A stretch of 64,000 nucleotides of DNA from positions 21,266,001 through 21,330,000 of the forward strand of contig OZ365110.1 in NCBI GenBank assembly GCA_977030845.1, read 5' to 3'. A program made the position numbers and the translations under genes. Source of the DNA: Fimbriosthenelais zetlandica. Its lineage: Eukaryota. The notes under the pieces are model-generated. The model did not search any database. It had not been told where the DNA came from and saw nothing but the letters and a program-made list of their open reading frames with translations. Shown in pieces: positions 1 to 64,000 of this stretch; the first letter of the stretch is position 1, and each line of letters begins with the position of its first letter.

Positions 1-250
1 CTTCGATGGAATGAGTCCCGTTTGAGTTCACGGTTGTGCCAAAGTACTCTGCATAATAACCACCAGAAATCATAGCTGCCCCTCCAAGTGTAATAACCAT
101 GCCCACCATGATGCCTACAAAGGCACCCCAAATAAAAGGGATAAAGCATTTCAGTTTTTTTGCAGGATTTCCTTCCCTTGTGAACAAAGCTCTACGGATC
201 TGTCCTTTATTTCGAACATATTTTATAAGAGCTGGTCCGGTGGCTCTCAT
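1..250 (-). CDS. Partial ORF running off the window start; N-terminal basic segment then a hydrophobic span (membrane protein, identity unknown)
   Basis: Manual translation from ATG at 250: MRATGPALIKYVRNKGQIRRALFTREGNPAKKLKCFIPFIWGAFVGIMVGMVITLGGAAMISGGYYAEYFGTTVNSNGTHSIE, no stop before base 1. No family motif recognised. Confidence 0.35.
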   Translation of the reverse strand, partial: MRATGPALIKYVRNKGQIRRALFTREGNPAKKLKCFIPFIWGAFVGIMVGMVITLGGAAMISGGYYAEYFGTTVNSNGTHSIE

Positions 251-450
251 TTTGGTCAAATCCGATTCTAAAACTGATGGAATTTGAAGAAAACATATTA
301 ATTGCCTTTATATGGTATGTATAAATCCCTATTCACTTGGTTGAGATCAAAGATCGAGATAAACTCGGCCCAATTATACATGAGCACGGTTTGCTGAACA
401 TTAGTAGTTTCCTAATGATTCAAGGCTTTTAAAAATCCATAGGACAAAAT

Positions 451-1074
451 TCACAATTCACATGTATAAGGCAGATGGTATATTTCCAATGATTCTCCCA
501 TCAGCTTACTATTTTCAATATAAGCTTCCTGGTGTTGTGAAAGGTGATCCTTTTCAGGACTTAGAAGAGTGATCTGTCGAATACTTGTCCAATTTTCAGT
601 AACCAAATAGAGATCGATGTCCTGGACCACAGTATAATCAATGGAACATTTTCCACCTGTACCAATAGACCATACCAATCACGTAGACATTATGCGAAAG
701 CTCAATAATGACATGTCGACATGAATTGTTGCTTTAAGATCCTTGTACTTGCATCCTGGAACATTCCTCGGGAACATTAGTTTAATAATCTTTCCAAGAA
801 CAAGACCGAAATAATTACAAAAGTTGAAGAAATTCCTTTAACGTTTCTTCGGGACATCCAATGTTGAACGAAAAGCGATGGACTTAGATATTCCTTCCGA
901 AAGTTTTCCTGTGTAGTTTTCACATTGGTATGCCGATGAATAACAGTCCTCGAATGAAGTCTTGTTTGTGACATTTAAGCAGGGTCAATATAGACCGGTC
1001 CTTTGTGTAGATCTTGTATGATACATTGTTGAGCCGTGGAAAATGAAAGGTATGCACCCTCCTGTTTTAAGACC
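451..1074 (-). pseudogene. Possible decayed coding frame
   Basis: 208 codons in one frame with only three internal stops (985-987, 838-840, 679-681); includes track ORF 451..678. No homology recognised. Confidence 0.25.
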
Positions 1075-1786
1075 TTACTACAGAGAGCCGGCCCTGCATG
1101 GGTGCAGCTTTAATCGCAGTCAGATTAGAGTTGATAATACAGGCTAAGCTATTGCAGTGTTTGTTATTTGCCTCAAATCCCCGCCGCTTAGGCCAAGCTT
1201 AGCCTAAGTCATACTGGATGCCCAGCTGGAGGGTAACTGCCCAGAACCAATTTCTCTATCCATATACAGCTGATTAACGCGACGGTTAGAGGAAATCATG
1301 CCTCAGCCTGACTTTCTCGCCTCTATTAATGGTGAGCACTTGAATACTAAAAACTGGTGTCTTCTTCCCTTGTTGTAGAAACTTAACGCTTCAATTTCTT
1401 TTGGTGGTTAATGGTCAGATGCTTGAGGGGTCTATTTCGGTAGAAAAATTAGCATTGCTAAGTCTATGGCTAATTTTTGTTTCGAAATGGGCTCCAGGGT
1501 TCCAGGTATTCGGATCCCCCAGCAAAAATTATAGCTACGCCACTGTTGACAAGATGTTGATTAAAATAATGTCATTTAGAAAAGAGGCAATGTTTTTTGC
1601 TCAAAGATTATTATTACATTAACATATTAATACAATAAGTACTCAGAAGTATAATACAGTAGGCCTACACATCCTTCGTGATTTTCCGGTTCTGGAACAA
1701 ATTATATTGGATCGGTAGTTCAATTTCAGTCAGATATAGCAAAATTAATCTCGTTCTTCTGCTATTTGTGCCAACAAAGCTGGATT

Positions 1787-4322
1787 TCAGAATTTTTTCT
1801 CCGCCTCCTCGTCTGTTTCATCGTGCTTTTTCCTCAATTTCTCTCTCTCTTCTTGATATCTGAGTTGATAATGTAGTTTTCCAATTCCCATCAGTCCGAT
1901 TGTCTAAACAACAAGGATGACATATCTCCAAATGCGCCCGGATATTATAAGTAGGCCCATTAACTGATTCTTATTAACGGTTACATTGTGTCAAAATAGG
2001 CAAAATGTTCTGCTTACCAGAAATAAAATTCCAGACCCAAGTATGCATGCAAATGATATGGTAGCCAAATCAGCCACAAGGCCGAGCTTATCCTCACAAA
2101 CTTCCTTTAAAAAAGACACCCAAACATCATTAAGGCTTAAAGGGACACACTCTTCTATTGCAAACAAATACCGGTAGGGCAGTAAAAGTCTCGTGCGTCT
2201 CTTTCATATTTTTATGGATGAATATGTGATTTATAGAGGTATGTAATACGCATATATACCTATTTCTCATGTATCTGTCACTTGATTACGTCACAGCGTC
2301 GCTCTTGACTTTTCGACTCTGTCGACAATTATAGGCCTATCGCACCACCATTTTAGACCTTAAATTTCAACATTTTCCGCTAGCAAATCCTCGAGCTCAC
2401 GGCTATCGCAGATGCAGATTTCGGCTAAGGGTTAATGAGAAGACAATGCCGACTTACCTTGAATCCTCTGAAGACGAGTATACTCGCACTCTCTTTTTCA
2501 TATGAGAAACAGTTCAGGGGTAATGGCTCATTACCCACCATGGAGGCCGGGGAAAAACAACATTCCAACTGGAGGGAAGATGAAAGAAAATTGGGAAAAG
2601 TTATAATTAAATATATATATATTATACATGTAGGTTTAAATATGTACATATAATTATAAATCTGTAAAGAGTTATAAAGTTTATAGTCAGAAATTCATTC
2701 TTGTAATCTACCTCTTGTTCTATGGTCGTCCTTTGATTGTTTGTGAGCGATTGCCATACAGATTCCTCTATGCTGGACTGAAGATAAAATAATAAAAGAA
2801 TTAATATACAAAGCGCATAGTAGTGTTCCGAGTTTGCATGTAAGGAATATATGAATCCAGGGGACATTAAATGTAAAAGGGGACTTGTCCACTGTTCTTA
2901 CCTTAAAATTAATTGCTAGATAAATTCCAAATGCAACGAGGGCAAGCAGGGTTAAACCACCGAGATAAAGGAACTGAAAGAGAGATAAATCCGATTAAGT
3001 CTATAATTGCATAGTAGTTAGGCCTAGTAGCTTAATATGATGTACAAAACATCTGCATAGGCCTATAATTACAGGGAACTGATTGACTCATGCAAATGCC
3101 AAACGTACCGCTTTCATCGTATTTTTGTTGACTCTAACTGATCCACAGCATCCGAAAAATCCTGTAATTAAAGAGGAATAAATTCTATTTCATTCAACCC
3201 ATGATAGCAATAATGTTATCGACCATGTCAGTACACATCATACAATAATCTTAATCTCTGCTGATCAAATATTTTGATAAATAAAACAATAAAACGTCAG
3301 TTGACAGTTCAAAATCAATGACCGACTGTTCCTAGATGGCATTTTGAAAGCCCAGAGCCATGGAATACTAGTCTAGTCTAGTGTCTGACTGCACTTCTGA
3401 CGAGTGGCAGCAGAACTAAAATCTTTTAATAATAAAAGTATATAAATCTAAATGAGTAGGAATTAATCTTAATAAGAGTTAATTAATGCAAAGAAAAATA
3501 AATTGTAGCTTGAAAGTTTAATATTAATACCTTTTAAAAATGGGAAGTACAGTTGACTACAAAGAAACACAGCTAGGACAATTAATGAAACTGACCCGAC
3601 AGGTAGATGAGAAATCCAGCCACGCCCATCAGGATCACATAGTTCTCAAATAACAAATCAGATCGAGGGTAATTTCTATGCAGATAACATGTTAAATTTT
3701 CCCATAAAACTTACCCAATACGCCCAGAATACCCAGGACATGCGGGGGTGAAAGGGAATGCTAATTCTATTCCGATGTAAATGTGCGATGTACCTACCAA
3801 ATTTACTGAATTTATTAATTGAAAAAGATCTTAAAGGAAATTATACTTAATGAAATCTTCGCTGAATGATCGGAAAATGTTACTAACACACATGCAGGCC
3901 TTCTAATATTGTTATTTTATTTTGGAAATATCTGACCAATAGATCAAGAGCCAAGTATTACCTTGAAGAGTTCAGTGTAAAGAATAGTGCTTCGGAAGTT
4001 GGTAACATAAAGTAGAACACTGAGAGTCACCATTCCTATTACCTGAAGAATGAAGACTCAGTAATTGATGAAGCATATATATTTTTCAAATTTCCATTAC
4101 AAGCATGTCTCAACAACAACCCAGTGCGTAATAATAAAGAATCAGTCAAATACTCAATACGTAGTTCGCATGGCGCCGTTACATAGGCCTAGATATCTCA
4201 ATATATGGTTGCCGACAACAGCAGTTAGTAGCAAGTTGTAGAAAATTAATGACACAAAAACTTACCCATGCAAGTGTATTTCCGACGAATGCTGCATATC
4301 TTGCAAATGAAAGAATTTTCAT
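1787..4322 (-). CDS. Divergent tetraspanin, ~230 aa, 9 coding exons
   Basis: Exons 4266-4322, 3962-4042, 3596-3644 (uncertain), 3109-3161, 2902-2973, 2712-2777, 2458-2568, 2018-2104, 1787-1903; phases consistent, total 693 nt. MKILSFARYAAFVGNTLAWVIGMVTLSVLLYV (TM1), NYVILMGVAGFLIYLSGFFGCCGSVRVNK (TM2 with the tetraspanin GFxGCCG signature), FLYLGGLTLLALVAFGIYLAINF (TM3), EC2 with WQSL..EQELECCF..PLNC..EVC, TM4, acidic/basic tail. Confidence 0.85.
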
Positions 4323-4829
4323 TGTAAACTATTCTGAGAGGTCCCCTCATTTGTTCTAACGTTACAATCTATATAAGCAACAACATGCAATGTCCTCATA
4401 TACCGCCATATGATAGGCCTACTGTCTTATCATTACACACAGTAAACAAGACATGCATGACTTCCATAGGCATATGTCATGAAATTGTAGATCCATGCAA
4501 TGCTTTTGGTCACTGTCCAATAGTTGAAGCTCATAAATCAGTACAGGTGCAACCATCATGCACCATGTACATATAGTAGTGTTCTGTAGGGCATGTTTCA
4601 CAAAACCCGCTTGCTCATTTGTAATATAATACAGACCACCTCGACATAAATACTCAGATCTGGCCTCGGCAAGTCTCTAATATTAAACTAATTTTAAACA
4701 AATATTAAACATATGGTCTCCTCACATGCATGGTAATATAGAATATATTATCTGTTATATATAAGCGGCTTTCAGTAAATGTGGATCTTGTAGTTTTGGA
4801 TGAATGAAGGAGGTACATAATAAAATAAT

Positions 4830-4835
4830 TTTATT
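4830..4835 (-). terminator. Polyadenylation signal of the ubiquitin-fold/CaaX gene
   Basis: AATAAA on the minus strand ~23 nt after the TAA at 4858-4860. Confidence 0.55.
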
Positions 4836-4857
4836 TTAACTCTTGGGCATGAAGAAG

Positions 4858-7695
4858 TTACATCAAGAAACATCCAGTCCCAGTCTTGATATCAGTGAGA
4901 TCATCCAGCAAGGTGGTGTCGAAGTTCTCATGTCTGTTGAAAATATTACGAAAATAAAAGCAAATATTACGACAGGCCTAGAGGTATTCATCAACGTTCC
5001 AAATTATTATTTCCATAATAAGAAAAAAAAACTAAACATACTGTGGTATCAATGTGATGCTTAAGGTTCGGTGAAATCTTGGGTCTGACTCTATTGCATC
5101 CACTTCAATAAGTTGTTGGTCAGTCCGAGCCTTCAATACCGTGCCACCTCTTTTCACACCTTGATCAGCTGGGTCCTTTTTAGGTAATAACTCATTACTA
5201 CCTGTTGGAAAAGGGACATTTTATTTTGCTCGTTTTTTTTTAATGATTTTAGACTTATTATATGAATCAACCGGTATTCATTGATGTACCATTGATTAAT
5301 GAAACGCATTTGGTATGCATTAAAAATTCAGGTCTACATGCAGAGTGTGCAGAAAACTTACAAACTGTTTCTTCATCATCGACAGCAATCGGTGGCTGAA
5401 TTTTGATATTTCCGTCATTTTGAGGCAGATATCCTTAAAATAAAGACATGAAAATCTATGAAATTGTTTTCCCATGGTGTTCTTTAAAATGATATTAGGC
5501 CTATAATTATATCATTCTTTAGAAATTTCTATAAATTCATATAGGTTAACTAATGCTATGTAATTAAAGGGGTATACTCACTTATAAGAATATCGATAGT
5601 ATCCCTTGGTCGGATACCATAGTGGGATACAGACTTCCCCATATCTAATGGTGTTCCACAGAAGAGCCAACTGGGGCTTTGGCCACTCGGCCCTCCGCGA
5701 GAAGCCAGTTGAAGCTGTAATTCCCTGAAATTTGTAAAGGTTACGGCGTGACTCTTAATTTCACTCCACGATTTCAGTTTTCTGTTTATTGTGGATAGGT
5801 GTTTGAAAATAATGCTCATGAAAGACTCGTACCTTATGGTGGTATCACTCACAGCTTCCAATTCATGCATTTTTCCATCCAAGACTCTAACAAATATGTC
5901 AAATAACCCTCCAGGTTTTTTCTTCTGGACCTTAATTCCCATTGTTGGAAGGTTAAGTAGAATTTCATCTTTGTGTAGCAGCAACAAGACGCTATCATTC
6001 TCCTTAAGAAATATTAATATTATTTTTATTTTTTCATATATTATTTTCATTTGGTGTATGTAAATAAGCCTACAGCAATGCAACTATTCATAGCAGGGGC
6101 GGATCCGGAATTTTGCAACTGGGCAAATGTACGAAATATTTTGCGAAAACACTTACAACAATCCAATCAGTAGAGCCCAGATATCTGCCAACAGAACTGA
6201 GAAAGTAAAGATCCTCCCCCTCACTGAGTTCTTGTCCACCAACTGCGAAGTCATTCTTATAACTATCGATGACGTCATGGAAAGTTGGAAGGCCATTAAC
6301 ATCAAGAACAACTTCATTCCCTTCATCGTCATTCAGTACCAATTTATCTATCTTCACAAGTGTCATTTTCCTTATTGGTTCGTTTTTCTTGGCAGATTCA
6401 CTGAATAATAATTATAGAAATGAGATATAAAACAAATATAAAATAGGGGAGAATATTGTACTCTGAAGATGCCGTATTTCATAAAATTATAGACGTTCAA
6501 TGAATATTTCTCAAATTACTTTTCTTAACTATAATTTTGATGACCATTATTCCCAAAATAAATATTCACTTGTAACTTTACCTGAGTGTCATGTCTGAAT
6601 CTAATTTCATCACTATTTCTGTAGTGCTGTCATATTCAGGATTTGTCCAATGCACCAAACTACATCCAACATCTAGTACCCAGTCGCCAAAGTCAGTTGA
6701 GAGTTTTCTAAACAGGTCACAAGCCTTTGAGGACAATGGCATTTCATACCTATGCCCTTTGTTTGTATTAAATGCGCTGACATCAAACTGAAAATTAAAA
6801 TAGTAAAAATTAGATCTAATAAACGCAACCAGAGGAGTTTGCAGTCTGTTCCCGCCATAACACTCGATATAAGGGATCAATATATCAATAGAATTAAGAA
6901 TGCAAGGTCAGAGAAACAGGCTAATACATTCTAATTAGGTCTGTGAAGAGTAGGTCATAAAACAGCCATTGTCAAATATCCTTATTTGAATCCATTCGAG
7001 ATTAATTTTCAATAGAAAACTGTCCTATTTGGCATACCTGCATGGTGCTCGATCCTAGTTCAGGCTGGAAGCAGAGTTTGATGATAGAACGCTTAGAAAG
7101 CTGGGCTTCCACCTTTGTCATACTACTTGGCGAGGAAGGTTTACTTTTTTCATTGTTGGATTTTACATTTGGATTTTCTTGCTCTTCGGTTGCAGAAAAC
7201 ATGAATCCTATCCGCCTATCGACTGGTCTTTCCAGCACACATACACTCCTCCCATGCAGGAGAAATTTCCCTGAAACATTTAGTACATCAAAAAGATGTT
7301 TGGAATATTATCTCGGAATTGAAATACGATAATATGCCATTAAAATGACACAGGTACTTCAATCATTATTCTATGCGTGGACTAAGAATAAACCTTATTT
7401 CAGGATTACATTCGGAATTCCACATGCAGCTTAACTTACCAATGAAAGCTCCATCAATTTCAATCCTGACCATCGCCAGGAAGGGGTTGGAATTGGTGAT
7501 TCTCAATGTAAAACGCGTGTCTTTTTCCATGTATGTGAGCGCCTCGCTAGGACAGGTGAGCGTGTGTTCCTGCCCAAGAATCTCAGCTCCAAAACCATCC
7601 ACTGTGAGCGGTACGGGAGACAGGAGATCGGAAGTGAGATAATTATCATCATAATTAGGTGTAACAGGTCGTGAGGACGGGCCTGCCTTAGCCAT
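4858..7695 (-). CDS. ~495-aa protein: uncharacterised N-terminal domain, tandem ubiquitin/SUMO-like folds, C-terminal GGT-motif segment and CaaX box (CFLM)
   Basis: Exons 7440-7695, 7038-7270, 6582-6787, 6157-6400, 5833-6002, 5582-5724, 5042-5201, 4858-4933; all GT-AG, phases consistent, 1488 nt, no internal stop. Clear Ubl: FDIFVRVLDGKMHELEAVSDTTIRELQLQLASRGGPSGQSPSWLFCGTPLDMGKSVSHYGIRPRDTIDIL. Ends ...KTGTGCFLM*. AATAAA (minus strand) at 4830-4835. Confidence 0.82.
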
Positions 7696-8619
7696 ATACC
7701 TGTAGGTTTGAAAATATCAATATTTGTATGTGTATTGTAAGGCAAAATGAATAGGCCTACCGTAAAGTCTAATATACATTTGTACAATAATGATTTATAT
7801 TAATCCTATAAGAAAATTATGCATTATGCATTTTTCAGTGCATTACCTGCTATATAAGGCCTAAAATAGGCAATGTGTAACTGTAACTGTAACTGACGTA
7901 TATACTATACCGTACTACAATATTATGTGAACAAGAGTGAAACAAACTATATTCCTTTCAACAAATCAACTCGTTATGAGCTGAAAATTAAATATATCCA
8001 CTCACTACCAAAACATAAGCTCACGTACAATTATATCAGGAATCTATTATTTTACCTGTCGCTGTGGGGAGGAATTTTTGATGCCATCACACTGATTCAA
8101 ATGTTATACATCCAGGGACCGCTTGCAATAATGATCTGTGATGTGGTGTTAAAAATGTAGGCCTACATTTTTTTGATAGTGTTATCTCAATGTGAACCCG
8201 TGTCCGCAGAATTGTCCAATGCATGTGTATGCCTAATATTGTTTTATGGAGAACAATTTTGAGGTAGGCCTACTGGTATGCGCACATGCAAGATTCCGGT
8301 TGAAGATTGAATAGAGTGTAGGTTCACTCCTCTGCCATGTCGCCTACCTGTTATGCTTGCCTGTTAGCGTATCGTGTCGATATTCTAGATCTACGCCTCA
8401 CTCTGTGTTAACAGGTGTAGGCCTATTCCTAGAAGAGGAAGCAGGTATTCCAGTAATTGAATGCTCTGAATATTACAATCATCTTAATGTTACATGACAG
8501 AGGTGGACCCAGAATTTTGTATAAAAAAAGGGGCGGGGGATGAGGTTATAGGCCTAAATAGTTAGCCTAAACCTGCCCTGAAAAAGGCCACCGTCAACAG
8601 GCCGAAATGCATAGGGCTA

Positions 8620-8950
8620 TATAGGCAACAAATGGAAAAAAAAAACAACCCAGGAATGCTTTGTCTTCTGTGACATAGGCCTACCTTTTTCATTTTTCAT
8701 ATTTTTCATTGTGTTATTCGAGCATATTTCAGAAATGCATAGTTGGGACGAACGATGCCTCGATGGTAGGCCTATGTTCTCCTTGATTTGTTTGAAAAAA
8801 GGGTGCTTTTGGACGGGTAAAATCTTTTTAAGAAAAAGGGTACGGTAGTTTTTTAAAGTAGGCCTAAAATCCTTGAAGAGGGTCGGATTTTGAAAGTAGT
8901 GAACGAGCATAGGTACCCACTTAAATTCAGAGTGCACCCGCCCGGGAATA
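8620..8950. repeat. Dispersed non-autonomous repeat (DNA-transposon/MITE-like) between the two divergent genes
   Basis: 19-nt exact reverse-complement match (8807-8825 vs 25998-26016) plus flanking similarity to 26017-26050; boundaries approximate. Confidence 0.5.
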
Positions 8951-9070
8951 TTACTTTTGCTAGCCATTTAAAATGGCTCTTTCACGCCCCCTGCCGTGTA
9001 TGGGCCGCCTGTGAGTGCTTCGTTCGCGACAACAATGCGACACCGAGCGAATTTTCACATAACTAAACCA

Positions 9071-9078
9071 CCGGAAGT
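9071..9078 (+). promoter_or_regulatory. ETS/GABP-type motif CCGGAAGT in CpG-richer NOP2 promoter region
   Basis: CCGGAAGT ~140 nt upstream of the NOP2 ATG; a common housekeeping promoter element. Confidence 0.4.
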
Positions 9079-9216
9079 GGAATGCAGGTCGCTGCAGTCT
9101 ACTTGTATTATCGTCCAGACTGCACACACGTGTGGATCGTTTTGCACAGTAGTGTCACTCCACTTCTCAGCACACCTTACAATCAGAACTTATCGTGAAA
9201 ATTCAAGGATTATAAA

Positions 9217-12200
9217 ATGGGTCGAAAGCTAATTGATAATACAGAGCGGCCAGTTAAAGGGCCAGGCAAGAAAACCAAAAAACAAGAAGCTCCGACTGTC
9301 CCTGCACATCTTAAAGCCAGTCTGAAAAAAGGTAGGTCGGATCAACGAGTAATAGGAGATCTAAAGCCGTTGTTGGTCAGATTAACTTCTTATAGAAATC
9401 GTAGGCTAACAGTTTAAGGGCAGATCTCTTAAATTTAAGATCTAGATCTATACTCTGTAGCCTGTACCCTAATGTCTCTTTTCCTAATCCTTGACCGTCT
9501 AGGCTGTAGCCTAGCCCTAGACAATAATTATGATCGGCTCCTTACCCCGGGCTGGAACACACAGGGATGGATATTTTATCTAGCCTAGCCCTAGGTTAAT
9601 ACTATAGGTATACGGTACCGTAGGTGAAAGTATGCCTGCTGAATTGAAAACCATTTACTTTAGTTGAATCATAATTATTATATACCGGTTCATATTATAC
9701 TATTTATAATATCTGGCCGAATAAACAGCTTATTTCGAACTGGACTTGCATATTATAAGGATAATATTTTACTTTATAATTATTTTATTTCAGAGAAGAA
9801 AGACCTCTCCACATTAAGCAGTCGACAAAAGCAGAGGTAAAAATATAATTTTTGTATAAATCAATTTATAATTACCGGTATGCCTACATTTCTTCAATCC
9901 AATGGTAAAATGTAGGATGCAAACAATTGCATGAATAACAAATGCCAACCCTTTACCTGACTTTGTACAGGGCGAAAAAACGACGAGAAAAACAACAGTT
10001 GAAATTGTCAAAAAAAAATGTAAAAGTAAAAGAGGAGGAAGATGTGGACGACAACAGCGATGAGGAAGAATCTGAAGGTGAGTTTTACAAAGTAACACTG
10101 TCAGGGATGTCTGTTGGAAATTATTAAAAATAAATTATGAAGAGCATAGGAATAGAGCAAGGTCACTTCAATGCCACCGTATCTGACCCCCAAAAAATTA
10201 ATACTAATTTCGAGTGGCTCTGTAAAATATTATTTGTCCTCTGTACTACTTGCCCGAATAAAACCATGACTACATTGTATATACATTCATACATTAATTA
10301 GTCACATTCTCTTTGATATTACCTTTATAGGGGAAGAGATGGAAAGTAAAGGATTCACAGATAGCAATAAAGAATGGCTGAAACCAGTAAGAAAAGAAAG
10401 CCTTCCTATGGAAGATGACAGTGACGATGATTTAGTAAGTATTTTAATGGCCAATTAAAAAATTGCATAATTTACATTGGCGTACCTGTACCATAAAGCT
10501 ACATGTATGAGTTAATGTAAATCTCGCTTCTGTTAGTAAAAGTTAATTTTAAATCTTTTCTTTATTAAACCGTTTACAAAATAGTGTAAGAACTAAATTT
10601 CCCGCCCCCAGCCCAGGTCAGAGGTTTCTTTTTGTTTTAAGTGTCTAATTCTATTTTCTAGCCCGAGGATGACTTTGGAGAAGAGAGTGAAAGTGAGGAG
10701 GATGAGGAAGGTGATTCAAGTGACAGTGATGATGATGAGAGTGATGCTAGTCAAGATGAAGATGTAAGTTTTATAATCCTAGCCTAATCTAATTGATTTA
10801 GTCACAGCCTTTCCTAAATTCCATCTGTCAAATTCAGTTATTCCCCACTAAACCACCCCATAAGCTGGTAATTATGTAAATTTATTTTAATACACAACTC
10901 ACCTAGAGCAATATAACATTACGTTTTTGTTTTTAAATTTCTTACAGATGCTTCCAGTGGAAAAGAAGGCCAAAAAACTCGCTAAGAAGCAGGCGCGCAA
11001 CGAGTAAGTAGTTTTCTCCCCTTTACTTAGCCTAATGTCATGTAAACTGATGATGTGGGTTCACTAATTGTGTAATTTCTTTTCCTTTCAGCAAATTAGC
11101 TGCCGATGAATTACAGACCAATATTGCGAAATCTGAAACGTATACCTTGCCAAGTGGGCAAGAAATTCAGAAAGAAGATATCCTTTGTCAAAAATATTGT
11201 TTTTAGTAAGATGAGATGGTAAAGTATAAGAATTAGTCATAAGTGTTATTAGCTTCACACCTTTCCATGTTTTAACTTTTTACCTTAACCTTCTAACGTA
11301 TGCTTGCACCAGACTTGCAAATTGTGCAACAAAGAATAAAGGATGTTCAAGAAGTTCTTGGGGACTTTTCTGCAAGGCGAGAGCCAGAGAGGTAGGACTC
11401 GTACTCGCTGTAAAATTACATTTCCTAACGTTCAGTGTATTGCTGCTGTAAACCTTTAAGGAAAATAATTCATCATCAGGCTTACATGCTAACAATGTGT
11501 TCAATATTTATTTTCAAGGCAAAGAAAAGATTATATTGAACAGTTACGTCGAGACCTTTGCACCTACTACAGCTACAACGAATATCTGATGGAAAAGATA
11601 ATGCAACTCTTCCCTCATGAGGTACTGAACAAACCGATAATCCAATGATTCCCTTGTATTTTTCCTTTAAAAATTGGCATATACTGACCGATTGAATAAA
11701 GAATGAACTGTTTAAAATATTTCATTATAAATATAACTGATCAAATTTCTTTGTTATTAGATGACCGAGTTTCTGGAAGCTAATGAGGTACAGCGCCCTG
11801 TGACTATAAGAACGAACACATTAAAGACTAGGAGACGAGACTTGGCTCAGGCACTCATTAACCGAGGTGTCAATCTAGATCCTATTGGTAAATGGTCAAA
11901 GGTCGGCCTGGTGGTCTACGACTCGCAAGTTCCCCTTGGTTAGTTTGAATAATTTTTAGATAAATTTTAAGCAACGTTATTCTTTCAGTTTTGGGGCTTT
12001 TTGGCATAATAAGGTCATCATGGTATAACTTTATTTAGTATATATTTTGAATGTTTACCTTGTAGGTGCCACCCCCGAGTATTTAGCAGGGCATTACATG
12101 TTACAGGGAGGCTCTAGTTTCCTCCCCGTCATGGCCTTAGCTCCACAGGAACAGGAGAAGATTTTAGATCTGGCCTCAGCCCCTGGTGGCAAAACAACAT

Positions 12201-14623
12201 ATATAGGTAAGCTGATTCTAGGTCTACTTATTGAAAAAAAATTAACAGAAATTACTCAATGTGAATTACTTGAGTGCATGTTTTTAGGAAAATAGTGGTT
12301 CCACTTTGGCTAATACTAAAAAAACGTATGTTAAATTTCCAGTAATTTCTTTCTCGTACTGAAATTTTATATTTTGTTTCAGCCCAGCTCATGAGGAATA
12401 CGGGAATGCTGTTTGCTAACGATGCTAACCCTGACAGAAACAAAGCTACAGTTGGCAACTTGCACCGACTTGGGATAACTAATAGTGTGGTGAGCACATA
12501 TGATGGCCGACAGTATCCGAAGGTAAAGCTCAAACTCAGCTGATTCATTGACTCACACTACACTTACAAATATCCTGTATTAACAAGCCTGAAGTTATAT
12601 AAAGAGAAGCAAATCTGCTCTATCGCAGTATAAATCATATGGTATCAATCTGCTTCCTTTCTATACAGATCATGAAAGGATTTGACAGAGTCTTGTTGGA
12701 CGCTCCATGCAGTGGTACCGGTGTTATCGCCAAAGATCCAGCTGTCAAAGTCAACAAGGTAATTCACCTCTTCTGAATTTCTGTTAATAATTCTGAGGGT
12801 TTCCTCTACCAATGGATAGGCAAAATATAATGCCTTCTGGTGATTGTACTTTATTAGGTTGTGTTAAGATGAACTGATGCTTTCTTAATATTCTAAAAGA
12901 CTTCACTAAACTGAATATTGTATATAATATATTTAGGACGAGAAGGACGTACTCAGATGTTCACACATACAGAAGGAACTTATACTCGCAGCCATTGACT
13001 GTTGTGACGCTAAGTCTAACACTGGCGGCTACATCGTCTACTCAACCTGCTCTGTCTTGGTAGGTCATAATTATATCGATGGCAGCTATAGAGCATATAA
13101 CTTAAATCGTAAATGTTTATCGATATTTCATATAATACTCTCATAATAATTTGTTTCTACTTAACTGAACTTTAAATATATTTCAAACTTTAATTATTTA
13201 TCTAAGTATTTTTAGATTTACCCAGCACATGATTTAGATATCCTTATATCCATTACTTGTACCGTACTTGCCGGTGTATAACGCGCAACTTTTTGACCTG
13301 GTAATTGGCCAAAATCGGGGCCTGCGCGTTATACACCGGAGCGCATTATATATGGATTTTTCTCACATGGTGACTGCCAAATTCGATCTAAGTTCGGCGG
13401 GACCATGCTTGTCAGACTTCAAATGGACGCATGGTGGGAGGCAGCCGACTATGTCCACGGATTAGTGGTCGGCTAATTAGTCCATACAGAAAAGCTATGT
13501 TGCCTTGAGATGGCTATTGTGTCTGGGAGGACACTGTCTGGGGTGGGAGAAACGGGTATACAAATTGCGCGTTATACACCGGTGCGCACTGTATATGGAT
13601 TTTACTTGAGAGGTAGGGGGGTGCGCGTTATAGTCCGGAGCGCGTTATACACCGGCAAGTACGGTATATGCCTATGTACACATAATTATTTATTTCTTCT
13701 TCTAACAGGTGGAAGAGAACGAATGGGTCATTGATTATGCGCTCAAGAAGCGGAATGTGAAACTTGTGCAAACAGGTCTGGATTTCGGACGGCAAGGCTT
13801 TGTGAAGTAAGTATGAATGAATTGGTACTGATACAAGATTCATAATAAATTGGAATTTAAAAATATGGATAATATCCTACTTGAATCGGCTTGCGTTGCA
13901 TTTCTATAGTTTAATGCATAATCTTTATTTGTTATAAATAGGTTTGATGGTCACCATTTCCACCAAACCCTGAACCTCACCCGTCGGTTTTATCCCCACA
14001 CACACAACATGGATGGATTCTTTGTCGCTAAATTAAAGAAATTCTCCAATGAAATCCCCAAGAAATGTGAGTTTTCTCCATATTTTAATGCGTATCATAT
14101 TAAAGTTATTCTCAATTCCAAAGTGGAATTATTCAGCAATTTTTCAGTATCTTGTGGTTCCTTAAATGAATGACCGGGTTTCAGATGACAATCCTCTTAT
14201 CTTTGCTAGTGTTAACCTTTCTAAGCAGAGTATGAAATATGATCTGTGTCCCAAAAGAGAAATTCATTACAAGTCTATTTCTTTATAGCTGATGAGAAGG
14301 GAGAGGAAGGGGAAGTTGGAGAGGGATCCTCATTCTTATCAGACGCTCAGGAATCAGATAGTGATGAATCCACACCCACGAAACAACCCAAAACAGCCGG
14401 GCCCAAAAAACCGTCCCCTCAGAAATTGAAGGGAAAATCACCTGTGGATAACAAGTCTTCCTCCCCCGGCAAACGAAGCAAAGACATGAAAAAGAAATCT
14501 GGGCAGAGCCCAGGGAAGAATTCTGCTGATAAATCCCCCGTTTCTAAGACACCTAACTCACAGAAAAAGAGAAAATCACAGGGCTTTAAAAAAGGCAGTG
14601 CAAAGAAAGTCAAGTTGAATTAA
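9217..14623 (+). CDS. NOP2: NOP2/NSUN1 28S rRNA cytosine-C5 methyltransferase, 17 coding exons
   Basis: Exons 9217-9331, 9794-9836, 9971-10077, 10331-10434, 10662-10763, 10948-11003, 11092-11177, 11298-11391, 11519-11621, 11761-11938, 12066-12206, 12383-12522, 12669-12758, 12937-13059, 13709-13806, 13942-14066, 14289-14623. Diagnostic motifs [79 protein letters not shown] (motif IV Cys), IVYSTCS (motif VI Cys), [17 protein letters not shown]. Confidence 0.97.
11178..11297 (+). other. U12-type (minor spliceosome) AT-AC intron in NOP2
   Basis: 5' end ATATCCTTT, branch site TACCTTAAC at 11281-11289, 3' end AC; removal restores [19 protein letters not shown] in frame. Confidence 0.92.
13262..13664. 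mobile_element. MITE of Tc1/mariner superfamily (Tc2/pogo-like CCGTA ends) in NOP2 intron
   Basis: 25-bp perfect TIRs CCGTACTTGCCGGTGTATAACGCGC, TA target duplication at 13260-13261 and 13665-13666, internal GCGCGTTATACACCGG subrepeats. Confidence 0.88.
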
Positions 14624-14753
14624 TTTCTGATAATAAGGTTTTAGCCTGTAAATATTTTCCGAGGGGAAGCAGTAAGTAAATCAGCATATGATTAATATGG
14701 TCACCATGATACCATAACATTAATCCCTCTATTATTTTTCCTGCAATGTCAGC

Positions 14754-14759
14754 AATAAA
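14754..14759 (+). terminator. NOP2 polyadenylation signal
   Basis: AATAAA ~130 nt after the stop. Confidence 0.5.
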
Positions 14760-15570
14760 ATACACTGAGCAATAATTTTCTTAGTTATTTGTGTTCATTT
14801 CAATGATGAAACGGGATACACGAAATCGATACTACAATCAAACAGAAAGTTATACCTATTGTTAAATATCATTGACAGGTCACGACATCACAAAACAGTT
14901 GTCAGTATTCGGGAAGCATGTAAACATATATAATTAAAACGTGTATAGAATTCATCTGACGAGTTCCCTGCTATCGGACTAAAGTAATTTAGGAAATACG
15001 AATACTCTCATTATGACAAAGAGTAATATCATATATGATGTTCATTATTAACATGATAGCCGGTTAACATCATTGTTGAACTGGGATGAGGTAATCTATG
15101 AAGAAATCATACCTTCAGGCAACATGTTCAAGGCATTATCCTGCCTTGTTTTATTATCTTTTAAACCTGCACTGAATATGTTTACATGTATACGTGTAAT
15201 TCTCGCCTTTATAAGTTTTATTACTATTATGTAAAAGCGATGCAGTACATATTCAAGGTGTATTCTAATAGCCAACAAGATTCGCTTCTTGAAAAATTGT
15301 CTAATTAAAGTAAAAGGTATCCCTTTACGATATTTTGTTGACTTGATTGTTTGATTCCATTTAAGGGCATTTGTCACTTTAAAACATAAACCTATCAACT
15401 TTAAAAGCCCGGCCTTAAACGCCTTCACTTAGATAGTTGGTTGTTGGTTGTGAGCATAACAACTTGGTATATGAGAACTGTAGGCAACATTTGACATCGC
15501 CTTTTTGGGAATTGATCGGCTGAGAAAATTTCAAAGCTATACTGAATTGTTTTTCCATGTCATTGTAACC

Positions 15571-18500
15571 ATGAATATCATTCAGATATTTGTGCTATTT
15601 CTCTCTATAACAAAATACCTGATGATCGTCTCATCTAACCAGGGACTCCAAGATCATGTGAACATAATTCTCTCACATGGACTAAAACGAGTGGATGGAT
15701 TCAGGACACCAAATGAAATCTACAAATCACTACTCATTCCGGTTAAAATTGTCAGAGATGTATGTTTCAACCCACAACTTCTGGATCTAAAAAATTTACA
15801 GCGATACAAAAAATCATTAGTGTTCCCATGTGGGGGAATATCCCTTAAATTTTCCCAAGGACCGCTACTATTCACATGGTTAATACAAGTACTCAAATCC
15901 ACCTGGTTAAGTATCAGATTTACAAGATTTAAGATGATGTACTCCGGACAAGACTGCTCAGGCAACAGGATACGTCTCGACTTCAAAGCTAGTGAAAATG
16001 CATGTACATGTACACATGCAAAGTACTATTTTTGTGGAGAGAGGGAGCCTTGGACTATTGCCTATCAAAGTAGTTTGGCTACAATTGATCTTGAGATAAT
16101 TGATTACCCAGATGATATTGATATCACATTTTTCTACGAGTCAGTAATCCTGACTGATGGACTGGTGGACGAGAAAGAATCAGACTGTCTCAGTTCCGCA
16201 GTTCAACACACTGGACCATTACCGTTTACTTTGCATTCCCAAGAAATCATTTCCACAATTTCTGTTGGACAAACCAAACCGATCATTGTGCGCCGGTGGA
16301 TCTTACAAGGGATAATAGGCCACTTCTATGATCTAAACCTTTCCCTATGGTGTTCACTATACTGCGAATTAACTGTGTTCAGAACGGCTGTGAAGAATGA
16401 ATTTACAGTATATAACATCATACCTTACAAAGATGAGAATGTTACTTCCCACAAATTAAGGTTGGAATTCCAAAGCATTTTAGAACTCAAGTCTTTGTAT
16501 GGAGCCAGTCCAAGTATGAATCTTTCTTCAACGATAGATGTTAAAGGGCACGTGAAGAATATGGAGATACGATCAAAGGAAAAACATATACTTTCCTTTT
16601 CAAATAGCACGTTCATTGGGCTTCATGTCTGGCATAACTCTTCGGTCATATATCGGAGTATTGTTGCTACAGTAAGTGTTGAATCTGCTTCGGGAACTAA
16701 CACTCCAAACTGCCTTCATGGTGGCATTGTCTTATTTGACAGCAAGCACGCTCTCAAGCATATGATAGGGCCATACTGTGGTGCTTACCCCTCAGATCCT
16801 CTCTATAACAAAGAAATCTTTGAAGTTACGAGTACTGATAGTTCCATCTATGTCTTCCTATATAGTATGCGAGGGCACTTTGCATTGAAAGGTAAGATTG
16901 CGTTTACCACCAGTCCTTGCGTTGGTGTATGGCTAAGACCATTTGACCATTCATTGCATGAAATGATTCATCCACTGGAACACCTTTTCCACAATCCTGG
17001 GGAAGTACCTTATAATAAAGGGTTTGTCCGAGTAAAAAATTCTGTGGAACCAATAAAAGAGTATACATTCGAATGGCTTTCTCGCATTTATGAAGCATTT
17101 CCACCCAATCGTTATGGGTACCGTTTCAATGTAACATCAGTTACATTAGAAAGGCATTGTCTCAGGGGCTATAACCTTCCCTATGTTCATGATTACGTCC
17201 ATTACTACTATTCTTTTAGAGCAAGATTACCATTTTTTGACCGCTTGGAACTAGTGAAAACGTATCAAACTGTGCTTGACACAACAAATGGATTCAATAC
17301 AACTTGCCAGTCTCTTGTATTTATAACAGATCATGTTATAAGTAGAGTACATGGTTTATATTTGGGTTCTGACTGTTTCTGGTTTATGCCTATCATCTAT
17401 GTGCAGTATGAAACTAAACGCGAGGAGTGCTACCATTATTTGTACACCGTTCCTGTTAGTACAGCAGATATTCATCATTCAAATGATATTCCTGACATCC
17501 ACACATATGAATGTTCTAATATCCAACTGAGATTTCTAAAAGATGGGCTTTGGCAATTCAAGATCACGGCACGTCTAAATAAACCAAGAAATCTTCTTGC
17601 AATTGACTGGTGGGTGACTTATATCCAAGCTTTCAACAACATCCGGCTGAGAATCACATTTCAGAAGGTGGACTCAAAGGAGGAAAGATCAGAGGCCATC
17701 TTCCTTTACAGGGATATTGACAAGGAGAGAGGTGTTTATGTGAGTAACATCACAAGTAGCTTTTCATTAATGTCCTCTGCAAACAGAGGTTATATATCCC
17801 TGTCATGCAACTCATCAGCATGTCACAATGGGTCTTATTTCATCAAGGTTGTCACTGTGTATGGTGATGTCCATGGAAGAATGGGCATTCCATACCCAAG
17901 AGGAAACTTCAAGAAGGGAGCCAAGAACGTTTGCACCAGAAATGCATGTTATCACAAAATTAAGACAATCACCGGGACCTGGTCGCAGGCTGAGTCAATT
18001 TGCCAGGCACATGGTTGGGAACTTTTGGCCCCTCACTCGCAAACTGAAGTTTTATTACTTTACAAGTTCATTAAGGAATCTACTGCAGGATCAAATACAT
18101 CTGCTGTATTTCTCGGCTTTATACAGGACGAGACTGTGAGTAAAAAAAATTGTTCTATTATGAATTAAGTACTCGATCATTCTGATGATAATATACAAGC
18201 CATTATAATCTCCCAAACGCATTTTTTGTACAATGGGAAGTTATTCGGAGAAGGCCCTATGCACAACAAAAAACTCTCAGATTAAATTATTTAATGTACA
18301 TTATGTATAAACTTCTATTAAAGTGTTCTGTCAGTAGAAATCGTAAACAATTATTATCTGTTTGTTTCCGTCATTGTAGGATATATTTCGTGATGGACAT
18401 GGTCGGCCACTGGCATACACCCAGAACCTGTTAAAAGACGATCTGCCATTGCCATTTCATCAAATCTCAAGTTTTGAAGAATATCCCAATCCTGGTAACA

Positions 18501-21382
18501 TACACGTCTATAACTTCATCTCAGGACAGGCTAAAACAGAACCATCAGAACTCAATGTCACCACCCGGCACTGCCTCTTGTTGTTGCATTATATTCCATC
18601 ATATCCCTTGGTAAGAGTTCTTTGCAATAAAACTATAGAAAATGGAATGATCATCTGTCAGAAGTCACACGGTACAGCAAACTTTTCCAGCAATTATCCT
18701 GAAGTTTCACGAGATTTAGTTTCGCGAATCGTGGAGAATGGGACTAAAGCTATACTAATGCAACCAATGAGCACATGTCAAACTAACTGGCATCTGACTG
18801 AATACGGCAAATGTATAAAGCAATTAACAGTTCCCTGCGAGGGCGTGATAGATGGCAAATTTTTCTGTTATTTTAAGGCAGGTAAAAATAAGGCTATCAG
18901 GAGAGTATGTAATGCACACAATGCAGAAACAGCTCATATTGACCCTTTTCGCCAGGGCGAGTTGGAGCTAGATAAGCCTTTTACAAATGACATTGGATTT
19001 GTATCAAGTGTACTTTCTAAAGAAGGAGGATATTCTGCATCTATTGTGATGAGCAGTACCCCACCAATTTTGATTCACTGGTCAATTGGCTTCTATCAGT
19101 TGGAGGTCTCAAAATATACTTGGGGGAACATGGAATTGCGGAATCCTGACGTATGTTCAAATCCATGTTTTGTACTTTGCTCACAGGACGCAAAATTAAG
19201 GACATCCGACTGTCCGCCACATACTTTTGGCTGTGACGAAGGCACCTGCGTCCTAAAGTCACGCAGGTGTGATGGCTTTGATGATTGCCCCGATGGTTCA
19301 GATGAACTTAACTGTGATCCAACTTGTTGCATTCATGGTGATGTTTACGTGAACCTGACTTACTGTCGGTTTCAATGCAGAAGTCCATGGTGCACTTGCT
19401 TTGTTCCATACCTTCAATGCTCAAGTGGGGGATGTGTTTCATCCATTGTTGTTTGTGATGGTCATGATGATTGTGCTGATGCATCGGATGAGATAATCTG
19501 CGATGGAGCAAATGGAAACAAGACTTTCTCCAATACATCTCTAGGGTCACAAAAACAAAAGTCAAGGACAGTGTCTGATCTATTCTGTGTTTATGATAGG
19601 ACACGCATCCTATCCAGTCAAAGCTTGGAAGCATGTGCCTATTTTACTTGTCCTAATATGTTTAAGTGTGGTTCAGAATATTGCATTAATCATTACCATG
19701 TATGTGATGGGGTCGTAGATTGTCCATTTGGTGAAGATGAACTCTCCTGTAAATCCACTTTGTCTTGTCCTTATATGTTACTTTGTGATGGGCACACATG
19801 CCTTCGTAATGAAAATATTTGTGATGGCGTCATTGATTGCTTGCATTATGGAGATGATGAGAGATTTTGTTCCGATTATCAATGCCCTGAAAACTGCTCC
19901 TGTGAAGATCAAATTACATCATGTCAGAACATCCAAAACTTGTCAACTATGCCATTTGCTGGAGATACAAAAGTATTAGTACTGCGAAATAGCACACCTT
20001 ATTTGGCTCCCGGTGATCTGCAGAAATTCCCTCTGCTTGTGTATCTTGACATGGAACATAATCAAATATCTGGAATCCCCAGGGGATTTTTTGGCAATGA
20101 CTTGAAACTGGTCACGTTAATTCTAAGATATAACAACATATCAGAAGTTAATCAGGTTACATTTGAAAATCTAATTCATCTCAAATACCTTGATTTGTCC
20201 TTCAATCCTCTTAATATAGTTGGGGATTCACCATTTGGTCTCCTTTCTTCACTGGAGACCCTGAAACTTGATGGGGTGCGTTTGCTAGATATTCATGGTT
20301 GTGTGTTTTGTGGTATGCTTTCGTTAAAATACCTCAGCATGGAAGATATTAATCTCCAGGGCTTTACCGAAGATATGCTATTCAGTGTTCATCTTCAAGT
20401 ACTAAATGTCCAAAATGTTACAATCCTACCCCAGGATATATTTAGGGCTTTGGATTTGTCAGAAACAGTCATCATCAATGATCCTGAACTTTGCTGCATC
20501 AAGCATTATGCCATAAAGTGCAATGAAATCAAAGGCAACTGCAGTACACTACTTGTCCAGAAGAACCTAGGCACAATAGTCATATCTGTTGGCTGTATCA
20601 TTATCTTATTTAGTCTGATGATTTTTATCAAGGGGATCGCCAAAGACAAAATTACGGAGAGAATGATACAGAAAAGTGCATTGCTCTTCGCTGATTTATG
20701 CATGGGCGTTGATCTATTTCTCCTCGGCTTTTTTGATTTGACCCATAGTAATGGTTACCCTTGGGAAATCAGGGATTTTATGGAAAGTTCAATTTGTAAA
20801 GGGATGGCTACTGTATCACTTACTGGGTTGTTATTGAATATATCGTGCTCATTGTCAGAAGCAATCACCATCTTAAATATAGTAACTACACCTCTTGGTA
20901 GATACAAGCAAGGGAGATTTTATGTAGTGCAGTCTTTTTTGCCTAATTGTTTGTTCATTTTCGATGGGTCTGTGGCCATCGTGTGGAGAAATATGATTAT
21001 TTCAACCAACAGGTTATGCTTGTTTATCACCCCTGATCTTGAACTACTACAGAAATACATATGCTGCTTTACTCTAGTATATACTTTGACCAGTCTCTTG
21101 TCAGTATTATTCCTTGTTATAAAAATACAAAATACTTTAAAGGAAAGTCGAAGGGCATCAAAAAGAGACAACACAAAGTTAGAGAGAAATATGCTTCAGA
21201 GGAATATTGCATCAGCGCTGACAGCTTTCCTGAATGGATCCTTCGTTATTACACTTTGCCTCATAAACTTTTTTAACATCAACCTCCCTGGTCCAATAAT
21301 CATGACTCCTATCATCTCTGTCTGCTTAATTATTGGTTGTCTGAATGTCATTTTTCACATAAAAGTCGCTGGAATTTACTGA
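15571..21382 (+). CDS. GRL101-like LDLa-LRR 7TM receptor with CUB-like and C-type lectin-like N-terminal extension, ~1855 aa, 2 exons
   Basis: Exons 15571-18135 and 18380-21382 (GT-AG, phase 0, join QDET|DIFRDG). Signal peptide MNIIQIFVLFLSITKYL; CUB-like stretches (FCGEREP; GPYCG..VTSTDSSIYVFLYS); CTLD start CYHKIKTITGTWSQAESICQAHGWEL; four LDLa repeats (e.g. CDEGTCVLKSRRCDGFDDCPDGSDELNC); LRRNT CPENCSC; LRRs (LVYLDMEHNQIS, LKYLDLSFNPL); seven hydrophobic segments. Confidence 0.88.
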
Positions 21383-21800
21383 ACAGGATTGCTGTTCTGC
21401 AAGCTTTTGTCTTTGACTAATAATTATGTTATGCTGCTTTACTCTAGTATATACTTTGACCAGTCTCTTGTCAGTATTATTCCTTGTTATAAAAATACAA
21501 ATTACTTTAAAGGAAAGTCGAAGGGCATCAAAAAGAGACAACACAAAGTTAGAGAGAAATATGCTTCAGAGGAATATTGCATCAGCGCTGACAGCTTTCC
21601 TGAATGGATCCTTCGTTATTACACTTTGCCTCATAAACTTTTTTAACATCAACCTCCCTGGTCCAATAATCATGACTCCTATCATCTCTGTCTGCTTAAT
21701 TATTGGTTGTCTGAATGTCATTTTTCACATAAAAGTCGCTGGAATTTACTGAACAGGATTGCTGTTCTGCAAGCTTTTGTCTTTGACTAATAATTATGTT
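21061..21800. repeat. Direct tandem duplication, 2 x 370 bp, of the receptor 3' end (TM5-TM7, stop, start of 3'UTR)
   Basis: 21061-21430 and 21431-21800 near identical; one difference seen (AAT to ATT, N to I). Confidence 0.95.
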
Positions 21801-21965
21801 ATTTAAAACAAATATGATAAGTATAGCAGATTGTTGCTATGCTATGATTGTTGCAGATTGTTGTAGGGAAATTCAAGAATTGTAATTGTTCGATTTCATA
21901 TACGAAATAAAACCAATGTGTTCGGCAGGCGCGTTTTGGTGTTCGGTGTTTGAGTGAATCATAAA

Positions 21966-24900
21966 TCAGTTACTTCCAGATGAACCTGGGTGCACTTTGT
22001 TTTCAGTCATGCAGCTCACAGCGTAAATCTTGGGGACAAACAGACAAACTAATGTCACAGTTGCATTCATTGTTAAACAACATATAGTTAGTATTGTCTG
22101 ATTCATGGCCTTGTTACTTGTCAAGTAAGCTGGCAGAAGAACAAGCCAAAGAAAAACTGTTGTTGTTACAGAGATAAAAATGAACCAAGACTCATTGAAG
22201 TTGTCTGGCAGTTTCCTGATGAGAAAGCCAAATGCGGCACAGAATAGAACCATCAGAAAACAGAATGTCACTTGTGGAAGGACGGAGGGTGGAGTTAATC
22301 TGCAGAATAATTCAACTTCCCTCACTGTGTCCTGCTGTTGACGCTTTTGAGCCGTATTTGGATGAACAATGTCTGTAACGACCTCAATCAGAAGCTGAAA
22401 ATGAACCAAATCTGTATTCAATATGAGCAGAAGAATATCTTTTTTTGCTCAACAAAGGTAAGGAGGTATACTTGGAGGACAACAATAATGAAGCAGAATA
22501 GAACAGGTGTCAGGTTTCCGGTACCCCAGATCAACAAAGCCCACAATCTTCCTCTTGCATAAGTTGTGCGAACCCGAGCTGGACCAATTGCAGCCTCGCT
22601 GAAATAAAATTGCGGGGAAAATGTTGTCCAGAGAGTGAACATTAGAACTGAACATTAGTGGTATACTATATGCAGACGTCAACAGGGAAGACCAAGAAGG
22701 TAATCATATATGACAAAAGATATCAAAGGATGGCCAGAACTGAGTATTGAGAAGCAAAAAGAATGGCCCAGGATAGAGCAACTTGGAGGGAATAATATGC
22801 AACATGGTGCAAACATGTTCACAGTCATATACACATGCAGTACACATACATACATGTATACATACCAGTGAAAGCAGTATGGTGATCGTGATGGTGATTT
22901 GACTTCTATTGCTGACAAGCCTCACTGCGGTGACACCCTTTCTACCAGAATTAAAGATGCGGTATACTCTGATACTTTTGATAAGTTGTGGAGCAAACAT
23001 TATTCCAATGGACATAAAGAACATGGTCTTCCTGACGATGCAGACTCCATCTGTAGGCTTCAAGAGATGCGGAAGCGTTGTAACATAAGCAAATGCTATA
23101 CCAAATAGCAGAATGCCACTGAGGTGTATGCTACAGGCTTTGACAAGTTGATTTGTCCTGTGAAGATGCAACCAAGCAGCAGTTGAAAAGGTGAACAGTA
23201 AGCCTATGAAGGAAATGCAACAGAAGATGGCAGCAATAGGCGAAGTTAGTTGTAGAAATATGGGCTTGATTTCCGTGCAACCTTTCAATGAAAGTTTATC
23301 CGGCCAGTGATATTTTGGACAATGGTCGCAGCTGGTGTGTTTTGAGTTCAGTCTTTTGTTTATTGGACACTCTTCACAGTTCCAACAACATGCCAATTCC
23401 AGACGTACGGCATAGTATCTCCCAGTGCAAGGACTGCTGCATATTGATACCGGAGATAAGTTGTTTGGTACAGTTATCTGACGTTCATTCCATTTAAGTT
23501 TATCATTGAAGACAACAAGCTTCTCAGTCATTTGGTCCCAACTGCCCACTCTGGTGAACAAATCTTTATTTTTCGAATCATATTGTAAAATTGAGAACTT
23601 GCCAATGCGATCACCAGTTGCTGTGAATCTGATTGCTCCATTTTGGGTAATAATTGATGTATTTCTTATGTATTTCAAAAGGAGTTGTCCATTTATACAG
23701 TTCAATATGCCTGTTTTTGTTTGGAAAGCTTCAGGGCAATTATCATCTATGATGTTATGCAGGGCATGTGCAAAGACGAGTACAGCATCAATGTATAACG
23801 ACTCAGACGAATCTGACTGATAGTCAGTGCTGACAATGGTGGCATTTCTATATTGTTCACACTCTTCTTCATCAGAGCAGTTATAGAAATATGTCCAGAA
23901 TTTAGCAACCCATGGATTCTCAGGTCGGTTCTCTGGCGTTATTGAGCGGTAATAATCAAGAAAATTTTCCACTTTATTGAAATAAGGTACGGCTACTAAC
24001 ATACTGTCAGCCCGGGGTCCATCATTGGATCCAACCATTATATCTCCAGCAACCCATATAAAATGTCCAGACATACCAAGTTCATCTAAAGCGTCATAGA
24101 CTGCAAATCTTTCAAAGTCAGTCAGAAGATTGATGACAACTCGAGCCTCAGGATTACTTTTGAGTTTAGAAGCCACTCTCCTTGTCTCAGTTTGGCTAGG
24201 AAAGAATGACACCCTTTGAGATACCGGTATGCAGATTCCCCGAGCATCAGCCAAGTCATGGATCATTCTAGCTTGTCGGTATCCATATTCCGCATCAGGG
24301 AAGAGTACCGAGATATAAGTCCAATTAAAATGTGAAATTAAGTCGAATAAAGCAATCATCTGAAAATGAATAAATATGGAAAATCAGGTATACCAGCCTC
24401 TTAACAGGTATAAAAACTCAGGAAGTCAGGGACAATGAAAAAGTTTTAAAGAGGTCAAGTTACAGGGCAGGCCAGTTTTCGAACTGATGACTATCAATAT
24501 CACCTCATAATAACGTTGTGTTATAATTCAATTGAATGGTCGAGGAAGTTCCCTACCTCATATTGATGAAACTAGATCTAAAGTCAACTTTCTCTGGCAG
24601 AATGATATGGCGTCTAACTGATTTGGAAGATATTTTCAACAATTATGTCCACAATGCTGCCTATGTTCAAATTGATCTATTTGCCTACGGAAATTACCTC
24701 AAGCAAGCCAAGCAAGCAACTTTCAGTTATTCATTTCAAGATAAAATGATTCCCTGCATTGTACGTACCATTATCTCCATCTTCTTTTTACATATAATTC
24801 CTTTCTAAATAAATACATACACCAATTCTAAGGGCGCATAATATAATAGAGAATGTTGATACTGCCACTACGATTTGGTTTTTGAACCAGCATAATACCG

Positions 24901-27083
24901 GATTTCCTTGTGAAATAAATGTACTTAAAAATAATAAGGTTATTAGCTCTATAAATGCCATTTTTTAATGGTACTTTATAATATACACGAATATAATATT
25001 TCGATATGAGGCATCTATTAGGATTTCTATAGAATGGATTCGTTTTTTCCAAATGAAGCCTCATGACAGAATCTAGACCTGTTGTATATTCATTGTCATG
25101 CCAGTCAGCAAATGGCGGATGCAGCAGCAAAGCTTTATATCAGTCTGGTATGACTTTTATTCCCTTGGGAATGAGCATGCTGCAATGTGCATTTTGTGCG
25201 AGAAGCATGCAGTTATGTTTATTTAAGCTACAACGTTTAGCATAGGCAAACAGGTAAAGTGCCACTTGTTATTTGGCCCATCAGTCATAGAGCAGAAACA
25301 TGATCATCCTGGGCAATATAAAAGTTTTTTGAAAGCATGGTGTCGTCCACAGCATGCATGCCTTTAATTTGAGGAAACGCTTTGGTTTCTTCTATCCATA
25401 GGAGTCGTTAAACAAACAATATTTTTGGCAAACACATAAACATAATATAATGGAAGTTTCATAGAACGGAATTACACTTTCAAAACCTTGAATGCAGAAG
25501 TTTTTTTTCACTTATTCAGTTACAAGTGAGTGTGGTGTCTTTGTCTCAGTTCTGTCTACCAGGATTGATCTAACATGTTTAAAAACATCCAGGCTAAATT
25601 CTGCCGTCCAAAGCTAAAACGCAGTATACTATACTATTATGTATAGATACATACTGCGTTTTAGCTTTGGACGGCAGTAAATCTATAGTCAAACAACGGC
25701 CCATTATTGTAATGGTCGTCCTAATATTACCAGGTTCCTGGACATCAGTTTTAAGGTAGCAAAAATAATGTTTGACTATGACAAAAACAGTTACTGTAGG
25801 CATCTTTATCATGACACATCTCAAACCCTCATGAAAGCTCTCCTCTGAGAAAGTTTGATGCACACCTGGGGCCACTAAGGGTCGTTCCCTATCTAAAAAC
25901 CCGCCCATTTTAAAGGACTTTACCTTTTCCTTAGAAAACAATACTATATCATTATGTAGAAATCCACAGTATAATCCAAATTAAAAAAAATGTAAGGAGA
26001 TTTTACCCGTCCAAAATAACCCCTTCTTAAGAAAAAAGGGAGAACATATGTTGGTCTAAACAAACATAAAATATGTTTGTTTAGACCAACAATGAAATAG
26101 GCTAGAATAATACTACAGGCGCATGCAATTTGAAATAGAAATTCATCAAACAAGGCCTCTAGCTATAAAACTTCTGACAAATTGTCCGTTCTCTTTATTG
26201 AAAGTATACCCCTTTTCACATTTACTAGGAGAAAGATCTGAAAAGGTACCCCTCTTTTAGATTTCAAGGTCCTTGATCTTAGGATCAAAAGTACCCCCTT
26301 TTCCATTGAAATTGGGAACAGACTTTGGTTCAGACTGCCCTCCGGCGAGATGCATAACTTTGATTTTCTGCTTGTTTAATATCCTCTAATTCTATTCCAA
26401 TCATTATGGAGTAGAATTAGAGGCTTTGGACTACTTACCATAACACTATCTGGAGGTGACAGTCTGGAGAAGTATGGATATCTTGTTTTATCGCTAAGCT
26501 CATCATAAGAAGCTCTTGTAGAAAGAACTGGTATTTCATACAAACCCAACAGCTGACTAACGAGTTTGCTTTCGATGCTTGCTGGAGGGTCCACAACACC
26601 TATTACCTGAGTATGTTGTGGGCCATTCTCGCAGTTGCTATATCTTTTCATATCTTCACCATTGGTTAGGTGAGAAATAGGGTTTTCTGACTCTTCAGTT
26701 CCATTGGCAAATGCATGCCCCTGTGGAACAAACAGCTGAGATTTCGCCAAAGCACCCAGTTCACTCCAACACGTGTCATGTATAGCATAACCAAGGGTTA
26801 TGTTTGGAAGGATGTCGTGCCTAGAATTAACATCATTGATGGCAAAAATGAAAGCTTCGTAATAGCGGAGTGATTGATAAGCAAAATGAGTTACTTCATC
26901 AGCACATATACCAATCTCAGGGTTGTCGCTATTGTACAAGTATCCCACAAGAAGGCCAATGTATACATCTCCAGGTACGATGAGACATGTGGATGGCATG
27001 TGCGGGTTCTGTAGAAAGCTCCTTGATAGATGAAATGAATCAAAAACCAACAGAAATCCAAAAATTACAGCTTTAGGAAACAT
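21966..27083 (-). CDS. Class C GPCR, metabotropic-glutamate-receptor-like, ~855 aa, 3 exons
   Basis: Exons 26439-27083, 22866-24359, 21966-22394 (all phase 0). Signal peptide; Venus flytrap motifs PGDVYIGLL, ILPNITLGYAIHDTC, ELSDKTRYPYFSRLSPPD, HFNWTYIS, RPENPW; Cys-rich domain CCWNCEEC; 7TM with RKLPDNFNESWFI and LFVPKIY. Confidence 0.93.
25601..25677. repeat. Perfect 27-bp inverted repeat with 23-nt loop (intron 1 of class C GPCR)
   Basis: CTGCCGTCCAAAGCTAAAACGCAGTAT at 25601-25627 and its reverse complement at 25651-25677. Confidence 0.9.
25870..26330. repeat. Second copy (opposite orientation) of the 8620-8950 repeat family with an embedded hairpin and AAAGTACCCC-type subrepeats
   Basis: Shared 19-mer with 8807-8825; 19-bp perfect hairpin 26050-26090; repeated AAA(G)GTA(T)(A)CCCC-like motifs 26200-26305; boundaries approximate. 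Confidence 0.5.
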
Positions 27084-27484
27084 TATGCAACCACTACTGT
27101 AGTGATGTGCAAGAATGTATGACTGTAGTTGAAACCCTTCTTTGATTAATAATATATCTATGCAGATTTATCTTCAGGGTTGTCCAGTAGATGAGATATA
27201 ATTATGAGGAAAATGATTCCTTCCTTTTAGACTTGAGAGTGGGTTCCAATATTGGAATAGAAAGCAATATACAGGATCGAGAGGTGGCACAATGAATCTT
27301 CCCCACAGCCCTGGAGGCATTGAGCATCACTAACTCTCCCCCATTCAGTTTAATGCAAATGTGGATCTACTGTAACGGGCTCTGCAGCGCCACGTACAGG
27401 TGGATGGATATGAAGTGTCCTTTTTAATCGACTTTATTGCTTTACAAAAGAGGAACATTGTCATTTTCAGACGTCATTAAGTGA

Positions 27485-27517
27485 GCTGTTGCATATTATA
27501 TTATAATATGCAACAGC
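27485..27517. repeat. 33-bp AT-rich palindrome (16-bp arms)
   Basis: GCTGTTGCATATTATA-T-TATAATATGCAACAGC. Confidence 0.9.
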
Positions 27518-28716
27518 ATATTACAGATCTATAATTATATATATAGACCTGTAAATATTTATACCAGAACTACATACTCATAGAGAGTATGTATATACTG
27601 CGGTGGACCAATGGAGTTATGCACTTGACACGAGATGGCAGAGTGTACAACCTTTGTAATTCAGAATACAACGTTGATCTTTGAAATCAGAAGAACGTTT
27701 TCACAAACCGTATAATACTTATTGGCAATGATCTGACACACATATAGGTGGCGCGTTCTCATGGACCGGTGACATGGGTCAATACATACGACCTAGGTTT
27801 TTGATCTACATCTGGAGTAGGGATTTTAGTTGAGAAATTATAATATAAATTTAAAACCATTGCAAAATCGATTATGGACAGGGTTTATGATCTCTATAGT
27901 GTCTGCCACAACTTGTGGGTATTTTACCCAAGAGTCAAACGTTATGGTTAAACTATTGGCTGGAGAAAGTGGGAGAATTAGAGTGTGATCTGTGAAGTGT
28001 GAAAGCATGGGAGCATCATCAGAGCGTGTCAGCTTTACCTTAACTCTATTACTCTGAGCAGTGACAACAAGGATCAAGGCGTTAAATTACGATCCAGCCA
28101 GTTCTGTCGACCATCCATATGATTTATATTTCCTCATATTAGCATCGTTCTATGTAACTTTGGATCTTTATTCTTTATTCTCAGGGAACATGCAGGCGTG
28201 AATAAAGACCAGTTACTTGTTGTATATGGATTAGATGTTACACACATTCAGGTGAAGGAAAACAATCCATGCAAGGATTACAGATGCAGTAATAAGAAGT
28301 TCCAACTGGTTTGTCAGCTATACCAATTGGAGGAATCAAATATTTCTCAGGGCAGACCTTGTATTGCCACAGCAAATGGACCGTTACTAGGAAAACAAAG
28401 ACGATGTAAAACCGTCTGTACTCAGCTCACATTCCTACCAGAACTGACCCCAAGAAAGGCAATGTAATCCTGACTCAATTTTCATTGTTAGATTTTGGGA
28501 TCAACAATGTGAATGTTCTGTTATTGTGGGAGGATCAGTTCTTGCCTTGAGGAAAAATTACGTACGGGACAGGTAGGATACACGTGGATCCATCCAGTGT
28601 GTTATGATCAATGGCCCCGACTGACCTCTAATTGATCAGCTCGTCCATTATCCCAGGTGTGCTTAGATGTAATTGGTACATCAGTTGCCATTCACCGCCC
28701 TGATAACCGACACATC

Positions 28717-31700
28717 ATGGGGATTAAGGAGTGTTCAGTATTACTATTACTAGTATTGGTGATGGTCCTTCCAGATATAGGGTCTGGAGAAGTGCCCATT
28801 GGTAAGTATCATTCTTCTATCTGTATACGGGGGAGCTCCGAAGGGAAGCTTCTCCGAAGGGATCGCAATCGTATACATGTACATCGTCATTGGTGGTCTT
28901 GGCCAAATCATTAGACTATTACTTTTATAGTTCCATTTAAAGTCACTGCATGGGTTATTCGCAGCTGCCGGTACCACTGGCATGCCTATATTTAAAAATA
29001 TATAAATATATCTTATGAAAATATTAAACTTGCATATTATAAGCATCGATAATTATATTATTGTTATATTTCCCATCGTGGAGCAAGATATTGTTGCAAA
29101 CAATCAGAGCAATGGCATATGTAGGGTATTGTAATAACTGGTTGAGAGAAACAGGAGACATGCTCAGTTGCATGCATATCAAAATGCCGAAATGAGATAT
29201 ACTTCACGTCCAAAAGAAAGGATAAAAGTACATTCATGTCCTCTGATACAAATTACTGTTATGATAATGTACATGACCTCAGAAAATGTGAGCAATATTC
29301 TTTGAATGGTGTTATTATCACCCATATTGTTCAGGACTCACACTCTAAATACATTGATGGAATGCCGTTGGGCATCTTGCTGCCAGTTTACCAACATCAA
29401 ATAGACGGGGCTCTCAAATTTCTATTTTAAAAAATCAACGGGATAACATAATACTATAATGGCATACCAATGTGAACTATTCAACAAACAATAATACCAT
29501 TATCTAACAATGTTGCACATGAATGTTAGGAAGATGTGTTCGTGGGTTATAGGCATACTTTTTCTAAAATTCCTCCTAAACATCCGAGAGTGTATGGACA
29601 TCAAAAACCATCAGGATGTCAGTGTCAGAGGTTCAAGTGAATGCCTTCAGCTAGGCCCAGGTTAATAACACTCCTTTTATTGCCAGGTACTGTCAAGCCA
29701 TGGTCCTCTTTCTTGTCAAAGTTTTACATATAGCCAATTGTTGAGGGACGCTTGCCTGAAGCAAGATGGGGGGAAATAACCGTGTATTCAACAAAGGGTA
29801 GAAGGACGGCCCGTTATATATTGCCTTTCTTTGAAGCATATAATATAGCTCCTCCGAAAACTTGACATTAAAAGCTCACACGAGAAAGAAATGGAATGAG
29901 CTATTTATCAAAGTAAAGACATACATCATGGTTCTAAATATAATGACACCGATTTAATTTGGGTTCATCCAAATCATTCCAATCTCTTTATCTTAGAACG
30001 GATTGGAAGGAATCCAAATGAGCTTTACCTTGCTTGCAATTACGTATCTGGTGTCCATGCAGCCAACACCTTTTATCCGGAACTAAGTATCTGTTTTTGA
30101 TGTTATAACTACGAGGTCAAAGGCAGATTAGTGCCCTTCATTTCCCTTCTTTTATGGTCTTATTTACCTCACACATTGTATGAAAATTAACTCGAGATCC
30201 CCACATTAACAAACAAATTAAGTTAATGTGCATCAACCATATACATTCTGGAGGTTTATACTATGTATTTCGGTTTCTATGGATACACCTATTCATGCAA
30301 TAGATTGAATAGCCTGGCAAATATCCCGACTGGACCATCTGTTTGCATTATTGATGTTGGTTGGGGGTCTCACACCTGTGGGAGCATGCACGTATGCTGA
30401 AAGCAGGTAACGTGCCTTTGTACAGAATCAATGTGTGAGCTAAACGTACATGTGTAATCATCCATCACCATGATGTAGATCACAAATCTGTAAGTGCCTG
30501 CCTCAGGGTCCTTCTATTTACCCACTGGTGCCTCGAGGCGAAAGCATTTCCGCTCGTCTTTCCTGAATCGGTTCTAGAAGCCCATTAGGGAGGGAGTGTA
30601 CATGTGACTTTAATAAAAAAACACCTTGAACTGTTGTCATAAAATGTTCAATTCCGGAAAGCTTTAACCCTCCACAATCTCTGTTTGTCAGAACATTTTG
30701 AATTTCAATATTGATGACCTCAATCTAGAATGGAATGGCATTGCAAATGTATCCAAAAAGAGAAGATCATGTGTTTAGACAAAAATCTTCAAGGGGTACA
30801 TTCTGGTATTTGATAAATTAAAAATGCAACTTTCTCTAGATATATTTTTATCTATTTTCACTTTCTATTTTTTCTAGGCTGCCTGGGAAAGATAGATATC
30901 ACTTTTGTGATGGATCAGTCAGAAAGCATTAGAGAAAATGATCCACTGGACAGACCAGAAGAAAACTGGAATCTCTTCAAAAGCTTTGTCAAGTCCTTAG
31001 TGGATGGACTTCCTGTGGGCAATAATGATACTCGTATTGCCATGGTAAAATACTCTACACATGCCCATGTCATGTGGCATTTAAATCAATACACATATTC
31101 CCATGATATCCATAATGCTGTGGACGGGTTATATCATGAGGGAGGCAATACAAATACAGCAGAAGCCTTGGAAAAAACTCGTGAACAGGTCTTTGATCCA
31201 GGGATGGGCGACCGCCCTGAGGCTCGCAACGTCATAGTTTTAATGACAGATGGTCTGTCCACTGTTAGAGAACAGGATGTCTTCGAGCAGGCCAAGAGGA
31301 CAAGGGAAGCAGGGGTGGAGATTTATATTGTGGCCATCGGGCTTTATATAGATGAGGGTGAACTGAGGGAAATCAGCAAGGACTACAGCAAATATGTCAT
31401 CCTGGTACAAGATTTTGGGAGACTGAATGCTATACAGGATTTATTAGTCCATCGTGTCTGTGGACTGCCAGATCCAGCTCCACCTACTGACACACCACAA
31501 AGTAGGTCTATAACATTATACCAAGATTATATTCTAACTTTACCTTAACAATGTATTTCGATATAAATCTATGTATTATATTATAACTTACAACGTGTAT
31601 GTTTCAGACACTAATATAACTCCTCAATCTCCTCTGGCCCTTTTCATAGACCTGCACATTTTTGCTTTGTACATTCAGACTGCCAGAGGAAAATGGATCT

Positions 31701-32891
31701 CACGTTTATTGTGGATAATTCCGGTTCTATCAGAGACAAGAATAAAGACAATGAAACAGATAATTACGTGAGGCTGAAAACCTTCTTGGCTCATCTGATA
31801 GACCAATTGGATATCGGTCCTGAGAGAACACGTGTGGCTGCAATTCGCTTCTCAGATGTGGCTGAACTCGAATTCTACCTCAACTCACACCCCAACAAGG
31901 TATTCCATCAGTTCTTCTTTTATTATTAAACCGCCAGCAAAAAAAGCCATAATGGAAATTATGCATGCATGATGCAGCTATTAATGCTATGTAGATGATG
32001 CCATTGAGATTTCCGTCAACCAATTGTAAGGGCATCTAAGAAGGCACTGTCCAGGTTGTAAATTAGTTATAGTATGTATTAACAACATGCATTTTTATTT
32101 ATTTTTTGCACAGGATGATCTTAAGGAGAGAATAGAGAGGATGAACTTTCGGGGTTCAGATACAAACACGGCTGCTGCCATCCGTCTAACCCTATCACAG
32201 GTCTATAAGGAGAATAATGGTGACCGACCTGACGTCAGGGATGTGGTCATTCTCGTGACAGATGGGGAGAGTACAGTGGAGCAAAACATGACACTGGCTG
32301 AGGCAAATTATGCCAAGAAAAGAGGCATAAAGGTGGGTGTAGCTAAATGGAGAATATTATGGATGTACTCCTCTAGCAAAGCTACAACAACAAGCAATAA
32401 ACATTTCAGGATCCTGCAGATGAAATTATAGAAATGATCCTTCCTTCATTGCCATGGATCCTTAATTTTCATACAGGATCAGACAGCCTCATATTCATTG
32501 ACCTTTCTCATTTCCTTGCGTGCATCAACAAAAAAAGTACCATATAAGGGAATGTCTCTTAACAATAATTATTGATGACCTTCTAAATTAACGTTTTAGA
32601 GGAAGAATCTGACTTGAATCTGTCTTGATCTGGCTAAAGGTATCGAGCAAATTTGATATTCCTCGATATAAAAGCAGGCTGAATCTTACATTATTCTCTT
32701 TTCGACAGATTTACGTGGTGGGAGTGACAGATGAGATCAACGAGGCTGAGCTAAGGGGCATTGCCAGCGACCCTGATGAGGAATTCTTCTTCGACTCGAC
32801 CGACATCAAATACCTCAATTCTATCCTCTACAACCTCATCAATAATGTGTGCAAGAACGACAGACAATTTGCTGACACTGTTTTTGCCTAG
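28717..32891 (+). CDS. Secreted protein with two von Willebrand A domains (matrilin/collagen-VWA-like), ~443 aa, 5 exons
   Basis: Exons 28717-28801, 30878-31501, 31679-31899, 32114-32332, 32709-32891; phases consistent, 1332 nt. Signal peptide MGIKECSVLLLLVLVMVLP; MIDAS DQSES..TNT..TDG and DNSGS..TNT..TDG; Pro-rich linker PDPAPPTDTPQ. Confidence 0.92.
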
Positions 32892-35390
32892 CGTAACAAC
32901 ATGCAGCAGATTCAAGAAATTACGATAAAAGTCGTCGTTCAGATACTTGCACATTGAGATGACGGTATTTCAAGTACAAGAGTTTGCCATCGTTGCCCGT
33001 GTAAATCATTGGAATTAAAGGTTTACAAATGAAGATATTTCTGGAATCGGTGAGCCCAGATTAACTTAGATGGTATTTTGAGCTGCCCCGCGGTTACTAT
33101 GTTTGGGCCAGTATAATAATTTGTTCATTGGCATCAAACAGTCATTAGATGTTCAATCTCTATTAGAGTGACCAACAGCGGAGACAGGAAGGTCACAGTT
33201 CAAGAACATCGGAAACATTTCCTTTCCTAAAGAACCCGACTGACTTTTCCTTTTGAATCGCCAGAATCGTTGCTTAATGAACCAACTTTTGCTATCCGAA
33301 AATGACAGTTCACTTCAGGAACCATTTTTGTGTTCATTTATGTTTTATTATCAGGTATGTATATATAATACTCTCTCTATTTACAGTAATTAATGATGGT
33401 GCTCACACGCTAATAAAGTATAACAATGGAACAATTAGGGTCACTGCTTGGAAAAAAAACGTTGGAATATCGATCATACTTCACTTGATAATAATTCTGT
33501 CTTCCTAATAATGCATCTCATTATGCAGTATTTGAATTTATCAGCCTTGTATTCGATGAAAATGTAATATTATTATTTTGTTCTAACAATCCCTAACTAA
33601 CCGTATATGGTCATATAAAAGGAATACTACTTAACATTAACATTTAGAATGAATTTTAGTCACCGTATTTTATAATCTAAATTAGAGATCTTGTAAAAGT
33701 AACTTTAAATTCACAGATTATTTTTGTTATTACACCTTCCTGGCAGCAATGAAATTGTGTTCGAGTGTGCGACATGCATTTTATCCTTCCAGGGTAATTA
33801 TAGCATACATGTATGTACTTATGTGTAATATTAATGTTCACGACAAACAACACTTTAGCAAGTCTACATGTATACCGTACCTCGACCGCATTAACCGCAT
33901 TATTGTTGAGAACTATAGTCAATTCCCATTAGATATTGTACTGATAATATTTACCATTTCAGAGAGGCACAGTGAATTATGCTCAATAAAAATGAATAGG
34001 GAGTGAACGCACAGACTAGGCATTTACCGGCCATATCCCCCAGTACTAAACGCACAGAAATAGACGATGTATTATTTTTTTACTACATATCTTGGGCAAA
34101 TTATCGAAATGAATATGTGTCTATTATGATTTGATGTGAAATTAAAAAAAACATAACACAAATGACATGACAAATACATGTTCTCATTTGGTTTAGGTCA
34201 GCGGAGGGAAAGGCCCTTATCTATAGATATTCTTTTCACATTTGCACATTCCACCGAACAGGCCCTCAGACCTTATGAGCGCTTCTTCTCAGAAAAAGCC
34301 ATAAGCAACGTAAGGTCAGGACTCTCCACGGACTGGGATCAATTTGTCACATGATAGCGGACGCATCACATGACCATCAACATGGGGCAGAGAGACGCTT
34401 GTTGTACAAGTTAGAGTATAGAATGGGCATGCTATAATGCCATGTTTAAGAAAAGACATACCTCAACTGTATAGATCTATAAATTCTTGCACGAGTTTTA
34501 AGCTTTGTGTGTTTCGCATGAATCAAGTTAAATACACTTTAATGGACGTCAGACTGCATTACGTAAAGCATGGTGAATAGACCTTTTCGCCCCATTGTCA
34601 AGTAAAAGTGATATTTCTCCACCCACTCAAGAGTGCTATAAAGCATTGTAATCACAGAATGCCTCACGCCCGTCTTGATTATAGGCTAATGACTGCCATC
34701 ACACACTTTATTAATGTTGTCAAGGACAATTTGATCTGCTAACCATTTTTGTGGTCAGAATCGTGTTCCAATTGCGACGCTATAAGTCATGAAGCTGAAC
34801 ATGAGAACAGGCATGCAAGCCAGCAGTCACATATTGTACTATTCTACTGAAATTCTAAATGATCTGAGAAGAAGTCTATAATGCAATTTTATAGAATTTC
34901 TAACATTTAACATTTCTTAATATTCAAGTGTATATCATCTAATCATCTAACTAAGTGTGGAAGGCAGACAATTATAGACGAGATTATTGTTAATGCAGAC
35001 AACAGATCCTGCAACAATGAATATATAGCTAATGGTGTTACAATTCAGAAACAATTGGGAGCCAAAATCTGAACAATATGATAAATGCTTTAGTACCATG
35101 TATTTATACATGTACAGGTACATATATATTTGTATAAACACAAAGATCTGTTTGACTATAGCCAGCAGGCGTTGAGCATAGCATGCAGCACTCGTACTCT
35201 CTCCTGCTAAGGAGTTGCTCAAGCTATCAATCAAATTCAAAGCCACGCCCCCAGTCCCCCTCAACCCACACAACATTGCTCCCATTGGCTTTCCCACCTG
35301 ACCAAGGACACTTAATATGATAAACTGGCCTGGTCCACAGGTCTCTACTTTAATATCAAGCTGCCTGGAAGAAGAACAGAACCTTGGGAC

Positions 35391-36665
35391 ATGCAGGCCT
35401 GGTTTAAACACGCAAAATCAAAAGGTTGGTTTCTTCAAAACCCTAAAATGGAGTACTTGGACAATTTTGACATGGTCAGACTAGGACAAAACTTCACCTT
35501 TGATGCTTTCTTGAAGATAGTGACTGAGAACAATGAGCAACTGTATTGGTTTGGACCTGGAGTGGAAGTCCCCATGATTTTAATCTATGCTATGATCATA
35601 GTTTTTGGATGCTTTGCAAATGGACTCATCTGCTATGTCATCATTCACAGAAAGAAACTGAGAACTGTGAGGAATATTTTCATAGTCAATTTGGCTGTTT
35701 CGGACATGATTATGTGTATCTTCTGCATGCCATTTACACTGGTAAAGCTCCTACTGAAAAACTGGCCTCTGGGGGAGGCCCTTTGTAAGATAGTCCCCTG
35801 GCTTCAAGCAGTCAATGTCTTTGCTTCAACTATGACCATCACTGCAATAGCCTTGGACAGATATCAAGTCATTGTCTATCCAACAGGCCTGAAAGATGGC
35901 ACCAAGAAGTGGGGAGCTGCAGCTATCATAACCTTCATTTGGTTTACTTCTGTTCTGGTGGGGATGCCTTTGCTGATTTTCAGCAAGCTTGAAAGAAAAG
36001 AATACATCAAGTTCATCAGCTATGACATGTGTTTGGAAGAATGGCCTTCTGCAATTTCCCGCACGGTCTATGCAGGTGCAATCATGATTCTCCAGTTCAT
36101 CATTCCAGTCATAATACTTATTATAATCCACTGGAGGATTTGTACCTTCCTCAAGACAAGAATTAGAGTCAACCCAACGACTCCTATGGAAATGAACAGA
36201 GCCATGAAGGAAGCCAAACGCCACCGAAAAAACAGCACACTCCTCATGGCCATCGCAGTCATGTTCGCCCTTTGCTGGTTCCCCCTTACCCTCCTGAACC
36301 TTCTGGCAGATTTCAACTATTTCATCTTTATGTACAAGAACTTTCTGCTCTCCTTTGGCGTGGCCCATGTCATCGCCATGGTCTCAGCCTGCCTTAATCC
36401 CATCATTTACGGCTGGTTCAACTCCAACTTTAGGAGGGAATTCACAAGAATAGTTTGCTTCTGGCGAGAGGATTTGTATGAGAAGGACATGAATGTGGTC
36501 GAACATCAGCAACTCAGGCGGGTGGTCTACAAGCAAGCTGTGAGCTACAAGGCGATACAAACTGAAGTACAACCGATGATTGGACCCCCGGATTCGCTAG
36601 ATTCAGATGAATATCCGAGCAGCAGGAGCTTGTCCCTAACACAGTATCAAAGGGCTACTTACTAA
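35391..36665 (+). CDS. NPFR: Neuropeptide F / NPY-type receptor (class A GPCR), single coding exon
   Basis: LRTVRNIFIVNLAVSD, TITAIALDRYQVIVYPT (typical of NPF receptors), CLEEWP, CWFP, CLNPIIYGWFNSNFRREF. Start may be the second Met (MEYLDNF). Confidence 0.88.
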   Translation: MQAWFKHAKSKGWFLQNPKMEYLDNFDMVRLGQNFTFDAFLKIVTENNEQLYWFGPGVEVPMILIYAMIIVFGCFANGLICYVIIHRKKLRTVRNIFIVNLAVSDMIMCIFCMPFTLVKLLLKNWPLGEALCKIVPWLQAVNVFASTMTITAIALDRYQVIVYPTGLKDGTKKWGAAAIITFIWFTSVLVGMPLLIFSKLERKEYIKFISYDMCLEEWPSAISRTVYAGAIMILQFIIPVIILIIIHWRICTFLKTRIRVNPTTPMEMNRAMKEAKRHRKNSTLLMAIAVMFALCWFPLTLLNLLADFNYFIFMYKNFLLSFGVAHVIAMVSACLNPIIYGWFNSNFRREFTRIVCFWREDLYEKDMNVVEHQQLRRVVYKQAVSYKAIQTEVQPMIGPPDSLDSDEYPSSRSLSLTQYQRATY

Positions 36666-39600
36666 AGTTCAAGCGCTTTTCTTCATCCCCCCTTTGATCA
36701 AAATTTTGATAGGTTACATGTGCCAGGTTAGTTAAAGCAGAAGAGCGAACGAAATGTAATTATATAATTAGTATTGGAAGAATACATAAATTTATGCATT
36801 GTATTCAAATTACTTACGTGTCAATTATTTTGAAAAAGTTTAAATGTTGACTCAATTTTATCGCTCCTTTTTTATCTTTGTGTATATATGATATTATACT
36901 TACAATTCATGGGAGCAAATGCATGTCTTATGAACAATTAGGCATAGCACAATGACTATTTCCCAGAATGGACCTCTGTATTTTTGTATAATTTTCTCAC
37001 TTTACCAGAGTGCTCTTTGAAATACAGGGACTGCTTGAAATTTGTGCAGCTTAGAAAAAAAGAAAGAGCATCAGACTTTCTGTTCTTTAGGTCCAAATAA
37101 TATTCTAACTCGATCAGATAATAGTTCAGAAGGCTTTTCTTAAAAGAAAGTAAATGTAGGCAGGCCTACAGAAAAGTATTTTTTATAATCAGTATAACTA
37201 GTTCTTATAACAAAGGAGGCTAAAATAAGTTAAAGCAATTGTATATGGTAGGAAAATATCCTCAGCATAATTGTCGTGGATGAAGCAATATCATATTTTC
37301 TTAACAGACTGCTTATATAATTCCCGTGTAATAAATATGATCCCTAACTGTTACCAACAAAATGCGTGCATGAGGTATCAAAAAAACAGAGATGGAAATG
37401 GTAAAAGCGGAAAGAGTTTAACAATCTCTTGTGGAATCTAATTGGTATTCAAGAAATAGTTCTCCAGATAATTAATGGCTTCTATCATACCACTTCTCCG
37501 CATGTGATTAGTCTTTACCGTGATTTTTAACCATGCTTTACCACAAGGACAGATAACCAAAGCTACTAATCATGAACCTAATAAGGAATGAAGAAATGAT
37601 CTCAGCAAGAACATTTGTGTTTCTGTGATATTAATTTAAATGATGGGAAATTAATTAGCTAGGTCACACGAAAATAAACACTAGGGAGATACTGCAGAAA
37701 GCTTTCCACTTATAGCGTATGGGATATGACTTTTTGTCAAAATCACCTCGAAAATTCATCGAGCTACAATTCAATATGCTTCCCGGAACGAATATTTGTA
37801 CATGTATATAAATCAAAATCAATAATGTCATTGTTGTCGAGTGCGGACTATAATTATGTCATAAATATATTTTTACTTAATATGATATATACAAAATGGT
37901 TCATATAAATCCATAATATATAACATTTCGCTATAGCGCTACACAGAAGCAAACTAAAACATGTATAGCTTGCCTGAAATGATGAATGTTGGTAGCGCTG
38001 TCAAACTGAGCCAGAATCAAAAGGATTGGATAGTATATTCCCATATGATGTTCTGTGATAGATAGTGATTGTGATAAACGTGATAGTAGAAGCTGCTGAT
38101 CCATTCAACCTTTAATTGTTTATGTTAGTAGACCTATGGCAATGCAGGTTCAAGTGTGAAGTATAGTTTTATAGCATTGTTCATATCAATTTGATGTTCC
38201 CTTTCATATTCTATAAAGAAATCCTCTGCCTTGAACTATTATATAAGTATAATAATTATTTTTTCGAAATAATCAATGAATAAATTATCATGGGATTTAT
38301 CGATATGGCAAGTTACATTGTTACATTTGAAAAAAAGTTAGGTAGTCGATATTTCGTATTTCCTGGAATTGTGAGAATTATTCATACAAAATATTTTCCT
38401 AGAAAGTGCTGTCTGTGTGTTTTTGTTAAATGTTAACCATGGGAATATGTTTACATACTCATCTAATGGCTGTTATAGCAAGGAGAATCGGTGATGAGGA
38501 ACAAATGTATAATTGCTTTGAGGAAGGCGGTTGGATATTCAGGTGTGACAATGAAAGTAACGTATTGTTGAATTCCCCTCTTAAATTAAACCGTCATTCC
38601 ATACGTTGTTTTAGTAATGATGTGATTAGTATTGATCTTTATACCATCCCCTATTATGAGAATTTCTCACCGAATATAATATGCCTATTACTTGTTTATC
38701 ATCAGTTTGTTGATATATAACTATCTATATACTTATCTGAGAATAAAATTCTGGTACGTGAAAGTATAAAGTATATTTGGTGTATAGTTGTATTTGGAAC
38801 CCAAAAGGAAATGACATTTTAACCTACATCTCCTCTAAATTAACATGGAACCTATTAAGTAATAAAATGTCACTTTTACATATGGACAAAGCTTTATATT
38901 GCAACTAGAAAACATCCATTCTATATATATGAGGAACCATGCACGCTAAAGGGAAGGTCATTACGCTAAAAGGAATTCGCTCACACTCTATTCTCATAGA
39001 AATGATTGGTGCAATATGAGTGGTTATGTCATGGTTAAATGCACTGTCATTCCCCAGCCAGACTCTATGCCGGCTGACATAGGCCCATGATGTTCCCATA
39101 TTGGGCCTCCAATTACTATCATCATGTGTGAATGCATTGCAAAGATTACTCAGATGACTACCACCTGCAGGAGACTACCGTATTTCTCCACTCCACTCCA
39201 CCTCGCCCACACCAAAGACTTCTATCAATGGAAAATTTCCACGGCAGTTATACTTATATAATTATAATGACCTGAGCTCTATTATATACCTTGGCTAAGA
39301 TAACAGCCTTGATTGTTCCACACAAAAGTGACAATGTCACGTGTGAATCCTTCTACGGGCTTAAAATACATTCCATTGCATACTTGAATAGAACATCAAG
39401 AAACAACGTACCATTCAGTCCCTAGGGCATGTAGGCTACTTCTTAATAAAATATTTTCAATGTAACTTTTCTGTGAAAATAACCCCCAGGTCCCAACTGG
39501 TACCTGTGCATTCACTTACCTTACCATCACGCAATGTCTCCCTTGGGTCTTCGCGGACTTCATCCAGATGTAAAGAATGGCGAACTGTTGACGTTAGCAA

Positions 39601-42600
39601 TCCACGTGATTTCTTTATGCCGAGGCTGCCATTGACGTTGTCTTGCCCTCAACATCATTAGTGGCCCTAAGGGCTTTGATGACAAATATTCTGCTCATGA
39701 ATGACGAAGTAATTCTGAAAGTAATTATAGATTTGTGTAAGATTTGTGCAAACTAATTTTAACTAGAAAAGCTTATGGTAAAAGCCCAGGACTATACATT
39801 GGATACCTGTATGGGTTGGGTCTGACAAATATAATTTATTCGCAGGGAATATAATGGCCATTGGGGCATCCGGCTATCAATATAAGCTGAGTTACATGAG
39901 TTATTAAAGCAGATGAGTATTAAACTGTCTGAAGTATCTAGGAGATATAATATTGCTATCAGCATGGTAACTGCATTCCCGAAAGTCAATCACATTGTTC
40001 GTTCGTCGAGACTTTAATGGATATTCTATCGTTTGAGTAGCGGAACGATCCAATAAAATAATGAAAATCAATACTCAAATTTAGGATATTGCTGAACAAG
40101 AGAATTATATTGGAATTTGATCAGTGAATAAAATCTGTAAATTGAAACACGGTGGGAAAAAGCTGATGAACGCCGCAGCAGAAAAAAGGGCCTGCAGGAG
40201 AATTGACTCCAACAGACCAGATCCCACCCCACCGCCCCCCATCCCCCCGCCGCACACACACAACCCACATGTACATAGGCAACCTTTGAGGCAGATCGAG
40301 TTTGCCACACCCGCAATGGTCTCTACAGCCACAAACGATTATGCAACAGCCAAACTAATATATAGGAGAACCAGAATCTCTCCCCATGCATGATCAACCA
40401 TGATAGAAAGATGCCTACTACAGTTGGGACTATTCGTAAAGGATTTCCCCCAAAAATCTAATCCAGAGAAACGAAGGAAACATATTGTTGACATGCCATT
40501 GCTATTCTCTCGGATCCTGGGTGACACAGGAGGGACAACTTGCAGATATTTAACAGCATCTCCGAGATACTCAGCACCAGAACAAATCGAGTTGTTATTG
40601 GGCATGGCCAGCCATCAAGATTTGTTTTAGGAGCGCAGCAGTAGCAATCATTGCTAGGGCAATCAGTACTTACTTTGCAAGTGTCTACAGCAATTAAAAA
40701 GAAGCGCCTTGAAAGTGTCTTTTTCTACTGCCTTTTTCCCTAGGAGACAAACAAGGTACTCAAATGTGCTCCGAGAATGGCGCCTTGAAAATTAAACCAT
40801 AGGCCTATGCCTTTAAATCATACTTTATGAATGCTTAAATTTAAATGATGTATTATCAAAACACATAGAACTTACTGTTTGAAATTCCCAGTGGCATTTA
40901 CGATGTTTCAGTAATGCCAGACTGCAACCCACATCATGGATATCAGCTATCATCGTCATCTATAGGAGATCCACCATAATTCCACTATCATCTGAAACAT
41001 GCAAAGTAAAACACATTAAAGCGACTGAGCATCTATGTTCTACCTGCTGTATTTATTGCAATATTTAATACAAATAAAGTAGCAAAATTTAATACAAATC
41101 ATAGTAGCAACCGATACAGTGAAATTAATTATGCCTATAGAATTAGACAAAATATTCGCATCGAGTGCAGCTATGCAGGCTAGCCTAGAATGAAATATTT
41201 GGTTCTCGGGTGTTCTCAAACTATTATGTTTACAGCATTGATTTTTCGCCTTTCTCAATAATAAAGATTGGTTGGCCAATTATGACTGTGGTTCTAGAAC
41301 ACTTTAACGCTGTCTGTCTCCAGTGGCCTTCAATATTTCTTCATGATCATCTAAAGAAATTATCTTGTTCGGCCTCTTCGCAATAATTTAATCATCCCCA
41401 TAATCATGACAAGAACATCATTGAATTAAAATCAAGAGGGCCTACCCCGAAGAACATACAGTCATCTATAATAAATAAAGGTCTTAAAAGTCTGTTCACA
41501 TATCATTCTTCTAATCAGTTCAGCATATTCCTTCAACGTTTACTATCGAAGAAACATCATCTGTCTTGAACTACAGCTTGAATATTCACGATGGGAACTT
41601 AACTAAATTAAGCCTCGACTCCCTCTTGCCAAACAAATTGTACAAGCCTACAACCACAGAGATCTGATACAGAATACCCAGCTATGGGCCATTTTCAGCT
41701 TCAAATGTTATTTCAGGGTCAGATTATTTTCTGTATCCACATAACAACTAGGGATAGATTTCCTATTGAATCAACATTCATCATACTATGGTTACTATTC
41801 TATAGTCTCCATGTATTTCAAGATCAACATAGGCTTAATAGTTTCTCAAGTTACCCTGTTTTCCTCATAGTGTTTATTAATCCGAATTCTCGTTATATGA
41901 GAGAATATAAACTCGTAAACCACACAGTAAATAAGAGCAATACCTCTCGCCTTGCACAGCATTATAAGAAGATACAAGAGTTGATATCATTCAGGTGCCA
42001 TTGAATACAAGTGATTACACACATACTGATGCTCTTCTCGTATTCCAATCGGCTAAGATTGCTTGAAGCTTATGGCCCGCCAGCCAGATCAAGGGAGTGG
42101 CTCATGTTTAACCCTTCACTAGTCTGGGAGTTCTAGAGTCTGTATCGAATGATAATCTTGTAATTCAAGCTCGAACAGTAATATGATTTTCTATAGGATT
42201 TTAAAAGCAAGAATTTTCCCCTCCTCCAGACATCATAACTTTTTTCTGATTTACCTTAAATTAAATTTAATACTGATTTTGACCTTAAAGACAAGCAAAG
42301 CATGCATGGAGTGACATTCATTATTCCGTGGAGAATATCCACAGAATATTTCGGAACAAACACTGATTGCCAATTATTGAACTATTTTCACCTATTTGTT
42401 ACGTCCTAAGGGGAAATCTCCTCAATTTGTTGACCAACAGGACCATCATGAAACGCTTTCAAATCACGCACACTTAAATTGTGGCATCAACATCTGGTTT
42501 CGGTGAACCACGGGGTAACCAATATTCAGAGTAAACATAAACCAAGTGAATTCGTAAACAGTGAAGATCATCATACCTTTCTAGATATCATACCACAGAC

Positions 42601-45556
42601 TAACCCGGGGTTAGTCTGTGGAATGATCTATTTCAGGAGAAATTGCCATCTGTCGTACATCCTTATGTTAGTAATCTAAATGCCCAGTGAAGCCGTGTTT
42701 CCAAACTTAATTTGTACATGCATGGTATAGAATAATTTCACCATCAACCTTAGGCATGGAATTTGAAAGAACTTAGGTAAATGTAATCCATTAAGAGGAA
42801 TGTTTAAATGTGAGACTGTATTTATACCGGGGTATATACAATGCCCTGCATTACACGGCATTACCTTTAGGTTTAAGACACAATGGACTTCCCCGGATGT
42901 AAACTGCTTTTGGAAGCATATTAATTTAGGCGAATGCTTTGTGAGAACATAGAATCTCGAAAGTGACAGCACAGAATATCAATTGGGAGAAGGTTCTGTG
43001 CTCTATGTGATGTGTTTTCAGTAAATAAGTCGCACAGAGCCATTTGGCGCTACGGGCCTGAAAGGTTTGTAAACAACCTTGGTATAAATTTCTCTTAGCA
43101 TTTTCGCATTAAAAGCAAGTATACAATGTTTTGACTATTATCGTGAGTGAAATTGAGAAGAGTTCACCTTTGTGCGTGTTCAAGATTTTTCGCTGTTAGA
43201 CTCATTTAGTGAAAACACGCCACATTAATTAGGGTTTTTACTCAAATTAAGACTGTATGCAAACCTTTGTGAATGCCATACAAATCATTAAATTTTGATG
43301 TTTCAGACCGTCATATCTACAAACCATCCTCAAATGCCAACTGAACAAAATGCATACATAAATAAACCTGTGCTAAATCCCTGAAAGGCATTGTCTCTAG
43401 CAACATGCATTAATAAGACATTACATAATAAGTGCCATCAAAGTCTCAAGAGCCATTATGTGCAATTTATACAGGCTACAACCCCATCCCGCAGCCTAAA
43501 TTAAAACCTGAGATGTCTACAAACTAAAGAAAAATGGCAACATTACAAGACATCAAACAAAGCTTGTTAGCAGGTACCATGCAAGAAACATCTTTCTAAC
43601 CACCACTGATAACAGGAACAAAGATGGAGGACAATTATTTAGTCACATTATAGTAATTACACCAGAACACTGTGAACACATCAAATTAATGTACATATCA
43701 AGACAATTTAAAATAATTATTATAAGAAGCAGCATATTGTTAGGGATAAAAATATATCACTTAGACCTAGATATTTACAAGGTGAAAAAAATATTGAGAG
43801 GACCTACATAAATGTCTTTTTAAATGTCTTTTTTCAGACAACTGAACCAAGCCTCAGGACAGCATCACTGTCGCTGCAGTGTCTGAAACATTATGGAGGT
43901 GAGGAGTAAAGATACTTTTTCACTATTACCACCTTCCTCGACCCTATATATTACAGGTCTGAGCCAGTGCTGAGCACCAGCACACTTGCAGGAGGAGGAG
44001 GAGGCGGATACAACCCGCGCCCAAGCTTCATGGGAACTGACCATATATGGTGAATTATGTATCCGAGTGCCAACAACTGATTTATTATCAGCACACTTTT
44101 ATTATTCTATTTCTTCCAGACATCAAACGGTGAATTAGTGTCCCTCTAATGGTAAGAAGGTAAGGACCTTTATAATGTACAAAGGTTCGTTCTCGTGAGA
44201 GAAAATCTTTGGAGAATCGTTATCTACAGCATTTGCCTCCATGGGAATGTCTACAGAACGCTGATGGCATTCCTGTGTGAATAAAATATGACTGAATGAA
44301 GAAGTACATACTGTCACAGTTGACCTTTTTAATTAAATGAATTCGGGAAAACTATCACCTGTTATTGAGCACAACTGCGATAAAATCCATTAAGCTTGTT
44401 ATATACATTGTAACTTACAGTTCAGGTCACGTTTCGAATACTAAATTAGAGCTGGGCCCTTCTGGGCAGCACGCGTCTAAGGGACCAGAATCTTAAAGGT
44501 CTGAGTCTTGTATTCGCTCGTTTCGCTTTGTATCCATGGATAATTAATTTTAGACAAAGAGGTTAGACTTTTGAATCCCGTGACACTTATTGAAATTAAT
44601 TTTACAGATCAGTTTGTCTAATAATCTTCGTCTTTATATTCAGATAATCATAATCTGAATGTCAATCTCCAGAAATGCATGTATACATTGCCAACTGCCA
44701 TTAACTATTTTCCTCGTCATTCTATAGTTGAAATTAATAACGACATTGGCTGCTACCTAAAATCGAATCAAATTCAGTCGGCATGAGTTCTGGAATGCGC
44801 AAACACTTCGCCATGATTAAAGTATTTATAAAAAGATGAGTAACAATGGATTGAATTCCCCACTTGGTAATTTAATTGCAGTTATTATTGCCTGCGTAAT
44901 ATCTGTTCAGACCGCTTGATAACAACTTCGGTCTTTGAATGGACCGAGAGAGAATTCCAGTCATCCACCCAGCCTGCACATTTCTGACTTTTCGATGATT
45001 TGGATCACAACTCTTTTAAACAGTCTCCAGGACCAGGCTATAACATGCGTTGGCTGTTTCACTCGCTATATCTCTGTCCAAAAGGTTTTTTAGAAACTGT
45101 TCTGAGGGCCTTTGTAATTTAACTAGTCAGCAGAAATATTTAGTAATAGGCCTACAGTAGACGAAAGCTAAAGACCCATCTTTCATCTTTTGCTTACTAG
45201 TGCAGTATAATATTTCACTCCAAAGAAAAACTTGCCATTTAATAAAAAGGATTTTAGTTTTTGGTTTACCACTTTGGCCTCGAAGATTTAAAACAGGCGT
45301 GGGAAACTGCTGTTAATTATTTCATTGGCACTGTTTTAACTGGAGTCGATAGGCTAATTAGGAATAAAGGGGAGAAGCAAATGTCAAGAACTGTACGGTG
45401 GCATCAACAATTAACCTGTCAGTGCTAGAGATAAAGAGAAGAGAAGGTGAGTCACATCTTAAAAAGAACCTGGCCTTATGCTATCTCCCATTGTCACATA
45501 ATGGATTTTTCACCTGGCCTTTTGCCTGGTGCAGTACATGCAGTAGATTATACAAA

Positions 45557-45674
45557 TAGACCCTTTGTTGGTTAAGCGTGAGACCCGTCTAGTGCGTAAA
45601 TATATACTCGAGCGCGTGAGCGCGAGAGTATATACGCACTAGACGGGGCGAACGCGAAACCAACAAAGGGTCTA
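45557..45674. mobile_element. 118-bp near-perfect palindromic MITE
   Basis: TIR TAGACCCTTTGTTGGTT / AACCAACAAAGGGTCTA; internal arms CCCGTCTAGTGCGTA and TATATACTC; TSD could be TA or AAT. Confidence 0.8.
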
Positions 45675-48600
45675 ATTGCTTTAGTCCCCGGCACACATTT
45701 AACCCCCTTACCTGTCATCGATACAGAACTTTTAATGCCATAAATCATGTTTTATTCACGATTTCCTTCATGTGTCTCTTTACATTGTCATACCTTGTTC
45801 AAAAGCCTGTATGTGGCTGTGCGCTCACTGGCTATGTTTCCAGTCATGACCCACTTCACCCTACCCACCGCTACACGACCAGTCATCCCCTCCTGCTTAT
45901 GTAGGTCAAACAGACATACACTCCTCTAATATGCACACACACAAGCAGCACCCTTCCTGCTTATCTAGGTCAAACAGGGCCGATTTCATTGGTTCACGAG
46001 CGGTCATATATACGCTCATAATGACCACCTACTTACTGAAATATTCACCTCCCAGAGCGTCAGAGGGGACTAATATGTAATTAAGTATGCTGCTACGATA
46101 CACACAGACCGAAGGCAAAAATGACTGCTATATAATCCCAGCAACTGACGCAGTACATATAGTGACGCGAAATTTAAAGATAGCGACTGAGGATAATGCA
46201 TGCATTGACAATCAATTATTTACCACTTAATGAATGGCCCTGAGTCCATTGAATAGTTTACTTTCCGTACAACCCTACATTAGAGGCCTGATCAAACCAT
46301 ACAGCGTAGTGCAAACATCGCTCAAAATATGCTCAGGTATTCGAAATATGTTATGCCGGTTGTTTTGAATTAGCTTCCTTTTTTTACAACGAGCAAAGGA
46401 CAAAGAATTGACAAAGGCTGGTTTTCGTGACACCTTGAATGAAGTTGAGTTTCTAAAATTAATCACTGGCCACAAATTCAGCATGCCACCCAAGGCGCGT
46501 TTCATCAAAAAGGTCTCTCCCAGGCTACCTATTTCCGGACCTGGCTGCACGTCCTTTATGATGCTATCTTCACATTTGATGCTCTTCTAAGAATTATTTC
46601 CGCTTCCGAAACAGTAAGAGTTTTGACACTCATAGAAAATGACAGTTAAAGGAACTCTGGACAGAGGGAAGTGGCTTTGAGGCATTTCATCTTTGAGAGA
46701 CAATCTGTTGACTACTAAAACATTATCAATGTTTTGTAAGTCAACATATTTCATATGTGGATACATGTATTGTATTTATAAAGGGATTTAGGGTAATTAA
46801 GGGAAAGCAGTAATCTGAAGCACACAAATGGTGCAGTGAAAAACCAAACGCGCATAATCAGCAGAATTATATGAAATCCAATGCTTAAAACATGCCCAAA
46901 TAATGTCAGAATAATTAAAATTACAGATCCAAACATAATTTTCTGACATTTGACTTTTGATAATTCAAAGAAAGGGAGAATGTCGACCATGTCAAATCAA
47001 AGAACACCACTAAATTCTGAAAAGCCAGATGCAGCTTAAATTACCAGTTGTGGGCTGCTACAAAAGATAATCAAAGGTTTGTAAAAGCCTGAATCTTTTT
47101 GGCCGATTGCTCCCAATGATCTTCTACTGGCAAACCAATTGTAAGCAACCTTTTCATCCAATAATATTTATTTTGGAGTCTTTCCATTTAATTCTGATTT
47201 AGGCATTTTGTTATGCATAGATCTACTAGTTTATAAGGATTTTTCTTGTTTTCCATCCAGAATTACAAACTGATATAATTATTCACCTTATTAGCACGAG
47301 TCAAAACAATAGAATTTTTATCCAGGTAAGAAACAATCTGGGTAGAAATGTACGGTCCAGAAAAGGTCGCTGCAGCTACCAGGAGCAGGACTGAAGTGGC
47401 TTCTCGTAATTTGCAGCACTGATTAGTGCGGAGAGAAGGACAGTGATATTGAGAGAATGAAGGTAATCAGAACTAATTACACCTCTTACATTTGGTTCCT
47501 ATTTCACATTTCTAACATTTTATTTCCATATTGATTTAATGCACATTTCTTCTTGGTCTTACCCTAATGCGTACTCCTTTCAAAATGACCCTTAATTCCA
47601 TCCGTTTTAGATATGTTTCACCCTTCGACCCCCCTTCTTTGCCGAAAAGCTGGACAAATTGGCATCTCCATGAAATCTCCAAGCACCGCCCACACCCGCC
47701 GGAAATGGCTGCCCACTTCTGGAACTAGTGGCTGGAAATGTTGGGGGACTTGGTGCAGTATTTGTGAGACTACCGTGCCCAGTGCCCGTGATTCTGATGG
47801 GATGCAAATGACAGCATTTTCTGCGGGAAATCTATCAGGATGATGTCACTTAACTTCAGAAAGAGGTGGAGAAGCAGCTCTAGGAGCTTAAGATGTGTCC
47901 AATTCTATTCCAGTGATGAAACCATCGCTAGTGAAACCTATAGGCCATCCCATGTCAAAATGTCCAGCCCCTTGTTTCCGATGTATATGGCCCTGATATC
48001 AAAAGATACCCCATGATTATAATATTACACATTTCTTTCTCATATGTCAATTTACCAAATTGCCTTGTCCAATTGCATTATGTATATACAAAGGTAAAAG
48101 TTGCTATCAGGAAGCCCGAGAACTGTATTCCTTGACCTATAAATCAGTCTCAAGTCAATAGGAATTCCCGAAGCCTATAAAAGGCAGTCTAGTAAGAAAT
48201 AATTATTGCGGACCGGAAACCCCCCAGAAAGGGACGACTTTATATGGAATCCGAACCAATGTATACACAAATAGTTGGGTTAAAGTTTGCAGAATTTCAA
48301 CTAGTCTTCAAATTATTCGGATGTTCAGCAAATTATACTTGACTGAATATCGTGTTGACATGTTCAACATAACAGTAATCATTGATTTATCATATTCACT
48401 AAATTAATCATCTTCACGTGAATCTTAACCGAATAATAATGAATGAGTATGATGACAAATTACAAACAAAAACTACTTCTGCAAATAGAAACACTGACGG
48501 TAGACTCTTTTCCATTAATTTAATAAGGCGTCATTTCAGTCATTAAAGGATTAGTGGCAAACTGATTCCTCATTATCAAGGGCTACATGCGCAAATGTTC

Positions 48601-51600
48601 TCTTCTTTGGTTTCTGGCCATTTCATTTTATTTTTTTAAATAGAATTTGATTCAAATTTCGGCAATACCTTAACTGTCGATTTCAAATCCCTCGGGTTAT
48701 AATTATAAAACGCCGTCCAGTATATATCACCTAGCTATTTTCAACATCATACAATACCAACATTCAATAATGCCCCACGAACATATTTTCAGTACTTATT
48801 TCTAGTGCAAACATTGATGGAAAATGATCCACTCTCAAGGGAGAAACGAATTGTCTACCTTAAATGGTGATGGGCAGAGGTGTGGCGCTTTTGACATAAT
48901 GGATGTCGTGGACAGCAGATATTCAAGTTCTTGATTTGCGTGGGCGCGGCCGCGGCTTTTGTACAGGCTGATAAGATGGCTACAACAAGACACCTGCAAC
49001 GAAGGAGCTTCGGATTATTATATGTTTCTAGAGGTAGGATTTTATTTCACATGCTATCTCCGTCATTTCCACCATGAATGTCCTCTTCACAAATAGTGTA
49101 CTGAGCTTATTTCATGATTGCAAAGGGGTATTGATATCAACTTCCTAATTTCCAAATTTAACTACAAACGTAGAATGATGTCATGCATTTTTTCCAAATA
49201 AAATATCAATCATGATTCTGAGGTAAAAATATATGCGCCACATAAAATATTGGGGTGGGGGGATGTCGATTACAGATAATACACAAAATGAGCTATTGGA
49301 GAAATTCCCTTGCAAGACAATATTTGTAAGAAAGTAGAGGCTACACAATAGTATTTAGCCTATAACAGAAGCATAACACAATTGTTAAAATGGCAATGTT
49401 TTTCAAAATTATATATTCGAAAATAACACAGAAAGTGTGTGTGGGTTTGGTGGGGGAGGGGTGGGGGTAGAAGGAGTAAGGAGAGCATCTGTTAAGCTCC
49501 CATTTGTATGTTCAGCTGTTTCTCCCACACACTCAGCAAGGTATAGGCCTACAGCTGCACTCGATGTGGGCTCTCATCTCAGAATCTATGGGAATCGCAA
49601 CGACTCGTTCGACCAAGGTAGTGTGCGGCCTGGGTTAAAAGAAGGCCTAGGCAATCTCAGTAATTCTTAGGGATAATGTAGTGAGGGCGTAACCTGCCTT
49701 CCTAACCACCGACTGCTACAGCTGTAATTCGACCTGCTTCGATTTCCCAGTGCGCCCAAACGAAAAATACTGCCACTAAGGACAGGGATATTGAAACCTT
49801 TTTGGTTTGGTCTTCTAGACTTCCGGCAAAGGTTTATCTAGACATGAATGAAGCCCATTCTAAAATCGGGAAAAATGCCTTCCGACAATCTAGTGTTTTG
49901 AATTGTGACTATGGGAATCACGGAGACTAGGGATAATTCAAAATAAAGTCATTTCGTGCGGTTCAATTTTCCGATTGTTTTCTCTTCAAATCAAAATTGT
50001 GTTCCGTCTGCTGGCCAGTAATATTAACGGATATCCAGAAGAGTACCAATTTAAATAACATTTTACATGTTAGTAATAAGTACAGATTTCACCGACAACA
50101 TTTGAATGGTTATCTCAATTACAATGTTATAAATAAAGGCAGAACTCACTGCAATATTTTCTTTGATAGCAAAACTTACGCAAAAAAATAAGCAAAATAC
50201 TCCTATAAGTTATAAAAGATTTCTAGAATTGGTTAAAAATTTGGTCTTAATTATGTGTCGAATGTCGAATGAGGTACTAGAGCAGTTTATGTTTTAGAAC
50301 AAATAATTTGTAACACACATTTCAAAACAAACATCTCCAACAAACATCTCCTGCAAAAGATGGAACCAAACAATAAGTGGAACTCCGGTCCTTCCTTGGT
50401 CAACTCGACTTCATGACGACGCTACAAAATGTTTAAATAAAACTCGAAATCAGCATGACTTTAGATTTTCTATGACAGTTTTGTACTTTGTTTATAGGGA
50501 TTTTCCCGATGTTTCCAATAAAATATTTCCGGTCTCGTCATCACAGTATTGCAGTCCTATTCCCGGATGTAGGTGTAAAGGTCATTGTCAATTAAGCTCA
50601 TAATTTGAACTCCTGGCAATTCATCAACTGTTTGCTCGTCTTATTCGAGAGTTTTTGTCCTAAAAAATAGGAGGTCGTACGAAAACTTACCAATTTAAAC
50701 GCACTTCTTTTCTTAATTTATGTCTCCATAGAAAAGAATAGAAATTGAATTTAGGCCGCGGCAATGGTGGGGGCCTCCCCCTCATATTGCATAACAATTA
50801 CAGCAATACACACAGCCATATTATTTTTGTTTAAAAATCAATGTAGCAATTTAAAATTTCGGAAACCCATTGATTCACAGGTGCATAAAAAATATGATTT
50901 ACATAGTGATGGTGGGTGATAAGGACAAAGGCTTAAATTTTGGAGCGAGGAGATTTCCTCTTTAAAACCTATGTCGAGTAAATTCATAGATATTACAAAA
51001 GAAAAAATCTACACGTCTCCCTACACAGAGAGTGCGATTTCGTGGTCGTTCCTCTTGATAGCTCTTGATACTGAGAATTTCATATTGATATTTGATTCCC
51101 CCCCCCCCCCCCCCCTGAAATACCACGAAATGTACATGTATGTTGCTTAGGAGCAAACCTAATTGCGAAATACCAGAGAAGTATACGTCCCATGTACCAC
51201 TAACTAAGCAGTCAAAAATATCTAGATTTGTTTTTATCAACAGCTCGTATTGAGGGAAGAGGATGATGATCTGTCATGCGTTTTAATCGCAAACACTAAG
51301 CCTACTGTCAAATTACGAAAATACCAATGCTTCAGTTGATATCAGAATTCCATTTTAATTTAGCAAAACTCTGAAACTAGTGAAAGGTTGGCAGATATCT
51401 GCAATTAGGTGTCTTGGCTGTCACACTACGCGACATCTCACTGCTCCCTGTTTGAATCCCCCCTGGGTTTTAATAAGCCTAAAAGCTGACAGGAAACCGC
51501 GTGTAAATGCCTGTTTGATCCACTGCCGTTACTAAATATAATTTCAGGAGGCGCTTCTTAATAAGCCTAATACAATTAGCCAGGATAGTCATAATAGAGT

Positions 51601-53990
51601 TCTCTTATTCATGAATTGAGATGCTTTGTGTTAATTTTTGACAACTGATTTCCTGGAATTTAAGTCAAAATAATAAATCCTGAGTAGTGTGTCACACCAG
51701 ACACCCCCAAACTAATATTGCAGATTTTATAATACCCAGCCTTCTGATCCTTTCCCTGTCTTATCCGATCCTGTAAATTCATCATAACAATGATTTAGTC
51801 TATGGTTGTGTCAGGCAAAAAGATTCACCACACAATATAATGTGTACAGCTGGATATTGCACGAATTCGTATGCGTACATAGTTATATGTTTTTGATATT
51901 TGATACTCTCTTTCTTATATGACAAGTTCCTGAATTCAGAATGTCAAAGTCCATATATATTGTATATGCACGGTGGCTTTGGATTTCGATCAATGCCAGT
52001 TATAAATCGAAACAAATCACAGACAGGTAGAAAGAACAAAATCAATCTAATTTGGATGACATATGTTCTCAGTTCTGGGAAATGAAAACATAGTAGTAGG
52101 CCTATGTTACCTTAACTTTCTTTGAATGTCACTGCATGGCAGAACCACTAGCATAGAAGACATGAATAAAAGAATATAAAAACCACTCTACATGCCCTTA
52201 CACAATGTATTGAAGTGTACAGGAATTAAGCAGGCATCGGGTCTCTGAATGTCAGAGGTGAGATGAAACAACCTATGCTTTCAGCTCAATTATTAGCAGT
52301 GATTTCTGACGCCTACACACAACCCATCATCTACAAGGAACATTTGAAGTGTACATAGACCAGGTGAAATTTACAGGCTCTGAGCAGCTATACAAATGAG
52401 AATAAAAAACAAAGACATAACTGTCATTTGTATTTTCTGAAATACGACTGTACTATAATGCCGATACACTGTCTTCGATGGTTCAACCAAACCTTCAAGC
52501 AGGACTTGTGTTTAAAAGTAGACCTTTCATAGCACTAATGAAACACGGCAAATTACAACTAATACAGAGGTTTTGCCCGAGATGGAGGTTGCCACCACCA
52601 CCACCCAACTAAGAAGGTAATCCCCCATTTCATATAGTGCATATAAGATTCAGGCATTACAAATGATATTGACAATGATATGACATTGAAATATTCAGTG
52701 TATGCCTATTAGACTCCAATAAAATCTTTAACAGATTGCAATGTGACTTTTTTAATATCCCATTAACTATTCCCCCAAACTTATGATATTAATGATCACC
52801 AAACGATCTTTCCCTTTTCTTTCTTATTACAAAATATGATATTCGTGATAAATTTGTAAATTTAGGCTTAGAAATTAGTGGAAATGATAATTTGTCACAC
52901 CACTATGTATTTTGTCGGTGGTCAAGTGCTGCGACCTGTCGCTTATTCCATGCAAATACATCAAAATTACCTCATGGAGATGAAGGCTACGGTATGACAG
53001 GGAATGGTGTTAGAACATTCCGAGAGGGGAGACTGAGTAACAATACCTTTTAGAGATGACAACGGAATACAGCAGGTGCCGCAGTCATCGCCAACTTGTC
53101 TTAACACCAGAGACCAACCTTCTGTTATAAGGTCCCTGTTAACACCTAGCGATCAGATTTTCAGGAGCACACGATTCTTATGTGTTCCATCATAGGAAAT
53201 GTTTTAAGCTAAGGAAAATATAATTATGAAATAATTATTTGGCTAAACTGAGAGTGGAATAAATCAGGCTTTGCATACTATCAGCATATAACATATTCAT
53301 TTTAAGTGCCTTGAGATCAAGAAACGAGGCCTACAAACATGTTAACAGCAAGGCCTGGTAGTGGGCCATGAGAATGGGCCTGGAGCACAATAAGTACTGG
53401 AGAAAACCATTAACAATGTTTGTGGAAAAGACACCAAGTTGACCATGGTCAAATACAATACACCAATTGCTGCAGCAATTGGTGGTAGACATGCTTCTTT
53501 GGTCAACCCACATGTGCATATATATTCCTATATAATATTATCAAAGTAATGCATGTTTGTCTGCAGACGTTGTAATGATTATCTGCTGGATCAGTATAAG
53601 TTCAATGTTTCCTAAAAATGAGATGAAATTATAGCTCTCAAAGGGTACCGTATTATTCAAGTCCATTACTGGCCTACCATTACCGTCTTAAAGATGATCA
53701 CCATCCATAGTCGATCAGAGTCAGGTCTACATGGAATCGTAATGGGAAATTACGTTTTCGGTTTATCCCTCGTTAAACAGCTGAGAAGATGAAAGGTAGT
53801 GTCGGGGAGGCAGTGATTGTGTCCAGAGGGAATTCCCTCCACATAAAGCAGATTCAGCAACACTGGATAACAGTGGATTCACTTTACAAAGTCTCATAGC
53901 AACTCGATTCCAATGTGTTATCTTAGAATCTTTCCATTAAAAATGTCCTATTTGTTTACTAGTCATAAATTAATCATGTAGAAAACTAAC

Positions 53991-54066
53991 CCTTCCTTAT
54001 TCTGATTGGCTAACTAAAACCATGCATGTGAGATCCTGTGACATCACACTTGCTAATAGATGGCTG
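53991..54066. repeat. Solo copy of the terminal repeat of the 56544-56775 element
   Basis: CCTTATTCTGATTGGCTAACTAAAACCATG..ATCCTGTGACATCACACTTGCTAATAGATGGCT aligns with 56707-56775. Confidence 0.8.
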
Positions 54067-54416
54067 CCCTTTAACTGGGGTGGGGGAGGAGGGTAGGGGG
54101 ACTTATCATGACTTGTTTAGGAATTGATTTGTCTCTACAGTCTATTCAGAATAAGTTCAGATTCTACATAGAATCGCATCATCTCTGATAATTTAGGCTA
54201 ATCGTCATCGCAGAAATCGCTCCACACGTGTAGGCCTACTGTAGGCTGTAACGTAGGGCCTACATGAACCGTGATCAGATATGAGATAGGGCCTACCAGT
54301 ACCGCCAGTAGGGCCTACTACCGGTACGTTGGCCTTATTCCGACCAAAGCAGATCAAAATATTACACAAGTCATATCGCATTATGAATTTCCTGTAGTCG
54401 TAAGAAGTCTACTCAC

Positions 54417-54513
54417 CTTCTTCGTCCTCCTCGCATTTCTTTTTAAACACTTTCGTTGTTTTCTGTGGCTTTTAAGCCTTCCCTTAGGTACATTTAGAGC
54501 GCTTCGGCGCCAT
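54417..54513 (-). pseudogene. Putative dead first coding exon behind a promoter-like CpG-rich segment
   Basis: ATG at 54513; MAPKRSKCT*GKA*KPQKTTKVFKKKCEEDEE then strong donor GTGAGT; CCGGAAGT (54543-54550) and ATTGG (54581-54585) upstream. Confidence 0.35.
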
Positions 54514-56543
54514 GCTCCCTGCCTGCTTCAGTAGGCCTACGACCGGAAGTAGTGATCATGTGAGATCCATACGCTTTCCTATTGGCTGAAGCATTTCCCG
54601 CCTTATGCGACGCTCACGGTTTATCGCAGCAATAGCCTAATCGCCCCAGTCGCAAATGGTCCATTTTCATGCGAAAAATATTGATTTTTTATGATCTTGA
54701 GCGGAATCGCCCGAACTTGCCGCGATAAGGGTGATTGCCGCGATTAGGCCTATGCTCCTCCACCATCGCACGAAGCCTGTCGCATGTCACATGTCCAAAT
54801 CGCAAATGAAAATCGCTCCAAACGCAAGAAAAACCCCTAATCCTCTCCGTTGCTGTTCAACATGTAAGCCTATTAATGGTGAGAAACAAGGTTAATTGTA
54901 GGCCTAGGCCTAAGTCTTAGGCCTATAGGCCCTAGGCCTACCGAGCCCACACAGAGGCGATTTGCCCAAACGATCCATCTCTAGCGATAGTAGGATTTCT
55001 GGTAGGCCTAACACCCAATGCTTGTAATTTTAACAATCTTTTAAACCTAGCAAATTCTAACCACTGAAAATATTACAAGCACGGCATTAGAGTTGACTGA
55101 GCCAGACACATTGTGTTTGGACCTCAGACCATCTTTAGGCCTATTAGGCCTGTTTCATAATAACAATGCTAAGTCTATGGCTAGCATTCGTTACGGCCAA
55201 CATAGGCCCTATTGTTTGGGTGGGAGGGTGTAGGCCTAGGCCTACATGTAGGCTATTCTCAAATAAGCCGACCTACTCAACATCCTGAACAAAGCTCAGA
55301 CATATTTATAATTAGGCCTATCAACAAGACTTTCAAATTAATTACAGGCCTAATAAATTAGGCCTATATATTTCTCTGATCATCAAATAGGTAGGCTAAA
55401 AGCTGATGAGGAAAATGTCTTTAAAAGTTTAGACCTTGTTAATTCACATAGACTTTAGACAGCGGTAAATATCAAAGGGGATATAGAGTAAAGGATAACA
55501 ACCCTCGGACCAGTAGCCAATCGTCCGTTTGTTCTGCATCCCCGGTGATTTAATGCAGCCTGAGAATATGGCCTAATGAGGTTGTTTTCCTCATGGGATG
55601 GCTACAATTGACTTGAATGGCATTTTAGGATATGCCACAAGCTCTTCTACACTGTCTCCTACCCAGACAAAGGGGTGTCTGCAGTTCTCCACAGTAATGT
55701 TGAGGTTTTGCTAGAAATATTTTTTATGGTGAGGCAAAAGGCAATTACTAGAAGGAGAATGTGGCAGCGGATGAATGTTATAGGCCTACCGCGGTACAAT
55801 GTCAATAGTCAGCCTCGAGTCTCCAATAGATAGACTGAATAATTTTCATCAATATACAATCCAATGTGTATTGGATTTTGTCGATGGTGAAATCACTTCT
55901 TATTGGACAAGACGACAACAATCATTGTTGAATCCATGAACATAAGCCAATTTAATGGCTTTCTCCTCTGACAAGGGACAGCAGAGAAGAAGGAAGTGTC
56001 AGACTTCTATAGGCTAGTCGATAAATGCTACTGCATGCGACTCCCGTCCGTGGTTATGAAACGTCAAATATCACCCCTTGGATAATATATTCTTTTTTTG
56101 AGGACGTGGCTTGAATATGCAATGCAGAGAGATAAGTATCAGCGCTATTTAAACTAAAGATTTAAATTGCCATTTCGACATTCTGAAGAGAAGTTATATG
56201 CCCTACTTCTACTTCTGAAAACTACTATGCCTACTTCAGAAAAACACCTGTACATGGACAAAATAGCGACAATTTGGCAAGTACAGTATAACTGGCGCAA
56301 TTTTATTGCACGGTGCAGGTTTTCTAATTTCCTGCGCCTGTTTGAAGTGTTTAGCAAGAAATTTGTGGGCACATTCAAAAATGAGACGATTATAATTATA
56401 TGCATTGAAAATGAAATTAGCCTAGGCCCCCTATTTAAAATAAGATAGAAATGATATAGTTTATATAGTTGATTTCACTACAAATTAATCAATTCCTTAA
56501 CAAGATTAATTTTAAGTCGCCCCAGAACAAGAGATCCATGAAT

Positions 56544-56775
56544 CAGCCATCTTTAGCAAGTGTGATGTCACGTGGTGTTGGTTAGTCAATCAAAATGAGG
56601 AAGGGATTGAGCATTACCATTGTTTTACAGATGGGGCAGATATGAGCTGTGACTGGACTGTTAGATGGTGCCCCCCTGTGTAGAAAAATGTCAATGCACC
56701 AAACAATTCCTTATTCTCATTGGCTAACCAAAACCATGTGACATCCTGTGACGTCATACTTGCTAAAAGATGGCT
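56544..56775. mobile_element. MITE with ~65-bp imperfect TIRs carrying CCAAT and CRE-like motifs
   Basis: Left arm CAGCCATCTTTAGCAAGTGTGATGTCAC..AAGGG (56544-56605) is the approximate reverse complement of the right arm 56707-56775; TGACGTCA at 56749-56756. Confidence 0.7.
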
Positions 56776-59700
56776 ACGCTTTGAGTTGGGGAATCGATTG
56801 CCAGCTATAATTTGGACTGAAATCAGCCATCTGATTTCAGAACTAGCTAGGAAAATAATTTTACATCAAGTATTTGTCATCCCTTAATTTAATCACTGTT
56901 CAATGCAACCTGCACAGACATAGCTATTATAGTCTTACTGGTCTAACGTTACACAAAGCTAAATTAAGCCTACAGTAAGTCTAGGCCTACATAAGTCTAC
57001 ATAATATTATCTAGGCCTAGACGATAGGCCCTAGGGCCTACTATAGACTAAGATAATAGGTAACCTGAGAATACGTCTATATTTCCCAAAACTCCAACAA
57101 CGGCATCGGTTACATTTCAAACAGGTACATGTCTTTGAAATGATAAGGTTGCAATGAAATACAAGAATGATAGAAAATAGAGAGCAGGCATAGATCACAT
57201 ATGACTGTAGTGGGCATTATGGACGGCTATCTCCCGGGCACAGTAAACTTCTTCCCAAAAGAATATCAGTAAATAGGAGAGGTAATTCTAGCTTCTGGAA
57301 ATGCGATTTTGATCTTCCAAAATTACATGCACATATTAAAAAGAAATAATTATAGCCATACTTTGTACGAGTTGTTGATCGAAAAGTGTGCATCTAAGAA
57401 TTCATTGAATTGACGTACTTAACGATTATGTTGATTATTATAATATGTATATAGGAGTAAAAAGGATAAGCCAGAAATACTCATAAAATTATAACTAATG
57501 ACTGGAAGGAAACACATATATCTACGGCTATTAATCCCTGTTCAGAGTGTTTCAGGCAATCCTAAAGTTAAACCCATGCAGATGTCAAGACCAGCACTAT
57601 ATTACAGCTTGGCAAAATGGCTACTGCATGCAAACTCCCCCTAACCATCAAGAACTCCAATCAAAGTCCAGGCTAAATCAGGCCCTTTTCTGGCAGATAT
57701 CCACTCTAGATTTTCCAGGATCCACAGAGTGACTGCTTCAACCCCTCACCCCTAAAATCCTATCTCTAAACGTCCAGACGCTGCCAACTATATTCCTGCC
57801 CTATGATGCCCTGTGCTCCATGCAACATACATAGACCCTACCCCGACATCATCATTCATGTAACAACAATAAGATGACACCTGACTGGCCATCTTTTGGC
57901 GACATCGCCTGAATGTCATCGTGACATCTGCTGAGATTGTAGCAAGATTATTGCAGCAGGGATACAGGAGGGAGGAAGGTGGAGGCTCATATCAACCTCA
58001 TCCATCATCGCTCCTCCCGCACTCAAGCCACTCCCTGCAAAACTGCTTCATGCCGACTTCTCATCCCGAGTCTCTTATAAACAAAGATAACTGGGGAATG
58101 AACGGACGCAAGCCATCCTTATAAAGGTATAGACCAGAACCTATAGTATACAGATAGAATGCATTTATAAACACCCCAACAGCTACAGCTGTCCATTATT
58201 TTAAATGGTAGGATACAACCACATTCATTCCCATTCAAAATACATTCGTCCTGTGATGCGCCGTTTTTGTTTTCCACCTAGGGAAGTAGAACGTTTCTTA
58301 AAGGACGGCAAAGTGCAAAAACTATACAAAAGAGGATTTAAGTTGAATCCATCAATCAATTGTAACAAAGCCGGTATTCGAACAAAATAATAGAGAGGAA
58401 GTTGGTCTCTTTCCCCACGACCACAAAATGTCTGAAAGGCATTTCTATACAAAAGTCTTGTATTTAAATGTCCCTGTATTGGAGAGGAAGTTGACAATCA
58501 ATGAGGCATAAACCTTCCAATATAATATTGGCCTTATTTCCAGATCCATTAGGGCTAAAGGTAGATGAATACAAACTCAAGGTGCAAATTATTAGAAATG
58601 GACAGTTGGCTTTTCGGGTGATAGGAACCGACTGTCTGATTGATCAATGATGAGGCCGTGAAAAGGGATTGGTGGGCCTGAGGGGTGAATTACCAAGGGA
58701 AGAACAACTTGGTATGAAGTTACCCGGAAGTAGCCTAAGGGACGTTTAAAATTGTGTTTTCTCGGCGGTTTGATTTCGAAAGAAGCCTGGTTAGGAAGGT
58801 TTTGCCTCAGTCCTGTGAAAAGAGTGGGCAAGGAGAGAAGCTTGAATTACACTCAAATTCTCATAATTCACAATCATAGTATGGATGGAATGGAGCAAAC
58901 TATATTTAGTATGCCATTTGCTGGAGATGAATATCAAATGGACAGCCACGAATATAAACAAGTATAGAGGCAGTGTTCAAAATAGTATCGTCTTGGACAG
59001 AGTTCTTGAAATCAGTCTTAATTGGTCTTATGTCGCATAAATATCCATATATATATAATTTAATAATGGAACATCTCAGAGGACGCCACAAAGGGGTATC
59101 CACTATCGTGTACCACACTACGTCCTACCATATAGAAGTGTATGGTCCTTTTCATTCTTGCTCCAATAATTTTCTTTGATAAATCGATGCCGACAAATAA
59201 ATCCTGAGCTATGGACTTCAAAATGGGACAGGATAGCCTTCCCATGCTCATAGACACAACATCTGACATCCTACATGATTATAGCATTATACCCTGTAAA
59301 GCCACCCCAGACCAGACCCCAGACACCGTGTCTTGACATTGATTAACTGCAAAATCTCAGCCAGAAATATCATCAAAGGCAACAAGCATTATGTCCTATA
59401 GATCTCCAGAGGTTTCAATAGTGAATCTGGTATGGCCTTCCTTCTTTAATGGGTAAAGAAAAACCCTTGGATTCAATGTGGTGTGGTCATCATACAATCA
59501 TAGGCTAAAACATCGGGGCCATTGTATAACAATAACTAATAACTATCCTTTTCGTATTGGCAATAACCATTCTTTATTTTTAATCGTTTTAATTTACTCA
59601 GAAAAATATATATAGTATATATAAAGTCTACCTAGAACTACCTAGAAAATCACTTTAAATACACCAAGACTTAGTCTTTGGCATCCCTTTAAAAGGATAT

Positions 59701-62619
59701 GGGATAATGACACTCAAAAAGTTAAAACAAGAGATAGTGACGCCCTTCTCACGTTCAAGAAAAAGGTGGAAACGTCTTCAAAAGCAATGACAGAGAAGTA
59801 CCAGATGTAGTATATGGTATCTCCCTGCAAAAGGACAAAGGAATAATGTTATGTAAACAATTTATCCGGGGTAAGATTTCAGTGCAACCTTCACACTTAG
59901 CCGATGTGCCAAAATAACATGATAGACTAACAATGTATCAGTACCGGTAATAATTTATATATGGGGCTTGGGGTCAAGACATTTTGGGCTCAATAAATGG
60001 GATCAAATTTGTTGTGTATTCCAATAGCTTATTTTATGGCAGGCAGTGCATGAGAATAACCAGCCATAGTGATCCAAATAGATCCCATCTATGTGTGGAA
60101 TCCCATGTCGTATCAGATAATAGAAGTACAGAGCAATGAGCACTATATTACTCCAGAATAAAAAGCTAGTGTCATAGATCAATGACTGCAGGTTTCATCC
60201 TCACACGTGTACAATGTTAGAATTCTTCGATAGAAAAACAAGATAATCATAGAACTAGTTCTCTGACGATAATGTAATGATAATGTAAAACATTTAGGCC
60301 TATACCCTATTCAGACCCAAGAATATACTACAAGACCTGGCAAAAGTTGGATAAGGGACGTTAAACTTCTTATTTCATGTGGAATAAATCTACCGCAGGG
60401 ACAAGGCTATTTTTCTCTATACCCCTATGACATTTGTTTAGTAGCCTGCATGTACAATGTTCCGGCAATCACATGGTAGGCAGGTTTGGAGCAGAGCTGC
60501 TCAGCCCTAGCTGACCTGACACCATCCGGCATGAGAGTAAACTAAGAGCAGCTCAAAGTAACAGCCACCTCGCCTTTGGAGCAGTTCACTCTCTCTACTC
60601 ACAGTGACTGGCGGTTAGGAAGAGAGTGTGTGAGGGAGAGAGAGGGTGATGAGAGGCGCAAGAAGAAAAAGTCCATCTATTCTCATGCTGCTGCTTCACT
60701 TTGGTTCAGGTCAAGGCAGCTCAGAGCTAAGACAAATCATTGATGAAACCACAAAGTTTAGGAATTCACTTGAATTCTTTGTGTGTTATCCTAAAATAAC
60801 GAAAGAAAGGGATCACTTTCGGAAAGGACGCTAGGATAATATAATCATTTAAACCGGCGCAGTGGGATTTATCAGTGGAGACCTGTTTGTAAGGATGGCG
60901 GACATCACTGAGCCATTTCACTGAATCATTGGTGATGCATTGATCAGAAGAGATAAAATGACAATTATCGCCCTTTCTCTCTGTTTCCTATATAACTTTT
61001 GCATTCGAGGAATATCTATTCAGGTGAAAGAAAGTAAATAGACTGGGCTTCCAACTTAAGTAAGGACATCATCACCTGTAGACCATGAATGACTTCTTAA
61101 GCTGATACATTTCTGCAGAATGTCTCATCAATTAATGAATTCGTAGGCAAACAAACTTACCCTCCATATCCCTTGCCATCTGCATAACTATATTAATCTA
61201 TGCTGGGTCGAATTAAAAAATATTCTGAAATGCGGCAGCAAAACGAAAGCCTGACGGGCAAATATCTCACATTATGATATCCCAGATGGTGGGAATTGCT
61301 GGGTAAATTGAAATTTTCCTTAGACATTCAAATTGATTAATTATCTGAAAGTCCAATGCAGACTATATAGGGTGCATCATTTGCATAAATACCTGACGTA
61401 GGAGCGGCCGGTGAGGCGGTTATGATAGGATCTGTTCTGTACTTAGATACACATCCCGACATGCAGGAGACAACCAGGAGAGGTAGACCCAAGAAAGTTG
61501 GTAGATGATTTGCAACAACTATCGCATGGGTCGATAATACACACATAATCCCTTAGACAGGCTTCCTGCATGGGGACCCGGATTAACAAGCTTGTCCATA
61601 TCTCCCACCTTGACAACTGAAACAATATTTGGAGGACAGAAGTGGCTTAATTTAGCTCGCCGTATCCTCAGAATTGGTTCAGTGAAAGGGCGAATGACAA
61701 AGTAAGGGAGGAACCTACATCTGGATGAATTACACATCACATGGGATAGCACGATCAGAGAAGCTCTACCAGCTTTCTTGTTTTAACACCTTACAAGCCT
61801 TCTTCACAGAAGGTATTTTTCTGTGGAAAGGCGAATATTTGATTTTCTCGAAGAATGAGCTAAGCCATGGCTTGAAAAGAAGTAATAAGAACAAATGCAA
61901 ATAGAAACTACCCAATGCAAGTAGGCCTACGGAAGCTGTGTAAAAGTAGCTTGGTAGTTGATGCGAGTTGATTCGAGCAGTGGCTTCCCTATCTCAGGAC
62001 TTATTGTAATGGTTACTTTCAAATACTGACATTTCTTTAAAGGACATGTATTGCATAGAGTTGGATACAAACAACAAGTGTCACACAAGAGCAACAAAGA
62101 ACACGTAGATGAACTGATAAAAAGACTAACCACAAGGGAAATGGGATTTTTAGGGGTTACAATTCGATCTAAATTTCGTCGAAAAATAGGAATTACTACA
62201 ATTGTGCATTGAAAATCAGATATGGGTGTATAATCCGCTGGAAAGGAAAGGAATATCCTGTGAAATTGGCCATATAATACTTCATGTCCATATCCCCCCA
62301 AAATAACATTGAAAATGTTGTCTGTGCTTCAGAGTCAAAATATTGCCATACAAACAGGCAGAAAGTAGGATCAAAGAACACGTATCGATGTCAATTGAAA
62401 GTCTAAATAGAGATTAAAATCCAGGCACCACTTAGATTTAATTTCAGGACATAATTGATAAATGATTGTGTCTCTGGACAGAACAAAAATCTACACCAAT
62501 TATAGGCCTACTGAATGGTTTTCTGAATTTGGCTTATCTACCCTTGAGCCTAGGGTTGTATTCAGGTATTCAATAGTGTTTTTTGGCTAATCTATAGGAA
62601 TAGCCTCAGAGATGAAAAA

Positions 62620-63090
62620 ATGAAGTACACGGTATCATCAACTACTTCTTCTCCAGTCAACAGGGAAAGGCATAATCTAGGAGAAATGAAATACCACGAA
62701 GTTCAGTCAAAAAGTCATGCACTGAATGTATATGATATTGGGATGAATCACGACATCACTTGGCAGAACTCCTCAGCCTCCTCGAATTTCTTCCAATACT
62801 CTTTTAACATATCGACCTCAAATGCGACAGAACTTTTACAAAACTCTACTGATGACTCTGGAGATTTCTATTATTATGATTATGAGGATTCCGTAAATAC
62901 TTTACCCTTGACGGAAATGGTGCCAGTTGCCATCGTTTATGGCTTGACTTTGCTGTTAGGGGTGATTGGGAATGCTTTAGTCATCTTCTCCATCGCTAGG
63001 TATCGCCGCATGCAAACAGTGACAAATACATTTCTTACGAGCCTTGCCTCAGCTGACCTGCTCCTTGTCATGCTGTGTGTCCCGATAAAG
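62620..63090 (+). CDS. First coding exon of a class A peptide GPCR (QRFP/CCK/galanin-like orphan); gene continues beyond the window
   Basis: N-glycosylated N-terminus, YYYDYED, TM1 VAIVYGLTLLLGVIGNALVI, RRMQTVTNTFLTSLASADLL (TM2), ends CVPIK at donor GTAAGA (63091). Confidence 0.88.
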
Positions 63091-63227
63091 GTAAGATTTA
63101 CATGTACTCTACCTGTCCTCTAAAATAACATGTTGCCCTTGGGATGGTGGCATAAAACAATGCCTGGGTTGACAATATGCATCTAACGGTGGTCTACACA
63201 TCAAATGTTCTGCAGGGTGTCAGTGCG

Positions 63228-63264
63228 GGAGGTTAATCCGGGAGGTTAATCCAGGAGGTCAATG
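63228..63264. repeat. Short tandem repeat, 13-bp unit GGAGGTTAATCC(G/A), ~2.8 copies
   Basis: Units at 63228, 63241, 63254. Confidence 0.75.
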
Positions 63265-63451
63265 TCCCAAACAGGCCCGAAATTTACAATTCTACCGATT
63301 AATGCTTAGAAACTAGCCATGTTTTCCATTGTCTATGGTGAGAGGCATGTCTAAAGCCTGGAATACACTAATCCGATTCTCCATCCGGATCCATCCGACA
63401 CTGTTCGAAATAAGTGTAAAAATATCTGTATGGGGCATATATTTACACTCA

Positions 63452-63700
63452 ATGGGTGTAAATGTGGCAGCGTAAAATTAGCGGTATATTTTTACACTTA
63501 TTGGGTGTCCTGGAGATTGCAGCGTTCTGCGACACACCGCAGAACGCTGCATGGGTGTAAATATGGCGGCGTAAAATCGGCTATGTATTTTTACCCTCTT
63601 TGGGTGTCCTGTGAAGCGCGGTGTTCTGTGGGGGGTCACAGAACGCTCAATGGGTGTAGATATGGCGGTGTTCTGCGGGTACGCCTCAGAACGCGGCCTT
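63452..63700. repeat. 99-bp tandem array (~2.5 units), each unit with a GC-rich hairpin
   Basis: ATGGGTGTA unit starts at 63452, 63551, 63650; hairpins at 63518-63551, 63621-63646, 63668-63694. Confidence 0.85.
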
Positions 63701-64000
63701 GGGGGTAAATTCACACCTTTACCAATGCCCTACCCTAGTGTTTTTTGTTAGATATCCCATAGGTGTATTTTTGCACCTCTACCATTAGGCCCTACACCTT
63801 CTTTATGGAAATGTCCAAACTCAATTATAACAAATTGTATACATGTAAGCATACATAACCCTCCAAGTATATATTATCCAAAACACTATAGATGAATTCC
63901 CTACAGTTGCTCAATAGCTCTGATGCAGTTGGGGTTTACCTCTAGATTAATTAAAATAATAATATAAAAACAAGTCACAAATTAAACTTTCCTGAAGTTA

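What the first reader, a model, noticed from the sequence alone, without database searches (positions are those of the whole stretch)
4858..6787. Prenylatable protein carrying an in-line chain of ubiquitin- and SUMO-like folds
Seen: once spliced by hand, the gene encodes three consecutive ~75-90 aa blocks. Block 1 (FDVSAFNTNKGHRYEMPLSSKACDLFRKLSTDFG..LDSDMTLSES) is a divergent Ubl-like pattern. Block 2 (LVLNDDEGNEVVLDVNGLPTFHDVIDSYKND..LYFLSSVGRYLG..ENDSVLLL) is SUMO/Rad60-like. Block 3 is a clear ubiquitin-like domain. None ends in a cleavable di-Gly, and two further exons end the protein in CFLM. Known: CaaX with X=Met is a prenylation signal, and UBL3/MUB proteins are single Ubl folds anchored this way. 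Inference: a membrane-tethered scaffold mimicking a mixed Ub/SUMO chain (decoy or adaptor for DUBs, SIM/UBD readers or the proteasome), an architecture I do not recognise. The ORF track misses the last two exons.
Basis: partly seen in the sequence, partly recalled or inferred. Interest (0 to 1): 0.85.

Follow-up and report, generated by a model that had tools for sequence, protein, structure and literature searches.

The report
Lipid-anchored protein with three ubiquitin-like folds
This is a real, conserved invertebrate gene for a 495-residue protein that joins an unclassified front domain, three ubiquitin-shaped modules (one certain, two predicted) and a conserved tail signal for a lipid membrane anchor, a build not seen in named families but whose function is untested.

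Summary
On the minus strand, six GT-AG exons (6787-4858) read in frame and end in CFLM-stop. These encode a conserved N-terminal domain, giving an 8-exon, 495-aa model.

No RNA run could be listed, so support for the model is comparative. A 4.3-Mb eukaryotic contig (L004) carries an orthologue with the same eight exons, the same phases and near-identical exon lengths. It ends in CHIM-stop. Two further organisms (L005, L006) share the front exons.

- **Block 3:** a true ubiquitin-family domain. The orthologous unsplit exon scores PF00240 32.1 bits against a cut-off of 25.4.
- **Block 1:** predicted as a beta-grasp (pLDDT 74.6). An unbiased search of 48,161 PDB chains returns almost only ubiquitin-like folds, at a modest Z of about 5.
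- **Block 2:** only a low-confidence model (pLDDT 57.6), with beta-grasp strand order and Ub/SUMO/PB1 matches at Z 3.5-4.5.

Neither block 1 nor block 2 shows any sequence similarity to ubiquitin or SUMO. The 'SUMO-like' label and the 'mixed Ub/SUMO chain decoy' idea are therefore unsupported.

The most likely reading is a farnesyl-anchored, non-conjugatable multi-beta-grasp adaptor from a small, unnamed, lineage-restricted family. It resembles UBL3/MUB in principle but is not a member. This same stretch was also noted elsewhere in the scan (s1-191804).

The parts
7440..7695 (-). Exon 1: proposed start codon (7695-7693), variable N-terminal stretch, and first half of the conserved N-terminal domain (G-[YF]-G..E..G..H ... 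N.N ... D..IG).
   Evidence: Donor gtaagt at 7439. 15 exon-sized relatives in 1.84 billion representatives, best 47% identity, E 2.7e-15. Aligned in A7. Caveat: the ATG sits directly after an acceptor-like cag, and the L004 counterpart starts at that acceptor without an ATG, so an upstream coding exon is possible.
7038..7270 (-). Exon 2: second half of the N-terminal domain (LLH..S.C.LERP.DR..GF.F), a variable low-complexity loop, and a conserved F-[QK]-PE.G strand.
   Evidence: tttcag acceptor, gtatgc donor, phase 1 in and phase 0 out. tblastn matches in L002, L004, L005, L006, L007, L008 and L009.
6582..6787 (-). Exon 3: block 1 (strands 1-4 and the helix of a predicted beta-grasp), with the invariant motif C.L[VI]HWT[NT].EYDS..E.V and DFG.
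   Evidence: 206 nt in the window, L004 and L005. 40-44% identity to the window's copy in four other organisms (A6). AF2 pLDDT 74.6 with order b-b-a-b-b. Fold matches.
6157..6400 (-). Exon 4: first about 17 codons (conserved RKM[TS]LV) are the probable last strand of block 1. From 6345 downwards it encodes block 2 (strands 1-4 and helix).
   Evidence: Conserved in L004 (48%) and L006 (30%) (A5). AF2 pLDDT 57.6 with order b-b-a-b-b starting at residue 19. Matches to Ub residues 1-53, SUMO1, PB1, PI3K ABD at Z 3.5-4.5.
5833..6002 (-). Exon 5: probable last strand of block 2 (DSVLLLL), the conserved linker LHKDE.L, and from about 5906 the first strand pair of the ubiquitin-family block 3.
   Evidence: 170 nt in both the window and L004, 56% identity. 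Aligns with ubiquitin residues 2-23.
5582..5724 (-). Exon 6: rest of block 3 (ubiquitin residues 35-70 equivalent). Ends ..DILIS with no Gly-Gly.
   Evidence: 143 nt in both the window and L004, 67% identity. Pfam ubiquitin and Rad60-SLD weak on the half-domain. The fused orthologous exon in L006 passes PF00240 (32.1 bits against 25.4). Alignment to ubiquitin.
5042..5201 (-). Exon 7: tail with a conserved element (KR.GT.L..R..QQ.IEVD.IE.D.RF) of unknown fold.
   Evidence: caacag acceptor, gtatgt donor. 39% identity to L004 exon 7, tblastn 2e-8, same phases. No Pfam hit.
4858..4933 (-). Exon 8: acidic flexible tail ..DDL..[KR]TGTG, then the CaaX box CFLM (codons 4872-4861) and stop TAA (4860-4858).
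   Evidence: Same-phase exon in L004 ending CHIM-stop. Rank-1 match of 1355 segments. No TM segment or signal peptide in either orthologue.
4830..4835 (-). AATAAA polyadenylation-signal-like hexamer 23 nt after the stop.
   Evidence: Read directly from the sequence. Function not tested.

Best explanation
The gene encodes a cytosolic, non-conjugatable, multi-domain protein from a small unnamed family of aquatic eukaryotes. Its parts, in order, are: a conserved beta-rich N-terminal domain; two divergent beta-grasp modules joined almost head to tail; a linker; a genuine ubiquitin-family domain that keeps hydrophobic residues at the L8/I44/V70 patch positions but lacks K48, K63 and the Gly-Gly end; an acidic tail; and a CaaX box with X = Met. 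Most likely the Cys is farnesylated, followed by the usual -aaX cleavage and methylation. The lipid would hold the protein on cytoplasmic membrane faces, where its ubiquitin-like surfaces recruit partners. This is an adaptor role analogous to UBL3/MUB, which tethers E2 enzymes. Shown here: the gene structure, its conservation, the ubiquitin-family identity of block 3, the absence of di-Gly, and the conserved CaaX. Inferred: the beta-grasp fold of blocks 1 and 2 (predicted models only), prenylation itself, membrane location, and the adaptor role.
For: The 8-exon model is in frame. The L004 orthologue has the same exon count, identical phases and near-identical exon lengths (e3 206/206, e4 244/241, e5 170/170, e6 143/143, e8 76/76 nt), is intact, and ends CHIM. 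L005 and L006 share e1-e3 and e1-e6 respectively. Block 3: PF00240 32.1 bits, above the cut-off, in L006; ubiquitin monomers at E about 1e-6; window alignment gives L8->L, I44->L, V70->L, K48->T, K63->P. Block 1: pLDDT 74.6; a Foldseek-independent search of 48,161 chains gives a top 50 almost entirely of ubiquitin, Rad60 SLD2, FERM F1, UBL, ISG15 and MoaD folds, with 54-62 of 68 residues aligned at rmsd about 2.5-3.6. Block 2: b-b-a-b-b order, and all geometrically sensible matches are Ub/SUMO/PB1/UBX. CaaX: conserved, rare by chance, on a protein with no hydrophobic segment (maximum KD19 1.41) and a small, flexible, acidic run before the Cys. Precedent: MUB/UBL3 are Ub-fold proteins without Gly-Gly that are prenylated at a CaaX box and tether E2s to the plasma membrane (PMC4996978; PMC1847700).
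Against: No transcript evidence could be obtained. Blocks 1 and 2 have no Pfam hit in any species and no profile similarity to block 3 (hhalign probability below 1%). Their structural Z-scores (5.4 and 4.5 at best) fall in the range the tool itself calls common. The block 2 model is low confidence. Both blocks were folded without their presumed last strand, because that strand lies in the next exon. The tail is acidic and, near the CaaX, has no polybasic run or second lipidation Cys, so membrane binding by farnesyl alone would be weak. A conserved C-terminal Cys can serve other purposes (PMC1847700 lists such cases). The CaaX is seen in only two species. The function of the N-terminal domain and the exon-7 element is unknown.
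Confidence: 0.55

Rival explanations
1. One reading: the three blocks imitate a mixed ubiquitin/SUMO chain, so the membrane-tethered protein acts as a decoy or bait for DUBs, SIM/UBD readers or the proteasome.
For: Three in-line beta-grasp-like modules with very short spacing between blocks 1 and 2. Block 3 keeps the hydrophobic patch positions of ubiquitin.
Against: Block 2 has no SUMO/Rad60-SLD signal in three species, and its fold matches are generic (PB1, PI3K ABD, Ub, UBX, SUMO1 all at Z 3.5-4.5). Blocks 1 and 2 share no detectable sequence with ubiquitin. Block 1's invariant surface motif (HWT[NT].EYDS) is unlike ubiquitin or SUMO, which points to its own specific partner rather than mimicry.
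Confidence: 0.1
2. A soluble UBL-domain protein that is not prenylated in vivo. The ubiquitin-family domain docks it to the proteasome or to another UBL receptor (RAD23/Ddi1/BAG6 style), and the terminal Cys is conserved for another reason.
For: Block 1's best Swiss-Prot and PDB matches include the Ddi1, RAD23 and Dsk2 UBL domains. The tail is acidic with no polybasic second signal. PMC1847700 documents CaaX-like ends that are not used.
Against: Cys at -4 and Met at the last position are both conserved between orthologues only about 45% identical overall, while the two middle residues differ (FL against HI). That is the pattern expected for a functional CaaX box. The protein has no signal peptide or TM segment that would hide the C-terminus from cytosolic prenyltransferases.
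Confidence: 0.2
3. Blocks 1 and 2 are not independent ubiquitin-like domains. They are parts of a family-specific fold, possibly an insertion within a host domain formed by exons 1-2 and exon 7 (the 'split host domain' reading of note s1-191804), and only block 3 is a Ubl.
For: No sequence evidence ties blocks 1-2 to any Ubl family. The block 2 model is low confidence. Z-scores are modest. Exon 7 holds a conserved element of unknown fold after the Ubl. L002 and L009 show exons 1-2 but no blocks within 10 kb.
Against: Both independent models give the b-b-a-b-b order of a beta-grasp, and the unbiased search for block 1 returns almost only beta-grasp proteins. The conserved hydrophobic strands at the start of exons 4 and 5 sit exactly where each block's missing fifth strand should be. 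In L002 and L009 the introns are full of transposon ORFs, so the absence of blocks within 10 kb is uninformative.
Confidence: 0.15

Closest known systems
UBL3 / MUB (membrane-anchored ubiquitin-fold protein)
   Same: A ubiquitin-fold protein with no C-terminal Gly-Gly, hence not a conjugated modifier, and with a conserved C-terminal CaaX box that would lipid-anchor it to membranes (PMC4996978, PMC1847700).
   Different: MUBs are single-domain proteins of about 120 aa. This protein has 495 aa: an extra N-terminal domain, two further predicted beta-grasp modules, and about 75 residues between the Ubl and the CaaX. Block 3 matches PF00240/PF11976 only. No other ubiquitin-like model, including the one I recall as holding UBL3/MUB, appeared at E up to 10. 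The E2-binding lap-bar loop was not testable here.
Tandem-UBL proteins (USP7 HUBL, ISG15, FAT10, OASL, Rad60/NIP45 SLD1-SLD2, TUG)
   Same: Several beta-grasp domains in line in one polypeptide. Structural matches of blocks 1 and 2 include ISG15, OASL di-Ubl, Rad60 SLD2, FAT10 and USP4 UBL.
   Different: From my own knowledge, none of these is prenylated, and ISG15 and FAT10 end in Gly-Gly and are conjugated. Blocks 1 and 2 here have no detectable sequence relationship to any of them.
FERM F1 / talin-kindlin F0-F1 / Ras-association type beta-grasp modules
   Same: The highest Z and TM matches of block 1 are merlin, ezrin and radixin F1 lobes, talin F0, kindlin F0/F1 and Shank3 SPN. These are membrane-proximal beta-grasp modules that bind partners rather than being conjugated.
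   Different: There are no F2/F3 lobes and no sequence similarity. The matches are modest (Z about 5) and no better than those to ubiquitin itself.

Membership tests
Ubiquitin family (Pfam PF00240), block 3 | Score above Pfam's gathering threshold on the domain | tested here: met
   The L006 orthologous exon, not split by an intron, scores 32.1 bits against a cut-off of 25.4, E 9.6e-8, covering profile positions 2-68 of 72. The window's copy, read through its stop-free 108-nt intron, scores 20.2 bits, E 4.9e-4, and aligns with ubiquitin residues 2-23 and 35-70.
Conjugatable ubiquitin-like modifiers (Ub, SUMO, NEDD8, ISG15, FAT10) | Exposed or cleavable C-terminal Gly-Gly (or Gly) at the end of the beta-grasp | tested here: not met
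   Blocks end ..TLVKID..VLLLLHKDE and ..DILISS. All four Gly-Gly pairs lie in internal loops or linkers.
UBL3 / MUB | C-terminal CaaX box and absence of Gly-Gly | tested here: met
   CFLM in the window and CHIM in the L004 orthologue; no terminal Gly-Gly.
UBL3 / MUB | Single Ub-fold protein of about 120 aa whose sequence belongs to the MUB family | tested here: not met
   495 aa with at least four other regions. Pfam scans at E up to 10 list only PF00240 and PF11976 for block 3. Size and definition from PMC4996978.
UBL3 / MUB | E2 backside binding with a lap-bar loop | not testable with these tools
   Needs binding assays or a complex structure.
SUMO / Rad60 SUMO-like domain (PF11976), block 2 | Sequence match to the SLD/SUMO profile | tested here: not met
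   No Pfam hit for exon 4 in the window, L004 or L006 at E up to 10. hhalign against block 3 gives probability 0.1%. SUMO1 appears only among many generic beta-grasp matches at Z 3.5-3.8.
Beta-grasp (ubiquitin-like) fold, block 1 | b-b-a-b-b(-b) topology superposable on ubiquitin-like structures | tested here: met
   AF2 pLDDT 74.6, pTM 0.58, elements b2-5, b10-13, a22-33, b44-46, b58-60. Z 5.0-5.4, rmsd about 2.5 over 54-59 residues. The unbiased top 50 is almost all beta-grasp. Caveats: predicted model, modest Z, and the fifth strand was not included.
Beta-grasp (ubiquitin-like) fold, block 2 | b-b-a-b-b(-b) topology superposable on ubiquitin-like structures | tested here: inconclusive
   The order b19-23, b29-33, a40-50, b65-67, b73-76 fits, but pLDDT is 57.6 and pTM 0.41 from only three sequences. 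Foldseek E is at least 0.66. Z is at most 4.5.
CaaX prenylation substrates (farnesyltransferase) | Cys at position -4, Met at the last position, and a C-terminus accessible in the cytosol | tested here: met
   CFLM and CHIM. No signal peptide or TM segment; small flexible TGTG run before the Cys. That X = Met favours farnesylation rests on established knowledge of CaaX specificity, not on a test here.
CaaX prenylation substrates (farnesyltransferase) | Actual attachment of a prenyl group | not testable with these tools
   Needs an in-vitro or in-cell prenylation assay; no predictor such as PrePS was available.
DUF7918 (PF25534), N-terminal domain | Match to the Pfam profile | tested here: not met
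   It appeared only as a weak Atlas lead (score 0.74). There was no Pfam hit for exons 1 or 2, for eight relatives, or for any of the 15 aligned members at E up to 10.

The most novel reading that the evidence does not exclude
A farnesyl-anchored, uncleavable 'pseudo-chain' of three ubiquitin-like folds is read at membranes by receptors or enzymes of the ubiquitin system. It would act either as a constitutive chain mimic or as an E2/DUB regulator, in a multi-domain elaboration of the UBL3/MUB principle. Its previously undescribed N-terminal domain would supply target specificity.
Probability: 0.12. Interest if true: 0.75.

Novelty: new variant of a known kind. Interest (0 to 1): 0.5.

Why it matters
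As far as I know, UBL3/MUB is the only well-studied class of ubiquitin-fold protein held on membranes by a prenyl group, and it regulates E2 enzymes and protein sorting. A second, unrelated family combining a ubiquitin-family domain with a conserved CaaX box would show that lipid-anchoring a non-conjugatable ubiquitin fold has arisen more than once. It would also provide a multi-domain version to compare with MUB. The family further carries an unclassified, fairly widespread N-terminal domain and an invariant motif in block 1 (HWT[NT].EYDS); both are starting points for finding partners. The limits are plain: everything beyond gene structure and block 3 is prediction, the family looks restricted to a few aquatic eukaryotes, and no function is known.

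Tried and rejected
- **Transcript evidence:** two searches for sequencing runs (RNA, then any kind) listed nothing, so read laying could not be used.
- **Full-length folding or searching:** not done. The spliced protein has no reference, and the tools do not accept read-through of stops. All work was done exon by exon.
- **Large protein collection:** exon 4 alone found nothing. A two-species exon-4 profile found only L004's own exon. The exon-3 profile found one more organism (P0021).
- **ESM Atlas:** exons 1, 4 and 3 gave low recognition and no credible lead.
- **DUF7918 for the N-terminal domain:** rejected. The exon-1 profile against PDB sequences gave nothing significant.
- **'Giant virus' recollection of note s1-191804:** two scans of the viral collection, with exon-1 and exon-3 profiles, found no relative. 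A broader exon-1 alignment was too diverse to search with.
- **Bacterial and archaeal genomes:** only two pattern-sized chance matches of 14-19 residues.
- **Spurious representatives:** P0004, P0006, P0011 and P0016 from the representative search are repeats or retroelement proteins.
- **Paralogues:** none in the window.
- **Synteny:** no conserved sequence upstream or downstream between the window and L004.
- **L002 and L009:** exons 1-2 but nothing further within 10 kb. Their introns are full of transposon ORFs, so this says nothing about their architecture.
- **Profile-profile comparison among the three blocks:** no similarity.
Full report
**Gene model.** The finding lies in a eukaryotic (invertebrate) gene on the minus strand. 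They join into 999 nt in a single frame, giving 332 aa that end CFLM followed by TAA.

Two upstream exons, 7695-7440 (with an ATG at 7695) and 7270-7038, join in phase. The full model has eight exons, 1488 nt and 495 aa. An AATAAA hexamer lies 23 nt after the stop.

One caveat concerns the 5' end. The ATG follows an acceptor-like 'cag', and the orthologous exon in L004 begins at that acceptor without an ATG. A further upstream coding exon is therefore possible.

**Is the model real?** No public sequencing run could be listed for this stretch, as RNA or otherwise, so the evidence is comparative.

An exhaustive phmmer search with exon 1 against 1.84 billion representatives gave 15 true hits. All were exon-sized ORFs from eukaryotic contigs, and the best was 47% identical.

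One hit lies on a 4.3-Mb contig (L004). tblastn and manual splice-site reading recover an orthologue there with the same eight exons, identical phases and near-identical lengths:

| Exon | Window (nt) | L004 (nt) |
|---|---|---|
| e3 | 206 | 206 |
| e4 | 244 | 241 |
| e5 | 170 | 170 |
| e6 | 143 | 143 |
| e8 | 76 | 76 |

Per-exon identity is 36-67%. The L004 frame is intact and ends ...TGTGSGCHIM-stop, against ...TGTGCFLM-stop in the window.

The window's last 25 residues find that L004 exon as the best of 1355 six-frame segments (score 42, next best 32). Only 4 of those 1355 segments end C-x-x-M-stop.

L005 shares exons 1-3 before its contig ends. L006, found by a metagenome scan with the exon-3 profile, shares exons 1-4 and has exons 5 and 6 fused into one. 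P0021 is exon 3 of a fifth organism. The terminal CaaX exons are therefore conserved coding sequence and not a splicing fantasy.

**Block 3.** This is a bona fide ubiquitin-family domain.
- The uninterrupted L006 exon scores 32.1 bits on PF00240, against a gathering cut-off of 25.4 (E 9.6e-8).
- The same exon matches ubiquitin monomers in the PDB at E about 1e-6.
- In the window the domain is split by a 108-nt intron that happens to be in frame and free of stops. Read through it, the domain scores 20.2 bits.
- It aligns with ubiquitin residues 2-23 and 35-70. The alignment gives L8->L, I44->L, V70->L, H68->D, K48->T and K63->P.
- The domain ends ..DILISS, without Gly-Gly.

**Block 1 (exon 3).** It has no Pfam, PDB-sequence or Atlas match, and hhalign finds no similarity to block 3.

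A five-species alignment (A6) gave an AlphaFold model of moderate confidence (pLDDT 74.6, pTM 0.58), with elements in the order strand-strand-helix-strand-strand.
- Foldseek's PDB matches are weak in E-value but almost all beta-grasp: Ddi1 UBL, merlin/ezrin F1, ubiquitin, ISG15, NEDD8, BAT3.
- The second aligner gives Z 5.0-5.4 over 54-59 of 68 residues at rmsd about 2.5 Å, against ubiquitin residues 3-56.
- A search that does not depend on Foldseek, over 48,161 chains, returns a top 50 made up almost entirely of ubiquitin-like folds.
- Swiss-Prot models agree.

The tool warns that Z below 8 can reflect a common arrangement. The support here comes from the uniformity of the matches, not from the score.

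The missing fifth strand is probably the conserved RKM[TS]LV at the start of exon 4. Block 1 also carries an invariant motif, C.L[VI]HWT[NT].EYDS..E.V, in the strand-3-to-strand-4 region. This motif has no counterpart in ubiquitin and probably marks a specific binding site (inference).

**Block 2 (exon 4 from residue 19, plus DSVLLLL of exon 5).** It is found only in the window, L004 (48%) and L006 (30%).

The three-sequence model is of low confidence (pLDDT 57.6, pTM 0.41), but it again shows strand-strand-helix-strand-strand. Every match with sensible geometry is ubiquitin, SUMO, PB1, PI3K ABD, kindlin or UBX: TM about 0.47 in Foldseek, Z 3.5-4.5 in the second aligner, with model residues 18-80 against ubiquitin residues 1-53.

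Nothing singles out SUMO. No PF11976 hit occurs in three species, and hhalign against block 3 is null. Block 2 as a beta-grasp is plausible but not established, and 'SUMO-like' is unsupported.

A weak alignment of the helices of blocks 1 and 2 (..DLF..L..DFG.. against ..DVI..Y..DFA.., E 0.13) hints that the two may be duplicates.

**Other regions.** The N-terminal domain (exons 1-2) is the most widely conserved part, with relatives on contigs from at least a dozen samples. It matches no Pfam family. The Atlas lead DUF7918 failed in every test. No relative was found in the viral collection or in bacterial and archaeal genomes.

Exon 7 holds a conserved element of unknown fold.

**The C-terminus.** Neither orthologue has a hydrophobic segment long enough for a signal peptide or TM helix (maximum 19-residue hydropathy 1.41). 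The 30-residue tail is acidic (net -4 and -6), with a small flexible TGTG run before the Cys.

Cys at -4 and Met at the end are conserved while the two middle residues differ. This is the pattern of a working CaaX box. By established CaaX rules, X = Met points to farnesyltransferase. With no polybasic stretch and no nearby second Cys in the window's copy, farnesyl alone would give weak or endomembrane association (inference).

It is not a member of that family. It is four times longer, has extra domains, and its Ubl matches only the general ubiquitin and Rad60-SLD profiles. Tandem beta-grasp proteins are well known (USP7, ISG15, FAT10, OASL, Rad60), but to my knowledge none carries a CaaX box. 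A full-text search for tandem ubiquitin-like domains together with farnesylation found no paper.

**Verdict.** I rate this a new variant of a known kind, of moderate interest. Confidence by claim:

| Claim | Confidence |
|---|---|
| Gene model | about 0.9 |
| Block 3 is ubiquitin family | about 0.97 |
| Block 1 is a beta-grasp | about 0.75 |
| Block 2 is a beta-grasp | about 0.6 |
| Prenylated in vivo | about 0.65 |

Noticed in passing
window 5725-5832 (minus strand): Intron 5, which splits the ubiquitin-family domain, is 108 nt, in frame and free of stops. Retaining it would insert 36 residues into the Ubl without breaking the frame, and this is why the mechanical ORF 5556-6083 reads straight through. 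In L006 the same two exons are fused with no intron.
   Followed up: partly
window 7696-7705 and L004 10180-10190: The window's proposed start codon sits right after an acceptor-like 'cag|GTATATGG'. L004 has the homologous 'cag|GTACACGG' with no ATG in that exon, so at least L004, and possibly this gene, has an upstream coding exon. tblastx of the upstream regions found nothing conserved.
   Followed up: partly
window 6700-6720 and 6250-6290 (blocks 1 and 2 helices): The helices of blocks 1 and 2 align weakly (..DLF..L..DFG.. against ..DVI..Y..DFA.., hhalign E 0.13), hinting that the two blocks arose by internal duplication.
   Followed up: partly
L002 1-2600 and 11100-20276; L009 11000-17000: The family members on L002 and L009 have exons 1-2 followed by long stretches full of retroelement ORFs (RT, RNase H) and simple repeats. 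Whether they carry the Ubl blocks could not be decided.
   Followed up: partly
L012 10001-10042, L013 10001-10057: Two bacterial contigs (Lunatimonas lonarensis; a Zixiibacteriota MAG) matched the HWT..EYD search pattern over only 14-19 residues. I take these to be chance matches selected by the pattern.
   Followed up: no
L010, L011 (GCA_022702835.1, GCA_022702875.1): An identical exon-1 ORF (P0005) occurs in two NCBI genome assemblies on short contigs. These accessions could reveal which animals carry the family, but the organisms were not identified here.
   Followed up: no
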